Below are positions 1 to 64,000 of a stretch of DNA of 64,000 bases, one piece after another; within the stretch, counting starts at the first letter, position 1; the number at the start of each line of letters is the position of its first letter. A model generated the notes under the pieces. It saw only the letters and a list, made by a program, of their open reading frames with translations, was not told where the DNA came from and did not search any database. The position numbers and the translations under genes are program-made. The stretch is from Desulfobacterales bacterium (GTDB taxonomy: Bacteria > Desulfobacterota > Desulfobacteria > Desulfobacterales > UBA5852): assembly GCA_963674755.2 (NCBI GenBank), contig CAXXVS010000001.1, positions 1,152,001-1,216,000 of the forward strand, in the 5' to 3' direction.

Positions 1-48
1 CCTTCGCTCGGTTGGTTCCGGATTGGGCCACAGCCGATAGCGTTTAGG

Positions 49-732
49 ATGGTGAGGACGGTTGTGACATCACTTCACAGATGGCTGGCCCGCCTGCGTC
101 AACCGCTCCGGCCCCGCATGATGATCGTGGGGCTTGGTAATCCGGGTGAGGCTTACCGGCAGACCCGGCACAACGTGGGGTTCATGGTGCTGGAGCGCAT
201 CAGTCAGGACCATTCGATCCCGCTGAAACACCGCCGACGCGACAGTCGCTACGGATTCGGTACCATTGCGGATCACGCCGTGGTTCTCGCTGCTCCCCAA
301 GCCTTCATGAACCGCAGCGGCCCGCCCGTCTTGCACTTGTTGTCTTATTACGGTATCTCCGCAAAGGACGTTCTGATCATTCATGACGATATTGATCTTG
401 CTTTTGGACGCTTAAAAATAAAAGAGAAAGGAGGGCATGGAGGCCACAACGGTTTGAAATCAGTTATGGATGCCCTGGGCGGTGGGGATTTCGCCCGCCT
501 GCGTATCGGCATCGGGCGTCCGGCTCGTGGAAGTGATGTCATCGATCATGTACTGAGTCCCTTCAGCCAGGAAGAAAGCGCAACGCTGAAACCGGTACTC
601 GCCCGAGCCAGTGATGCTGCAGTGACCGTCCTTTGCCACGGGGCGAAAGTCGGTATGAACAGGTTTCATCGCAACACCATGAATTCACCCGAAACATCTG
701 ATGGAGGAAAGAATGGACGCAGTATTAAATAA
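49..732 (+). CDS. pth: peptidyl-tRNA hydrolase
   Basis: [47 protein letters not shown] motifs. Start uncertain (49 or 118). Confidence 0.95.
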
Positions 733-2722
733 TCTGCCGCTGACATGCACACTCGTAGGCGTAGCCGGTATTGTGTTTGCCATCCTTCTGGCCGCAGTTG
801 TCAAAGGCGCACCGGCTGGAAACGAAAAAATGCAGGAGATCGCGGGCGCCATCCAGGAAGGCGCGATCGCCTATCTCAATCGCCAGATGAAAAGCATGGG
901 GATTGCCGGTATTATCATTTTTGGTGTTATTTTTGCGACCATGGGTGCCAAAACCGCCATCGGTTTTCTCATGGGCGCGGTGGCTTCCTTTTTGGCCGGC
1001 TACATCGGCATGCGGGTTTCCGTTCTGGCCAATGTCCGCACGGCCGAAGCCGCCAAAAAAGGCATGTCCGCCGGTCTGTCCATGGCCTTCAAGGGCGGTT
1101 CCGTTACCGGTATGATCGTGGCCGGCCTGGCCCTGACCTCGGTTGCGGGCTACTACACCCTGACCCATGACGTTACCGCGCTGGTCGCCCTCGGTTTCGG
1201 CGGCAGCCTGATTTCGATCTTCGCCCGTTTGGGCGGCGGTATCTTCACCAAAGGCGCCGACGTGGGCGCCGACCTGGTCGGTAAGGTCGAAGCCGGTATT
1301 CCCGAAGACGATCCCCGCAACCCGGCTACCATCGCCGACAACGTGGGTGACAACGTTGGCGACTGTGCCGGTATGGCCGCCGACCTTTTCGAGACTTATG
1401 CGGTGACCGCCGTGGCCGCGATGCTCATCGGCCATTTGCTGTTCCCGAAAATTCCGATGGCTACTGAATTCCCGCTGATACTGGGTGCCATTTCGATTAT
1501 CGCTTCCATGATCGCCGTTTTCTTCGTCCGCCTGGGCAGCAGCGAATACATCATGGGTGCGCTCTATAAGGGCATGTTCGGATCGGCTATCATGGCCGGT
1601 ATCGCTTTCTACTTTGCCGCGAATAAATTCATGACGGACATTCCCAACGTTTCCGCTATGAACATTTATTACTGCACCCTGATCGGGCTGGTGCTGACGG
1701 TCGTGATCGTCATCATCACCGAGTACTACACCGGCATCTACGGTCCGGTTAAAGGCATCGCCGACGCCTCCACTACTGGCCACGGCACCAACATCATCTC
1801 CGGTCTGGCCGTATCCATGCAGGCCACCGCGGCGCCGGTTCTGAGCATCTGTCTGGCCATTTTCCTGGCCCACAACTTCGGCGGGCTCTATGGCATCGCC
1901 ATGGCCGCCATGTCCATGCTTTCCATGACCGGTATGGTCATTGCCATCGATGCCTACGGTCCTATCACCGACAACGCTGGTGGCATTGCCGAAATGGCCG
2001 GTATGGATGACAGCGTCCGCGCCGTCACCGACCCGCTGGATGCCGTCGGCAACACCACCAAGGCCGTTACCAAGGGCTATGCCATCGGTTCCGCCGGTCT
2101 GGCCGCTCTGGTGCTCTTTGCCGCCTACGTGATGGAATTCCAGATGCAGGGCGCTGAAAAAGCGATCAAATTTGACCTCTCCGACGTCAACGTCGTGATC
2201 GGTCTGTTCATCGGTGGCCTGTTGCCCTATCTGTTTGCTTCCATCGCCATGAAGGCCGTCGGCAACGCCGGTGGCGCCGTTGTCGAGGAAGTCCGCCGTC
2301 AGTTCCGCGAAATCCCGGGCATCATGGAAGGTACTGCCAAACCGGATTACGGTGCCTGCGTGGACATCGTCACCAAGTTTGCCCTGAAAGAGATGCTGGT
2401 ACCGGCGCTGCTGCCGGTTATCGCGCCGCTTATTGTCGGCTTTCTGCTGGGCAAAGTTGCCCTGGGCGGTCTGTTGATCGGTTCTATCGTGACCGGTGTG
2501 TTCGTGGCCCTGTCCATGACCACGGGTGGTGCCGCTTGGGATAACGCCAAGAAATACATCGAAGACGGCCATCTGGGCGGCAAGGGCAGCGATGCCCACA
2601 AAGCCGCCGTTACCGGTGACACCGTAGGCGACCCCTACAAGGATACCGCCGGTCCGGCCGTCAACCCGATGATCAAGATTCTGAACGTTGTCGCTCTGTT
2701 GATGGTGCCGTTCCTGTTGTAA
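713..2722 (+). CDS. hppA: membrane-bound H+-translocating pyrophosphatase, K+-independent type
   Basis: [46 protein letters not shown] motifs. GGAGG at 703-707 favours ATG 713 over 701. Confidence 0.95.
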
Positions 2723-2753
2723 ACGACTTCGTTCCTCTATCTTGAGCTGAAAT

Positions 2754-2790
2754 AAAGGATTGGCGCAGGTTTGCGCCAATCCTTTTTTAT
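2754..2790 (+). terminator. intrinsic terminator after hppA
   Basis: 14-bp stem AAAGGATTGGCGCA-ggtt-TGCGCCAATCCTTT running into a T-tract. Confidence 0.85.
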
Positions 2791-2818
2791 TGATTGTTTG
2801 CGGCCGCTATGGTATTGT
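2790..2818 (+). promoter_or_regulatory. putative sigma70 promoter of carD-rluD
   Basis: TTGATT-N17-TATTGT with TGn extended -10. Confidence 0.4.
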
Positions 2819-2869
2819 CTTGCGAAATAGATAGAAATATTAGCCATTTTCGCATGAAATGAAAGTTAT

Positions 2870-3415
2870 ATGACCGAGAAAAAAAAGACTCAGAGCCCAA
2901 GCACCAAACCAAAAAAAGGCAAATTCACGGTGGGTGACTTGGCTGTTTATCCGGCCCATGGGGTGGGGGAGATTACCGCCATCGAGACCCGTGTCGTCAA
3001 CGGGGAGGAGCACGATTTCTATATCATGAAAGTGCTCGAAAACGGCATGGTGATCATGATCCCCACCTGGAATGTCGAGTCCGTGGGCTTGCGGGATATC
3101 ATTGATGAGAAGGACATTCCCAAAGTCTATGACGTGATGAAAAATCGGGACTCGGCGGCCGGGGACAACCAGACCTGGAATCGCCGTTACCGCGAATACA
3201 TGGATAAGATCAAGACGGGCAGCCTTTTCGATGTGGCTGAAGTCTTTCGCGACCTCTTCCTGCTAAAACTCACCAAAGACCTTTCCTTCGGGGAACGCAA
3301 GCTTTACGACACGGCGCAGGTCCTGCTGGTCAAAGAGCTTTCCACCGCCAAGAAAGCCGACGAGAAGACGGTTCTCAAGGAAATCGAGTCGCTTTTCAAT
3401 AAAGGCAGCGCCTAA
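2870..3415 (+). CDS. carD: CarD/CdnL family transcription factor
   Basis: FTVGDLAVYPAHGVG N-terminus, WNRRYRE and LSFGERKL motifs. Confidence 0.92.
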   Translation: MTEKKKTQSPSTKPKKGKFTVGDLAVYPAHGVGEITAIETRVVNGEEHDFYIMKVLENGMVIMIPTWNVESVGLRDIIDEKDIPKVYDVMKNRDSAAGDNQTWNRRYREYMDKIKTGSLFDVAEVFRDLFLLKLTKDLSFGERKLYDTAQVLLVKELSTAKKADEKTVLKEIESLFNKGSA

Positions 3416-3429
3416 CGGCCCTTCGCTCC

Positions 3430-4389
3430 ATGGAAGCCTCCGCCGGCTGTTTCCGTTTCGCCGTCTCGGCCTCCGAGGCCGGAAAACGGTTGGATGTCAT
3501 TCTCGCCGGGCATTTACCGGACTGCTCCCGGTCCTACGCCGCCCAGTTGATCCAACAAGGTAACGTTCACGTCAATCAGTGTCCGTGCAAACCATCCTAC
3601 CGTGCCAGGGGAGGCGATACCATCGCCGGAGCGGTGCCGCCGCCCGAGCCGGTGGACATCGTCCCCGAGCCTATCGAGCTGAAGATTCTCTTCGAGGATG
3701 CGGCTCTCCTGGTTATCAACAAACCCCCTGGCCTCGTGGTTCACCCCGCGCCGGGCCACCCTCAGGGAACCCTGGTCAACGCGCTCCTGCACCATTGCGA
3801 CGATTTGGCCGCTTTTCGTGGTGAAATTCGTCCCGGCATCGTGCATCGTCTCGACAAGGATACCTCCGGTGCGCTGGTGGTTGCCAAAACCCCGGCGGCC
3901 CATGAGCACCTGGCGGGCCAGTTCAAGGCCCGATCGGTGCGCAAGACCTACCTGGCCATCGTCAAAGGCGTGATGAAGGTCCCCCGGGGCGAAATACATT
4001 TGCCCATCGGGCGCCATCCGACGGCCCGCAAAAAGATGTCCACCAGGGCGCCCCGGGCGCGTTCCGCCGAAACGCACTATCGGGTGCGCGAGATTCTGAG
4101 GGGGGCAACCCTGCTGGAACTCGATCTGAAAACCGGACGAACCCATCAGATTCGCGTGCATTGCGCTGCCATCCACCATCCTGTCTTGGGCGATAGGGTC
4201 TATGGCGGCCGGCAGAATGCCGAGGTTTATACCCACAGCGGTTCGGCGCCGCTTTCGCGCGAAGCGGTCAGACGCCAGATGCTGCACGCCTGGCGGCTGG
4301 GTTTTTTTCACCCCCTGGACGGACGCTGGCTTACCTGCGAAGCCGACCTGCCGGAGGATATGCAGGCGGTTCTGACCGAACTAAGGTAA
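3430..4389 (+). CDS. rluD: RluA/RluD family 23S rRNA pseudouridine synthase with S4 domain
   Basis: NKPPGLVVHP, HRLDKDTSG, TGRTHQIRVH, QMLHA motifs. Confidence 0.9.
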   Translation: MEASAGCFRFAVSASEAGKRLDVILAGHLPDCSRSYAAQLIQQGNVHVNQCPCKPSYRARGGDTIAGAVPPPEPVDIVPEPIELKILFEDAALLVINKPPGLVVHPAPGHPQGTLVNALLHHCDDLAAFRGEIRPGIVHRLDKDTSGALVVAKTPAAHEHLAGQFKARSVRKTYLAIVKGVMKVPRGEIHLPIGRHPTARKKMSTRAPRARSAETHYRVREILRGATLLELDLKTGRTHQIRVHCAAIHHPVLGDRVYGGRQNAEVYTHSGSAPLSREAVRRQMLHAWRLGFFHPLDGRWLTCEADLPEDMQAVLTELR

Positions 4390-4410
4390 TTCCTCACTTG
4401 TTTGCAGCGC

Positions 4411-4447
4411 AAAGGAAAGAGCCCCGGGAAAATTTCGATCCCGGGGC
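4411..4447 (-). terminator. intrinsic terminator of the rnf operon
   Basis: GCCCCGGGA...TCCCGGGGC stem at 4421-4447, followed on the - strand by TCTTTCCTTT. Confidence 0.55.
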
Positions 4448-4507
4448 CTGATCTGGAAACGTCGCGTGTGGGGTGGCCGGGCTAAGGGGGCACGCCAAGC
4501 TGCCGGC

Positions 4508-6607
4508 TCAGGCGGCGCAGGAATCCTTATCGTAACAGATGCGGCAGCAATTAAGGCAGCGATTGGATTCCCGTGCGGCATCCTTCTGGCTGATCACAAG
4601 ATCGGCTTCCTCAAAGGTTTTGATACGTTCTTCAACGGGCATCTCGGGCATGGGGGTGCGCTTGATGGGGGTGATGCCCTCCACCGACTCGAAAAGCGAT
4701 TCCGGGATATGCTTCTTACGCAGCGATTTAGAGACGGGGGTAACTTCTTCACCACTAAGGAATAGATGAATGGCGCGGGCCGCCCGCCGTCCGCCGCCGA
4801 TGGCTTCCACCACAAGAGAGGCCCCGGTTTGGGCGTCGCCGGCGGCAAAGATATAGGGAATATTGGTTTGGAGCGTTTCCGGATCGGCTTCGATGGTGCT
4901 CCAGCGGGTGACTTCCAGGTCTTTGATCGTGTTTTCCTTTTCCAGGAAGGACACATCCGGTCCCTGGCCGATGGCCGTGATGAGCATATCGATGTCCATC
5001 AGGGTCTCCGAGCCCTCGATCGGTACGGGACGTCGCCGACCGCTGGCATCGGGCTCCCCCAGCTCCATTTTAAGATATTCCAGCTGCTTGACATGGCCGT
5101 TTTCATCGCCGATGGCTTTAACGGGCGCTGCCAGGAAATGGAACTGGACCCCTTCGTGTTCGGCGGCCTCGATTTCCACCATGTTGGCCGGCATTTCTTT
5201 GCGCGTACGGCGGTAAACGATGGAGACTTCATCGGCACCCAAGCGGACGAGGGTGCGCACGCAGTCGATGGCAGTATTGCCGCCGCCGATAACGACGCAT
5301 TTTTTCCCCACCGGAACTTCCTCCGGGTTGTCGCCCTGCTGGTGGCTGGCGAAACGGGTCAGAAAGTCGATGCCGGTGAAGCACCCCTTTAAATCCTCCC
5401 CCTCGGCCCGCAGCTTATAATCCTTCCAGGCACCGACGCCCAGGAAGATGGCATCAAAGCCCTCTTCGCGCAGGGAATCGACGGTGTAATCCTGTCCCAG
5501 GCGGACGTTGTTCTGAAATTCGACACCAAGGTTGAGGATGCCGTCGGTTTCCCATTGCAGAACTTCCTTGGGCAGGCGGTATTCGGGGATGCCGTAGCGG
5601 GTCATCCCTCCCAGTTTGGGCATCATATCAAAAATCTTGACGCTGTGTCCCAGTCGCCGCAGAAAGTAGGCACAACTCAGCCCCGCCGGTCCGCCGCCGA
5701 TGACAGCCACCTTTTGGCCGGTTTCCGGGGCGCAGGGGATGGGCAGCCGTTTGCCGGAGTTCATTTCATAGTCGGCCACAAAGCGCTTCAATTGGTTGAT
5801 GGAAACAGCTTCGTCTTCGATGCCGCGCCGGCATTTGTCTTCACAGGGATGGGGGCAGACCCGGCCGCAGGTTAGCAGAAGCGGATTGCGTTCCCGAATG
5901 GTATGAACAGCCCCCTCGTAGTCGCCCTCTTTGATCTGGCGCACATAGCGGGGTATATCGATTTCCGCCGGGCAGGTTTGCTGACAGGGCGCCAACGCAT
6001 CGTCTTCCTGATTGAAGTGCAGCAGCCGTTCCGACATGGTCCGCACCCGGATGATGTTTTTGGGGCAGGCCCTTTCGCAGGCACCGCAGCCAACACACAG
6101 GGCTTCATCGACCACCGGAAAGCCGTTGGGGCCCATATGCACGGCATTGAATTTACAGGAGGCGATACAATCGCCCTGGCCCAGGCAGCCGATGGAGCAA
6201 ATGCGCTGACCGCCGTAAAGGGCTGCCAGGGCTTGGCAGCTATTGACCCCGTTGTAGTAGAAATGATTGTCGGCGCGGTCGCCGCCGGAGCACTCGTTTT
6301 TGGATAGGAGGGGCTCGGCGCTGCCGGGATCAACCCCCATGACACCTGCCACGGCCACGGCGGATTCCATTCCGGCCACGATGCACACGCTGGGCGGCGC
6401 CTGGCCGTTGACCACCGCCACGGCCGCCGCCGAGCAGCCGGCATAGCCGCATCCGCCGCAGTTGGCGCCGGCGAGGAAATATTCGACCTCCCCGATGCGC
6501 GGATCCTCATAAACATAAAACACTTTCGAGGCAACGCTCAGGACCAAACCGCAAACGGCCCCGATGCCCATTAACGCCATGATCGAAATGTAGACCGGTT
6601 CAAGCAC
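4508..6607 (-). CDS. rnfB: RnfB fused to a GltD/NfnB-like FAD/NAD(P)H oxidoreductase
   Basis: N-terminal TM helix, GANCGGCGYAGC, CVGCGACERACP; then CQQTCP, CGRVCPHPCEDKC, GGGPAG, GGGNTAID, YRRT. Confidence 0.88.
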   Translation of the reverse strand: MLEPVYISIMALMGIGAVCGLVLSVASKVFYVYEDPRIGEVEYFLAGANCGGCGYAGCSAAAVAVVNGQAPPSVCIVAGMESAVAVAGVMGVDPGSAEPLLSKNECSGGDRADNHFYYNGVNSCQALAALYGGQRICSIGCLGQGDCIASCKFNAVHMGPNGFPVVDEALCVGCGACERACPKNIIRVRTMSERLLHFNQEDDALAPCQQTCPAEIDIPRYVRQIKEGDYEGAVHTIRERNPLLLTCGRVCPHPCEDKCRRGIEDEAVSINQLKRFVADYEMNSGKRLPIPCAPETGQKVAVIGGGPAGLSCAYFLRRLGHSVKIFDMMPKLGGMTRYGIPEYRLPKEVLQWETDGILNLGVEFQNNVRLGQDYTVDSLREEGFDAIFLGVGAWKDYKLRAEGEDLKGCFTGIDFLTRFASHQQGDNPEEVPVGKKCVVIGGGNTAIDCVRTLVRLGADEVSIVYRRTRKEMPANMVEIEAAEHEGVQFHFLAAPVKAIGDENGHVKQLEYLKMELGEPDASGRRRPVPIEGSETLMDIDMLITAIGQGPDVSFLEKENTIKDLEVTRWSTIEADPETLQTNIPYIFAAGDAQTGASLVVEAIGGGRRAARAIHLFLSGEEVTPVSKSLRKKHIPESLFESVEGITPIKRTPMPEMPVEERIKTFEEADLVISQKDAARESNRCLNCCRICYDKDSCAA

Positions 6608-6739
6608 GATGAACTCCTTGAGGTCCTATTGCAGGTCTAAACCCATGGGGAGAAGCGGTGCAACGCAACGTATAGCCCACCATAAAACTGATATGCTTTA
6701 CAAAAGCTGCCATGAACCATCTGCCGTCGGTCGGTTTTT

Positions 6740-7315
6740 TTAGGCCATGCCCTTGAATGCATAGAAGGAGAGCGAAACGATGCCCGCCGTAACCAGTGCG
6801 ATGGAGGTGTCCTGCAGAGGGCGAGGCACGCGTGCCAGCAAAATGCGTTCACGAATGCCGGCAAACAGGATCAAAGCCAACCCGAAACCGGCCGCATATG
6901 CAAAGGAGGACACCAGGGTCTGCATGAAATTGTATTCTTTGTCGATATTGATCACGCAGACGCCGAAAACGGCACAGTTGGTGGTGATCAAGGGCAGAAA
7001 AATTCCCAAACCGGCATAGAGGGCCGGGATGCTTTTTTTAAGGAACATCTCTACGAACTGGACCAGGGAGGCAATAACTAAAATAAAGGCGATGGTGCGC
7101 AGATATTCCAGTCCGAGCGGTACCAGCAGATAGGCGAAGATCAGCCAGGTGATAACGCCCGCCAGGACGAGCACGAAGATGACCGCCATCGCCATCCCCA
7201 CGGCCGTTTCCATTTTTTTGGAAGTTCCAAAAAACGGGCAGTTTCCTAGAAACTGCGCCAGCAGGATATTGTTGACGAAGATGCAGCTGATAATCAGAGT
7301 CAAATATTCAGCCAT
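6740..7315 (-). CDS. rnfA: Rnf complex subunit A
   Basis: FLGNCPFFG and LPLITTNCAV motifs; hydrophobic. Confidence 0.93.
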   Translation of the reverse strand: MAEYLTLIISCIFVNNILLAQFLGNCPFFGTSKKMETAVGMAMAVIFVLVLAGVITWLIFAYLLVPLGLEYLRTIAFILVIASLVQFVEMFLKKSIPALYAGLGIFLPLITTNCAVFGVCVINIDKEYNFMQTLVSSFAYAAGFGLALILFAGIRERILLARVPRPLQDTSIALVTAGIVSLSFYAFKGMA

Positions 7316-7325
7316 AGCCGGTCTC

Positions 7326-7955
7326 CTATTTCTTGCCTGCTATATTCATGAAGCATAGCATGAGTCCCAGACAGAGGAAGGCGCCCGGAGCCTGGACGAC
7401 GAATTCAAAAGGCTGGAATCCGGGGAAAAACTTCGCCACATCAAAAATCGGCCCATCAAAAAGGGGGGAGCCCCAGAGGGTCAGCGTTCCCGCGCCCAGC
7501 AGTTCGCGAAGGGCACCTAAAGCCCCTAAGGCCAGGGTGTAGCCGATGCCGATACCCAGCCCGTCGGCCGTGGAATAAATCACGTTGTTCTTGGAGGCGA
7601 ATGCTTCGGCCCTGCCCAGCACGATGCAGTTGACCACAATCAGGGGGATAAAGACCCCCAGATCGAGAAAAAGCTTGTAGGTGTAAGCCTGCATAAGCAA
7701 CTCGACCAGGGTCACAAAGGTTGCGATAACAATGATGTAGCAGGCGATGCGCACTTTTGAGGGGATGACCTTGCGCAACAGGGATACCAAAATGTTGGAG
7801 CATACCAGAACGAACGTCGTTGCCAGCCCCATGCCGATGCCGAACTGCATTTTGGTGGTTACCCCCAGCGTCGGACACAGGCCCAGTACCAGACGAAACG
7901 GCGGGACTTCCTCCCAAAGGCCTTTCAGAAATTCATGGGTCAAGGATTTCGCCAT
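7326..7955 (-). CDS. rnfE: Rnf complex subunit E
   Basis: LGLCPTL and IPLIVVNCIVLGRAEAFA motifs. Confidence 0.93.
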   Translation of the reverse strand: MAKSLTHEFLKGLWEEVPPFRLVLGLCPTLGVTTKMQFGIGMGLATTFVLVCSNILVSLLRKVIPSKVRIACYIIVIATFVTLVELLMQAYTYKLFLDLGVFIPLIVVNCIVLGRAEAFASKNNVIYSTADGLGIGIGYTLALGALGALRELLGAGTLTLWGSPLFDGPIFDVAKFFPGFQPFEFVVQAPGAFLCLGLMLCFMNIAGKK

Positions 7956-7968
7956 GGGGATCTCCCTA

Positions 7969-8562
7969 TCACTTATCTTCGTTAAGTTTTTCTTCGATCT
8001 GGGGTTTTAGCCGCTCGTAAAGTTGGCCTGCCTCTGTAGCGGCCAGGCAGACGGCACGCGAAGTAAAGGTGGCGCCGCTCAAGGCATTGACTTTGCCGCC
8101 GTCTCCGGTAATTTGGATGGGCTGGGTGACGTCCATGCCGTCAAACTGCGCTGCAAATTTCGGATCGGATTTCGCGCGCCCTCCGAGACTGGGGGTTTCA
8201 GAGCTGGTGGTGACGCTGACCCCGTAGATTTTGTCGGTATTCACATCGATACCGACCATGAGCCCCACAGGACCTCCGTATCCTCCCTTGCCAAGGGCTT
8301 CGAGCGCGACGGCCTTGGGTTTGCCGTCGAATTTGGCCACGAAGACAGCAACCTTTTGCTCGCCATCGGTCAGGGTAAAGCGATCGGTCACAGGGTTATT
8401 GGAAGCGCCGGCAAAAATTTTTGCGACCGCCGGCCCCTGGACCAGTTGCAGCACCTGATTCTCGATTTGCTCTTTAGTGCCTTCTTTTACGTAGGCCAGC
8501 AAACCGCCGGACAGCGAACTTAGAAGGGTGAGCACGACCACCATTTTTATCATTTCGCCCAT
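7969..8562 (-). CDS. rnfG: Rnf complex subunit G (covalent FMN)
   Basis: N-terminal anchor, GYGG, ETPSLG, ALSGATFTS FMN-attachment motif. Confidence 0.92.
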   Translation of the reverse strand: MGEMIKMVVVLTLLSSLSGGLLAYVKEGTKEQIENQVLQLVQGPAVAKIFAGASNNPVTDRFTLTDGEQKVAVFVAKFDGKPKAVALEALGKGGYGGPVGLMVGIDVNTDKIYGVSVTTSSETPSLGGRAKSDPKFAAQFDGMDVTQPIQITGDGGKVNALSGATFTSRAVCLAATEAGQLYERLKPQIEEKLNEDK

Positions 8563-8563
8563 C

Positions 8564-9523
8564 TTATCCCACCTTTCCCAGTGCTTTTGGTCTGATTTTA
8601 TCCAGTAGGGGATTGACGAGATTCATCAGTAAAATTGCGAGAAGCACTCCGTCGGTATAAACGCCGATATTGCGTATGAGCATGGTCAGGACCCCGGCGC
8701 CAGCCCCGTAGATCAGCATCGGGACGGGGTTGACCGGAGAAGAGGAATCTTCCGGCAGCAGAAAGAAGGCGCCGATGAGAGTATAGCCGGTCAGAAGATG
8801 GAAAAGCGGGCCGGCATATTGATCGGGCGCGGCCAGGTGAAATATCAATGCCGTCAGGAAGATGCCTACCAGAAATGAGAAGGCGATTTCCCAGCGGATA
8901 TAGCGCTTGGCCATGAGATAGAGGCCGCCGCCGATCAAGCCGAGACCGAAAGCGGTGCCGATCCCCCCGACCTGCCGTCCCAGCAAAAGGTTCAAAGTGG
9001 TAAAATCCGACAGGGCGGACGGACCGAAATTCTTGGAGGCCGTCAGGGGGTAGATGGCATTGAACGAGAAGTTGTAGTTGACCAGGGCGCCGTTGATATC
9101 GAGAAACGCGCCCCATGAGACAGTCAGGATCATCACCGCCACCACGACCGGGTGAAACGGGTTGCTGCCGATCCCGCCGAACACGTGCTTGCCGATCACC
9201 ATCATGATAAAGGTTCCGGTGGCGACGATCCACCAGGGCGTTGTGGCCGGTATCAGCATGGCGAAGAGCAACCCCAGCAGGGCGGCGTTGCCGTCAGCGA
9301 TGGTGATGGCCCGCTGGGTAACCCGGTTCATCATCCATTCCCAGAAAATGGCAGTGGATATGGATAGGGTGATGACGCCTACGGCAGGCATGCCGTAGTG
9401 GACGATACCCAGGGCGACGGCCGGCAGAGCCGCCAGGAGCATGCCGATATGCCGTTCCGCTACATTGCTGCCGTTGTGCCAGAAAGGCGCATGCGAGACG
9501 ATGAACATTTTTTCACTGTGCAT
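8564..9523 (-). CDS. rnfD: Rnf complex subunit D (divergent)
   Basis: GKHVFGGIGSNPFHP and GAFFLLPEDSSSP motifs plus operon position; FMN-Thr motif absent. Confidence 0.85.
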   Translation of the reverse strand: MHSEKMFIVSHAPFWHNGSNVAERHIGMLLAALPAVALGIVHYGMPAVGVITLSISTAIFWEWMMNRVTQRAITIADGNAALLGLLFAMLIPATTPWWIVATGTFIMMVIGKHVFGGIGSNPFHPVVVAVMILTVSWGAFLDINGALVNYNFSFNAIYPLTASKNFGPSALSDFTTLNLLLGRQVGGIGTAFGLGLIGGGLYLMAKRYIRWEIAFSFLVGIFLTALIFHLAAPDQYAGPLFHLLTGYTLIGAFFLLPEDSSSPVNPVPMLIYGAGAGVLTMLIRNIGVYTDGVLLAILLMNLVNPLLDKIRPKALGKVG

Positions 9524-10796
9524 CTGATGCCTCCGCTGCCGTCAGTCGGGAAAGTTCATATTTGGCCAGTCTGATGTACTGAAAGATGGGAATGCGGGCC
9601 ACACACACGAAGCTGCAAAGACCGCAGTCGACACAGGAATAAAGATCATAGAGGTCCGCGCCGTCCTCATACTGCCCCGCTTCGAGAAAGCGTACCAGCA
9701 TGTTGACCGGCACCCGGGCCGGGCAGACCCGCACGCATTCCCCGCAGTTGATGCAGGGGTAGTCCGACACCAGGGAAACATCGGCGGCGTCCTGGACCAG
9801 GATGGCATCGGTATCGGCCTGGATCGGCATTTGAACGTCAAAAATGGCGGAGCCGGTCATGGGGCCGCCGACAATCAGGCGGTCCCTGTCGCCTGTCGTA
9901 ATCCCATGGGCCGTCAGCACATCCGCAATCGGGGTGCCGATCCGGGCCGAAACGATGGTTTTGCGGCCCGTTTTATCGACCAGGGTAACGGTTTTTTCAA
10001 GGGGTACCTGGCCTGTTTCAAAGGCCTTGCCGATGGAGGCTACCGCCTCGGCACTGAAGAAAGCGAACCCCAGTTCTTCGCAGGTTTTACCGGCCGGTAT
10101 CTCACGTCCGAAGGCCTCGTAGATGATGAGTTTGGGGTTGGCCGCGGGGTATTCGGAGGCCACGGCCTTGAGCGCGTCGGCACCGGTATGGCCGAAACCC
10201 TGCACCAGATCACGAGGTACGGCGATGGCCACCTGGCCCACCCCGGTGGCTTCCTTCAAAACATCGATCCCCCGGTTGACGGCATGCATCTCGGACTTGA
10301 TGACAAACTGATTGGTGGCCACCAACAGGTCGGGGTCGATCCCGGCCACCACCAGGGTGTGGATGCCATGGTTCGGCTCTTGAAAGAGGTGCAGGGGGGG
10401 CTTGCCCGGGGTCCCCACCAGCCATTCGGTGAGGTCAGCCAGGGTCGGCGTGAGTTCGCCCGGACCCTCGGCCCATACTTCGGTATCCGCCAGGGTGATA
10501 TCGATGGCGGTAAAATGCTTGCCGAAATCGCCGGCGATGGGACGAATCCCGGCCACCGTACCGGTGACGGTTGAAATGGTATAGGCCGGCCGATCCGTAA
10601 AAGGCGCGATCTTCTGACCGGTCTGTACCGTGTCGCCGGTTTTCAGGGCCAGTTGCGACAGGCGTTCGAGCTTTTCCTCGATTAACAAGGTGGCGGTTTG
10701 CGAACTGCTGACGTGTTGCGGGCCCAATGGGGTTTGGTGAAGCAGTTCGTAATGAAGCGCGGTGGTGGCCGAACGGCTAAATGCATTGTTCTTCAT
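9513..10796 (-). CDS. rnfC: RnfC-like subunit (divergent)
   Basis: GDTVQTGQ...STVTGTV N-domain, GGPMTG, CINCGECVRVCP and CVDCGLCSFVC; NADH/FMN loop degenerate. Confidence 0.8.
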   Translation of the reverse strand: MKNNAFSRSATTALHYELLHQTPLGPQHVSSSQTATLLIEEKLERLSQLALKTGDTVQTGQKIAPFTDRPAYTISTVTGTVAGIRPIAGDFGKHFTAIDITLADTEVWAEGPGELTPTLADLTEWLVGTPGKPPLHLFQEPNHGIHTLVVAGIDPDLLVATNQFVIKSEMHAVNRGIDVLKEATGVGQVAIAVPRDLVQGFGHTGADALKAVASEYPAANPKLIIYEAFGREIPAGKTCEELGFAFFSAEAVASIGKAFETGQVPLEKTVTLVDKTGRKTIVSARIGTPIADVLTAHGITTGDRDRLIVGGPMTGSAIFDVQMPIQADTDAILVQDAADVSLVSDYPCINCGECVRVCPARVPVNMLVRFLEAGQYEDGADLYDLYSCVDCGLCSFVCVARIPIFQYIRLAKYELSRLTAAEASDAQ

Positions 10797-10859
10797 AAGT
10801 TGACCCTTCTGAGCGCAAGGCGGCGAAACACCGTGGAGATTACCGGACCGGTTGCAAAC

Positions 10860-11297
10860 CTATTGGACATGGCATTGCGAACATTCTTTTTCTGTCGGAC
10901 CCGCCCCGATACCGGCGTGACAAGCCGTACACTGTTGATGGAAGGCGTCCGTTTTGGCCGGCAGAACCGTATCCGCAATCTCATCGGCCTCGTGGCAGTC
11001 CAGGCAAAGTTCAGGTTTCGGGGCGTCATCGGCTTGGTTCTTGGGATGGCAATCGCTGCAAGCAATGAGCGCGGCGTCGTCATCGACGGGATGATGATGA
11101 CAATCGTAACAGGAAACCTCGTATCCCACATTATGCTTGGCATGCTGAAACAAAACGCTTCCGGCGGCATTGCGAAACTGGATCCGGATGGGGTCATCAG
11201 GGGGTTTGGAAGGAAAGGCGGCGTAACAGAAAAGACCTACAATGAAGAGAATGACGGCCACGCTGTAGACCAGCTTCAAATTTCTCTCTGAAGTCAT
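10860..11297 (-). CDS. membrane-anchored or exported pentaheme cytochrome c3-like protein
   Basis: Five CxxCH (CYDCH, CSDCH, CLDCH, CTACH, CSQCH), VLFQHAKH c3-type motif, N-terminal hydrophobic helix; AAGGA before ATG 11297. Confidence 0.88.
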   Translation of the reverse strand: MTSERNLKLVYSVAVILFIVGLFCYAAFPSKPPDDPIRIQFRNAAGSVLFQHAKHNVGYEVSCYDCHHHPVDDDAALIACSDCHPKNQADDAPKPELCLDCHEADEIADTVLPAKTDAFHQQCTACHAGIGAGPTEKECSQCHVQ

Positions 11298-11570
11298 AGT
11301 CAATTCGTTCCTTAATATAGAGGTTACAGGTGCAGTGGGCGCGGCAAACTGAATTAATTCCACTAACACAAGGGGTCACTTTCTGGCAAGTGCTTTTTTT
11401 TAAAGGAAAAATTACGTCCAGGCTAAAACTCTACGAAAAACAAAAAATGATGAAGAATGAAAATTAGCGCTAAAACAGGTGGTTAAAAAAGTGGTGAGTT
11501 GCAGCCGTCGATAGAAAACGAAGGAGAAAATGCGGTGGATAGGGCAGCGAACGTCGTCGGCCGTCATGAT

Positions 11571-13277
11571 TCAGCCGCGGCAGACCCCGCAGCGAGTGCA
11601 GCCGGCAGGGGGACAGGCCGGAGATGTCTTGCCGGCCAGGGCACGCTGGTATTCGTCCCACAAAAAGTCCCGTGCGATGCCGCTGTCGATGAAGTCCCAG
11701 GGGAGAATTTCCGTACGGGGGCGTTCCCGGGCGGCGTGGTAATCCACGTCAATGGCACTGCTTTTGAGGGTCTGGCTCCAATTGCCTCCCAGACGGTAAT
11801 GGGCCTCCAGCAGCTCGGCGATGCGTCGGTCCCCGCGGGCGAGAACGGCCTGGACATAACTGGCCCGAATGTTTTCCATCCGGAAGCGGACATTGGCCAG
11901 GGCTTTGAGGTTGTCGCGCAGGTAGCGGGCTTTGGTCTGCAGCGTCTTGACGGTGTCCATGGCCGCCCATTGAAAGGGGGTCGCGGGTTTGGGAATAAAG
12001 GCGTTGGTATGCACGGTGATGGTGCCGATGCGTCGCCGCTGTCGGCTGGCGTCCAGGAAAACGGATTTGATCTTTCGGCACAGCGCCACAATGGCCTCGA
12101 TGTCTTCCATGGTCTCGGTGGGCAGGCCCACCAGGAAATAGAGCCGGAGATTGGGGACGCCCGTCTGTACGATTTTTTCGGCGGCCTGCAGGATGACGTC
12201 TTCCGTCAGTCCTTTGTTGATGACATTGCGCATTCGTTGGGAACCGGCCTCCGGTGCGATGGTGGCGGTCTTGGCCCGGTTTTTCTGCAATATCCGCAGA
12301 AAGTCATCGGAAAGGGCATCGGCGCGCAGCGAGCTGAAAGACAGACGCAGGCCGGTATCCTCAAAATGACGGCAGATGGTGCTGAGCCCGGGGAAATCGG
12401 ATACGGCCGCCCCCACCAGGCCGACGCGGGCGGTGCGCGCCATGGCTTCCCGGATGCTGTTCTCCAGGAAGGCGGGGTCGCGGAAGCGCGGCGGGCGGTA
12501 GACAAAACCGGCGCTGCAAAAACGGCAGCCATGCGGGCAGCCCCGGCTGACCTCGATCAGGCAGGTGTCCGCAAAGGTGGTATGGGCGGTCAAGACCGTG
12601 GAATCCGTTGCGAGGCAGCGGATATCGGCCAGGTACACCCGATTCACCTTCGCCGGTACGCCGGCCGGCGCTTGAACATGAAGCGGCTGGTGGTCCTCCC
12701 CGCCAGCCAGGTTGTAAGCGGACGGTACATAGGCACCTGGCACGTCGTGGGGCGCACGCTCCAGGAACTGCCGCCGGCCCCGGGCCTGGCGGTAGCAGTC
12801 CATGAAAGCCGGCAAGATAGCCTCCGCCTCGCCGATGAGCACCAGGTCCGCGAAGGGGGCCAAGGGCTCGGGATTGAGCATGGCAGCGATACCGCCGATC
12901 ACGACGAGGGGATGGGCGGCATCCCGGTCCTGGGCGCGCAGGGGTATCCCGGCCTGTCCCAGGATCTGCAAGAGATGGGGATAGTCGTTTTCAAACGAAA
13001 CGGAAAAAGCGACCATATCGAAATCGGTCATGGAACGGCCGCTTTCGATAGACACCGGTCGGGCCTCAGGCGGGTCCGGAAGGCAAAAACGTTCGCAAAC
13101 CACATCTTCGAGGTCGTTGAACTGGCGGTAAACCGTCTGGTAGCCGAGGTTGGACATGGCCAGGGCATAGCCCTGGGGAAAAGCCAGACCCACATGGATG
13201 CGGCCGGGCCATGCTTTGCGGATGACACCGGATTCCTCGGGGGACGTGCGAATGGCAGGCGAGCGGCGTTTCTTCAT
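11571..13277 (-). CDS. radical SAM protein with N-terminal B12-binding-like region (YgiQ-like family)
   Basis: MSNLGYQ, SRGCPHGCRFC, APEAGSQRMR motifs. Start uncertain (13277 or 13382). Confidence 0.85.
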   Translation of the reverse strand: MKKRRSPAIRTSPEESGVIRKAWPGRIHVGLAFPQGYALAMSNLGYQTVYRQFNDLEDVVCERFCLPDPPEARPVSIESGRSMTDFDMVAFSVSFENDYPHLLQILGQAGIPLRAQDRDAAHPLVVIGGIAAMLNPEPLAPFADLVLIGEAEAILPAFMDCYRQARGRRQFLERAPHDVPGAYVPSAYNLAGGEDHQPLHVQAPAGVPAKVNRVYLADIRCLATDSTVLTAHTTFADTCLIEVSRGCPHGCRFCSAGFVYRPPRFRDPAFLENSIREAMARTARVGLVGAAVSDFPGLSTICRHFEDTGLRLSFSSLRADALSDDFLRILQKNRAKTATIAPEAGSQRMRNVINKGLTEDVILQAAEKIVQTGVPNLRLYFLVGLPTETMEDIEAIVALCRKIKSVFLDASRQRRRIGTITVHTNAFIPKPATPFQWAAMDTVKTLQTKARYLRDNLKALANVRFRMENIRASYVQAVLARGDRRIAELLEAHYRLGGNWSQTLKSSAIDVDYHAARERPRTEILPWDFIDSGIARDFLWDEYQRALAGKTSPACPPAGCTRCGVCRG

Positions 13278-13283
13278 GGGGGT

Positions 13284-13498
13284 CTGATTTTCCGGGGCCT
13301 CGGCGCCGGTTTCAGCCGGCAGCGTCGTTAAATGGCCGCCATCGGCCGTCCTGACGGGGGGGGACCGCAGGACGCCGAACACGATCCATATCTTTGCTTC
13401 AGCATAACGGCTGCCGGACGAAAGTCAATGCAACCCGCGCGGGAGGTTGGCGCGCAGGGTAATACGTGCCGGCACCGCCGCAAGCCCCGGAAAATCAG
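13284..13498. repeat. 15-bp perfect inverted repeat bracketing the ftsZ-radical SAM spacer
   Basis: CTGATTTTCCGGGGC at 13284-13298 and GCCCCGGAAAATCAG at 13484-13498. Confidence 0.75.
13401..13428 (-). promoter_or_regulatory. putative sigma70 promoter of the radical SAM gene
   Basis: TTGACT-N16-TATGCT on the - strand. Confidence 0.45.
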
Positions 13499-13514
13499 GG
13501 GGGGAGCAGGGCAA

Positions 13515-14699
13515 TCAGTCCGCTTTGCGTCGCAGAAAGGTCGGAACGTCCAGATCGCTTTCATCGATGGCTTCGCTGTCGAAGCCGCCATAGGAGGATC
13601 CCATGCCCCCGCCGGCCACCTTGCGCCGGCGCATGAAGGCCGGTTCGTCGTAATCCACGACATTTTTCAGGTCGTCGGCCGTCACCGGGCGCAACTTGCC
13701 GCCGTAGGTTTCGTCCACGACTTTCACCGGCGCCTCTTCCTTGTCCTTTTCGCCGATTCCGGTAGCAATCACGGTGACGCGCATTTCATCGCCCAGACTG
13801 TCGTCCACCACCGTGCCCCAGATGATGTCGGCCTCTTCGCCCACCTCGTTGTAGATGCGGTCCGAAGCCTCGGTCATTTCTTCCATGGTCAGTTCACTCG
13901 TGCTGGTGATATTCATCAGCACGCCGCGGGCGCCGCTGATGGAGACGTCTTCCAGGAGCGGATGGGAAATGGCCCGTTCGGCGGCTTCCACAGCCCGGTT
14001 CTCGCCGCTGGCCGAACCGATGCCCATGATGGCCATGCCGGCCTTGGACATGGTGGCCTTCACGTCGGCGAAGTCCAGGTTCACCAGACCCGGCATCATG
14101 ATGAGGTCGGTGATGCCCTTGACGGAATGCAGGAGCACTTCATCCGCCCGGCGAAACATTTCCAGCATGGTGGCCTTCTTGGAGGCCAGTCCGCGCAGGC
14201 GGTCGTTGTTGATGGTGATGGCGGTATCGGCCATCTGCTTCAGCGTATCCAAACCGTGATCGGCCTGGCGGGAGCGTTTCTTGCCTTCGAAGGAGAAGGG
14301 TTTGGATACCACCGCCACGGTCAGAATGCCCAGTTCCTTGCAGATTTCGCCAATCACGGGGGCCGCCCCGGTACCGGTGCCGCCGCCCAGTCCGGCGGTG
14401 ATGAACACCATGTGGCTGCCTTCCAGGGCGCTGCGGATGGCATCGGCCGTTTCGATGGCGGCCTCCCGCCCGATGTCGGGATTGGCCCCGGCGCCCAGCC
14501 CTTCCGTCAGGCGTTCTCCCAGTTGAATCTTGACAGGCGCCTTGGAGACTTCCAGGGCCTGGGCATCGGTGTTGGCGGCAATAAATTTCACCCCCTGGAG
14601 ATTCGATGAAATCATGTTGTTAATGGCGTTGCCGCCGGCACCGCCCACCCCGATCACCTTGATTTTGGCCGAGTTTTCATTGTCGACATAGGTAAACAT
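13515..14699 (-). CDS. ftsZ: cell division protein FtsZ
   Basis: GVGGAGGNA, GGGTGTG, NLDFADV, C-terminal DVPTFLR. Confidence 0.98.
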   Translation of the reverse strand: MFTYVDNENSAKIKVIGVGGAGGNAINNMISSNLQGVKFIAANTDAQALEVSKAPVKIQLGERLTEGLGAGANPDIGREAAIETADAIRSALEGSHMVFITAGLGGGTGTGAAPVIGEICKELGILTVAVVSKPFSFEGKKRSRQADHGLDTLKQMADTAITINNDRLRGLASKKATMLEMFRRADEVLLHSVKGITDLIMMPGLVNLDFADVKATMSKAGMAIMGIGSASGENRAVEAAERAISHPLLEDVSISGARGVLMNITSTSELTMEEMTEASDRIYNEVGEEADIIWGTVVDDSLGDEMRVTVIATGIGEKDKEEAPVKVVDETYGGKLRPVTADDLKNVVDYDEPAFMRRRKVAGGGMGSSYGGFDSEAIDESDLDVPTFLRRKAD

Positions 14700-14781
14700 A
14701 GTTCCCCCCTATTCGTGTTACGATGGTTTGGCACGGCGCTGGCCCGATGGGCGCAATACATCGCCGGCCAATGGTTGTCGG

Positions 14782-16008
14782 TTAAACCACGTCCTTGAAC
14801 CAGCGTTTCATCTGGGTCACGATGCGGTTGAAGATATTGGCGTCCCGAATCCGGAACTTCTTTTCGGCCTGGTTTTTGGCGCCATAGAGCACCAGGCCGA
14901 CCCCGGTGGCGTACATGGGGTTGTTGACCACATCCACCAGACCGGTGATGCCCTGGGGTTTGCCCAGGCGGGTCTGCAGGTTGAAAACGGATTCGGCGAT
15001 TTCGGTGGTGCCCTCCAGCAGCGAGGTGCCGCCGGTGAGCACCAGGCCGGACGGGAAGCTGTTTTCCAGACCGGCCCGGTAGACTTCCCGCTTGGCCAGG
15101 GAGAAGATCTCCTCCATGCGCGGTTCCAGAATTTCGCCCAGGATCTGGCGGGGCAGCTTGCGGGCTTCCCGTCCGCCCATCCCGGGCACCTCGATCATCT
15201 CATCGGCGCTGACACTGCTGGAAAGGCAGGTGCCGTAACGGGTTTTGATCTTCTCGGCCTCGGCGTGGGGCGCCCGCAGTCCGATGGCGATGTCGTTGGT
15301 CAGATTGTTGCCGCCCAGGGCCAGCACGAAGGTGTGGCGGATGTTCTTGTCCGAGAAGATGGCCAGGTCGGTGGTGCCGCCCCCCAGGTCCAGCAGAGCG
15401 GTTCCCAGTTCCTTTTCTTCGTGGGTCAAGACGGCTTCGCCGGAGGCCAGGGATTCCAGCACGATGTCACAGACATCCAGGCCCGAGCGGTTGCAGCATT
15501 TGACGATGTTGTGGGCCGAGGTGACCGCCCCGGTGACGATGTGGATCTTGGCCTCCAGCCGGACGCCGGCCATCCCCACCGGGTTCTGGATCCCGGCCTG
15601 TTCATCGACGATATACTCCTGGGGCAGAACATGGATCACTTCGCGGTCCATGGGAATAGCCACGGCCCGGGCCGCATCGATGACCCGCTCCACATCGGCC
15701 TCGGTGATTTCGGGCCCCTTGATAGCCACGATGCCGCGGCTGTTGAAGCCGGTGATGTGGCCGCCGGCGATGCCGGTGTAGACCGAGGATATTTCGCAGC
15801 CGGCCATCAATTCGGCTTCTTCGACGGCTTTTTTAATGGAATCCACCGTGGATTCGATATTGACCACCACGCCCTTGCGAAGCCCGATCGACGGGTGGGT
15901 GCCGATGCCGATGATGTTGACGTCCCCCTGGGACATCTCGCCGACCACACAGCAGATTTTGGTCGTCCCGATATCAAGGCCCACGATCAGATTGCCGCGT
16001 CCCTGCAT
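14782..16008 (-). CDS. ftsA: cell division protein FtsA
   Basis: GLDIGTTK, DLGGGTTD, LTGGTS motifs; position before ftsZ. Confidence 0.97.
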   Translation of the reverse strand: MQGRGNLIVGLDIGTTKICCVVGEMSQGDVNIIGIGTHPSIGLRKGVVVNIESTVDSIKKAVEEAELMAGCEISSVYTGIAGGHITGFNSRGIVAIKGPEITEADVERVIDAARAVAIPMDREVIHVLPQEYIVDEQAGIQNPVGMAGVRLEAKIHIVTGAVTSAHNIVKCCNRSGLDVCDIVLESLASGEAVLTHEEKELGTALLDLGGGTTDLAIFSDKNIRHTFVLALGGNNLTNDIAIGLRAPHAEAEKIKTRYGTCLSSSVSADEMIEVPGMGGREARKLPRQILGEILEPRMEEIFSLAKREVYRAGLENSFPSGLVLTGGTSLLEGTTEIAESVFNLQTRLGKPQGITGLVDVVNNPMYATGVGLVLYGAKNQAEKKFRIRDANIFNRIVTQMKRWFKDVV

Positions 16009-16009
16009 C

Positions 16010-16882
16010 CTAAACCTCCTTCCGGGCGTCTTGCGCCGCGCCCGTTTCCATCGGATGGACGATAATCCGGTTGAGATTGTTCAAATCGATTGACGTGAAT
16101 CCGGCTTCGTGTCCGTTTTTACGCAGATAGGCATCGATTCTTTCCAGGGCGGCATACTTTTCATCAAAATCCCCGAACCCCAGCACCACGGTGCGATAGC
16201 CTCCGGGCTGACGCTCGTCGCTCAGGAAGAGGGTCAGGCCCAGGGCCGGATCGGCATGGATTTCACGGATCCGGCCGAGCAGTTCCCGGCGGCGGGAGTT
16301 CTGCCGCGGTTTCAGGATTTGCATTACCGCCCGCAGGATCGCTGTGGGTTCCCCGGCATTTTGTTCCAGATCGGTATACGCCAAGCCGCTGACCACCGGC
16401 ACGTCCAGGGTTTCCCCCGGCGCAAGCTCTTTGAACACCCGGCCCTCATCGCTCATCAGAAACCGGCGGCCCAGATCGAGCACGGCCAGACAGGTGTGTT
16501 CGCGGATGTTGATGCGCAGCCGGTCAGGGATGCTGCGGGAAACCTGGGCCTCCGCAATCCAGGGATCGGCCAGCAGCCGTTTGCGCGTCGTGTTCAGGTT
16601 GACCGCCAAAATGTTGCGGGCCGATTCCAGTCCGGCCTCCTCTTTGACCGCCTCCGGCGTCAGGCGTTCACATCCGCTAACCGCGATGGAGCGGATGCCC
16701 AGCCGTTCGGTCTGGGTGATCCAATCGTAGCCGAAGATCAGCAGCAGGTTGAACAGGACAAAAAGACCGGCGGCCAGAACGACCCGGACGATCCGGCGGG
16801 CTTGGAAAAAATAGGCCGCTACCCGGTTCTTGGACCGTCCCTTATAGGTGTTGCGCCGGATGCGTTTTTTGCGTCGCAGCAT
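16010..16882 (-). CDS. ftsQ: cell division protein FtsQ/DivIB
   Basis: Basic N-tail, single TM helix, POTRA-like segment (PWIAEAQVSRSIPDRLRI); position before ftsA. Confidence 0.85.
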   Translation of the reverse strand: MLRRKKRIRRNTYKGRSKNRVAAYFFQARRIVRVVLAAGLFVLFNLLLIFGYDWITQTERLGIRSIAVSGCERLTPEAVKEEAGLESARNILAVNLNTTRKRLLADPWIAEAQVSRSIPDRLRINIREHTCLAVLDLGRRFLMSDEGRVFKELAPGETLDVPVVSGLAYTDLEQNAGEPTAILRAVMQILKPRQNSRRRELLGRIREIHADPALGLTLFLSDERQPGGYRTVVLGFGDFDEKYAALERIDAYLRKNGHEAGFTSIDLNNLNRIIVHPMETGAAQDARKEV

Positions 16883-16913
16883 GTCCTGTCCTGTTCCTGT
16901 CCGCCGGTCCGGG

Positions 16914-18290
16914 TCAGTGCCCGGCCAGGGTTTGCAAAAAGGTTTCGCCCAGCTTCCATACATCGCCGGCGCCCATGGTGATGACGACATCCCCCTCACG
17001 GACCTCCTGCTGAAGGACTGCCAGCGCCTGTTCGGAGCCGTCCGTGCACGTTACATCCTTATGGCCGTGGGCCTGAATGCCTTCACAAAGCAGGGTATGG
17101 CTGATGCCGGCGATGGTCGCTTCCCCGGCACTGTAGATGGGCAGCAGGATCAACTTGTCGGTCTCGTAGAAGGCGCGCGTAAAGTCGTCGAACAGGGCCT
17201 GGGTGCGCGTGTAGCGATGGGGTTGAAACACGCCTACGATGCGACGGCCGGGCCAGCTGCAGCGGGTCGATTGCAGGGTGGTCTTGATTTCAGTGGGGTG
17301 GTGGGCGTAGTCGTCGATCACCGTGATGCCCCTGGCCGTTCCTTTGATCTCCAGCCTGCGGCGTACGCCCTCCAGGGTTTCCAGGGCGGTACGGATGGTG
17401 GCGAAGGGGATATCCAATTCCATACCCACCGCGATGCCAGCCAGGGAGTTGTAAACATTGTGAATGCCGGGCAGGTTGAGCCGGATTTCCCCCAGGTGCC
17501 GGCCCCGGTGGTGGGCCTGGTAGTGGCTGCAAAGGCCGTCGCAGCGGATCTCCCGGGCCTGGAAATCGGCCTGACTGCTGACCCCATACGTCGTGTAGCG
17601 TTTTTTGATATGGGGAATCAGGTTCTGGACGTGTTCGTTGTCCAGGCACAACACGGCCAGGCCGTAAAACGGAATGCGGTCGATAAAGCGGGCAAAGGTC
17701 TGCACGATGGCATCCAGATCGGCGTAAAAGTCCAGGTGCTCCCGATCGATGTTGGTCACCACGGCGATGCTGGGGGCCATCTTGAGGAAGGAGCCGTCGC
17801 TCTCGTCGGCTTCGGCCACGATATAGTTGCCCTGACCCAGCACGGCATTGGTGTCCGCGCCGCGCAGTTTGCCGCCGATGACGATGGTGGGGTCCAGATG
17901 ACCGGCGGCCAGGACGGCGCTGACCATGGAGGTGGTGGTGGTCTTGCCATGGGCGCCGGCCACGGCCACACTGTATTTGAGGCGCATGAGCTCGGCCAGC
18001 ATTTCCGCCCGGGGAATGACCGGGATGGAGCGATTGCGGGCAGCCGCCACTTCGGCGTTGTCTTCCTTGACGGCCGAGGAAATCACCACCACATCGGCAT
18101 CGGCGATATTCTCTTCGGCGTGGCCCGCATGAATCGTACCGCCCAGCCGGGCCAGGCGCCGGGTGATATCGGTGGACTTCAAATCCGAACCGGATACCTG
18201 GTAGCCGAGGTTGAGCAGCAGTTCGGCGATGCCGCTCATGCCGATGCCGCCGATGCCCACGAAATGAATATGATAGGTTTTCTGGTACAT
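16914..18290 (-). CDS. murC: UDP-N-acetylmuramate--L-alanine ligase
   Basis: GIGGIGMSG, GAHGKTTT, EADESD, DDYAHHPTE, FQPHRYTRT. Confidence 0.97.
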   Translation of the reverse strand: MYQKTYHIHFVGIGGIGMSGIAELLLNLGYQVSGSDLKSTDITRRLARLGGTIHAGHAEENIADADVVVISSAVKEDNAEVAAARNRSIPVIPRAEMLAELMRLKYSVAVAGAHGKTTTTSMVSAVLAAGHLDPTIVIGGKLRGADTNAVLGQGNYIVAEADESDGSFLKMAPSIAVVTNIDREHLDFYADLDAIVQTFARFIDRIPFYGLAVLCLDNEHVQNLIPHIKKRYTTYGVSSQADFQAREIRCDGLCSHYQAHHRGRHLGEIRLNLPGIHNVYNSLAGIAVGMELDIPFATIRTALETLEGVRRRLEIKGTARGITVIDDYAHHPTEIKTTLQSTRCSWPGRRIVGVFQPHRYTRTQALFDDFTRAFYETDKLILLPIYSAGEATIAGISHTLLCEGIQAHGHKDVTCTDGSEQALAVLQQEVREGDVVITMGAGDVWKLGETFLQTLAGH

Positions 18291-18292
18291 AA

Positions 18293-19423
18293 TCAGCTTT
18301 CGGTTGCCGGACCGCCGGTGGCAGGCGCCGGATGTAAAAAATGACGGGCGATATCCGCCACGATGGTCTCCGCAGCTTCCGGTCGCCCCAGCCCGCGTGC
18401 CTGGGCGGCCATCTCCTGCAGGCGGCCGGGGGCGCTCCGCAAGGCCCGGATGTGCTGCCACAATATTCCGCCGTCAAGGTCCGCTTCCCGGATCATTTCC
18501 CCACCCCCGGCTTCCACCACGGCCCGGGCATTGATTTCCTGGTGGTTGTCCGCCGCATGGGGCAGGGGGATGAAGATCGCCGGGAGGCCGCTGCAAGTCA
18601 GCTCCGCCACGGTGGTGGCCCCGGCCCGGCAGACCACGAGATCGGCCCGGGCGTACTGGCGGTCCATGTCGCTGAAAAAGGCTTCCACACGGGCCTCGAT
18701 TCCGGCCGCAACATAGGCCTGGCGGACGCGCGCCAGATCGTCCGGCCCGCTCTGGTGAATCACCGTCAGGGACCCGGGGTCGTCGATATGGGGCAGCATG
18801 TCGATGACCGCCGTATTGACATTGCGGGCCCCCTGGCTGCCGCCCGCCACCAGGAGCGTGAAGGGCCGGCCCGGCTCCCGGAGCGCGTTAGCCTTTCCCA
18901 GGGCAATGATTTCTTCCCGCACCGGGTTGCCGGCCAGCATGATCTTGTCGGCCGGGAAATGGTCATGGCTGGCCGCAAAGGAGGTGTAGATGCGCCGGGC
19001 CAGGCGGGCCAGCAGACGATTGGTGATGCCGGGCAGGGAGTTTTGTTCCTGCAGGCAGACCGGGATGCGCAGCAGCCAGGCCGCCAGGCAGACCGGGCCG
19101 GCCGCATAGCCGCCCACCCCGATCACCACGGCCGGCCGGAATTGCCACAGGATGGCGCCCGCACGCAGCAGGGCGCCGGGCAGGGCCGCCAGGGAGCGTA
19201 ACTGGCGGAAAAGGCCCATGCCCTTCAGGCCCCGCACCGGGATGACGGCATGGCGGTAGCCGGCCTCCTTGACCACCCGCCGCTCGAGTTCCCGGCCGGT
19301 GCCCACGAATAAAATGACCGCCTCGGCCATACGCTGCTGGAAAGCGCGCGCGATGGCAATGCCCGGAAAGAGATGGCCGCCGGTGCCGCCGCCGGTGATC
19401 ACAATATGGGCGGCGGCGCTCAT
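18293..19423 (-). CDS. murG: lipid II GlcNAc transferase
   Basis: GGGTGGHLFP, EQN, GNPVR, GGSQGA, RAGATT. Confidence 0.97.
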   Translation of the reverse strand: MSAAAHIVITGGGTGGHLFPGIAIARAFQQRMAEAVILFVGTGRELERRVVKEAGYRHAVIPVRGLKGMGLFRQLRSLAALPGALLRAGAILWQFRPAVVIGVGGYAAGPVCLAAWLLRIPVCLQEQNSLPGITNRLLARLARRIYTSFAASHDHFPADKIMLAGNPVREEIIALGKANALREPGRPFTLLVAGGSQGARNVNTAVIDMLPHIDDPGSLTVIHQSGPDDLARVRQAYVAAGIEARVEAFFSDMDRQYARADLVVCRAGATTVAELTCSGLPAIFIPLPHAADNHQEINARAVVEAGGGEMIREADLDGGILWQHIRALRSAPGRLQEMAAQARGLGRPEAAETIVADIARHFLHPAPATGGPATES

Positions 19424-20586
19424 TGGGGCCTCCTTTTCAGACCCGGCGACAGGCCGATGTTCATGACGATTCCCACGGCGGCCATATTCATCACGAGGGA
19501 GGTGCCGCCATAGCTCAAGAAAGGCAGGGTCAGGCCCTTGGTGGGCAGCAACCCCAGGGTTACCCCCATGTTCACGCAGACCTGCAGAGCGATGGCCGTG
19601 GTCAACCCGAAGGACAGCAGGGCTCCGAACGGGTCTGCGGTTTGACGGGCGATGGCGAGGCCCCGCCAGATAATGAGGCCGTAGAGGGTGACGATCGTGG
19701 TCACCCCCACCAGGCCGAACTCCTCGCCGATGACCGAAAAGATAAAATCGGTGTGGGGTTCAGGGAGATAAAACAATTTTTGCAGACTCTTGCCGATGCC
19801 GGTGCCCCACAGTCCCCCCGAACCGAACGCCATCAGGGAGTGGATGGTCTGATAGCCTTCGGCCGTGGGGTATTCCCAGGGGTTGAGAAAACTCATCAGG
19901 CGTCTGACCCGGTAGTCGGCCGACCAGAGCAGCCAGCCCGCCACGGGCGCCAGGGTCAGTCCGGCCAAGGCCAGGAAACGCAAGGGAACGCCGCCCACAA
20001 AGAGCATGATGCCGGTGATCGATGCCAGGATGACCACCGAACCGAAATCCGGCTGCAGGATGATGGGCACGAGCAGTACCAGCAGCACCATGACATGGGG
20101 CACGAAGCCGATGGAGAATTCCCGGATGCGGTCCTGCTTCTTGCTCATGGAATAGGCCAGATAGAGGATCAGGGCCATCCGGGCGATTTCGGACGGCTGC
20201 AGGGTAATGCCTCCCAGGCGCAGCCAGCGGGTGGCGCCCCCGGCGGTGTGGCCCAGGCCGGTCAACAAAACGGCCAGCAGGAGCCCCAGGGTCAGCACGA
20301 TGGCCGGATAGGCCAGGAGGCGCAGCGCCCGGTAGGGGAAATGGCGGGCGGCCACCAGGGCGATCAGCCCCACCAGGGCAAAGAGGGCCTGCTTCTGGAT
20401 GAAAAAGTAGCTGCTGCCGAATTTTTTCAAAGCCAGGGCCGAACTGGCCGAATAGACCATGACGATGCCGATGCCCACCAGGAACAGCACCGGAAAGAGC
20501 AGGCGGGCATCGTATCCCGAGGATTTAGCCTCGGCGACAGGCCGTGAACCGCGGCGGCTCAGCTCAGCTGTTGCACGTGACGGCAA
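19420..20586 (-). CDS. ftsW: SEDS peptidoglycan glycosyltransferase FtsW
   Basis: MVYSAS, QPSE, LPEPHTDFIF, PFLSYGGTS. Confidence 0.95.
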   Translation of the reverse strand: MPSRATAELSRRGSRPVAEAKSSGYDARLLFPVLFLVGIGIVMVYSASSALALKKFGSSYFFIQKQALFALVGLIALVAARHFPYRALRLLAYPAIVLTLGLLLAVLLTGLGHTAGGATRWLRLGGITLQPSEIARMALILYLAYSMSKKQDRIREFSIGFVPHVMVLLVLLVPIILQPDFGSVVILASITGIMLFVGGVPLRFLALAGLTLAPVAGWLLWSADYRVRRLMSFLNPWEYPTAEGYQTIHSLMAFGSGGLWGTGIGKSLQKLFYLPEPHTDFIFSVIGEEFGLVGVTTIVTLYGLIIWRGLAIARQTADPFGALLSFGLTTAIALQVCVNMGVTLGLLPTKGLTLPFLSYGGTSLVMNMAAVGIVMNIGLSPGLKRRPQ

Positions 20587-21935
20587 AAATCTTCTCCCCG
20601 TTCATGGTAGCTGGTGTACATATCGAAACTGGAACAGGCCGGCGACAGGAGCACCACCTCGCCCGCCCGGGCGCCGTCGGCGGCCAGCCGGACGGCGGCG
20701 GCCATGTCGGCTGCGGGTTGAATCGGCACGGTTCCGCGCAAGGCCGTGGCAATCCTTTGGGCCGCCTCCCCCAGGACGATCAACCGGGAGACTTTGCGGC
20801 GCAGAAGATCTTCCAGCCCCCGATAGCTCCCGCCCTTGTCGCGGCCGCCCATGATCAGCACCACGGGCCGGTCAAACCCTTCTATAGCGCGTGCCACCGC
20901 ATCCACATTGGTGGCCTTGGAATCGTCGTAGTAGCGGACCCCCTTGACCTCACGCACCAGGCTGATCCGGTGGGGCAGCCCGCGAAACCGGTCCAAGGCC
21001 GTTTGGATGCCGTCCTGGTTCGCCCCGGCCACGGCGGCGGCCAGAGCGGCGGCGGCCACGTTTTCTTCATTATGGCGGCCCACCAGGGGCATTGTTCTCA
21101 GATCGATCGTGATGGGTGCCGTCCCGGTGCCGGTGTCCAAGACCAGGGCGCCGGTCTGCAAGATAGCGGCGGGCTGATGTCCTGCCGGCGCCCCGTTGAA
21201 AAACAAGATTTTCCCGGACGGCAAGGCGGGCGGTTGACCCTCATGCTGAAACAAGGCCCCGTTGACGATTGCCGTATCCCCGATGGTTTGATTTTGAAAC
21301 AATTGCCACTTGCTGGCGGCATAGGCTTCGAAGTCCGGGTAGCGGTCCAGGTGGTCTTCGCTGATATTGAGCAGGCACCCGATGCGGGGGTGGAAGGTTG
21401 CCATCGTATCCAGCTGGAAACTGCTCACTTCCACCACCAGCCAGTCGGCGGACTGTCCGCTTTCGACATATTCGATGAGGGGCTTGCCGATGTTGCCGCC
21501 CACAAAGACCGTCATCCCGGAGGCCTTCAGCATGGCCCCCAATAATTCGGTGGTGGTGGTCTTGCCGTTGGTCCCGGTTACGGCGGCGATGGGCTCCCGG
21601 ATGAAGCGGGAGGCCAGCTCCATCTCACCCATGACCGGTACGCCCCGCCGCCGGGCATCCTCAAAGGGGGGGAGGGTATGGGGAACACCGGGGCTCAGGA
21701 TGATGAGGTCCGCCTTTTGGAACGTTTCCGGGCGGTGGGGACCGAACTCCAGGCGCACCCCGGCCGGTTCGAGCTGGGCGATCGCGGTGTTGAAACTTTC
21801 GGCTTGGCCGGCTTCCGACACGGTCACCGCGGCGCCTGCCCCACGGCAGAAACGGGCGGCCGCCAGACCGCTCTTGCCCAGCCCCACCACGGTGACGGTG
21901 CGGCCCTTGAGATTGTCGGGTGTCCAGGAATGCAT
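20559..21935 (-). CDS. murD: UDP-MurNAc-L-Ala--D-Glu ligase
   Basis: GLGKSG, TGTNGKTT, EVSSFQL, DSKATN, LSPACSSFD. Confidence 0.97.
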   Translation of the reverse strand: MHSWTPDNLKGRTVTVVGLGKSGLAAARFCRGAGAAVTVSEAGQAESFNTAIAQLEPAGVRLEFGPHRPETFQKADLIILSPGVPHTLPPFEDARRRGVPVMGEMELASRFIREPIAAVTGTNGKTTTTELLGAMLKASGMTVFVGGNIGKPLIEYVESGQSADWLVVEVSSFQLDTMATFHPRIGCLLNISEDHLDRYPDFEAYAASKWQLFQNQTIGDTAIVNGALFQHEGQPPALPSGKILFFNGAPAGHQPAAILQTGALVLDTGTGTAPITIDLRTMPLVGRHNEENVAAAALAAAVAGANQDGIQTALDRFRGLPHRISLVREVKGVRYYDDSKATNVDAVARAIEGFDRPVVLIMGGRDKGGSYRGLEDLLRRKVSRLIVLGEAAQRIATALRGTVPIQPAADMAAAVRLAADGARAGEVVLLSPACSSFDMYTSYHERGEDFCRHVQQLS

Positions 21936-21948
21936 GCTGATCGTCTTC

Positions 21949-23028
21949 CTAACGCAGCTTAAGGGTACTCAGGGCCACCAAGGCCAAGGCAATGGCGATG
22001 ATCCAGAAGCGGACGATGACTTTGGGCTCCGGCCAGCCCTTGAGCTCGAAATGGTGATGCAACGGCGCCATGCGGAAAATTCGGCGACCATGGGTGAGCT
22101 TGAAAAAGCCCACTTGAAAAATGACCGAAAGGGTTTCGATGACAAAAAGGCCCCCCACCAGCACCAGAAGAATTTCCTGCTTGGTGATGATGGCGACCGC
22201 GCCCATGGCGCTCCCCAGGGAGAGCGAGCCCACATCCCCCATGAACATCTGGGCCGGGTAGGCATTGAACCACAGAAATCCCAGGCCGGCCCCCACCAGG
22301 GCGCCGCAGAAAATGGCGATCTCGCCCGCGCCGGGCACATAGGTGAGTTGCAGATAGGCGGCGAATTTGATGTTGCCGGTGACATAGGCGAACACCATGT
22401 AGGTGGCAGCCACAATCGCCAGCGGGCCGATGGCCAGCCCGTCCAGTCCGTCGGTGAGGTTGACGGCGTTGGACGCCCCCACGATGACGAGTACCGTGAA
22501 CAGGATGTAGCCCCATCCCAGATCCGGTTGGGCATTTTTGAGAAAAGGCACCGTCACCTGGGTGGAAAAATCCTCATGGAGATAAAACAGCAGGCCGCAG
22601 ACCGCCGCCAGCGCGGTTTGCAACAGGAATTTTTCCTTGGCCCCCAGGCCCTTGCTGCGTTTTTTGACCTGCATGAGATAGTCGTCGGCAAAACCGATGG
22701 CGCCAAACCCCACGATGACCAGCAGGGCCACCCAGACATAGTAGTTGGTCAGGTTGGCCCACAAAAGCGTAGCGGCCACCACCGCCCCGATGATCAGGAG
22801 GCCGCCCATGGTGGGGGTGCCGGACTTTTTGAAATGGGTTTCGGGGCCATCGTCGCGGATGAACTGGCCTACCTGCATCCGGCGCAGCCGTTTGATGACC
22901 CAGGGGCCCAGCAGAAAACAGATGATAAAGGCCGTCAGGCTGGCGTAGATCGTCCGGAAGGTAATGTACCGGAAGACATTGAAGGCCGAGATGCTGGTGT
23001 GCAGCGGATAGAGTAAATGGTAGATCAT
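21949..23028 (-). CDS. mraY: phospho-N-acetylmuramoyl-pentapeptide transferase
   Basis: [30 protein letters not shown]. Confidence 0.98.
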
Positions 23029-23038
23029 AGCGCCGTCA

Positions 23039-24463
23039 TCATCCTTGTCCGGTTGCCTTGGGTTGGCCGGCCCATTGCTGGAGGGCGGCGGTGACGCGTT
23101 CCATGCGCATGCCCCGGGAGCCCTTGACGAGCACCCAGTCGCCCGGTGTCAGCCACTGGGTGAGGGCGCTGCTGATCGCGTCGATTTCGCCTGTCAGAAT
23201 ACGCTCCGCCGGCATGCCGGCTTCCAGGGCGCCGTCCCGCAGCGCGGCGGCAAATTCGCCGTGCAGAAAAAGCCGGTCGAGGCCTGCCTGACCGGCTTTG
23301 TAGCCGGTTTTGCGGTGCCATTCGGCGGCCTCGGGGCCCAGTTCGAGCATGTCCCCCAGAACCAGGGCCCCGCGGGAGGCGCCCTTCATGCGGGTCAAGG
23401 TGGCGATGGCGGCGGCCGTGGAAGCGGGGTTGGCATTGTAGCAATCGTTGATCAGGGTGATGCCCCAGGGCAGGGGGACAAGCTGCATGCGGCCGTCCAC
23501 GGCCGCCACCGCTTCCAGACCGGCCTTGATGTCTTCCGGGGGCACATCACAGCAATAGCCAACGGCGGCCGCGGCCAGGGCGTTGGCCACCATGAAGCGG
23601 CCCGGCACCTGCAGCTGGACCGGAATTTCCCCTGTGGGCAATTGGAGCTGAAAGCGCCAGCCGCGCGGTCCCGAGACCATATCCGCCGCCCGCACCGACG
23701 CCCCGGGATCGATGCCGAAAAACAGGGTTGCCACCGGGCAGGTCTCCGCCAGTTGGCGGCAGCAGACGTCGTCCCCGTTGAGGATGGCCTTCCCGGCGGG
23801 CTGGATATGGGGCAGCAGTTCGCCCTTGGCCCGCATGACCCCCTCGATGGAGCCCAGTCCTTCCAGGTGGGCCGGGGCCACATTGGTGATCATGCCGATA
23901 TCGGGGGCGGCTAGGCGCGCCATGCGATCGATTTCCCCGGGGTGATTCATGCCCATCTCCACGACAGCCAGGACATGCGTGGTCTGCAGCTGGAGCAGGG
24001 TCAACGGCAGGCCGATTTCGTTGTTGAGATTGCCCTGGGTGGCGAGGGTAGGACCCTGCCGGTCCAAGATGGCGGCCGTCATGGCGCGCGTGGTGGTCTT
24101 GCCGTTGGAGCCGGTCAGGGCGATGACGCGGGCCGGCATGCGCCGTCGGTGAAAGGCCGCAATGGCCCCCAGGGCCCGGATGGTGTCGGGGACGGCGATG
24201 CAGGTAACGCCCTGGGCCTTCCAGGCCGTCAGCTGGGCTTCCCCGACGCAGCCCTCCTTTATTAAAAGGCCGCGCCCGCCGCGAGCCACCACATCGGTCA
24301 GGAAAGTGTGGCCGTCATGATTTTCGCCCTGGATGGCAATAAACAACGCCCCCTCTGACAGACGACGGGAATCGATGCCGACCCCGTCAAATTCCGTTCG
24401 GGGATTGCCCAACCGCAGGCGGCCGCCGGTGGCCAACAAGATATCGCCGGTGGTCCATTTCAT
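23039..24463 (-). CDS. murF: UDP-MurNAc-tripeptide--D-Ala-D-Ala ligase
   Basis: [35 protein letters not shown]. Confidence 0.96.
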
Positions 24464-26013
24464 CAGGCCGTCTCCTTTTCGGGCGGCCGCCGGAGGCCTG
24501 CCAGAGCCTGCCGGGCCTCTTCCCGATCGTCAAAGGGGATGGTGGTTGGGCCGATGATTTGATAGGTCTCATGCCCCTTGCCGGCGATCAGGACGGTATC
24601 GCCGGACTGGGCCGCGCAGATGGCCAGGGCAATGGCCTCCCGGCGGTCGGGCACCACGATGTGGGCCGGGGCGGCAAATCCGCTGCGAACTTCCTCGGCG
24701 GTAAGGGCCTGGGGGGCAGCCCGGCGCACGCCTTCCAAAGCGTCATCGATAATGGCCAGAGGATCTTCGGAGCGCGGGTTGTCCGAGGTGACCACGGCCA
24801 GATCGCTCAGGCGGGCTGCGATTTCGCCCATGAGCGGCCGTTTACGGCGGTCGCGGTCGCCCCCGCAGCCGAACACGCAGATCAGGCGGCCCTGGCGCAG
24901 GGCGTCCAGGGCCCGCAGGACATTTTCGAGGGCATCCGGGGTATGGGCATAATCCACATAGATGAAGCGCCCGGCGGGATCCGGAATGGCTTCCAGCCGT
25001 CCGGGGACTGCCCGGGTGGCGGCGATCCCGGCCCGGATGGCCTCCGGGGGCAGCTCCAGGGCGATGCCGCAGCTGGCGGCGGCCAGGATATTTTCCAGAT
25101 TGTGCGCCCCCACCAGCGGTGAGTCCATGGCGATCGATCCCCGGGGGGTATGGAGAACGGCCTTGAGCCCGGTCAGATCGTTTTGGCCGACCTCGGGCCA
25201 AATGTCGCTGGCCGGTGTTCGGCCGAAGGTCAGCAGGGCGTGCCGGCCGGTGAGGTCGTTGGCCAGCGCCGCTCCATAAGGATCCTCCCGGTTGATCACG
25301 GCCCGGGCCTGTGTCGCTTTGGGCCCCTGGTACAGGTGCCGGGTGAACAGGGACTTCTTGCTTTCCCAGTAGCGCGCCATGTCCCCGTGGAAGTCGAGGT
25401 GATCCTGGGTCAGGTTGGTGAAGGCGGCCACGTCGAACTGGCAGGCGTCCACCCGATGCAGGTCGAGCCCATGGGAGGCCACTTCCATCACGACGTGGGT
25501 CACCCCGTGCTGCCGCATTTCCGCCAGGATACGCTGCAGGTCGAGGGACTCCGGGGTGGTGCGGGCGGCGGGTACCACATGGTCGCCGTAGCGATAGTTG
25601 ACCGTGCCGATGACGCCGGGGGAAAGACCCGTCTGTCTCAGGATGTTTTCCACCAGATAGGATACCGTGGTCTTGCCGTTGGTGCCGGTGAGACCGATGA
25701 CGGTCAGGGCCTGCGAAGGGTGTCCGTAGAAGGCGGCCGCCGCCCGGGCCAGAGCGGCCCGGGAATCCGCCACCTGCAGGAGGGGAACAGTGGTTTCCAC
25801 CCGCTTCTGGGCCACCACGGCCAGGGCGCTCCGCGAGCAGGCGTCGCCGATATAGGCGTGCCCGTCCACGGCAAACCCCGGAATGGCGAAAAAGACGCCA
25901 CCGGAAATCACCTCGCGGGATCCATAATGCAGGGAGCCCACAGGGGTTTCCGGTTCGAGTGCGCCGATCACGGCCGAGGGCTGAATCACCTCTATGAGGT
26001 CGCCCAGATTCAT
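24463..26013 (-). CDS. murE: UDP-MurNAc-dipeptide--meso-DAP ligase
   Basis: TGTNGKTT, TTPES, DYAHTPD, DNPR (mDAP-type), AGKGHE. Confidence 0.97.
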   Translation of the reverse strand: MNLGDLIEVIQPSAVIGALEPETPVGSLHYGSREVISGGVFFAIPGFAVDGHAYIGDACSRSALAVVAQKRVETTVPLLQVADSRAALARAAAAFYGHPSQALTVIGLTGTNGKTTVSYLVENILRQTGLSPGVIGTVNYRYGDHVVPAARTTPESLDLQRILAEMRQHGVTHVVMEVASHGLDLHRVDACQFDVAAFTNLTQDHLDFHGDMARYWESKKSLFTRHLYQGPKATQARAVINREDPYGAALANDLTGRHALLTFGRTPASDIWPEVGQNDLTGLKAVLHTPRGSIAMDSPLVGAHNLENILAAASCGIALELPPEAIRAGIAATRAVPGRLEAIPDPAGRFIYVDYAHTPDALENVLRALDALRQGRLICVFGCGGDRDRRKRPLMGEIAARLSDLAVVTSDNPRSEDPLAIIDDALEGVRRAAPQALTAEEVRSGFAAPAHIVVPDRREAIALAICAAQSGDTVLIAGKGHETYQIIGPTTIPFDDREEARQALAGLRRPPEKETA

Positions 26014-27749
26014 CCGGTTTCCTTTGTATTGTTCGATACCGTCATTTTGGGCGCCCGCTCGCTGGGGCGCACATTGAGATACCCCAGGGCCGACTGGGCG
26101 ATCTCACGAAAAACAGGGGCCGCCACACTACCGCCGTAGTAATTTCCCTGGGGCTCGTCCACCACCACGACAATGGTCAGGCGGGGATCTTCCACAGGCG
26201 CAAAACCGGCGAAGGAGGCGATATAGCGATCCTGCGTGTAGGTGCCGTCCTTGCCGATCTTCTGGGCCGTGCCGGTCTTGCCGCAGGCCGAGTAACCTTC
26301 CAAGGCGGCCTCGACCCCCGTGCCCCCTTCGGTCAGCACCATTTCCATCATACGTGTAATGGCGTCGGCGGTTTGGGCGGATATGGTCTGTCTCACCGGC
26401 TGGGGCTCGATCGCCCTGATCGTGCGGCCGCGCGGATCGGTGACCTTCAGAACCACGCGGGGTTTCATCAGCAGGCCGCGGTTGGCGATGGCCGATACGG
26501 CCGATGCCAGCTGGACCGCCGACACGGAGATGCCGTGGCCGAAAGAGACGGCGGCCACGTCGAAGGTGGTCCACTTGCGGTTGGCTCCCAGGCTGCCCTT
26601 GGTCTCGCCGGGGCAGTCGATGCCGGTGGGCCGGCCGAAACCAAAACGCTCCAGCGTCGCATGCAGGGTGTCGGCCCCGATGGTCTCCCCGATCTTGACG
26701 GCCCCGATGTTGCTCGAGTATTTCACGATGCGCTGGATGGACAGCCAGCCGTGTTTTTTGGTGTCGTGGATTGTGTTGGATCCGATGCGGTAGTTTCCGT
26801 TTTCACAATAAAAAATCGTGTGGGGCGTACAGCAGCCGGATTCCAGGGCCGCCGCGGCGCTGAACAGCTTCATGGTGGATCCCGGTTCGAAGGCATCCAT
26901 GACGGCCCGGTTGCGCCGCAGGTCGCGGTTGAAGTCGCCGAAGGCATTGGGGTTGAAAAGCGGTGCATGGGCCAGGGCCAGGAGGTCGCCGGTGCGGGGA
27001 TCCATTACCACCACCATGCCGGACTTGGCCTTGTGGCTTTGTACGGCCTGCTGAAGCGCTTTTTCGGCCAGATGTTGAATGGCCCCGTCGATGGCCAGCA
27101 CCACGTTGTTGCCGCTGACGTTGACCGCAGTGTCTTCCTGGGCTTCGAAACCGCGCCCGAAAGCATCCTTCAGCACCGTGGCGATCTGGGGACGGCCGGT
27201 CAGCTCGGCGTCAAAGCGGTATTCGATACCCTCCAGCCCGTTGCCGTCGATACCGGTGAAGCCCACCAGCTGGGCCGCCAGGGTGCGGTTGGGATAATAG
27301 CGGCTGTGTTCGGATACAAACTCCAGGCCGTCCAAATGGAGCGCCTTGACGGCCTGGACTTCCTTGGGGGTGATCTGGCGCTTGATCCAGACGAAGGATC
27401 GTTTGGTGGTCAGCTTCCGGGCGACAGACTTGGGGCCCTCCTTGATGATGGGTGCGATGGCCCGGGCGGTGCTGCGGGGATCCTGGATCTTGCGGGGGTA
27501 GGCGGCCAGGGAAAGGGTTTCAATGCTGACGGCTACTTCGCGCATCCGCCGGTCAAAGATGCTGCCCCGCTTGCCGCTGGTCTGAATGGTTTTTTCATAT
27601 TGATCGGAGGCCTTGGCCGCCAGGGAAGGGCCGAAAACCACCTGCAAATAGACGGCCCGGCCGACAATCGTCCCCAGGCAGAGAAAAAACACGCCCCCCA
27701 TCAGGGTCATACGCAGGCGCAATTTTTTTTGGTTCGTCAGGGGCTTCAT
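26010..27749 (-). CDS. ftsI: class B penicillin-binding protein FtsI
   Basis: RGSIFDR, EPGSTMK (SxxK), SSN, KTGTAQ. Confidence 0.95.
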   Translation of the reverse strand: MKPLTNQKKLRLRMTLMGGVFFLCLGTIVGRAVYLQVVFGPSLAAKASDQYEKTIQTSGKRGSIFDRRMREVAVSIETLSLAAYPRKIQDPRSTARAIAPIIKEGPKSVARKLTTKRSFVWIKRQITPKEVQAVKALHLDGLEFVSEHSRYYPNRTLAAQLVGFTGIDGNGLEGIEYRFDAELTGRPQIATVLKDAFGRGFEAQEDTAVNVSGNNVVLAIDGAIQHLAEKALQQAVQSHKAKSGMVVVMDPRTGDLLALAHAPLFNPNAFGDFNRDLRRNRAVMDAFEPGSTMKLFSAAAALESGCCTPHTIFYCENGNYRIGSNTIHDTKKHGWLSIQRIVKYSSNIGAVKIGETIGADTLHATLERFGFGRPTGIDCPGETKGSLGANRKWTTFDVAAVSFGHGISVSAVQLASAVSAIANRGLLMKPRVVLKVTDPRGRTIRAIEPQPVRQTISAQTADAITRMMEMVLTEGGTGVEAALEGYSACGKTGTAQKIGKDGTYTQDRYIASFAGFAPVEDPRLTIVVVVDEPQGNYYGGSVAAPVFREIAQSALGYLNVRPSERAPKMTVSNNTKETG

Positions 27750-28036
27750 TCCATCACGACAATCTGGCGGGTCGCCGGGGGGGCCAATCCCAGTTGCCGC
27801 CCAAGGGCTTCGATGCGTTTGGGGGCCTTCAAACGGGCCAGCTCAATGGCCAGATTTTTGCGAATCGTGCGCTGCTGTTCATAGGTTTTGGTTTCCGCCG
27901 TAATCTCGTAGCCCATGCGCACGCATTGCACGCGGCACCAGGTGTAGGCGAAAAGCTCGACCATGAAGACCAGCATGATGGCCAGCCAGATGGTTTTCAT
28001 GCCCCGGGCGCGACGCTGGTTGTTGTTGGCGGCCAT
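27746..28036 (-). CDS. ftsL: cell division protein FtsL
   Basis: Short protein with TM helix and coiled coil (ELARLKAPKRIEAL) between rsmH and ftsI. Confidence 0.8.
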   Translation of the reverse strand: MAANNNQRRARGMKTIWLAIMLVFMVELFAYTWCRVQCVRMGYEITAETKTYEQQRTIRKNLAIELARLKAPKRIEALGRQLGLAPPATRQIVVME

Positions 28037-28050
28037 GCGCGATGGACCTC

Positions 28051-28989
28051 TTAGCGTTTTTCGACCGCCCGCAGACGCGTGCTGCGGGCCATCGGGTTGG
28101 CGGCGACTTCTTCCGCCGTGGGGCGCACCACCCGGCGGGTCAATAGCGTTACCAAGGCCTGTCCGCCGCAAGTACAAAACGGCGCCTTGGGGGGACAGGT
28201 GCAGGCGCGGGCCATTTCCCGGAAGGTTTGCTTGACGATCCGATCTTCCAGGGAATGGAAGGCCAGCACACACAGCCGACCGCCGGGGTTGAGGCAATCC
28301 ACGGCCCGGGGCAGGGTGCGCTGCAGACGATCCAATTCGTGGTTGACGGTGATCCGCAGGGCCTGAAACACGCGGGTGGCCGGGTGAATCTTCTGGCTCC
28401 GGGCAGCGGCCGGCGGCATGGATCGGTAAATCAGATCCGCCAGGGCCTTGCTGCTTGTCAGCGGTTGCCGCGCCCGCTCCCGTACGATGGCGCGGGCGAT
28501 GGACCGCGCGTGGCGCTCTTCACCATAGTCGCGGAAGATGCGCATCAGATCATCCACCTCCCAGTGGTTCACGATATCGGCGGCCGTCAAATCGGCTTCG
28601 GCATTCATGCGCATGTCCAGCGGTTCATCGCGTTTGAAGCTGAACCCGCGCCCGCTGTCCTCGATCTGATGCAGGGAGAGGCCCAGGTCCAGGAGGATGC
28701 CGTCCACACCCTTGATACCCAAATCGTAGAGAATCCGGTCGAGGTGGCTGAAATTGTCGTGGTGTAGGGAAAGCCGCGGGCAAACGGGGGCCAGGACTTC
28801 ACGGGCGTGCCGGATGGCATCCAGATCCTGGTCGATGCCGATCAGCAGGCCGTCGGGCTGAATGTGGGTGCAGATCAAGCGGGAATGCCCTGCGCCGCCG
28901 ACGGTACCGTCCAGGTAAATGCCGCCGGGGCTCAGACTGAGATAGTGCGCCACCTCGGCCGGCATGCAGGAGATGTGGTAATCGGCCAT
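28051..28989 (-). CDS. rsmH: 16S rRNA m4C1402 methyltransferase
   Basis: DGTVGGAGH, RGFSF...PLDMRM, FQALRI, FHSLEDR. Confidence 0.97.
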   Translation of the reverse strand: MADYHISCMPAEVAHYLSLSPGGIYLDGTVGGAGHSRLICTHIQPDGLLIGIDQDLDAIRHAREVLAPVCPRLSLHHDNFSHLDRILYDLGIKGVDGILLDLGLSLHQIEDSGRGFSFKRDEPLDMRMNAEADLTAADIVNHWEVDDLMRIFRDYGEERHARSIARAIVRERARQPLTSSKALADLIYRSMPPAAARSQKIHPATRVFQALRITVNHELDRLQRTLPRAVDCLNPGGRLCVLAFHSLEDRIVKQTFREMARACTCPPKAPFCTCGGQALVTLLTRRVVRPTAEEVAANPMARSTRLRAVEKR

Positions 28990-28993
28990 ACCA

Positions 28994-29440
28994 TCAAAGT
29001 CCTAGATCGGCGATTTCGTTCCTGACCTCCTCATTTTTCAGATCGATTTCCAGGGCCTGTTTTTCAGCTTCCCAGGTATCGCGGGCCCAGATTTCAAAAT
29101 GATCCAATACGCCCACCAGGACGATGTCCCTTTCAAAACCGGCACCTTCCCGGAGCGTGGGTGGAATCAGAATACGCTCTTGCTTGTCGCAGGCACATTC
29201 GTGCGCGCCCCCGATGAACACCCGGCGGAAGCGCCGCATGCTATCGCTTCTGCGGGCCATGTCCATCAGGCGGTTTTCAATTTCCCGCCATGCGTCCAGC
29301 GGATAGGCCACCAGGCAGCCGTCCATAGTGGAGACCATCACCCGATCGCCGCCCCCGGCCCGGATGAGATCCCGGAAGCGGGCGGGGATGATGACGCGCC
29401 CTTTGTCGTCCATCGTATGGAAGGAACTGCCGCGAAACAT
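28994..29440 (-). CDS. mraZ: dcw cluster transcriptional regulator MraZ
   Basis: MFRG...DDKGRVIIPARFR, DKQERILIP, HFEIW. Confidence 0.96.
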   Translation of the reverse strand: MFRGSSFHTMDDKGRVIIPARFRDLIRAGGGDRVMVSTMDGCLVAYPLDAWREIENRLMDMARRSDSMRRFRRVFIGGAHECACDKQERILIPPTLREGAGFERDIVLVGVLDHFEIWARDTWEAEKQALEIDLKNEEVRNEIADLGL

Positions 29441-29453
29441 AAGGCTTCCTTTG

Positions 29454-29469
29454 CACCACTTTACTCCAC
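29454..29469 (-). promoter_or_regulatory. MraZ-box-like repeats (proximal)
   Basis: GTGGAG-taaa-GTGGTG with 10-bp period just upstream of the mraZ RBS. Confidence 0.6.
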
Positions 29470-29586
29470 TCTGGTCATGATATGGAATGAAATATGTTGA
29501 AAGTCAAGAAAAAACGAGGCTTATGTATGATTAATTTTATAATAATTTGATAATGTTAAAAGGAAAAATTGTCAAACCAATATGCC

Positions 29587-29608
29587 GTGGAGGATAGTGG
29601 AGGATAGT
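29587..29608 (+). repeat. tandem GTGGAGGATA x2 (distal MraZ-box-like array, opposite orientation)
   Basis: Exact 10-bp direct repeat at 29587-29606 followed by GT. Confidence 0.6.
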
Positions 29609-29836
29609 TTGGGAACGTCATCCCCTATCGACCTTGGTTCCGGCAGGCTGCAGGGGTCACAAGGCTTGACTTTTTAGGCCCGCCACTTCTAAAGGATCGA
29701 ATACAGGCCCCCCATCGGGCGGCGCCGACTTTCCAGGGCATGAACCAAGATTTTCAAATCCGGCCTGGCTGTGCGCGTGGAAGAGGGCCGACATTTGGGA
29801 ACATCAATCAGAAGCGAGACGGGCAGGCCCTTCATC

Positions 29837-30514
29837 ATGGACAGGCATCCGGTGGATAATTCCATTCCTGATACGGCACCGGCCGTCGTGCGGGCCCGCG
29901 AGACGGCCGTCCGTCTTTTGGACGGGGATCGCGGGAGCCATGATTGGGAGCACACCTTGCGGGTCTATCATCTTTGTCGGGATATCGGTCCGTCGGAAGG
30001 GGCTGACATGGAGGTGCTGCTGGTGGCGGCCCTGCTGCACGATATCGGGCGCCGCCATCAGGACAACAGCCGGGGGAGCGTCTGCCACGCCGAACAGGGG
30101 GCGGCCATGGCCGCCGAACTCGTGGCGGCGTTCCCTCTGACCGACGACCAGAAAGCCAATGTGGTGCATTGTGTGCAGGCCCACCGCTTTCGCAAAGCAC
30201 CCCAGCCGGGTACCATCGAAGCGCGGGTGCTCTTCGATGCCGACAAACTGGATGCCATCGGAGCGGTGGGCATCGCCCGGGCCTACCAATTCGCCGGCGA
30301 GCTGGGGGCCCGCCTGCACAACCCCAACCACGACGTGCGCCACACCCGGGCCTACTCCCGGGAAGACACCGGCTACCGGGAATACCAGGTGAAGCTTCGC
30401 CATATCAGGGACCGCATGCTGACCGCGACAGGTCGCCGGGTGGCAGAGGGGCGGCATCGCTTCATGGTGCAATTCTTCGACCGTTTTTTAGAAGAAATCG
30501 AGGGGCGTCTCTGA
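29837..30514 (+). CDS. HD-domain phosphohydrolase (YedJ-like)
   Basis: SHDWEHTLRV, LLHDIG, DADKLDAIGAVGIAR. Confidence 0.88.
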   Translation: MDRHPVDNSIPDTAPAVVRARETAVRLLDGDRGSHDWEHTLRVYHLCRDIGPSEGADMEVLLVAALLHDIGRRHQDNSRGSVCHAEQGAAMAAELVAAFPLTDDQKANVVHCVQAHRFRKAPQPGTIEARVLFDADKLDAIGAVGIARAYQFAGELGARLHNPNHDVRHTRAYSREDTGYREYQVKLRHIRDRMLTATGRRVAEGRHRFMVQFFDRFLEEIEGRL

Positions 30515-30728
30515 GCGTCGATCCCTGTCAAGACATTTTGCCTCGTCAAACGAAATGTGGTAGGAAGGCCCACGTCGACCGGATTGCTTCGACGCTAATG
30601 GTTGCGGTTCGTCCTCGTATCCCACAGGCACCGAACCGCCGCCGTATTCCCCGCGCTCAATTCCACGGGCCGAAGACCCCTCCGTTTGCGGCCCGCTTCC
30701 AACGACCGGCAACGAAAGTGAAGACGTC

Positions 30729-31412
30729 ATGAGCATCAACACCGTGGAACGCATTGATGACCAGGTCCCTGTCCGCCATGTGCTGATCAGCGTATCCGAC
30801 AAAACCGGGCTGGAAACGTTTATTCCCGCACTGCTCAAGGCCTGTCCCGGGCTGCGCATCTTTTCGACGGGCGGCACTTACGGCAGGATCCAATCCATTT
30901 TGGGCGGCGATGCCGCCGATCACCTGACCCAGGTGTCGGATTACACCGGGCAGCCCGAAACCCAGGGCGGCCTGGTCAAGACCTTGGATTTCAAGATCTA
31001 TCTGGGGCTTCTGACCGAGACCTACAACGAGGCCCACCAAGGTGACCTGAAACGGACCGCGGCCGTGCCCATCGACATGGTGGTGGTCAACCTTTACCCT
31101 TTTCAGCAGACCGTCGCCCAGGCCGGGGTTACGGTGGAGGGCGCCCGGGGACAAATCGACATCGGAGGGCCCTGCATGATCCGCGCCGCCGCCAAGAACT
31201 TCATCCGGGTGGCCTCGGTGGTGGATCCGGGCGATTACGAGCGAATCGCCGGGGAACTGGGCCGCAATGACGGCCGGACATCTCTGGCGTTGCGCTTTGC
31301 CCTGGCCCAAAAGGCATTTGACCACACCGCCGTCTATGACCGCGCCATTGCCGATTACCTGGGAGCGCGCACGGCCCAAGACGCTGCCGGATGCTACCGG
31401 TTTCAGGACTAA
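30729..31412 (+). CDS. purH: IMP cyclohydrolase (N-terminal PurH domain as a separate protein)
   Basis: LISVSDKTG, STGGT, VKTL, VVNLYPF, IDIGGP..IRAAAKN. Confidence 0.88.
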   Translation: MSINTVERIDDQVPVRHVLISVSDKTGLETFIPALLKACPGLRIFSTGGTYGRIQSILGGDAADHLTQVSDYTGQPETQGGLVKTLDFKIYLGLLTETYNEAHQGDLKRTAAVPIDMVVVNLYPFQQTVAQAGVTVEGARGQIDIGGPCMIRAAAKNFIRVASVVDPGDYERIAGELGRNDGRTSLALRFALAQKAFDHTAVYDRAIADYLGARTAQDAAGCYRFQD

Positions 31413-31500
31413 GCCCCCCAACGGCGCCTTGCCATAACAGGCGACGGCGTGACGACAGGCGTGGCTGCCGACCAGCGACGATTGCGAAAGGAGTACGACC

Positions 31501-32754
31501 ATGGCCGAAGATCTCAAAAAAATGTACCGCACCATCGTCAAAGACCACTTCCCGCCGCGTATGGAGATCGCCTTTGTGGATGAGGGCGATCAGCGGCAGA
31601 CGCTTTTTTACGAACGCGTCTCCTGGACCATCGACGGGGAAGCCAAGGGGCTGCGCTACGGTGAAAATCCGGGACAAGAAGCAGCCCTTTACCGCCTGGT
31701 AAACGGGAACCTGGCCCTGGCCGGCACCCGCACCATCCAGCCCGGCCGCTATCTGGCTTCGGACATCGAACTGCTCCAGTCCGGCAAGCACCCGGGCAAA
31801 ACCAACCTGACCGATGCGGACAATGCCCTCAATATCCTGCGTTATTTTGCCGACACCCCCACATCCGTGATCGTTAAGCATAACAACCCCTGCGGGGTGG
31901 CCCAAGCCGACAGCCTGGCGGACGCCTACCACCGGGCCTACATGGCCGACCGGGTGGCGGCTTTCGGCGGGTGCATCGCCCTCAACCGCCCGATGGATAA
32001 GGCCACGGCCGAGGCCGTGGCCGAGCAGTATGCGGAAGTCGTGGTGGCCCCGGAATTCGAGGAGGGTACCCTGGCGATCCTGGGGCGCCGCAAGAATCTG
32101 CGGGTGATCCGTATTCAGGCCATCGAGAGGCTGCAGCGTTTTGTGGGCGAACGGGTGGTGGATTTCAAGAGCCTGATCGACGGCGGCGTCATTGCCCAGT
32201 GGTCTTTTGCCCCGATCACCCTAAAGTCTTCCGACCTCAAGCTGGCCGCTAGCGAATACCAGGGCAAGACGTACAAAATTGACCGCGCGCCCACCCCGGC
32301 CGAGCTGGACGATCTGCTTTTCGGCTGGCTGGTGGAGTCCGGACTGACCTCCAACTCGGTAATCTACGTGAAGGAGCGCTGCACCGTAGGCATCGGCACC
32401 GGCGAACAGGACCGCGTGGGCGTGGCCGAGATCGCCCGGGACAAGGCTTATCGCAAGCTGGCCGACCGTTACTGCTTCGAAGAACTGGGCATCGCCTATA
32501 ACGAACTGGAGGACCAGGAGAAGAAAAAGGCCATCGATGCCCGGGTGCGGGAAGAGAAGGGCGGCCTGCCGGGCTCTTCGATGGTGAGCGATGCCTTCTT
32601 CCCCTTCCGGGACGGTGTCATGGTGGGCATCCGGGAGGGGGTCAAAGCCGTGGTCCAGCCCGGTGGAGCTATGAACGACTGGAACGTGATCGAGGCCTGC
32701 AATGAAGCGGGGGTGACGATGGTGTTTACCGGTCAACGGAGTTTCAAGCACTGA
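31501..32754 (+). CDS. purH: AICAR transformylase (C-terminal PurH domain as a separate protein)
   Basis: LRYGENP, KHNNPCG, SDAFFPF, QPGG, RSFKH; own RBS AAGGAG. Confidence 0.9.
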   Translation: MAEDLKKMYRTIVKDHFPPRMEIAFVDEGDQRQTLFYERVSWTIDGEAKGLRYGENPGQEAALYRLVNGNLALAGTRTIQPGRYLASDIELLQSGKHPGKTNLTDADNALNILRYFADTPTSVIVKHNNPCGVAQADSLADAYHRAYMADRVAAFGGCIALNRPMDKATAEAVAEQYAEVVVAPEFEEGTLAILGRRKNLRVIRIQAIERLQRFVGERVVDFKSLIDGGVIAQWSFAPITLKSSDLKLAASEYQGKTYKIDRAPTPAELDDLLFGWLVESGLTSNSVIYVKERCTVGIGTGEQDRVGVAEIARDKAYRKLADRYCFEELGIAYNELEDQEKKKAIDARVREEKGGLPGSSMVSDAFFPFRDGVMVGIREGVKAVVQPGGAMNDWNVIEACNEAGVTMVFTGQRSFKH

Positions 32755-32912
32755 ATCGGTACCGTCCCTAAGCGGCATCTTTTGGTCCCGGGCGGCGTTC
32801 TCGCGATTTGCCGCTCTTCGACGGAGGTGATCCACGCCTGCGATCGCCAAATCGTTGCGGGGCCTTGCCCGGAACCATAACCTGTCACGTGATCTATTTC
32901 CGCCACTCTGAA

Positions 32913-33473
32913 ATGCCGCGCAAACGAACTTCATCTTCCCCTTACGAGCCGCTCTTTTATCTGATCGCGGTCATGTGGCTGGTGGAAATCGTTAACTTCC
33001 TTCTGGGCCACCGGCTGTGTCGCTACGGCATCCTGCCTCGAACGGTGCCCGGCCTCGCGGGCATTCCCCTGAGTCCCTTTCTGCATGCCGGGGTAGCCCA
33101 CCTGCTGCTCAATACCGGACCGCTGATCGTGTTAGGGGGCCTGGTCTTGATGAGGGGGCGCCAGGCCTTTGCCCGATGCACGGTGTTCGTCACCCTGGTC
33201 GGCGGCGCGCTGCTCTGGATAGTCGGCCGCCCCTCCTTTCATGTGGGGGCCAGCCTGCTGATCTTCGGCTATTTCGGCTATCTCCTGGCCAGGGGCGTTT
33301 TCGATCGGCGTCTGCCGTCGCTTTTGATTGCCATACTGGTTGTACTGGCCTATGGAGGGCTTTTCTGGGGGATGTGGCCGACGGCGGCCGCCATCTCCTG
33401 GGAAGGCCACCTCAGCGGGTTTCTGGCGGGGATTTGGGCCGCCCGGTTTCCACGACGAAACCGGATCCCATAA
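32913..33473 (+). CDS. rhomboid family intramembrane serine protease
   Basis: FLH...HL..N, HVGAS (catalytic Ser), SWEGHLSG (catalytic His). Confidence 0.88.
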   Translation: MPRKRTSSSPYEPLFYLIAVMWLVEIVNFLLGHRLCRYGILPRTVPGLAGIPLSPFLHAGVAHLLLNTGPLIVLGGLVLMRGRQAFARCTVFVTLVGGALLWIVGRPSFHVGASLLIFGYFGYLLARGVFDRRLPSLLIAILVVLAYGGLFWGMWPTAAAISWEGHLSGFLAGIWAARFPRRNRIP

Positions 33474-33497
33474 AACAAAACACGACCACAAGGCGGG

Positions 33498-34601
33498 TCA
33501 GAAGCGTGGTTCATCTGATTTGTTGGCGTTGTGCTTCACGGGGGTAGCCGTCGGCGCGCACGACAGAACCCGGTCCGCTTCCCGGCGGGATAGTCCGATA
33601 TCTTCTTCCAGCATTTTGCGGATGACGCCCACATCCAGGATCGTTTTCTGAAATTCGATCTCCTGGCGCAGCGCCTCCTCCCGATCCATGTCGCCGCTGT
33701 TGATCATCTTGCAGTAACCGAAGGTTTCTTTGCCGCAGGTGAATATCTGGTAGAAAAAATAGTTCAGGAGGGGGGTCAGGTAACAGTCCGTGCGCCAGGT
33801 TGAAACACTGCCGGCCGGCTTCTCCCATCCGGTTTCTTCCTGGATCGTTTTTTTGATCAGATGGCGATCCCAGGGAATGTAGTAGAAGACATGGACCTCC
33901 TTGATCTGCTTGTCCTTCAACTTGGGGCGCCGCACGAACCACGGATTGCCGGGCACCTTGAACTCGCGCCGCTGTTTGAGAAACGCCCACTCATAGCGGT
34001 AGTAATCGAGATTGAAATGTTTGCGAAACGTATCTTTGCCCAATTTGAGCGTTTCCCGGGCCTGCCGTTCCATGGGGGTGGTCTGCTCCTGCTGGGAGTC
34101 GCCCCAGAAAATCAGCGGGGCTCTGTGCTCGATGGCGGCCCGGTAGACCGCGCTGTGCATGCCGTAGGCGCAGGCCGTGCAGATGCTGTATTTGCGCCTT
34201 AGATTGGAAGACTTGAGGCCGTAGCGGACAATCTCCCGTGCCAGATTGGTTCGGGAGCGGACCGAAACAAAATCCGCCTCCAGGCGCTGGCAGGCGTTCT
34301 GCATATTTTTCAGGGCTTGCGGATTCTGGAATTCGTTGTTGTAGTTCACCGCCAGGACCTTCAGGTCATACACCTTGCGCGCCAGGTACAGGACATAGGC
34401 GCTGTCCCGCCCGCCGCTGAGGGGCACGATGCAGTCGTAGGGATGGCCCTTGCCCCTCGCCGCGGCCACGATGGCATCAAGTTTCTCCTTGCCGAGATAA
34501 CGTTCCTTTTTAAATTCCCGGCAGTAGCTGCAAAGGCCGTTGTCGTCAAACATGATACCGGGGACGGTATCGGTCATGATACACTGGGTACATCGTTGCA
34601 T
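33498..34601 (-). CDS. PP-loop N-acetyl sugar amidotransferase-like protein (WbuX/PseA-like)
   Basis: CTQC...CSYC N-terminus, YDCIVPLSGGRDS PP-loop, CTAC, late DC motif. Confidence 0.75.
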   Translation of the reverse strand: MQRCTQCIMTDTVPGIMFDDNGLCSYCREFKKERYLGKEKLDAIVAAARGKGHPYDCIVPLSGGRDSAYVLYLARKVYDLKVLAVNYNNEFQNPQALKNMQNACQRLEADFVSVRSRTNLAREIVRYGLKSSNLRRKYSICTACAYGMHSAVYRAAIEHRAPLIFWGDSQQEQTTPMERQARETLKLGKDTFRKHFNLDYYRYEWAFLKQRREFKVPGNPWFVRRPKLKDKQIKEVHVFYYIPWDRHLIKKTIQEETGWEKPAGSVSTWRTDCYLTPLLNYFFYQIFTCGKETFGYCKMINSGDMDREEALRQEIEFQKTILDVGVIRKMLEEDIGLSRREADRVLSCAPTATPVKHNANKSDEPRF

Positions 34602-34614
34602 TCGGGTCTACTCC

Positions 34615-35394
34615 TTAACGCTCTTCCCATTGGGGATTGCGCCGTTCGAAAAAGGCCCGCACACCCTCGTGGGCATCGTGGGTGGTGCACAGACGGGCAA
34701 AGGCTTCGTTCATGAGTTCGAACTGCTTGCGGTAGTCCATGTCTTCCGAGGCATAGAAGGCGGTCTTGGCAATCTGGAGAGCAAGCGGGCTTTTCTGGGC
34801 CAGTGTTGCGGCCCATGCCTGGGCCTCCTGTTCCAGATCCTCCTTGGGCACCACCCGGTTGATCAGTCCCATGGCCTGGGCCTCCGGGGCTTTGATGAGA
34901 TCGCCGCCCAAGAGCAGTTCCAGGGCTTTTTTACGGCCCACGATGCGGGCCACCGGTATCACCGGACCGACGCAGTTCAGACCTACGTTGATGGCCGTCA
35001 ACCCCATCTTGGCATTGTTGGCGGCGATGGCCAGATCGGCGGCGGCCACCAACCCCATCCCATTCGCGGCAGCCACGCCCTGCAGTTGGGCGATCACGGG
35101 CTTCTTCATTTGTGAAATGGTCACCAGCGGGCGTTCCATGTGTTCGATCCAGGCCCGGTATTCCATGGCGGTTTGGCCTTCCAGTTCGTTCACGTCGATG
35201 CCGGCGCAGAAGGCCTTGCCGGCCCCTTTGAGAAGCACCACGCGCACTTGCGGGTCGCTGTCCAAGGCGAGCAAGGCCTGGTAGAGTTCTTCCGCCAACG
35301 GGGTGGTGAACGTATTGAGTTGCTCCGGTCGATTCAAGGTAATGTGACCGACAAATCGATCGTCGATTTCGGTCAGAATGTGCTCGTAAGACAT
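34615..35394 (-). CDS. enoyl-CoA hydratase/isomerase family protein
   Basis: ITLNRPE, AFCAGID, KPVIA, EGVRAFFERR. Confidence 0.92.
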   Translation of the reverse strand: MSYEHILTEIDDRFVGHITLNRPEQLNTFTTPLAEELYQALLALDSDPQVRVVLLKGAGKAFCAGIDVNELEGQTAMEYRAWIEHMERPLVTISQMKKPVIAQLQGVAAANGMGLVAAADLAIAANNAKMGLTAINVGLNCVGPVIPVARIVGRKKALELLLGGDLIKAPEAQAMGLINRVVPKEDLEQEAQAWAATLAQKSPLALQIAKTAFYASEDMDYRKQFELMNEAFARLCTTHDAHEGVRAFFERRNPQWEER

Positions 35395-35520
35395 GACCTT
35401 CCCTCCTGAAAATGGTGACGGGTGGATTTTGGCTTGCCTTTCGTCTCATATCCGCACGATCAAAACGCGTGATTGCTTTTCCCGTATCACTAAATGGATG
35501 GGGAATACAACCGAGGCTTG

Positions 35521-35550
35521 TTGACAGCCCTTTGAACAAAGCAGTACAAA
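35521..35550 (+). promoter_or_regulatory. putative sigma70 promoter
   Basis: TTGACA-N18-TACAAA upstream of the ORF at 35633. Confidence 0.35.
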
Positions 35551-35632
35551 ATAAGGACCATCACGCCGGATGCAAATGGGCCGCCTGACCGGAAGCTCTT
35601 AATCTTATGACACCTGGAAAAACGGAGAAACG

Positions 35633-37039
35633 ATGATGATTTTTCTGAGGACCGGTGTAATTCTTCTGTTTGCCTTGATACTGGCGGCGCTGCCGGTAGC
35701 TCTCTATGCCGATGGCATGCCGACTCTGAGCCATGATCATCGGGAGACCAATGATGGCCAGGAGAACGATAATCCGCCACCGACGAACCCCAAAGAGATG
35801 ACGGTAGCGCCGGCTCTGAAAGGGAAACAGGTCAAGCCCGCCGTTCCGGCCAACGTCAACAAGGTCGGGCGGATGGTGCCGGCTGTCGCGGTCAACCTTG
35901 CTATCGATTTGACGACCCATAAGACCAATGGCGTCTGGCGCTGGAATGCGATGTTGCAGAACTTAGGTCCGCAACCGCTGCCGATCAATCGCTTACAGCT
36001 AAAGGTCGTTCAGGTTGTGTCGTTGCCTAATCAAACCGTGCCGGCCGGTTCCGTCTACATGCTGCCGCCCCTCAGCCCGCAGCAGAAAAGGGGCTTTTCC
36101 AGCGCCTGGAATCGCAATCCGAACGCCCGCCAGCTCAGGCTGGAGGTCTGGGACCAGCGCGCCAACGCCAGGGTTTACGAGCAGAGCATGGCGTTGACGA
36201 CAACGGCCGGTCAAATGGCCGCCCCCCTTTCGCCGGGGCTGCAGAAGGCGGTAACAATACCGGGTATAAGGGAGCCCAGTCGCATTGCGATCACAAGCGG
36301 CTTTTATCTCGGGCGTGGCGCATGGCGGTTGGAACTTGCCAACCCCGGTATTCAGACCGTCCCCGTCGGCGATTATACCTACTCTTGGGCCTACAAGTTT
36401 TCCACGGGCAACGATCGTCCATGCAATCACTCCAAGGACATCACTTTCGCCGTCCCTGGGAACCAGAATCGGATACTTCTGGAGGTCGGCGATCTCTATG
36501 GAGCGGCTGAGTGTGACTGCGCCGGGTTGGATGGCGTCGAGGTGACGTTGCAGGAGAAGGCCACCGGCCGGGAAGAGGTGTATAACATCAATGTGGCCAT
36601 CCCGAACGTTGCAATTGAAGAATTCTACATCCGGATCGGGCAGAGCCCCAATCAATTCAATCAGGCAAAGGTTCTGACCACGCTGGTCAACCAATCCTAT
36701 TACAATCTCATGCTGGCCTATACCCTGGAAGTGACGATGAAGAAGAGAACGGAACAGGGTATCATTAGGGAGAGCCTTACCCGAACCGGCACCATCATGC
36801 TCCCGGCCCGGCAAAGCAACGAAGACGCCATTCTTGTGAATGATCTTCGAGCGGAGCTGCCGCATCTGGAAATAGGCGATGAAATCGCTTATGATTCTCA
36901 AAGCGATTTCAGTGACGACGATTTGTTGCTGAATCGTCCTTATTTTCTCGGTGCATTGACCATCGCCATGCCGGCCAGTGCCAAATGCGGACCGGGGAGG
37001 CCGTTGGCGTTTCAACAGAAAGCGCTTTGTATCTGGTAG
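35633..37039 (+). CDS. hypothetical exported protein
   Basis: 468-aa ORF with RBS GGAG, Sec-type signal (..ALYA/DG), Pro-rich linker, beta-rich segments. Confidence 0.75.
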   Translation: MMIFLRTGVILLFALILAALPVALYADGMPTLSHDHRETNDGQENDNPPPTNPKEMTVAPALKGKQVKPAVPANVNKVGRMVPAVAVNLAIDLTTHKTNGVWRWNAMLQNLGPQPLPINRLQLKVVQVVSLPNQTVPAGSVYMLPPLSPQQKRGFSSAWNRNPNARQLRLEVWDQRANARVYEQSMALTTTAGQMAAPLSPGLQKAVTIPGIREPSRIAITSGFYLGRGAWRLELANPGIQTVPVGDYTYSWAYKFSTGNDRPCNHSKDITFAVPGNQNRILLEVGDLYGAAECDCAGLDGVEVTLQEKATGREEVYNINVAIPNVAIEEFYIRIGQSPNQFNQAKVLTTLVNQSYYNLMLAYTLEVTMKKRTEQGIIRESLTRTGTIMLPARQSNEDAILVNDLRAELPHLEIGDEIAYDSQSDFSDDDLLLNRPYFLGALTIAMPASAKCGPGRPLAFQQKALCIW

Positions 37040-37111
37040 GGGGTTGTTTTTCGATAGGTAACAACTTCATTTTTTTTCTGGAAAATCAGCCTTTGCGAAC
37101 GGAGGAATACC

Positions 37112-37618
37112 GTGAAAGAAAACACGCGCGCGAATGTCTACAAAGCCTTCATCGGTGAGGCCAAAGCCTATTTCAGGCTGCTGGCCTATGCCGAAAGGGC
37201 GGACGAGGAAGACGTACCCCAGGTGGCCTTGTTGTTTCGGGCCATCGCCGAAGCGGAACGGGTGCATGCCACGCGCCAGCTGAACCTCGTGAAGGATCTG
37301 CTTGTCAAAGACACCGACACCAATCTGGAGAAGTCTTTTCAGCGCGAGAAGTCCGTCAGCGAGAATGAATATCCCGCTTTTATCAAAACCGCCGAGGAAG
37401 AGGGCGAGACTGCGGCGGCTCTGGCCTTCAGTCATGCCCGGGATGCCGAAGGCTACCATGCCAAGCTCTATGAACGGGCAATTTTAAACGTGATCAAGGA
37501 CAAGGTGGGCGCCTATCACATTTGCCAGGTATGCGGCTATGTGACGGACAAGAAAATCCCCAAGGTCTGCCCGGTTTGCGGTGCACCGCCAGAGAAATTC
37601 AAGACCGTCGAGGCCTGA
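37112..37618 (+). CDS. rubrerythrin family protein
   Basis: GEAKA, EAERVH, AEGYH di-iron motifs; C-terminal CQVC...CPVC; GGAGG RBS. Confidence 0.92.
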   Translation: MKENTRANVYKAFIGEAKAYFRLLAYAERADEEDVPQVALLFRAIAEAERVHATRQLNLVKDLLVKDTDTNLEKSFQREKSVSENEYPAFIKTAEEEGETAAALAFSHARDAEGYHAKLYERAILNVIKDKVGAYHICQVCGYVTDKKIPKVCPVCGAPPEKFKTVEA

Positions 37619-37697
37619 GGCCTACCCGTGTCCAACCATCGATGACATCTTCCGTCCCCGGCCGGAACTTCAATTGACCACCTCCGGACGGATACGG

Positions 37698-38732
37698 TTA
37701 ATCCAGTACCCGGGCCAGGGCGGTCAGGGCGCGTTCGATATCGGCTTCCGTAATGCCGTAATGGGTAACGGCCCGGAACTGCCGGGGTCCGGTGGCCCCC
37801 ACGCGAATGCCTTCTTCTGCCAGACGCGCAACGGTTTCCGCGGCGGAGGGCCCGGCCGGATCCAGATCGACATAGACGATATTGGTCCGGACCCGCTCCG
37901 GATCCACCTGCGCCAGACCCATGGCGCTCACGCCTTCGGCCAAACGTCGGGCGTTGCGATGATCTTCCGCCAGGCGACCAATCATCTCCTGTAGCGCGAC
38001 GATGCCGGCCGCCGCGATGACCCCTGCCTGGCGCATACCGCCCCCCAGCAGTTTGCGGTTGCGGCGGGCCGCACGGATAAACGCCCCCCGGCCGCAGATC
38101 AGGGAACCCACCGGGGCGGACAATCCCTTGCTCAAGCAGAAGGAAAGGGAATCCACGGGCGCGGCGAGGGCTGTCGGCGGCACGTCCAGCGCCACGGCCG
38201 CATTGAAGATGCGGGCGCCGTCCATGTGGACCCCCAGACCGTGTTCGGTCGCCACATCGGCCACAGCTTGCAGGTAGTCCGGTGGCAAGGGACTGCCGCT
38301 GCAGCGATTGTGGGTGTTTTCGACGGCGATCAGGCGGGTGCGGGGAAAATGGGGATCATCCCCCCGGATGGCCGCTTTTACGGCATCAAGATCAAAGCTT
38401 CCGTCCGGCCGATTGGCAACCGTGCGGGGATGGATGCCGCCCACGGCGGCACTGCCCCCCTGCTCGTAGAAGAAGATGTGGGCCTGGTCCCCCAATATGA
38501 CCTCATCGCCGCGGCCGCAATGGGTCAGCAGGCTGATCAGGTTGGCCATCGTCCCGCTGGGCACGAGCAGGGCCGCCTCCTTGCCGGTTGTTTCCGCGGC
38601 CAGGGACTCCAGGCGGCGGACGGTGGGGTCCTCCCCATAGACATCGTCGCCCAGTTCGGCGCTTGCCATGGCCCGCCGCATGGCGTCGGTGGGCAGGGTG
38701 ACCGTATCCGATCGTAAATCGATAGCGTTCAT
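37698..38732 (-). CDS. ltaE: low-specificity L-threonine aldolase
   Basis: DLRSDTVT, GDDVYGEDPT, HMDGARIFNA, CLSKGL (PLP Lys), GGGMRQAG. Confidence 0.95.
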   Translation of the reverse strand: MNAIDLRSDTVTLPTDAMRRAMASAELGDDVYGEDPTVRRLESLAAETTGKEAALLVPSGTMANLISLLTHCGRGDEVILGDQAHIFFYEQGGSAAVGGIHPRTVANRPDGSFDLDAVKAAIRGDDPHFPRTRLIAVENTHNRCSGSPLPPDYLQAVADVATEHGLGVHMDGARIFNAAVALDVPPTALAAPVDSLSFCLSKGLSAPVGSLICGRGAFIRAARRNRKLLGGGMRQAGVIAAAGIVALQEMIGRLAEDHRNARRLAEGVSAMGLAQVDPERVRTNIVYVDLDPAGPSAAETVARLAEEGIRVGATGPRQFRAVTHYGITEADIERALTALARVLD

Positions 38733-39060
38733 TTTGATACCTTTCTGTAGCGGCTAGCGAAGCCGCCCCTTCGTTCGGCGACGCTTGGCATAAACATCGC
38801 GTTCCCTTTGGCCAACGGCGCGGCGGCGTGGGGAATTCTTAACGTTTTGGGGAGAAGCAAACCGGCCTCTGCAGGGTGCGAAAGGTCCCGGCCCGATGCG
38901 CCACCCAAAATCGCCGGTGGGTTATGGTTATCCGATTTCCGGAAGGCGATCAAGGCGGTAGCCGACAATTAGCCCTTGCAAATCAACCCGTTTTTCAACA
39001 AGATAGCTTTCTATATTAAAGACCGGGCGCTTTGCCGGTAAAACTGACGAGGAAACGGGC

Positions 39061-39471
39061 ATGCCGTCGACCTTTCATGTGGTGCCGATCGGGACGATCC
39101 ACAAAACCGATGCGAAAACCTGGATTGACATCGAGTCCGCCTACCTGCCGGCCATGGACGGGTTGGAAGGTTTTTCCCATATCAATGTTTTTTTCTGGTT
39201 CCATGAGAATGATCATCCGGACGGGCGCCGGGTTCTCAAGGTGCATCCGCGCAAAGATAACGCCAACCCATTGACGGGTGTTTTCGCCACCCATTCCCCC
39301 CTGCGTCCCAACCTGATCGGCATGACCCTGTGCCGGATCCTGGCGGTCGCGCCGCCCACGATCATTATCGATACGATCGATGCCATCGACGGCACGCCTG
39401 TGCTGGATATCAAATGCTATATCCCCAGTTCCCGCACCTTTGAAAATCTTCGCCTGCCCGATTGGGTCTGA
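39061..39471 (+). CDS. TrmO/TsaA-like SAM-binding protein, short single-domain form
   Basis: GLEGFSHI, GVFATHSPLRPNLIG, DGTPVLDIK. Confidence 0.88.
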   Translation: MPSTFHVVPIGTIHKTDAKTWIDIESAYLPAMDGLEGFSHINVFFWFHENDHPDGRRVLKVHPRKDNANPLTGVFATHSPLRPNLIGMTLCRILAVAPPTIIIDTIDAIDGTPVLDIKCYIPSSRTFENLRLPDWV

Positions 39472-39488
39472 ACTACGCCGGCGCCAAG

Positions 39489-39927
39489 ATTGACCTGACG
39501 GGACAATTCGCGCAGGTGACGTATTTTAACAGGTCTCCGGGTTTACGGTGGCGCGCCTGCGGATCGACGAACGCCGGGCACCGGTCACGGCGGTGGGGCC
39601 TCTGCTGGATCCCCGTCCCGGTGAAATGCTTGCCATGACCGGGGAGAGGGCGATTCGTCCCACCTTCGGGGAGCAGTTCAGGGTCAGCGAATTCAAGCGG
39701 CATGTTCCCCCGACGGTGCATCGTATCCTCAAATACCGGGGGTCGGGGCTGATCCGGGGGAATCGGACCTTTCGGCGGCACGATAAGGTCATGCAGATTC
39801 GCAACAACTATGATATGGACGTGTTCAACGGGGATCTCGGCCGCATTGCCGCACGTCCTGCTGGAGCGTAATCTGATCCACACCGTCCTTACCCGGGGGG
39901 GGCGGTTGGGCGGTCCTGGTGGGTACG
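39489..39927 (+). pseudogene. recD2: recD2 helicase relic with internal deletions and frameshifts
   Basis: Fragments VTYFN/GFTVARL...FGEQF...KYRGSGLIRG, DKVMQIRNNYDMDVFNGDLG and LLERNLIHTVLTRG/AVLVGT lie in different frames; no Walker A. Confidence 0.8.
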
Positions 39928-40004
39928 CAATGACCAGCGGACAAGGTATTCCGGCCTGTACCGACGGTGGACAGCTTAAGGCAAAAGTAAAAGTAGAGGT
40001 TTTT

Positions 40005-40640
40005 ATGGGGGAAACCGTTCAGCTTGGCGAAAGTATCGCGATCGAAGTTGGCACCGGGCTTCGGGTGCAGGTGGAAGGCATCGATTTTACGTTTACCGCC
40101 CGCTTTCTCGGAAGGTTTGATACCAACGACGTTTTGATCAGCCTTGATCCGCGCATGGAACACTTCGAAGCGCGCCTCGATCCGGGTGTCGTCTTTTCCG
40201 CCGACTTCCTGGCGGATGATGTCTATTACCAATTCCGGGCGCGTTTTGAGCGGCTGATCACCGATCCCATCCATGCCGTGGTCCTGAACACCCCCGAAGA
40301 AGTGCTCAATATCGAACAGCGTATGCTGACACGCAACCCCTGCACCGTGCCGGTGAAGGTGGATATCCGCAAGACGTTGGAAGGCACCATCAGCGATATC
40401 AGTCCCAGAGGGTGCCGCATCGCCATGCCGGTGGGCACTGGCATGCGAATGCCGCTGGTGGTGGGGGACCGGGTGCGGCTTCGACTCCGGGCTCCGGGAA
40501 GCCCCCATGGCTATATTGTCGAGGGTCAGATTCGCAATATCCTCAACAACGAATTGGAGACGGAAGCAGGGGTTCGGTTTGATAATCTGCCTGAAATATT
40601 GAGGAATTTTATCGAATCGTTAACCCGCGGACCTCATTGA
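40005..40640 (+). CDS. PilZ-domain protein (YcgR/flagellar-brake-like architecture)
   Basis: QRMLTR (RxxxR) and DISPRG (DxSxxG); GAGG RBS before ATG 40005. Confidence 0.82.
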   Translation: MGETVQLGESIAIEVGTGLRVQVEGIDFTFTARFLGRFDTNDVLISLDPRMEHFEARLDPGVVFSADFLADDVYYQFRARFERLITDPIHAVVLNTPEEVLNIEQRMLTRNPCTVPVKVDIRKTLEGTISDISPRGCRIAMPVGTGMRMPLVVGDRVRLRLRAPGSPHGYIVEGQIRNILNNELETEAGVRFDNLPEILRNFIESLTRGPH

Positions 40641-40721
40641 GCCGTTAGCCGCCAGGGGGGGACGGGGCTCAAAAATAAGTTCATCACCACGATGGTATCG
40701 CCTACGGCTGTTTTTATTGTT

Positions 40722-41192
40722 CTATTCGTTGAAAATCGAAAGGCGGTAAACCGGTCGACGTCTCAATCCCGGCAGCAGGGGCTGACGGCGCCGGAACCGG
40801 TCGACGGCAGGTTGCGTCGCAAAGTAGATCAAGTGAGTTTCACAGCGGCAGTCCGAGCTGCCGAAGCCTGGCGCAATAGCGCGGGTGCCTGCCATGCCCT
40901 GCAAGATTCCCGCCCAGCAGTGTTCATTGAAGATGGGGTCGTGACCGTACCAAATTTCCGCTATTCTCCCGAGAGGTCTTAAAAAATCCATATGCCAATG
41001 GGGATGGACGGCGATGCGTAAATGGTGCCGAAGTCTGGCCGGCAGCCCCCCCGGGCCGAGGGCGCTGCCGGCATACGCGTACCACCCGGCGGGGAACGCG
41101 AACCGGCCCAGCTTTCCGACCGTCAGTCGACCACCAGATTCAAGGTTGAAGATCAGAACATAAGTCCCCTTCTTTGTCTTAAGGCGATTCAG
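40722..41192 (-). CDS. GIY-YIG (Uri) superfamily nuclease, DUF123-like; non-canonical start
   Basis: Frame is open for 67 codons upstream of the tracked ATG 40991: KGTYVL..G.LG...FPAGWYAYAGSALGPGGL.ARL.HH...HWHMDFL...EHCWA...GFGSSDCRCETHL. No ATG/GTG/TTG there; CTG at 41192. Confidence 0.8.
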   Translation of the reverse strand: MNRLKTKKGTYVLIFNLESGGRLTVGKLGRFAFPAGWYAYAGSALGPGGLPARLRHHLRIAVHPHWHMDFLRPLGRIAEIWYGHDPIFNEHCWAGILQGMAGTRAIAPGFGSSDCRCETHLIYFATQPAVDRFRRRQPLLPGLRRRPVYRLSIFNE

Positions 41193-41428
41193 GAATGTCC
41201 GGACCTTTTTTTAAGCGCGCGCACGATACCGCCGTTTAGGGCGTAGTAGCCGAGATCTTCCCGTGTCTTCTCCCAAGGCGCGGCTTGGGGATCGTAGCCC
41301 AGATGGTCCCGACAGACCAGGGCGCGGGAAATCATCTGGTTGAATGAATAAAAACCGTCATCCATGTTGTCCCTGCCCCACATGGCTTCGGGCGGCGTGT
41401 ATCCCAGACAGTGTGAGTTCCTTTCCAT
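41189..41428 (-). CDS. 79-aa hypothetical protein, first gene behind a sigma54-type promoter
   Basis: Strong RBS AAGGAGGG; stop overlaps the next gene (CTGA). Confidence 0.65.
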   Translation of the reverse strand: MERNSHCLGYTPPEAMWGRDNMDDGFYSFNQMISRALVCRDHLGYDPQAAPWEKTREDLGYYALNGGIVRALKKRSGHS

Positions 41429-41479
41429 CGTTTCCCTCCTTTTGGGCGATTATGGAAAAATGCTATAAGGCATGAATAT

Positions 41480-41495
41480 AACAAGTTTTGTGCCA
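41480..41495 (-). promoter_or_regulatory. sigma54 (-24/-12) promoter
   Basis: TGGCAC-AAAAC-TTGTT on the - strand (consensus TGGCAC-N5-TTGCW), next to a divergent bEBP gene. Confidence 0.65.
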
Positions 41496-41606
41496 GCATT
41501 GTTACCTTGACAGGAGTCCCCGATATCAAAGCAAAGAATCTTTGAGCTTTTGTTTCGCAACCGCTATGGTACCCTGATGAATCGTCATAGTATGCCCATA
41601 ATCCGG

Positions 41607-41624
41607 TCATTGTATGTACAATGA
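41607..41624. promoter_or_regulatory. palindromic candidate upstream activator sequence
   Basis: TCATTGTA-tg-TACAATGA perfect inverted repeat, about 110-130 bp upstream of the -24 element. Confidence 0.55.
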
Positions 41625-41646
41625 ACGCTCCCATAAGGAGGTTGAA

Positions 41647-43105
<1,459 letters not shown>

Positions 43106-43134
<29 letters not shown>

Positions 43135-44095
43135 TCGGGCCTGCGATCCTGCGGGAAGCGGCCTTGCGGTTCGCCGCCCAGCGGGCGGAGGCCTCCTGTT
43201 GCAGGCTTTTTTCGATTTTGGCCGAATAGTTGATGGGTGCGTGGTCGACCAGAAATTCTGGCGGATTATACCAGCGCTCACCGAGGGCCGACATGGAGAG
43301 CCGGCCGCTCTCAAAGCAGTTGGCCGGTTCGCCGCCCGGTTCCATTTCACAGATGCGGCCTTTGCGGTCGATATGCACCATGCGACCGGCGGCGCAGAAC
43401 GACAGCAGCCGGGTCGACGGCGGCAGGTCGGCAACTACGTCGCGGCCGTTGACCAGGCGATAAATGGGCACGGCTGCCATGCGGGTCGCAAATCCCGCAT
43501 CCCCCACACGGGGAGCCCCGATGGCGTAAACCGCCTGGGGAGGATGATACCAGGCGGCCAGTTGGGCCAGGGCCCCCCCCATGCTGTGGCCGGTCATGAA
43601 AAGCGGTTCCGTCAGGTTGGCAAGCTGGGGCTGAAGGTCCTGCCAGACCTGGTGGAGCGCTTCCACGAATCCCCGGTGGACGACGGTGCGGGGGGCCAAC
43701 CTTTCGGGACGGACATCCAGATCGAGAAACCAGTTGCGCAAACCCGTCGTCCCCCGGAAAACCAGAACAGCGAAAGGCGGCCGGTGGTGAGGCAAGGTGC
43801 GGATCAGGGCGCACTGGGTTTCCTGGCGGTTCAAAAACAGGGCTTCCCGCAAGCCGACCCGCGCCAGAATGTCGTTACGGGAGGGGCCGTCCAGGAAGGC
43901 GCCTTCTTCCCCCCCGCTGCGACGGTAGATGAGGCGCGCCATCTCACTGAGCCAAAACGCGTTCGCCAGATTGAAGGTGCGCGCGTGGGGCGTAAACGGC
44001 GGCAGACGCTCCATGGTGAAGTGGTCGCAGGCGGTCCCCGGCCGTGTGAGGCCTTTCCAGCTGCTATCCGTATCCAAGGTTTTCATAGGGGTCAC
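43106..44095 (-). CDS. class 3 lipase family protein
   Basis: VFRGT, VHRGF, TGHSMGGALA, GAPRVGD, DVVADLPP, DHAP. Confidence 0.88.
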
Positions 44096-44169
44096 TCCTG
44101 GGGCATGGCAATAGGCGTCCGGCCGTTAAACGAATGCCGGACGCAAGCGTTCAAGCGTTTATCATGGGG

Positions 44170-44985
44170 CTATAGGGCGGCAACAAACTTAGCGATTGCA
44201 CCACGGACCCGCCCGGGGGCCTCCCGATGGGGGATATGGCCACAGCCGGGAATGAATAGCGGGGTGGCCCGGGGGCCGATGCCGGCCACGATGGCCTCCA
44301 CCTGGCGCGGAGAGCCGTATTGATCCTCAAGACCCTGGATGATCAAGGCCGGACATCGAATCCGCCCGAGGTAATCTTCTATATTCCAGTCCTGAAAAGC
44401 GGCCGACAACCAGGTGTCGGCCCAGGCGCAAAAGAGTCCTCGCGTCCGATCACCATGGTAACGGGTCAGCCGTTTTTCAAGGCCCTGTGGTTCATAGGAC
44501 GCCAGGGCTTCACGGATGCCCTGGCGGGTAATCGATTCCACGAATACATGGGCGGCTTCGGTGACGATGCCGGTCACTTTTGCGGGGCAGGCCGCCGCCG
44601 CCAGCAGGGCAATCGATCCGCCGTCGCTGTGGCCGATCAGGAGGGCCTGGTCGATTTGCAGCCGTGTCAAAAGCTTTGGCAGAACAATCTCGGCTTCCCG
44701 GTGCAGGTAGGACTTATCCCGGGGTTGATCCGGCATCCGGGAGGAGCGCCCATATCCGGCGCGATCGTAAACGATCGCCGGCCGCCCGGTGTCGGTTGCC
44801 ACTTGGGCGGGGAAGTCGTGCCACATGGCCGTGCATCCCAATGCTTCGTGCAGGAAAACAAGATGCGGGCCGGGAGCGGTGTGGTGAGGGACCAGGCGGC
44901 GGTAAAACAGGCGCTGTTCCCCAATCGTCAGGGTGCCTTCTTCGACCGCCGGGGCATCGGCGTCGGACGTGGATGCGGTAATCAT
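44170..44985 (-). CDS. alpha/beta hydrolase
   Basis: FLHEALG, YDRAGYG, GHSDGGS nucleophile elbow, GHIPH. Confidence 0.88.
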   Translation of the reverse strand: MITASTSDADAPAVEEGTLTIGEQRLFYRRLVPHHTAPGPHLVFLHEALGCTAMWHDFPAQVATDTGRPAIVYDRAGYGRSSRMPDQPRDKSYLHREAEIVLPKLLTRLQIDQALLIGHSDGGSIALLAAAACPAKVTGIVTEAAHVFVESITRQGIREALASYEPQGLEKRLTRYHGDRTRGLFCAWADTWLSAAFQDWNIEDYLGRIRCPALIIQGLEDQYGSPRQVEAIVAGIGPRATPLFIPGCGHIPHREAPGRVRGAIAKFVAAL

Positions 44986-45298
44986 GGGTGAAGCGCTCCA
45001 ACGATTGGCGTACGGTACGGATATTATCTTAGTGCCTATCCCTAAATGGCATCTTTTGGTCTCTGGCCCGCCGCCGGTATACCAATCCACCTTTGGCGGA
45101 CAAGCCGGCCTTCTCGCCTCGTGTCGGTCCTTGGCGTAGCCGGGCGGCGCCTGTGGGCGCCCGTCGGCTGCGGCCTTGCCCGAAACCAAAATCCACCATC
45201 GATGGATGGGCACTATCTTAACAGGTTTTTTCCCGGCGGGACAACTCTCATGATGCGGCCGTGTTTGTTTCGCATCGGATTTGTGCTATCCGGTGGCC

Positions 45299-46039
45299 AT
45301 GGAATACTGCTATCGCGCCATCGGCATCGTGCACTCCTGTTTCAAGGAAAAATTCGGCATTCCGCGGCAGGCCGGCCTCGTGCCGGATGCCTGCGGTACC
45401 CTGGAACTCTTCGCCCCCTTCAACCGGCGCGAGTATCTGGAGGGGCTGGAAGGGTTTTCCCATATCTGGCTGCAGTATGTGCTGCACGCCGCCGTCCTGG
45501 CGCCCCGCAAAAGCAAGGTGCGCCCGCCGCGCCAGGGGGGCAATCAGCGCCTGGGGGTTTTCAGCACGCGTTCCAATTTCCGCCCCAACGCCCTGGGGCT
45601 TTCCGCCGTAAGACTGGAGAGAATTGTCCACAATGGCCGCGGGATGCAGCTGCAGCTGAAGGGTATCGATATTCTCGACCAGACGCCCGTGCTGGATATC
45701 AAACCCTATCTGCCTTATGCGGATTGCCATCCCCAGGCCCTGGGGGGGTTCGCCCATAAGCGGCCCCAAGCCGTCCTGCGGGTTCGGTTAGGCGCCCGGG
45801 CACGGGTCGTCTTGCGGCGGCTGGCTGATCGTGACTGCCGCCAATTGACCCGCCTGCTGGTACAGGTTCTGAGCCTGGATCCGCGACCGGCTTATGCGGC
45901 CAGGATGGATCGCCAGCGGGATTACGGCATGCATCTGCTCGACTGGAACGTTCGCTGGCGGGTGGAAGACGCCACGGCGCTCGTGACCGGCCTGGAACCC
46001 CATCCGGCCGGTCGGCCTGCCGGATCTGAAAACCCCTGA
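45299..46039 (+). CDS. trmO: tRNA m6t6A37 methyltransferase TrmO (TsaA/YaeB, two-domain form)
   Basis: FKEKFGIPRQ, VRPPR.GGN..LGVFSTRS.FRPN, TPVLDIKPY, DPRPAY. Confidence 0.9.
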   Translation: MEYCYRAIGIVHSCFKEKFGIPRQAGLVPDACGTLELFAPFNRREYLEGLEGFSHIWLQYVLHAAVLAPRKSKVRPPRQGGNQRLGVFSTRSNFRPNALGLSAVRLERIVHNGRGMQLQLKGIDILDQTPVLDIKPYLPYADCHPQALGGFAHKRPQAVLRVRLGARARVVLRRLADRDCRQLTRLLVQVLSLDPRPAYAARMDRQRDYGMHLLDWNVRWRVEDATALVTGLEPHPAGRPAGSENP

Positions 46040-46079
46040 CGGGTGAGCCGTAGCGGAAATCCATTTTAAGGAGTTAGCA

Positions 46080-47468
46080 ATGTTCGACCCCATCGTCTAC
46101 CGCCGGCGTCGTGAGGTGCTCAGAGAAACCGTTCGTGACGGTATCGTGCTGTTGCCCGGTCTGGACCCAAGCCCGATCAATTTTGCCGCCAACCCTTATC
46201 CCTTCCGCCAGGACAGCAGTTTGCTCTATTACACCGGCCTGAACGGACCGGGAAGCACCCTCTTGATCGACATCGACGCGGCCCGGGAAACCCTTTACGG
46301 TGTTGACTCCAGCCTGGACGACGTTATCTGGAGCGGGCCGTCGCCCTTGCTGCCGGAGCTTGCCGCGGCGGCCGGTATCGGGATCACCGGCGCGCCGGCA
46401 CAACTGGCGGCCGTGATTCAACAGGCCCACGACGCCGGCCGGACCGTTCATTACCTCCCGCCCTACCGGCCGGATCAGGTGCTGGCACTGGCGCGTCTGC
46501 TGGGGGTGCCCCCGAATCGGGTCAATGCCGGTGCCTCAGCGGCCCTGATCCGGGCCGTGGTTTCCCAGCGCGCCGTAAAATCGCCGGCTGAGGTGGCGGA
46601 GATCGAATCGGCCCTGGGGCTGACCCGCAAGCTTTTCCAGGCCCTGGTGCGGCACCTGCCACAGGAGAATACGGGCATCGGGCTGGCCGGCATTCTGGAG
46701 GGGCTCGCCCGCTCCAACGGCAGCCGGTTGGCTTTCCCACCGATCATCACCAGCCGCGGCGAGATTCTGCACAGCGCCCCGGACAACCAGCCCTTGCCGG
46801 CCGGCGGACTCCTGCTGATGGACATCGGTGCCGAATCCCGGGAGTATTATGCTTCGGACATCACCCGCACCCTGCCGGTCAGCGGCCGGTTTACCACGCG
46901 CCAAAAAGACATTTACGAAATCGTTCTGGCCACTCAGAAAACAGCCGCGGAACAGGCCGCGCCCGGTGTGCGTTTCAGGGATGTGCATTTGAAGGCCGCT
47001 GCCACGCTTTGCGAGGGGCTCCGTGACCTCGGGCTGATGAAAGGGGCCGTGGAGGATGCGGTGCGGGAAGGCGCCCACGCCCTGTTTTTCCCCCACGGCC
47101 TGGGGCATATGCTGGGGCTCGACGTCCATGATATGGAATCGTTGGGCGAAGACAACGTGGGCTACGATCGTGAGACGATCCGCTCGGATCAATTCGGATT
47201 GTCCGCCCTCAGGTTGGGACGCCGGCTGGAGGTGGATTTCGTGGTGACGGTGGAGCCCGGGATTTACTTCATCCCCGCCCTGATCGATCGGTGGCGTCAA
47301 GATGGCCGCTGGACGTCGTTTATCGCTTTTGACAAACTATCCGCCTATCGTCGCTTCGGTGGTATCCGCATCGAAGATGTGATTCATATCATGCCCCGGG
47401 GCAGCCGCTTTCTGGGCCCGATGATCCCCAAGTCCGCCGCTACGCTGGAGGCCGCTTGCCAGTCCTGA
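46080..47468 (+). CDS. pepP: Xaa-Pro aminopeptidase (M24B)
   Basis: FRQDSS, YASDITRT, HGLGHMLGLDVHD, TVEPGIYF, GIRIED. Confidence 0.9.
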   Translation: MFDPIVYRRRREVLRETVRDGIVLLPGLDPSPINFAANPYPFRQDSSLLYYTGLNGPGSTLLIDIDAARETLYGVDSSLDDVIWSGPSPLLPELAAAAGIGITGAPAQLAAVIQQAHDAGRTVHYLPPYRPDQVLALARLLGVPPNRVNAGASAALIRAVVSQRAVKSPAEVAEIESALGLTRKLFQALVRHLPQENTGIGLAGILEGLARSNGSRLAFPPIITSRGEILHSAPDNQPLPAGGLLLMDIGAESREYYASDITRTLPVSGRFTTRQKDIYEIVLATQKTAAEQAAPGVRFRDVHLKAAATLCEGLRDLGLMKGAVEDAVREGAHALFFPHGLGHMLGLDVHDMESLGEDNVGYDRETIRSDQFGLSALRLGRRLEVDFVVTVEPGIYFIPALIDRWRQDGRWTSFIAFDKLSAYRRFGGIRIEDVIHIMPRGSRFLGPMIPKSAATLEAACQS

Positions 47469-47528
47469 ACGACACGCCGCGCGGGGCGGTTTGCGCCGAT
47501 CCTATCACCGGATTGGGCGGCCCCGCTT

Positions 47529-48701
47529 TCATTGGGCCGCCTCCCCGGTACCCAGCCCCCGCAACCCGATCCACAGGGGAACCAGCAGCATGATGGCGCC
47601 GATACCGGCCACCCCGGGCCAGGCAAACGCTTCATAGACCATTCCGCTGGCAGTAATGCCGCAGCTGCCGCCGGCATAGTAGAAAAGTACATACAGGGCG
47701 TTGGCCCGCCCGCGACTGGACACCAGATTCCGGTTGAGCCAGCCGGCTGCGGCGGCATGAACGGTGAAAAAGCCGGCGCAAATGCCCACCAGACCGATGA
47801 TGACGATCCATAAGGAAGGATAGAGGGTGGCCCCCAGTGAGAGGCCGAACGTGACCGCGCCCACCGCCATGGTGCGACCGTTGCCGAAGCGGTTGCTCAA
47901 CTGGCCGGACAGGGGCCCGATGACGATGCCCATCAGGTAGGCCAGATACATCAAGGTGATGGTGCGGGTGGGCGCATTGAAAAGGGGACCGGAAAGGTAA
48001 AACGGCAGGTAGTTGAAGATCGACGAAAATACGAAAAAGGCGCTGAACGCCACCAGGTAGTTTTTCCGCAAAGGCGGTTGCATCAATAATTGCAGGAAAC
48101 CCAGGGTGGCCGCGGGACCTCCCCGGGTGGCCTTTTCGCGCGGCAGCCAGCGCCAGGCCGTCCCGCAGGCGGCGGCGACCAGTATCGAGGCGGCCGCAAA
48201 CGCCCAGCGCCAGCTGACGGCCGGATAGAAGAGACCGCCCAGAAGCCGGCCGCCCAAGCCCCCGGCGACCGTAGCGGCGACATAGGTTCCCATGACCACG
48301 TTTAGCCGCTCAGGCGGCAGGTGTCGCGACAGAAAGGCGGCCAGACAGGTGGTCAGGGCCGGGATAAAGAGACCCTGGACGAAACGGGCCGCTACCAGGC
48401 CCTGAAAATCGCTGGTCAGGGCACATAGCGTGTTGCCGCCGACCACCATCAGTGCGCCGATCAGAATGATGGGCCGGATGCGCCAGCGGTCGGCCAAAGC
48501 GCCGAAGGGCAGGTTGGCGAGGGTAATGCCGAAGATAACGGCCGAGATCGTCATAGACGCCTGGGACGCGGAAACCCGGTAGCTCTGCTGGATTACCGGC
48601 AGCACCGGCTGGGTGATATAGATCGTCGTAAAGGCGGCTGAGACCAGGGCGAAGACACTGGCCTGCAGCCCATGCGATGAATCTGGTCGCGGTTTTGCCA
48701 T
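47529..48701 (-). CDS. MFS transporter (YnfM-like)
   Basis: Multiple TM helices; YITQPVLP, GALADRW, RFVQG, YYAGGS. Confidence 0.85.
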   Translation of the reverse strand: MAKPRPDSSHGLQASVFALVSAAFTTIYITQPVLPVIQQSYRVSASQASMTISAVIFGITLANLPFGALADRWRIRPIILIGALMVVGGNTLCALTSDFQGLVAARFVQGLFIPALTTCLAAFLSRHLPPERLNVVMGTYVAATVAGGLGGRLLGGLFYPAVSWRWAFAAASILVAAACGTAWRWLPREKATRGGPAATLGFLQLLMQPPLRKNYLVAFSAFFVFSSIFNYLPFYLSGPLFNAPTRTITLMYLAYLMGIVIGPLSGQLSNRFGNGRTMAVGAVTFGLSLGATLYPSLWIVIIGLVGICAGFFTVHAAAAGWLNRNLVSSRGRANALYVLFYYAGGSCGITASGMVYEAFAWPGVAGIGAIMLLVPLWIGLRGLGTGEAAQ

Positions 48702-48956
48702 GTGCGAATAGGCCTCCTGAGCCCTATGATGCCCCGCATGCCCAAGCCGTTGGGCGGGTATCATGACGAGCAGGCCTCGGGTCGGAATCGTCCGGTCCCC
48801 GGATCGGTTTCAAGGGGAGCGGTGTTTCTCCAGGAGGTTTTTCTACCATAGGCCGCCTACCGACGATGGTAAAGGCCGAATAACGCAAACCGTATCTGCG
48901 GGAATCGCTTTGACGAGAAAATTTTCGGCCGGAGCGATCAACGGCGGTTGGCCGGT

Positions 48957-49235
48957 TCAGGGCTCTGGGGTGGATTCCCGCTCGGGAAAAATGGTTTCGA
49001 ACGCTACCGCGGCAATTTTTTCCAAGCAGTCATTGAGGGCTTCTTCTTCTGAGGTACCCGTCCCCTGGAATTCCTGTCGGGCGATGATATTGATAAGGTT
49101 GGGCACGGCCACGAAGGGGGACGCCAATTTTCCACGCAGGGCTTCATGAACGTCGATATAGAGCATGCGGCCGTCACGGATGAGATTGTAGCGTGTAACG
49201 CGCGTCAGGATAGGGTCGTCGGGGGAATCTGTCAT
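48957..49235 (-). CDS. small hypothetical protein
   Basis: 92-aa ORF with AAGGAG RBS and globular composition. Confidence 0.65.
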   Translation of the reverse strand: MTDSPDDPILTRVTRYNLIRDGRMLYIDVHEALRGKLASPFVAVPNLINIIARQEFQGTGTSEEEALNDCLEKIAAVAFETIFPERESTPEP

Positions 49236-49480
49236 CTAAACTCTCCTTCCGTTGGTCACAAGGCGTTGCTAGCGAAGGGGGCTGGCGGGGCAGACCCGTG
49301 GGACGCAGGCTCACCTGAGTGCGATGCCATCCGCGTTGTAAGCGGTGACAAGGTCTCTGCACGGTTACGGCGTTTCTTCGGGGCGGAGGTGATCGTCATT
49401 TTTCTGGCAGGAGCGGGTAAGGGACGTACCCAAGGCAGACAAGCAGGCCGATCATGGCCGGTGGCTAATTTCGGCCTCCC

Positions 49481-49846
49481 CTAGCGACGCGGTACTGGAG
49501 CGGTATCGTGGGTGAACTGCACGGCAATACCCCGGTCGTCATGCCAGACAACCCTGCCGTAGCGTTTGACATCCTGCCGGTTTTCGCCAAACGGCCCGGC
49601 CACAACCACCTCCTGGCCAACGGTGAAGCGCTGCCGGGTCTGGACATAGATACCGCCTTCGCTGACGTTCTTAATCGTTCCCTGAAAAAGTTCCCGGTTG
49701 GCCGCGAAGTGTGTTTCTTCCGAACAGGGTATCCGCGCATAGACCCGCGCTTCCTTATTACGCATTCGGCGGAAACCGCGCTCGAAGGCTTCATTAGGTG
49801 GGGTGGTTTGTTTTTTAGGGGCGGGATCGCCCTTGTAAGGCTTCAT
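49481..49846 (-). CDS. stand-alone PilZ-domain protein
   Basis: RVYAR (RxxxR), NVSEGG (NxSxxG), GRVVW...GIAVQF. Confidence 0.82.
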   Translation of the reverse strand: MKPYKGDPAPKKQTTPPNEAFERGFRRMRNKEARVYARIPCSEETHFAANRELFQGTIKNVSEGGIYVQTRQRFTVGQEVVVAGPFGENRQDVKRYGRVVWHDDRGIAVQFTHDTAPVPRR

Positions 49847-49918
49847 TTGTCAGGTCCTGTCATCAGCCGTTTGCCGGGAACGGCCTGTGAGAGTCCTTCG
49901 ATCAATGCATATACCTCC

Positions 49919-49947
49919 AAAATACTGTTTTGGGGGGGCGCTGTCAA
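49919..49947 (-). promoter_or_regulatory. putative sigma70 promoter of the PilZ gene
   Basis: TTGACA-N17-TATTTT on the - strand. Confidence 0.5.
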
Positions 49948-50124
49948 CACGGTGGCTGTCCGGAGGGGCGCCGTACTCCAAATAAAGTACTATAAAAAAC
50001 GGGTGGTTGCCAACCATTGGGATGCCCTGATGCCGTTTAGGTGGGTCCGCCGGCGGGTTCCCGCCTCGGTCGGCCCCGAAGCCCTCTCTTCCTTCAGGCC
50101 GGATAGGACCTGCGGGGCCGGTCT

Positions 50125-50176
50125 TTGACCATGCGGTCAACTTTAAGTTGTCAATTGGGAATCGCTTTGATATTCT
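50125..50176 (+). promoter_or_regulatory. palindrome plus putative sigma70 promoter of the kinase gene
   Basis: TTGACC-atgc-GGTCAA at 50125-50140; TTGTCA-N17-TATTCT at 50148-50176 with TGn. Confidence 0.5.
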
Positions 50177-50270
50177 TATCCAATTAATCTAATGACTTCA
50201 ATGCGAGACGCACTCCGGGCGAACTTTCGTACCATGCTTGCGCATCGGAACCGATCAACCCGCTAACATT

Positions 50271-52223
50271 ATGATGAACGCGACGGCACCCCTCAAATTC
50301 GGAAAATACTGGCTGACGGATCGTATCGCCGTGGGCGGTATGGCTGAACTCTATCGCGGTAAAATTTCCGGCGAAGAGGGGTTCGAAAAAGCGGTGGCCG
50401 TCAAGAAGATCCTGCCCCATCTGTCCGAGGAAAAGGAGGCGGTTCGTTACTTCATCGACGAAGCCCGTCTGGCCGCTTTGTTGCAACATCCCAATATCAT
50501 ACAGATTTATGATTTCGGGCGGTTGGACGACAGCTATTTCATCGCCATGGAATACCTTTTCGGCAAGGATCTTAAAACCGTTTTGCAGACCGCCGAAAAA
50601 CGGGGCGTATCCCTCAGCCTGGAAAACGCCCTGCATATCGCGGTCGGCATTTGTTCGGGGCTCGATCATGCCCACAACATGAAAGACCTGCAAGGCCATC
50701 TGCTCAACATCATTCACCGCGATGTGAGTCCCCAGAATATCTTCCTGACCTATGACGGCCAGATCAAGATCATCGATTTCGGCATCGCCAAGGCCACCAG
50801 CCGGATTTCGCATACCCGCTCCGGTGTGATCAAGGGCAAGGTGGCCTACATGTCGCCGGAGCAGGCCGAGGGCCACGAAGTCGACCACCGCTCCGATATC
50901 TTTTCCGTGGGAATCCTGCTCTATGAGATGGTCACCGGGCGTTACATGTACGAAGGCGATGCCATGGACATCCTGTCCCAGGCGCGCGAGGCCCGCTTTA
51001 CGCGCGCGGAGCGCATTGTCCGGGATTTGCCCGAATGTCTGGTCGCCGTTCTCGACATGGCGCTCTCCAAGCATCCCGACGACCGCTACGATTCCTGCGG
51101 CGACATGCTTTCCGATCTTGAAGACTGCATCTATCACCTGAATTTTCGTCCCAGCGGACAGAAGCTTTCCCAGTTCATGAAAAGCCTCTTCGACACCGAG
51201 CTCAAGAGCGAGGAGATCAACATGGCCTGGGCCCTGCGGCGGGTTGAGCCACCGCCTGCCGACCACCATGGCGATCCGCCGGCCGGCTCCCATTATCAGG
51301 AGACCGTTATCCTGACGCCGGAAACCATGGCCGCCGATGCGCCTCCCGCTAAAAAGCGCTGGGTCTGGATCGCCGTTCTTTTGGTGCTCCTGGCAGCGGC
51401 GGGCGGCTTTTTCTACTACCGCCAGCCGGCGCCTAAAGACAATCCGGTGGTTATACGGGTTCCCATCACGGCAGATCACGATGGGGACGCCCAACCGCCG
51501 CGTCCGGCCGAAGCGGCCGGGAAGGGTGCCGGCCAGGCCGCCGACCGCGCCCCCGCGACGGCGCCCGTCGACCCCCAGATCGTCCAATGGCTTCAGGACG
51601 CGCAGGACAATCTGGACGCCTGGAACCTGACCGCTCCTAAAGGCCGCAATGCCTTTTACTATTACAAGGAAGTCCTTAAACGGGACCCGCAGAATAAGGC
51701 TGCCCGCCAGGGAATCCAGGATGTGGCCGAGCGCTATGCCCAGCTGGCCGAAAGGGAGCTGAGCCGCTCCCGCTATCAAAAGGCGTTGGATTATATTGCC
51801 ACGGGATTGTCCGTGGACGCTGAAAACCGTCGCTTGTGGTCCCTCAAGGAGCAGGTGAATCGGCGCATCGAGCAGGAGCAGCAGCGCGAGATTCAACGCC
51901 TTCTGGTACAGGCCAACGATTGCCTGAATGCCTACAAACTGACCAAGCCCAGCGAAGACAATGCCTTGTACTATTACCGTCGGGTCGAGAAACTCGATCC
52001 GGGCAACAAGGAAGCCCGTCGCGGCCGTGAAAAGATCGCCGAGCGTTATGCCCAGCTGGCGGAAAAAGAAATGAACAGTTTCTCTTATGACAACGCCCGC
52101 CGCTATATCGCCACGGGTTTGGATGTCGATCCGCACAACCCGCATTTGCTGGAGCTCAAGACCGAAGTCAACAAGCGGCTGGACCAGCGCCTGCTACGAA
52201 GCCTCAAAAACCTCTTCGACTGA
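50271..52223 (+). CDS. membrane Hanks-type Ser/Thr kinase with a duplicated TPR-like extracytoplasmic domain
   Basis: GGMAELY, VAVKK, HRDVSPQN, DFG, YMSPEQ; TM helix VWIAVLLVLLAAAGGFFYY; two 104-aa repeats. Confidence 0.92.
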   Translation: MMNATAPLKFGKYWLTDRIAVGGMAELYRGKISGEEGFEKAVAVKKILPHLSEEKEAVRYFIDEARLAALLQHPNIIQIYDFGRLDDSYFIAMEYLFGKDLKTVLQTAEKRGVSLSLENALHIAVGICSGLDHAHNMKDLQGHLLNIIHRDVSPQNIFLTYDGQIKIIDFGIAKATSRISHTRSGVIKGKVAYMSPEQAEGHEVDHRSDIFSVGILLYEMVTGRYMYEGDAMDILSQAREARFTRAERIVRDLPECLVAVLDMALSKHPDDRYDSCGDMLSDLEDCIYHLNFRPSGQKLSQFMKSLFDTELKSEEINMAWALRRVEPPPADHHGDPPAGSHYQETVILTPETMAADAPPAKKRWVWIAVLLVLLAAAGGFFYYRQPAPKDNPVVIRVPITADHDGDAQPPRPAEAAGKGAGQAADRAPATAPVDPQIVQWLQDAQDNLDAWNLTAPKGRNAFYYYKEVLKRDPQNKAARQGIQDVAERYAQLAERELSRSRYQKALDYIATGLSVDAENRRLWSLKEQVNRRIEQEQQREIQRLLVQANDCLNAYKLTKPSEDNALYYYRRVEKLDPGNKEARRGREKIAERYAQLAEKEMNSFSYDNARRYIATGLDVDPHNPHLLELKTEVNKRLDQRLLRSLKNLFD

Positions 52224-52307
52224 CCCACCGGAGCACTTGTGCGGCGGGAAACCGTCACCGGGGTTTCTTTTATCCATACGGGAATACACCAGCCCGGTAA
52301 GCTTGGC

Positions 52308-52342
52308 AAAAAATGGAAGGGCGGCCGCAAGGCCGCCCTTCC
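52308..52342 (-). terminator. intrinsic terminator of aor
   Basis: 12-bp stem GGAAGGGCGGCC-gcaa-GGCCGCCCTTCC, followed on the - strand by ATTTTTT. Confidence 0.8.
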
Positions 52343-52371
52343 CGCGTCAGAATGCGACTTCCCTCCTGAAG

Positions 52372-54108
52372 TTACCAGTTGAAAAGGGTATCCAATTGTT
52401 CGTCGCTGATGTCGAAGGTCACGTTATGGGGCGCAATAGGCTCGCGGCGCATATAGCGCGGCAGACGGTCGTGTTCTTTCGTAAAGCCCGCCTTCTTGTT
52501 GAAGTCACGCTCCATGCTGAGGATCTTTTTGCCCAGGGCCACCACGTCGTCGCCCGTCAGATTGAGGTCATACATGCCGTTGATGGTCTCGACCATGGCA
52601 TCGAAGGTCTCGCTCTGGTCGAGAATGGCAAAGGCGATAAACAGGCAATAGCCCGTCGCATCCAGGGCCGCGGTGGCAATCTGGAGGTTGCGGGAAAGCT
52701 CGATCTGCCCCTCCGAGCTGAGCGGATCCACATCGCCGCCGACCTTGAGGATGTTGGTGGCAATGGCATAGCCCGCCGTGTGGTCGGCCCCCATGGGGGT
52801 CGTGGCATAGGTGACGCCGATTCCCTTGACGGCGCGCGGGTCGTAGGCCGGCATGGCCTGATTTTTCACCACGGGCGCCCGTTCGACGCCGAAGGCTTTC
52901 GCGGCGAGGGCCGCACCGCCGCCAAGAATGCGTCCCAGGGGGGTGCCCTGGCCGGCTTCTTCCACCAGCCGGAGAGCCCCTTCGGCATCGCCGAAACTGA
53001 TCAGGCCGGCCTCCATGGCGATGCCGATGGTGACCCCCATCTCGATGGTGTCCAGTCCGATATTGTCATCGAGAAAATCCAGACGGGCGATGGCGTCCGG
53101 GTCGCAGATGCCGCAGTTGCCACCGTGGGCCCAGACCGTCTCGTATTCCGGCTGTTTGGTAATGTAGTTGCCGTCCTTATCGACATAGATGCCCGAACAG
53201 CGGATGGCGCAGCCCACATGGCAACCGTGGGTAGGATTGCCGCCGCGCTGGGTCTCCAACTCGGCGATGGTCTCGCCGCTGATCTTGCCGGCATCGTCGT
53301 AGTGGCCCTGCTTGAAATTGTAAGTGGGATAAGCGCCGGCTTCATTAATGACGTTGGTGAGGACATTGGTGCCGTAGGCCGGGAGGCCTTCGCCGGTCAC
53401 AGCATGGCTGCGCAGCCCCTGGGTGAAGGTTTTATTGGCGGCCTTGAATTTTTCGGGATTTTTGGGCTGCCGCATTTTCATGCCGTCATCGTCGATGATG
53501 ATGGCTTTGATGCCCTTGGCGCCCATCACGGCACCGACCCCACCCCGACCGGCATGGCGGGAAGGCCGCATTTCGCGGTCGGTTACGGCCACTGTGGCGG
53601 CGGCCATTTTCATTTCACCGGCCGGACCGATGGACATGACCGCCACCTTATCGCCATAGGCTCCCTTGATCTTTTCGATCAGCTCATAGTTTCTAAGGCC
53701 TTTGTAATCTGCGGCGTCACTGATTTGAACCCCGTTCTTGTTGATCAATACCTTATACCAGGTGTTCGCGGCGGGGGCGCCTTCCAGAATAATGGCGGCA
53801 TAGCCCAGGCGCGCCAGGGTTTGCCCGGCCTGGCCGCCGGAGTTGGCTTCCTTGATGCCGCCCGTCAACGGGCTTTTGCAGCCCACCGAAATGCGCCCGG
53901 AGGTGGAGGCGGCCGAACCCGTCAGCATCCCCGGCGCGATGACCAGCTTGTTTTCCGGTCCCAGGGGGTGGCAGTCGGGCGGTACTTCCTTGCAGACCAC
54001 CATGGAGGTCATGCCCCGGCCCCCCATGCCTTCATAGTCCCCCAGCGGTGTCACAACGGCTTTGGGGCCCCCTTCCGCACCGACATCAATTCTTAGAATC
54101 TTGTCCAT
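52372..54108 (-). CDS. aor: tungsten-dependent aldehyde:ferredoxin oxidoreductase
   Basis: KSPLTGGIKEANSGG, GRGGVGAVMGAK, CHVGCAIRC, EYET, GLDTI, YDPR, GADHT. Confidence 0.93.
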   Translation of the reverse strand: MDKILRIDVGAEGGPKAVVTPLGDYEGMGGRGMTSMVVCKEVPPDCHPLGPENKLVIAPGMLTGSAASTSGRISVGCKSPLTGGIKEANSGGQAGQTLARLGYAAIILEGAPAANTWYKVLINKNGVQISDAADYKGLRNYELIEKIKGAYGDKVAVMSIGPAGEMKMAAATVAVTDREMRPSRHAGRGGVGAVMGAKGIKAIIIDDDGMKMRQPKNPEKFKAANKTFTQGLRSHAVTGEGLPAYGTNVLTNVINEAGAYPTYNFKQGHYDDAGKISGETIAELETQRGGNPTHGCHVGCAIRCSGIYVDKDGNYITKQPEYETVWAHGGNCGICDPDAIARLDFLDDNIGLDTIEMGVTIGIAMEAGLISFGDAEGALRLVEEAGQGTPLGRILGGGAALAAKAFGVERAPVVKNQAMPAYDPRAVKGIGVTYATTPMGADHTAGYAIATNILKVGGDVDPLSSEGQIELSRNLQIATAALDATGYCLFIAFAILDQSETFDAMVETINGMYDLNLTGDDVVALGKKILSMERDFNKKAGFTKEHDRLPRYMRREPIAPHNVTFDISDEQLDTLFNW

Positions 54109-54479
54109 AATCCTGCACCTCCTTGCTTGTATCTTTCATGGATAAAATCATCAGCGTGTTGAACAGGCACCGTAACGCAATCTAGCTTAAATTAAGTCCA
54201 TCGATGTTGCTTTCGGTTTATTTGGGTTCGTTTGAGATATCCTTGGGTTTCAGGCGAATCTGATTCTTACACACAAGGTGTCAAGGTCGCTATGAATAAC
54301 AACTGAGAGCGTCTAAACATGTATATATCTATTTGGAATTACAGTATAAAAACAAAATGGAGATGTCAATGCAATCTTGCGCATCGAAATTTTGGCGCGA
54401 CCGCCGATGCGCTTTAAAAACAATTGCCGTACGGTACGATATACCGTCGATGTCGGGAAAGAAGCAGATGGAAAATGCG

Positions 54480-55016
54480 TCAGGGTGTTGTGGGAGACGA
54501 GGCGTTGCCGGCCATGAAAACGTGGATTTCGCGGTCTTCGATTCCAGTGATACCCGGGTCGTCCGGGAAGATTTCCGCCAGCCGGCGGCGGGGAACCCAG
54601 ATGCCGCGGGCCAGAAAACCGGGGCCCAGTTCGTCGATGAGCAGATTGAAGAGTTTGAGGGTGATCCGCCCCTTGAAACTGCCGGGGGTCTCGCTCGCGG
54701 GGCGGTAGGTGATACCGCTTCGAAAGGAGGCCAGAACGCCGCCCCGGCGCATGGTGGCCCCGATCAAACCCGGCATGGCGCCCGAAAGGGCCAGGGTCGC
54801 CCCGTCCCGGACGATGGCGGCCGGCAGGTCATCCACCGGCTTGCCGTCCAGGAAGAGCGTGCTGATGCGGTTCATGACATAGTCCCGGTCGATTTGCCAC
54901 TGGCCGCAGAGCAGATCTTCCAGGCTGGTGCCGATCTGGATCGACACCCCGACGCCTTGCTGAAAAAGCGTGCGAAAGGCGGGCAGGGTGCCCGCGGGAG
55001 CATGGAAGTTCGTCAT
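54480..55016 (-). CDS. hypothetical protein with a ThiS/MoaD-like (beta-grasp) segment
   Basis: RISTLFLDGKPVDD...VRDGATLALSGAMPG; co-oriented upstream of aor. Confidence 0.65.
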   Translation of the reverse strand: MTNFHAPAGTLPAFRTLFQQGVGVSIQIGTSLEDLLCGQWQIDRDYVMNRISTLFLDGKPVDDLPAAIVRDGATLALSGAMPGLIGATMRRGGVLASFRSGITYRPASETPGSFKGRITLKLFNLLIDELGPGFLARGIWVPRRRLAEIFPDDPGITGIEDREIHVFMAGNASSPTTP

Positions 55017-55066
55017 GTCAAATGTCTCCGGCAGCGTTGATCATGGCGGCGGTCTATCAGGTAGTC

Positions 55067-56053
55067 TCAGGCATCGTCAACCACAAAAACGCTGGATCCC
55101 TTGGTTTTCCTCGCTTCCAGGTCGCGATGGGCTTCGGCCGCCCTGGATAAGGGATAGGTCTGGCGGACTTCGATTTTCACCGCACCGCTCAGAACGACTT
55201 CGAAAAGATCGGCGGCATGGGTCAGAAGATCCTGGCGCGCGGCCGTGTAGGTCATCAGGCTGGGCCGCGTTAGAAAAAGTGAACCCTTTGCGGCCAGCAG
55301 GGCCGTATCGATGGGGGCCACGGAGCCGGAGGACTGGCCAAAGCTCACCATCATGCCCATGGGTCGCAAACAGTCCAGCGAGGGCAGAAAAGTGGCTTGG
55401 CCGACGGAGTCGTAAACCACATCCACGCCCCGGCGGTCGGTGAGCTCCCCCACGCGGTCCACGAAGTTTTCCCGGTTGTAGAGAATGGTATGGTCGCAAC
55501 CATGGGCCCGTGCCAGCTCCGCCTTTTCGGGACTTCCTACGGTTCCGATGGTACGGGCGCCCAGGGCTTTGGCCCACTGGCAGGCGATCAGCCCCACTCC
55601 GCCGGCCGCGGCATGCAGCAGAATCGTGCTGTCCGGGCCGACCGTCGTGCAGCCCTTCAGCAGATAGCGGGCGGTCATGCCTTGCAGCATCATGGCGGCG
55701 GCCTGGATCGATGGTATGGCGTCGGGGAGTTTGACCAGCCGATGGGCGGGAATCCGCCGCCGGACGGCATAGGCCCCCGGCGGTACGCCGGCGTAGGCCA
55801 CCCGATCACCGACCGCGACCTCGGTCACACCGGATCCCACGGCTTCCACCCGGCCGGCACCCTCCATGCCCGGTATGGCCGGGAAACCTCCGAGCGGATA
55901 GAGCCCGGTACGATGGTAGACGTCGATGAAATTCAATCCCACCGCTTCGTGGCGCACGACGGCCTCCCCCGCCTGGGGCGGTCCGGTGTCATAGGGTTCC
56001 CATTGAAGGACTTCCGGTCCCCCCGTCCGATGCATGACGATGGCATTGCTCAT
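55067..56053 (-). CDS. qor: NADPH:quinone oxidoreductase (zeta-crystallin family)
   Basis: GGPEVL, NFIDVYHRTG, AAAGGVG, VVYDSVG, GSLFLTRP; GGAGG RBS. Confidence 0.92.
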   Translation of the reverse strand: MSNAIVMHRTGGPEVLQWEPYDTGPPQAGEAVVRHEAVGLNFIDVYHRTGLYPLGGFPAIPGMEGAGRVEAVGSGVTEVAVGDRVAYAGVPPGAYAVRRRIPAHRLVKLPDAIPSIQAAAMMLQGMTARYLLKGCTTVGPDSTILLHAAAGGVGLIACQWAKALGARTIGTVGSPEKAELARAHGCDHTILYNRENFVDRVGELTDRRGVDVVYDSVGQATFLPSLDCLRPMGMMVSFGQSSGSVAPIDTALLAAKGSLFLTRPSLMTYTAARQDLLTHAADLFEVVLSGAVKIEVRQTYPLSRAAEAHRDLEARKTKGSSVFVVDDA

Positions 56054-56123
56054 TAGTACCTCCTCACGGCTGGCATGTTGATTTAAAGAACCTTGATACG
56101 GGTAAGGTCGCGGGGTGGGTCTG

Positions 56124-59100
56124 TCAATTGCGCGCCGCGGGTGGAAGCCCGGCCGGGAGGGGGATGACATCGATTTGCGTGGCGTCGAAGGCGCCTTGCG
56201 CCAGGGTCACCAGATGCCGGTGGTGGGTGAAGAAAATGACCTGGGTCCGGGCCGCGAGGTCCATCAGGACTTCGAGGGTGGCCAGGGCCCGTTCGTCGTC
56301 GAAGCGCAGCAGGATATCGTCCACCACGAAGGGCAGCGGCTCGCCGCGGTCGAGATAGCGTTCGAGGCTGGCCAGCCGCAGGGCCAGATAGAGCTGATCG
56401 GCCGTACCGTCGCTCATGCCGTCGATGCCGACCGCTTCTTCGGGTGAGGTCCGGATGCCCACCAAGACCGGATGACCCTTTTCATCATATTCGGCCCGAA
56501 TCCCCAGGAAAGCCTCCCGCGTCATGCGGCGGAACAGCGCGCTGGCGCGTTCGATCAGCGGGCCCTGGTGTTTTTCCCGGTATTGTTCGATGGTACGGGC
56601 CAGGAGAACAGCGGCGATTTTCGTGCGGGCATATTGTTCGACCAGGGATTCGAGGCTGGCCAGCAAGTGTTCGGCTTCCTCGGCATGGTCGGCTGCGTCG
56701 GCCCGTCCGTCCATGCGTCGAAGTTCCGCCCGGGCGGTGCCGATGGTCTGATCCAGGACCGAGCGCTCCTCTTCCAGAACGGCGATGGATTCCTCCAGCC
56801 GTGCCATCTCCGGCGCCAGGCTGTCCGGGTCGACGGCAGCGGCCTCGCGCACGAAGGTCTCCACCGTGGCGCCGGCACTGAGGTGGCGCAGGCGGTCTTC
56901 AGTCTCCCCTTTGGCCTGCAGCAGGGCTTTGCGTTGACGGGCGTGTCTTTCGATGGCGGGAAGTTCGGCCGGTTCGGCGCAGCGGGCGGTGCGGCACAGC
57001 GATGCCATCCGGGCGCGGGCCTCCTCCAGTTGCCGGCGGGCCCGGGCCTGGTCCTCCCGGGCGGATCCCAGTTGTTGCTGCAGTGATGCCAGGCGGGATT
57101 GCTGCGACCGCCCCTCGGTGAGTTTGGCATTGAGAAGGACAGCGGCTTCCTCGGCCGAAGTTTCGCTTAGTTCGGGCGCCAGGCTGCCGACTAGGCGGGC
57201 GACCCGGCGGCGGAAGACATCCGCGTCGCGATCGATGCCCTGGATCCGCTTTTGCAGAACATCGGCTTCGTCCTGGTAGGTCCGGGTCTCGCGGATCGAT
57301 TCGATCGTGGCCAGCGCGGCGGCAGGGCGGGCATCGGCGGGGAGGCCGATGGTGGTGACCACCCGGCCCCACCCGTCCTGCCAGGCTTGCATGTCACGCT
57401 CCAGGGCTTCCTTTTCGGCCCCCGACTTCATGATTTCCCTACGGAGCTGCCGCAGGGTCTGATCAAGGCGCTCGACGCGGAGACCGAGTTCTTCCTGTGA
57501 CGCAACTTCGCGTCGGGCCCGATCGATCAGTTTCGACAACGGCTCTTCGCCGGGCAGATTTACAGGGGCTAAAGCGTCTTGCAGCTTCGATTTCCAGTGG
57601 TCAATCTGGCCGACCAGCGCCTCGTTTTTTAACTGTTCGCCCTGCAGGACGCCGGTTCTGTCCCGGATGGCCGTCATGTCGGCCAGCCAGCCCCGCATTT
57701 CCGCCGGTGAGCGGGGGGCGATACCGGCCGGGGTCCAGAGGATTTGCCATTTTTCGTTCAGCGCGCCATGGGCGGTCCGGGCCGCATCGATGGCCCGGTC
57801 AAGGGTGTGGCGCTTTTCTTCCGTTTGATGCTGGCGTGCCTCCAGCATATTTTTACGGCTGACCTGCTCCGCTTCGCGCCGCAGACGGTCGGCAAGGTGA
57901 TCGGTTTGATCCAGGCTGGATTGAAAAGCATCGGCCAGGGAAGCGTTCTTGCTGAATCGCCCCGTGAAGGCTTGCCGAGCACCTTCATCGTTACCGTGGC
58001 CTTCCAGTTGGCGGCGGATCAGGTGCCATCCGGTATCCCGCAGGCGGCGGGCCTCGGCCAGGTCCGCTTCCGTGGGGACATCGTGGCCGTTGGCGATGAT
58101 GCGCAGTTCGGTCCGTATGCCCGCCAATTCGTCTGTTGTGCGGGCAAGATCCTCACGCAACCGTTCGATGTGCTGCAGCGATGCGTTCATTTGCTCTTCG
58201 AAGCGGTCGATGCTTTCGCGGACCGGCAGGGGGAGGGTCTCGAGAGCCTCCGGCGGACCGGACCACAGGGACTGGCGCTGCAAACGATTGATGAGGGCCG
58301 TATGCTCTTCGGCCCAGGCGCGGCCGGTATCGCTGAGCTGCTTTTCCAGCGGGCCGGCATCCAGGGCATCCTGGAGGATTGCCTTGAGGGCAGTCACATC
58401 CCGGGGCATGGGGCGGCTCTGTTTCTCTTTTTCGATCGCCGCCTTCTCACTTTCCAGTTCGCGGCTTCGCTGCCGGGTTGCTTCGAGGCGGGTTTTCAGG
58501 CGCTCATGGGTCTGAGCCAGGTCCTGAATGTCGCTGATGCCCGCCGGTGTGAGCAATAGGCGGGGATCGTCGGGGGTGAGATCCGCCAAGCCCAACTGCG
58601 CAAGCCGGGTGGCAGCCTGTTGGCTCAAGGTACGCCGGCGGGCTTCCAGGGCCGGTCGGTCCTGCATGGCCTTGCGGAAGCTGCCCAACTCATGCTGCAG
58701 TTCCTCCACTAGGGAGGCCTGCTGCAACAAAGCCTCGGGAACCGCGAGCAGGCTGATTTTTTGCTGCAGATCGCTAATGAGACGGCGGGCACGCTCCACA
58801 TCGTTGCCGGACATGGTCAGCGTATTTTCCGTTGAGCGGCGGCGATCTTCAAAATCGTCTGCCAGATCGGGGATGTCCGCCAGTTCCGGCAAAGCGTCCA
58901 GGATCTCCCTGCGACGCGCGATCAGCGGCAGGGCCTGGTGGATGCGCTCCAACGAGGCCAACGCCTTTTGGTGTTCGACCAGACGTTGGCGGTTGGCCGC
59001 TTGACGTGCCTGGGCATCCTGGAGGGCGTTGTGGTGGGTTTGCCAGGTTTTGGCCAGCAGGAGGGCTTCTTTTTGCTGTTGGCGGGCCTCTTTCAACAAG

Positions 59101-59663
59101 GCGGTTGTGCGGTTGATGCGGGGTTTGCTGCCGCCGGGCTTGAAGAGCGTCTCCAGGGTCTCATCCAGCCGCTGCTGGAGCTGTTGAAGATGGACCAGGC
59201 CGGCCCCGGCCGCAAACAAGGCCTGGCCGACGCGGCCTCCGCCGGCGATAATTTCTTCGCCGCCCTGCACCAGGTCCTGATGGTCGATGGCGAACATCTG
59301 TTCGAAGAGATCGCGATCGGCGTTGCCCAGGAACGATGCCAGGGCATCCTCCGCCAGGGGCGAACGGTCGTCCGGTCCGCGAAGGGTTTTGCGCAGTCCC
59401 TTGCGACGGATGAAGCGCAGGGTTTCACCGTCGCGGCGAACCAGTTCGGCGCCGATGCGCAGCTTGGGATGGGGGTGGCGGAAACTGTCCGGTGTGCGCA
59501 ACGGGATACCAAACAGGAGGTTGCGCAGGGCCCGCAGGGCGGAACTCTTCCCGGCTTCGTTGGGTCCGTATACCAGATGAAAGGCGGCCTGACGGCCGGC
59601 AAAGTCCAGCGTCGTGTCGCTGAAAGGCCCATAGGCGATGAGGTGCATGCGATTGATCCTCAT
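56124..59663 (-). CDS. yhaN: YhaN/SbcE-like SMC-Rad50 family ATPase
   Basis: YGPF, GPNEAGKS (Walker A), long coiled coil, MSDGT signature, VVDD (Walker B), FTHH. Confidence 0.88.
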   Translation of the reverse strand: MRINRMHLIAYGPFSDTTLDFAGRQAAFHLVYGPNEAGKSSALRALRNLLFGIPLRTPDSFRHPHPKLRIGAELVRRDGETLRFIRRKGLRKTLRGPDDRSPLAEDALASFLGNADRDLFEQMFAIDHQDLVQGGEEIIAGGGRVGQALFAAGAGLVHLQQLQQRLDETLETLFKPGGSKPRINRTTALLKEARQQQKEALLLAKTWQTHHNALQDAQARQAANRQRLVEHQKALASLERIHQALPLIARRREILDALPELADIPDLADDFEDRRRSTENTLTMSGNDVERARRLISDLQQKISLLAVPEALLQQASLVEELQHELGSFRKAMQDRPALEARRRTLSQQAATRLAQLGLADLTPDDPRLLLTPAGISDIQDLAQTHERLKTRLEATRQRSRELESEKAAIEKEKQSRPMPRDVTALKAILQDALDAGPLEKQLSDTGRAWAEEHTALINRLQRQSLWSGPPEALETLPLPVRESIDRFEEQMNASLQHIERLREDLARTTDELAGIRTELRIIANGHDVPTEADLAEARRLRDTGWHLIRRQLEGHGNDEGARQAFTGRFSKNASLADAFQSSLDQTDHLADRLRREAEQVSRKNMLEARQHQTEEKRHTLDRAIDAARTAHGALNEKWQILWTPAGIAPRSPAEMRGWLADMTAIRDRTGVLQGEQLKNEALVGQIDHWKSKLQDALAPVNLPGEEPLSKLIDRARREVASQEELGLRVERLDQTLRQLRREIMKSGAEKEALERDMQAWQDGWGRVVTTIGLPADARPAAALATIESIRETRTYQDEADVLQKRIQGIDRDADVFRRRVARLVGSLAPELSETSAEEAAVLLNAKLTEGRSQQSRLASLQQQLGSAREDQARARRQLEEARARMASLCRTARCAEPAELPAIERHARQRKALLQAKGETEDRLRHLSAGATVETFVREAAAVDPDSLAPEMARLEESIAVLEEERSVLDQTIGTARAELRRMDGRADAADHAEEAEHLLASLESLVEQYARTKIAAVLLARTIEQYREKHQGPLIERASALFRRMTREAFLGIRAEYDEKGHPVLVGIRTSPEEAVGIDGMSDGTADQLYLALRLASLERYLDRGEPLPFVVDDILLRFDDERALATLEVLMDLAARTQVIFFTHHRHLVTLAQGAFDATQIDVIPLPAGLPPAARN

Positions 59664-60925
59664 GCCTCGCCGGCCTCCTGTTTGACGTGTTGGACCAGCA
59701 AGGCCTGGGCCTGAGCCATAAGAAGGCGGAGCTGGTCGGGGTCGTTCGGATCCATCGCGCGTGGTCCCCGCCGGTATTCCGCGGGCAACTTGCGGTACAG
59801 GCTTTGCAATACTTCGCCCAGCGCGCGCAGCGTATTTTCGTCGGATTGGAGCAGCGCCATGACCTGGTCGAGTTCCTGCAAAGGGCCTGGCGCGGCGGGG
59901 GCGGGTCCGGCCATGGCCGGAAGGCGGGTGTCGAGGAGCACCCGTTCGACCCAGATATGCTCCCCAAAATGGGCCAGGGCCGCCGCGCGGACCGCTTCCT
60001 TCCAATCGTCCGGATTCCCGGCGAGGGTGTTGTGAAGTGGTGTCGGGCCTGCAAAGGCAACCCGGACAATGAGGGGCAACGGATCGTTGGCCTGCACGGC
60101 TTCGCCCAGAACGGCGGCAAACCGTTCGAGGGCGGCCTGACGGGTGTCGGTATTCGTGAGATCGACGTCCAGGGAGGCCCATCGAATGACATCGAGGGGG
60201 TGATGGGCGATGTCGGGCGCGGAATTGCCCGATACCGATACCAGCACGGCGCCCTTGATGCCGTTTTCACGGATATGGCGGCCCTGGATGCAGCCGGGAA
60301 AGACCACCGGCGGATTCGTGGCCACGATTTCGAAGGCATGTACATGCCCCAGGGCCCAGTAGTCGTAGCCGCGGGCTTCGAGGTCGGCCAGTGTGCAGGG
60401 GGCGTAAGACGCATGCCCGGGCCGGCCGTTGAGGCTGGTGTGCAGCAGGCCGATGTTGAAATACCCGGGTATGGGTTCCGGATAGCCGAGGACGAGGTTG
60501 TCCGTGACGGCCGGCCGTGCAAAGCTCTGACCGTGCAGGGCGACCTTATGGGTTTCAATAAGCCGGGTTTCGGGGGCGCGGTGGGCAAAACGATGGACAT
60601 TGTCGGGATAGGGCAGCCGGCGGGTGATCTGACTGGCGGCATCGTGATTGCCGGATACGATGTAGACGCCGATGCCGGAGGCTTTCAGGCGATGCATCTG
60701 GGCGATGAAATAGAGGCCGGTATGATAGTCTTGCCAGTCACCGTCGAACAGGTCCCCGGCAATGATGATAAAGTCCACGGCTTCCGTCAGGGCCAGATCC
60801 ACCAGGTTTTCCATGGCCCGCCGGGTGGCCTGCCGGATTTCCTGGCGCGGGGCGCCCTCGTAAGTCTCCAAGCGGTGCAGGGGACTGTCCAGATGGATAT
60901 CGGCCGTGTGGATGAATTTGAACAT
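59660..60925 (-). CDS. yhaO: YhaO/SbcF-like Mre11/SbcD metallophosphoesterase nuclease
   Basis: ADIHLD, AGDLFD, GNHD, LHT, ALGHVH; ATGA overlap with yhaN. Confidence 0.9.
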   Translation of the reverse strand: MFKFIHTADIHLDSPLHRLETYEGAPRQEIRQATRRAMENLVDLALTEAVDFIIIAGDLFDGDWQDYHTGLYFIAQMHRLKASGIGVYIVSGNHDAASQITRRLPYPDNVHRFAHRAPETRLIETHKVALHGQSFARPAVTDNLVLGYPEPIPGYFNIGLLHTSLNGRPGHASYAPCTLADLEARGYDYWALGHVHAFEIVATNPPVVFPGCIQGRHIRENGIKGAVLVSVSGNSAPDIAHHPLDVIRWASLDVDLTNTDTRQAALERFAAVLGEAVQANDPLPLIVRVAFAGPTPLHNTLAGNPDDWKEAVRAAALAHFGEHIWVERVLLDTRLPAMAGPAPAAPGPLQELDQVMALLQSDENTLRALGEVLQSLYRKLPAEYRRGPRAMDPNDPDQLRLLMAQAQALLVQHVKQEAGEA

Positions 60926-61085
60926 GCCCTGATGAATCGCCTTTCGTCGCCAAAGGACCGTCAAGATGACGTGCAGATGTGGATAACGGAGCTGGATGGC
61001 CGGGTCAAGTCTAACCTGACCGCTCCGGCGCGGTTGGCGGATCGCAGGTATGCTCAAATCGTTTGCCGAATGGTCTTCTGAGGCC

Positions 61086-61114
61086 TTGAAAATTGATCCG
61101 GGATACGGTAGATT
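61086..61114 (+). promoter_or_regulatory. putative sigma70 promoter
   Basis: TTGAAA-N17-TAGATT. Confidence 0.4.
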
Positions 61115-61269
61115 GATCACCCTTTGGCTTAGCATTCCCCCATATTTTCTTGTCACAGGACCGCAGGCGTCCGGCGGCGTCCGCTGCCAAGGCGACGCCA
61201 GGGGCACGCATTGATGATCGGTCGGCGACGGCTGCCAGATCGCCGGCGATTTCAGAACAGGAGGCGCGT

Positions 61270-63159
61270 ATGGCGTCCAACGGCTATTGGGCGGATAACT
61301 ACCTTGATAAGAAACGGTCGGTCGAGGTGGCCATCAAGCTTATTCGGCCGGGGCAGCGCGTTTTTATCGCTTCGGCCTGCGGTGAACCCCAGGCGCTGGT
61401 AAAAGCCCTGTCCGATCGGGCAAGGACCTTATCCGGCATCGAGGTGGTCAGGCTGATGTCGCTGGAAACCACGCCCCTGACCATGATTGCCGACAAGACC
61501 CATGACCAGAGCATCAACATCCGCTCTTTCTATCTGGGTTCGGCACGCTCCAAAGCCATTGCCCGCAACCTGCGGTTTATCACCCCCATGAACCTGTCCC
61601 AGGTCCCGCGGCTTTTCAAAAGCCGCCGCCTGCCGATTCATGTGGCGCTGATTCAGGCGACCCCTCCCGATGACTTCGGCTGGATGAGTTTAGGGGTGTC
61701 AGTGGATATCACCCAGTCAGCGGCCCATTCGGCCGATCTGGTGATCGTCCAGGTCAATCCGCGCATGCCGCGGGTTTTGGGACGCAGTTTTATCCATGTC
61801 AACGATGTCGACGTCATTGTCGAACACGAAGAAGGGTTGCTGACGATCGACGAACCACCGGAGATGGAATCGGCCAATGCGATCGGGCGCTTGATCGCAC
61901 GACTGGTTGATGACGGATCGACGCTGCAGATCAGTCTGGGAACGACGAGCCAGGCCACCTACGCGGGGTTGTCCGATAAAAACGATCTCGGCATCCACAC
62001 CCAGTTTGTGACGGATCGGATCATGCATCTGGTCTCCCAGGGGGTGGTGACCAACCGTTACAAAGGCCTGAACGAAGGCAAGATCGTGGCCAGCAGCGCC
62101 ATCGGTTCCTCCGAGCTCTATGATTTTCTGGACGACAATCCCGGCATTGAGTTCTATCCATCCGACTATGTAAACGATCCCAGCATTATCTCCCAGCATC
62201 GCCGCATGGTGTCACTGAATGTCGCCATGGCCATGGATCTGACAGGCCAGGTGGCCGCGGATGCCTTGCCCTACAACCATTTTTCGGGCGTGACGGGCAT
62301 GCTGGATTTCATTCGGGGGGCGGCGGCCTGCGAGGACGGCAAGGCCATTCTCATGTTGACCTCCACCGATGTGAGCGGTACGAAGAGCCGGATCGTACCG
62401 AAGCTGAACGATACCGCCGTGGTGGTGCCCCGGGGGGATGTGCATTATGTGGTGACCGAATACGGGGCCGTCAATCTATTCGGGAAAAGCCTGCAGGAGC
62501 GGGCCATGGCCATGATCAGCATTGCCCATCCGGACTTTCGCGATGAACTGTTTCATCAGGCCAAGGAAATGGGCCTGCTGAGCGCCGAAAGGACGCTGCA
62601 CGACTCACTGCATGGTATCTATCCGGTCGAGCTGGAGGAGACGGTCGTCCTCGACAACGAGCCGGTCACCATCCGTCCGGCCAAGCCGGTGGATGAGCGC
62701 CGCATCCAGGAGCATTACTACAACCTGGATAAAGAAGACGTGATCTCGCGTTTTTTCCACGAGAAAAACAGCTTTATGCGTGAAGAAGTGGAGGGGGTCT
62801 CCCAGATCGATTATGTCAAGGACCTGACCCTGGTGGCGCTGGTGGGCGAATTCGGCTTCGGCAAGGTGATTGCCGTAGGGGAATACCTGCTGGATGAGTC
62901 CAAAAATATGGCCGAAGTGGCCTTTTCGGTCATCAAAGCCTATCAGGGCAAGGGCCTGGGGAAACTCTTCATCCATAAATTGGCCCTTGCGGCCCGGGAA
63001 AACGGCATTGCCGGCCTGATGGCCTTCACGTCCCCCAACAACAAGGGCATGATCCGGTTGTTCAAGACCCTGCCCTACAAGACGGATTCCTTTTATGACG
63101 GGGAGATGCTGACCCTCAGTTGCCGGTTCGACACATTGAAAGAATCTCTGCCGGGGTAA
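61270..63159 (+). CDS. acetyl-CoA hydrolase/CoA-transferase-like domain fused to a GNAT acetyltransferase
   Basis: PPDDFGWMSLG, YVNDP, DLTGQV, VVTEYG, IAHPDFR; C-terminal IRP...AEVAF..YQGKGLG...N..M..LF; GGAGG RBS. Confidence 0.9.
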   Translation: MASNGYWADNYLDKKRSVEVAIKLIRPGQRVFIASACGEPQALVKALSDRARTLSGIEVVRLMSLETTPLTMIADKTHDQSINIRSFYLGSARSKAIARNLRFITPMNLSQVPRLFKSRRLPIHVALIQATPPDDFGWMSLGVSVDITQSAAHSADLVIVQVNPRMPRVLGRSFIHVNDVDVIVEHEEGLLTIDEPPEMESANAIGRLIARLVDDGSTLQISLGTTSQATYAGLSDKNDLGIHTQFVTDRIMHLVSQGVVTNRYKGLNEGKIVASSAIGSSELYDFLDDNPGIEFYPSDYVNDPSIISQHRRMVSLNVAMAMDLTGQVAADALPYNHFSGVTGMLDFIRGAAACEDGKAILMLTSTDVSGTKSRIVPKLNDTAVVVPRGDVHYVVTEYGAVNLFGKSLQERAMAMISIAHPDFRDELFHQAKEMGLLSAERTLHDSLHGIYPVELEETVVLDNEPVTIRPAKPVDERRIQEHYYNLDKEDVISRFFHEKNSFMREEVEGVSQIDYVKDLTLVALVGEFGFGKVIAVGEYLLDESKNMAEVAFSVIKAYQGKGLGKLFIHKLALAARENGIAGLMAFTSPNNKGMIRLFKTLPYKTDSFYDGEMLTLSCRFDTLKESLPG

Positions 63160-63234
63160 GATTGCCTAAAGGCCGCCCGCGTTTGCCATCAGAAGTTAAA
63201 CCAGTCCCACGTCCATTACAATCAGGAGTTGTGA

Positions 63235-64000
63235 ATGCCAACGGTAACCTTTCTGCCCCATGAGAAATCGATCGTGGTGCCTGATGGCGAGAATCTATTG
63301 CGCGCGGCCATGGAAGCCGGCGTCCATATCAATGCCTCCTGCGGAGGGGATGGGGTTTGCGGCAAATGCCGCATCCTGATCGAGGAAGGCCGCCTGGAAG
63401 GTGGTCTCTCCGATCGCATCAGCCCGGAGGATCAGGCCAAGGGTTATCGCCTGGCCTGCCAGGCGAAAGTCGCCGGCCAAGACGTGGCCGTCCGGATTCC
63501 GGTGGAGTCCAGTATCGATGTCAGCGTGCTCAAGCGCCTGGCCACCCCCCGTCAGGCGGCCCGCATTCATCAGCCGGACTTCGAAAGCCTCAGAGAACAG
63601 GGGCTTTTCCTCCCGCCGGTGGAAGAAATCTACCTGGAACTGCCGGAGCCGAATGCGGCGGACAACCAGGCCGATGCCTCGCGATTGGTCAATTTCCTGA
63701 CCTTGAACCATAATGAACACCGGCTGGTGGTCACCATGTCCGTCATTCGCAAACTGCCGGACGTGCTTCGGGAAGATAACTTCCGGGTTACGGCCACCCT
63801 AGCCCGATCGGTGCAACCAGGACGCAAGACGCTGGTCATCAACGTTCAGCCCGGGGATGCAACGGACCGCAATTATGCCATTGCCATGGATATCGGCACC
63901 ACGACGATTTACGGGCAGCTGATCGACTTGAAAACGGGAGAGGTGTTGGCGGAAAAGGGCGATTTCAACGCCCAGATCAGCTATGGGGAAGATGTCATCA
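63235..64000 (+). CDS. RACo/ASKHA (DUF4445) corrinoid reductive activator with N-terminal [2Fe-2S] domain; truncated by window end and absent from the ORF track
   Basis: Own translation: MPTVTFLP...ASCGGDGVCGKC...RLACQ...MDIGTTT...NAQISYGEDVI; AGGAG RBS. Confidence 0.88.
   Translation, partial: MPTVTFLPHEKSIVVPDGENLLRAAMEAGVHINASCGGDGVCGKCRILIEEGRLEGGLSDRISPEDQAKGYRLACQAKVAGQDVAVRIPVESSIDVSVLKRLATPRQAARIHQPDFESLREQGLFLPPVEEIYLELPEPNAADNQADASRLVNFLTLNHNEHRLVVTMSVIRKLPDVLREDNFRVTATLARSVQPGRKTLVINVQPGDATDRNYAIAMDIGTTTIYGQLIDLKTGEVLAEKGDFNAQISYGEDVI

Follow-up and report, generated by a model that had tools for sequence, protein, structure and literature searches.

The window, the whole stretch of 64,000 nucleotides that was analysed, carries an rnf operon at positions 4508..11297 that by its sequence is an Rnf2 (Tol2-type) on published traits: an RnfB of ~700 aa, an RnfC without its motifs and a small acidic cytochrome. 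We lean, by a little, towards the view that its product is an ion-coupled half-Rnf connecting cytoplasmic NADPH to the periplasmic cytochrome pool, with RnfD and RnfC serving mainly as scaffold. A conduit from cytoplasm to periplasm had been proposed in the first-pass annotation and stands as the best reading. The machine is not an undescribed one, however, as the long RnfB and motif-less RnfC have been published as Tol2-type Rnf or Rnf2 (PMC5109826, PMC11887813).

Results

All genes of the operon are intact, with no stops or frameshifts, and lie on the minus strand in the order cyt-rnfC-D-G-E-A-B at the positions first annotated, spaced by -11 to 132 bp. Profile scores identified homologues of all six Rnf subunits. 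The first gene (10860..11297, minus strand; 145 aa, ATG start) encodes a membrane-anchored pentahaem class III (c3-like) cytochrome with one N-terminal TM helix, five CxxCH motifs, five further His and an acidic pI of 5.1. A longer GTG open reading frame of this gene starts at 11369. We infer a periplasmic location for the cytochrome from its N-terminal anchor and from c-type haem maturation, an established pointer to that compartment. Complex prediction for RnfG with the cytochrome scored 0.01 (mark 0.32), which speaks neither for nor against an interaction. A promoter and terminator scan of the locus gave signals at chance level only. A single metatranscriptome run contained short, nearly identical contigs over cyt, C, D and A, which we do not count as evidence of expression. 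The same genome also holds a canonical Rnf, ApbE, QrcABCD, TmcA and a c3-like gene.

We surveyed 166 loci, 112 of which form the degenerate-RnfC clade, with 50 canonical loci for comparison; L067, L074 and L075 have a degenerate RnfC yet lie outside the clade and were set aside. In the RnfA+E tree the degenerate-RnfC group formed one clade with support of 100/100 (37 of 112 loci tested), and the named Desulfovibrio loci fell inside it. Source names on close homologues were Desulfosarcina sp. and Desulfobacterales.

RnfD (8564..9523, minus strand) combines an intact fold with degenerate cofactor sites; its AlphaFold model (pLDDT 83; TM 0.81-0.85 to solved RnfD) shows the fold only. The reported lack of the FMN-Thr was confirmed by alignment, which places Tyr158 (codon 9050..9052, minus strand) opposite Thr153 of C. 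tetanomorphum, Thr156 of A. woodii and Tyr236 of engineered NqrB-T236Y (chain 9ud3). The engineered substitution is identical, and in that protein FMN is absent and electron flow disrupted. Among the 120 closest homologues, position 158 is Tyr in 99, Phe in 18, His in 2 and Glu in 1, never Thr (0/120), and no conserved substitute Thr was found nearby. Canonical loci kept the Thr in 49/50 cases (one Ser), while ten different residues occupy the site in 115 degenerate loci, suggesting that it is relaxed rather than re-purposed. Absence in 120/120 homologues against retention in 49/50 canonical loci argues for a conserved variant and not for chance or decay.

Further RnfD losses had been missed in the first-pass annotation. 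With the C. tetanomorphum residue given first, the FMN-ring-contacting Gly237 is replaced by Tyr247 (8783..8785, minus strand; Tyr in 119/120 homologues), Glu185 by T190 and Asn90 by L90, and in the riboflavin site Asn124 is H124 and Asp248 is E258. This Asn and Asp are essential in A. woodii. Both were kept in 38/112 clade loci and each in 50/50 canonical loci; taken singly, the Asn was kept in 73/115 degenerate loci, an acid at 258 was kept in 106/112 clade loci, and five loci had Tyr for Asp. No new invariant polar RnfD residue marking the clade was found.

RnfC (9513..10796, minus strand) has lost its NADH/FMN-binding motifs, as first described: none of three tested is present (0/3), the Gly-rich loop being deleted and CEPY and YPQGxEK gone. 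It scored 181 bits against TIGR01945 (cut-off 246), versus 497 for the genome's canonical RnfC; Complex1_51K was matched at 28 bits, below the 31.2 cut-off, and SLBB gave no match. Since fold length is kept, these domains are degenerate rather than deleted. The two [4Fe-4S] motifs are present here and in 115/115 degenerate loci. RnfC was also the fastest-diverging Rnf subunit in five same-order loci, with 38-50% identity versus 72-81% for RnfA.

RnfA (6740..7315), RnfE (7326..7955) and RnfG (7969..8562), all on the minus strand, retain the features ascribed to them at first: the [2Fe-2S] Cys pairs (RnfA C26/C114; RnfE C27/C110) and the SGAT of RnfG (T165). RnfG falls into the DVU2794 subfamily (NF045876, 242 bits, cut-off 205), and its Thr or Ser was kept in 109/109 clade sequences. 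In A. woodii numbering, the Na+-path residues R67, L103, V106, N107 and E115 of RnfE and Q85, E88, P107, L108, T110 and T111 of RnfA are present, with Phe for RnfA Y105. Key RnfA/E residues were kept in 105-106/105-106 clade sequences (Q85 in 105/106); Y105 is mostly Phe in the clade and likewise in 30/50 canonical loci. In Rnf, Na+ transport lies with RnfA/E rather than with RnfD (PMC11889175). Conservation of these ion-pathway residues across the clade does not support the earlier suggestion of altered or no ion pumping.

RnfB (4508..6607, minus strand; 699 aa) consists of a TM anchor with FdI and FdII (residues 1-195), followed by a StnC/GltD-like FAD-NADP(H) module that replaces FdIII. Residues ~200-699 match GltD, NfnB and StnC, including both Rossmann motifs and YRR, in agreement with the reported gain of a pyridine-nucleotide flavoprotein module, here of NADP(H) type. 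The module differs from bifurcating NfnB: Lys (at the StnC K170 position), as in non-bifurcating StnC, stands in place of Glu at the FAD-proximal cluster, and nfnA is absent from the operon. Because the replaced FdIII is the ferredoxin dock of canonical RnfB, additional ferredoxin input, previously allowed for, is poorly supported for this copy. In an RnfB tree the long forms made one clade and the Desulfovibrio short forms grouped with ferredoxin-type RnfB, suggesting that RnfB is a swappable input. We considered a link between long RnfBs with degenerate NADPH motifs and adjoining nuoE/nuoF and rejected it as not general (1/15 loci vs 0/5 controls, two of the stretches being only ~2 kb).

An adjacent cytochrome gene was found in 91/112 clade loci, was missing from 21/112 and occurred in 0/50 canonical loci. 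The RnfD Thr was kept in 6/112 clade loci, all six cytochrome-less; the cytochrome-led loci had Thr in 0/91 and Ser in 9/91. Where RnfB was in view, it was long in 46/99 and short in 53/99, and in the latter neither B nor C has an NAD(P) site that can be recognised. RnfD-Thr loss, RnfC motif loss, long RnfB and cytochrome came together in 37/99, which does not bear out one coordinated package; of the expected single clade, RnfC loss is indeed a marker, whereas the RnfB module varies within it.

Comparison with known systems

Tol2-type Rnf or Rnf2 of Desulfobacteraceae is described by Woehlbrand 2016 (as cited in PMC5109826) and in PMC11887813. Per the available text of PMC5109826 and PMC11887813, it resembles our operon in four respects: RnfB has ~700 aa and nucleotide-binding sites, RnfC lacks NADH-oxidoreductase motifs, the cluster encodes a small acidic cytochrome, and the genome also carries a canonical Rnf1. 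That text presents Rnf2 as a link between the NAD(P) pool and that of ferredoxin, and does not mention RnfD flavin-site loss; Woehlbrand 2016, Pereira 2011 or the PMC11887813 supplement (fig. S18) may do so. No purified Rnf2 was found in the literature searched. In Desulfobacteraceae, Rnf2 is part of the core genome and constitutively made, and the electron donor of Qrc in this family is called unknown in print.

Desulfovibrionaceae Rnf is filed as 'Rnf1' in the available print, whereas here Desulfovibrio loci belong to the same degenerate clade as Rnf2; named D. piger loci have Asp for the RnfD Thr and lack the RnfC motifs. Desulfovibrio dhcA-rnfCDGEABF shares the gene order, the leading cytochrome and a DVU2794-family RnfG, and is modelled as a ferredoxin:NAD+ oxidoreductase (PMC4215793, PMC4841214; PMC11434368). 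It differs in its decahaem cytochrome, often short ferredoxin-type RnfB and apbE within the operon. With canonical Rnf (A. woodii 9ERI, C. tetanomorphum 7ZC6, A. vinelandii 8AHX) the operon shares six subunits, RnfC clusters, RnfB FdI/FdII, the A/E [2Fe-2S] Cys and Na+ path and the RnfG FMN-Thr; it differs in lacking the RnfD FMN-Thr and RnfC FMN/NADH motifs, in having an NADPH module for FdIII and in the added cytochrome. Identity as Na+-NQR was rejected: Rnf models outscored Nqr models for every subunit, the RnfC clusters are kept and the NqrB-type Thr is absent.

The Rnf-MmcA operon of Methanosarcina acetivorans is likewise a cytochrome-led CDGEAB operon; its Rnf turns over no NAD(P), pumps Na+ and is proposed to reduce the cytochrome through RnfG (PMC4023990; bioRxiv 2022.07.20.500911). 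MmcA is a different cytochrome, however, and the preprint (bioRxiv 2022.07.20.500911) describes the cofactor sites of RnfD and RnfC as conserved in M. acetivorans. The NADPH module of StnC/NfnB/GltD (PMC10482914; 8OH5) shares two Rossmann motifs, Fer4_20 clusters and the StnC-K170 Lys; unlike in StnC, it is fused here to a membrane-anchored RnfB, not a NuoG-like domain, and there is no NfnA or StnAB gene.

Discussion

Loss of the return-path sites in RnfD and RnfC, with pump residues kept, suggests that the complex likely exchanges electrons between NADPH and periplasmic cytochromes rather than forming NADH. Electrons would pass from the RnfB NADPH module through the RnfA/E iron-sulfur centre and RnfG FMN to the periplasmic cytochrome pool. 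NADPH would be oxidised at a non-bifurcating FAD with a StnC-type Lys ligand. If one cation per electron crosses at A/E, as in A. woodii, this half-step would be near electroneutral, and charge would be separated when electrons re-enter via Qrc to menaquinone and sulfate reduction. RnfG may have as its partner type I cytochrome c3 or the cytochrome encoded in the operon. In reverse, the ion gradient could drive periplasmic H2/formate electrons onto NADP+ with a long RnfB, or onto ferredoxin with a short one, as in Desulfovibrio. The complex could be Qrc's missing electron donor.

Several observations favour the half-Rnf. By analogy with Nqr, Thr-to-Tyr at the same site would remove FMN and disrupt electron flow. 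The RnfD flavin sites drift while RnfA/E pump residues and the RnfG Thr/Ser are kept and ApbE is encoded; Thr is absent from cytochrome-led loci, and canonical loci lack an adjacent cytochrome gene. The swappable RnfB, the many loci without a recognisable NAD(P) site, the M. acetivorans precedent of an NAD-independent pump that may end in RnfG and cytochrome, and the presence of QrcABCD, TmcA, the c3-like gene and a canonical Rnf, with Qrc's donor open in print, point the same way. In D. alaskensis G20, probably a clade member by operon structure, ferredoxin:NAD+ ion-gradient tests with vesicles failed, and rnfD mutants were milder than rnfA mutants on formate and H2. Counted against it are the universal RnfC clusters and the RnfD acid, beyond what a pure scaffold needs; the 21 clade loci without a cytochrome gene, six with Thr; the nine loci with Ser, which might be flavinylated; the defects of G20 rnfD mutants; and the dispensability in G20 of the decahaem cytochrome gene, while rnfCDGEABF mattered. 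One paper draws the cytochrome as cytoplasmic, which was also counted against it.

Rather unlikely, though the strongest competitor, is that the full loop runs, with the vacant pocket of RnfD either entered by RnfG FMN or filled by a flavin bound non-covalently, electrons passing via riboflavin and the RnfC clusters to a cytoplasmic higher-potential partner, and the cytochrome as a side branch. The RnfC clusters (115/115), the acid at 258 (106/112) and the restriction of Thr to cytochrome-less clade loci fit this, as do the dispensable dhcA of G20, the unidentified RnfC partner expected by the Tol2 authors and the FMN-sharing that was put forward, on the basis of models, for two-subunit Nqr/Rnf-like complexes lacking Thr. 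Yet NqrB-T236Y is FMN-less with disrupted flow despite NqrC adjoining NqrB, the pocket Gly is also Tyr in this subgroup and the riboflavin ligands have drifted. An Nqr-like NADPH:menaquinone (or ferredoxin:menaquinone) pump, with quinone bound by a remodelled RnfD, is improbable: RnfD is homologous to quinone-binding NqrB, long RnfB parallels NqrF as pyridine-nucleotide input and the potential gap to menaquinone (about -75 mV) would cover the cost of pumping, but Nqr requires the NqrB FMN to reach quinone, and the clade's RnfD has gained no polar residue that is invariant. Slightly less probable still is a plain transmembrane wire without ion coupling. In its favour are the loss of RnfD Asn90 and Glu185, once proposed for Na+ binding, and Phe at RnfA Y105; mutagenesis, however, puts the Na+ path in RnfA/E, where the residues are kept here, and proton motive force is reduced in the G20 rnfA mutant. 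That the operon is decaying, or its changes peculiar to one genome, is hardly credible despite the fast divergence of RnfC, given intact frames, the same state in 120/120 homologues and loci across the phylum, and a constitutively made core-genome Rnf2.

Rnf2 with its RnfB and RnfC changes was already known; the RnfD loss was not found in the literature searched, and the Desulfovibrio loci are placed here in the same clade. As judged from these residues, the complex should be unable to run the ferredoxin:NAD+ path as solved. The half-Rnf would address what feeds Qrc in species using little or no hydrogen, and the route from periplasmic formate/H2 to ferredoxin in D. alaskensis G20. More tentatively, and with somewhat less than even confidence, the Rnf complexes of sulfate reducers whose operons start with a cytochrome gene, Desulfobacteraceae Rnf2 and the Desulfovibrio complex alike, may form one lineage that is unable to reduce NAD+. 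Such a complex would be a reversible symporter of cations and electrons, working between the periplasmic c3 pool and an exchangeable cytoplasmic plug: the NADPH module, a ferredoxin-type RnfB or, perhaps, an RnfB linked to HydBC. In complete oxidisers it would supply Qrc with electrons, and in Desulfovibrio it would be a route from periplasmic H2/formate to ferredoxin. If true, this would overturn current metabolic models.

Cofactor sites of the operon

Seven intact genes (4508-11297, minus strand) make up the operon in the order cytochrome, rnfC, D, G, E, A and B, as the first-pass annotation had read it. Alignment with homologues set the cytochrome start at 11297, and the protein has one transmembrane helix, five CxxCH motifs and five additional His. 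The flanks of the operon (49-4389 and 11571-16008) hold genes that we take to be housekeeping-like (peptidyl-tRNA hydrolase, membrane pyrophosphatase, CarD-like, RluA-like; ftsZ, ftsA), together with a TIGR03960-like radical SAM gene. As internal reference we used the canonical Rnf (Rnf1) of the same 6.7 Mb genome (L175; C2:602301-607857), in which the RnfD Thr is kept and no RnfC motif is missing. In this canonical copy RnfA is extended (260 aa), and RnfE has extra Cys and E for L at the position preceding the last Glu motif; a few canonical relatives have I for T110 in aligned RnfA/E.

The FMN threonine of RnfD was confirmed to be missing. When aligned with solved structures, Y158 falls on the FMN attachment sites Thr153 (C. 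tetanomorphum) and Thr156 (A. woodii), and also on Tyr236 of the engineered NqrB-T236Y chain, a variant reported to lack FMN and to have disrupted electron flow (PMC12901251). In the numbering of PMC9588780, ring-contacting Gly237 is replaced by Tyr, Asn90 and Glu185 are gone, and the riboflavin ligands Asn124/Asp248 have become His/Glu. None of the best 120 of 3245 homologues has Thr at 158, so the variant is conserved and not peculiar to this genome; 119 of these 120 have Tyr at 247. The fold is retained (predicted model pLDDT 83; TM 0.81-0.85).

RnfC has none of the three canonical motifs tested, in line with the earlier reading that its NADH/FMN signatures are lost, and retains two [4Fe-4S] motifs. 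RnfB residues 1-195 match canonical RnfB. Where canonical RnfB has FdIII, carrying the cluster proposed as the ferredoxin docking place, this protein has a different module, with StnC and NfnA/NfnB proteins among its best PDB matches. The anticipated pyridine-nucleotide module is thus StnC/NfnB-like, with both Rossmann motifs and YRR, a mark of NADP(H) preference, retained. Counted on the structure-match alignment, Lys occupies the StnC K170 position, at which bifurcating NfnB has Glu (PMC10482914). Judged by sequence, the B-A/E-G arm is intact and the D-C arm (RnfD and RnfC) degenerate.

Distribution and phylogeny

The loci came from three sources. Across 301 genomes of the phylum there were 168 RnfD matches, of which we fetched 80; one genome scan gave 46 named loci, all of them included; and the order to which the named Desulfovibrio loci belong had 71 strong matches in 121 genomes, 40 of which were taken. 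With the window and the genome's own canonical locus added and two duplicates removed, this non-random sample, rich in gut Desulfovibrio, comprised 166 loci: 115 RnfC-degenerate, 50 canonical and one with truncated RnfC. RnfC was degenerate in 39 of the 40 loci from the order. Kin are not independent, so all counts are descriptions, not tests.

An RnfA+E tree (59 rows, one long branch dropped, no trait columns used) put 37 of 40 degenerate loci in one group (100/100), supporting a single clade. Within this group, 22 cytochrome-led loci formed a subgroup (97/92) to which the window and D. piger belong. The other three (L067, L074, L075) stand apart and lost the NADH site independently; they are a lineage of their own in which the genes run A-B-C-D, RnfC is degenerate and the Thr is kept. 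The clade as counted below has 112 loci, those outside the tree being placed by motif state alone.

Canonical loci had Thr (49) or Ser (1) at the RnfD site, no adjoining cytochrome gene (0/50) and, wherever RnfB was in view, its short form (46/46). Clade loci had Thr in 6, Ser in 9 and other residues in 97; a cytochrome was present in 91 of 112, none of these with Thr, and neither Thr nor Ser occurred in any of the 51 loci whose leading cytochrome has 9-11 haems. Without L082-L111, 83 loci remained (Thr 6, cytochrome 62). Clade RnfB was long with intact NADP motifs in 24 loci, long without them in 22, short in 53 and out of view in 13. The earlier reading of RnfD Thr loss, RnfC motif loss, RnfB fusion and cytochrome as one coordinated package was not supported: all four traits meet in 37 of the 99 clade loci with RnfB in view.

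On an RnfB N-terminal tree (47 rows; six chosen loci lacked the anchor pattern), the long forms grouped together (99) and the short forms of Desulfovibrio fell among ferredoxin-type RnfBs, which suggests that RnfB was exchanged at least once. One lineage (L039, L045, L062, L068) combines a long NADP-type RnfB and degenerate RnfC with RnfD Thr and no adjoining cytochrome gene; it is the best place to seek a putative partner of the RnfC clusters. In several genomes of the sampled order, two or three degenerate operons coexist (L134/L148/L155, L131/L154, L140/L147, L143/L153, L146/L151, L144/L150), and these copies differ in cytochrome (5 or 10 haems) and RnfB type. In one lineage rnfE appears to be in two pieces (L030 and L032).

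A further locus (L172; G000:C2:2429189-2434802, minus strand) comprises nuoE-like, DRTGG-like and nuoF/HydB-like genes, an orphan long RnfB of 697 aa whose NADPH motif is degenerate, and a gene resembling rseC (we assigned the rseC and DRTGG names by reading the sequence). Possibly it serves as another plug in the RnfB position, bringing a HydBC/StnAB-type bifurcating module to an A/E pump. At L184, the same module lies directly 3' of a cytochrome-led rnf operon.

Ion-path residues

For the Rnf of A. woodii, structural work, simulations and mutants place the Na+ path in RnfA/E and leave RnfD the role of a wire only (PMC11889175). With numbering checked against 9ERI, RnfA Cys, E88, P107, L108, T110, T111 and R154 were kept in 106/106 clade sequences (Q85 in 105/106), and RnfE Cys, R67, L103, V106, N107 and E115 in 105/105. 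RnfA Y105 was Phe in 85 of 106, likewise in 30 of the 50 canonical loci. RnfG retained Thr or Ser in 109/109. The genome encodes ApbE from a single gene (C1:93850-94710), with none inside the window rnf operon. Since these residues are kept clade-wide and ApbE is present, the 'no pumping' option of the first-pass annotation is unlikely.

Known systems and proposed mechanism

The window system is real, conserved and already named: Rnf2 (Tol2-type) is described with a 700-aa RnfB, altered RnfC and small acidic cytochrome (PMC5109826, citing Woehlbrand 2016) and as core genome, the Desulfovibrionaceae complex being named Rnf1 (PMC11887813). An FAD oxidoreductase replacing RnfB and, for Desulfovibrionaceae, a decahaem partner have been noted (PMC11434368), and a hydrogenase-cytochrome-Rnf link was proposed earlier (cited in PMC4841214). 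M. acetivorans Rnf provides a functional precedent (PMC4023990; bioRxiv 2022.07.20.500911). The available portions of PMC12174285 and bioRxiv 2024.05.23.595608 contain nothing on this variant, and searches of an open-access library turned up no paper noting the RnfD loss or the degenerate RnfC of Desulfovibrio.

Electrons would exit at RnfG. Because Na+ and electron cross A/E together, the half-step should move almost no net charge; charge separation would come on electron return via Qrc. The genome encodes Qrc, TmcA and a c3-like gene. In a complete oxidiser the route would be NADPH to Rnf2, cytochrome, Qrc and menaquinone; run in reverse with short RnfB, it would lead from c3 to ferredoxin. 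Redox potentials underlying both routes are general knowledge.

From its dhcA-rnfCDGEABF layout and the DVU2794 RnfG model, passed by the window RnfG and 3 of 8 tested clade RnfGs, we infer that Desulfovibrio alaskensis G20 belongs to the clade. Several G20 data fit: rnfD phenotypes are milder than rnfA; vesicle tests for ferredoxin:NAD+ pumping failed and PMF was lower in an rnfA mutant (PMC4841214); Rnf is needed on H2 and formate, and Ech/Coo are reported in Desulfovibrio without Rnf (PMC4215793). Against these stand the dispensability of dhcA in G20 (PMC4215793), the invariant RnfC clusters, 21 clade loci without adjoining cytochrome and the indirect placement of G20, so we retain, as a rather improbable rival, a D-C arm that still works; FMN-sharing, proposed for related complexes (bioRxiv 2024.03.13.584918), speaks for it too.

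What this analysis adds to the named system is the RnfD loss, the intact pump and the extension of the clade to Desulfovibrio; taken together, these yield a testable mechanism, with exit at RnfG as our preferred reading.
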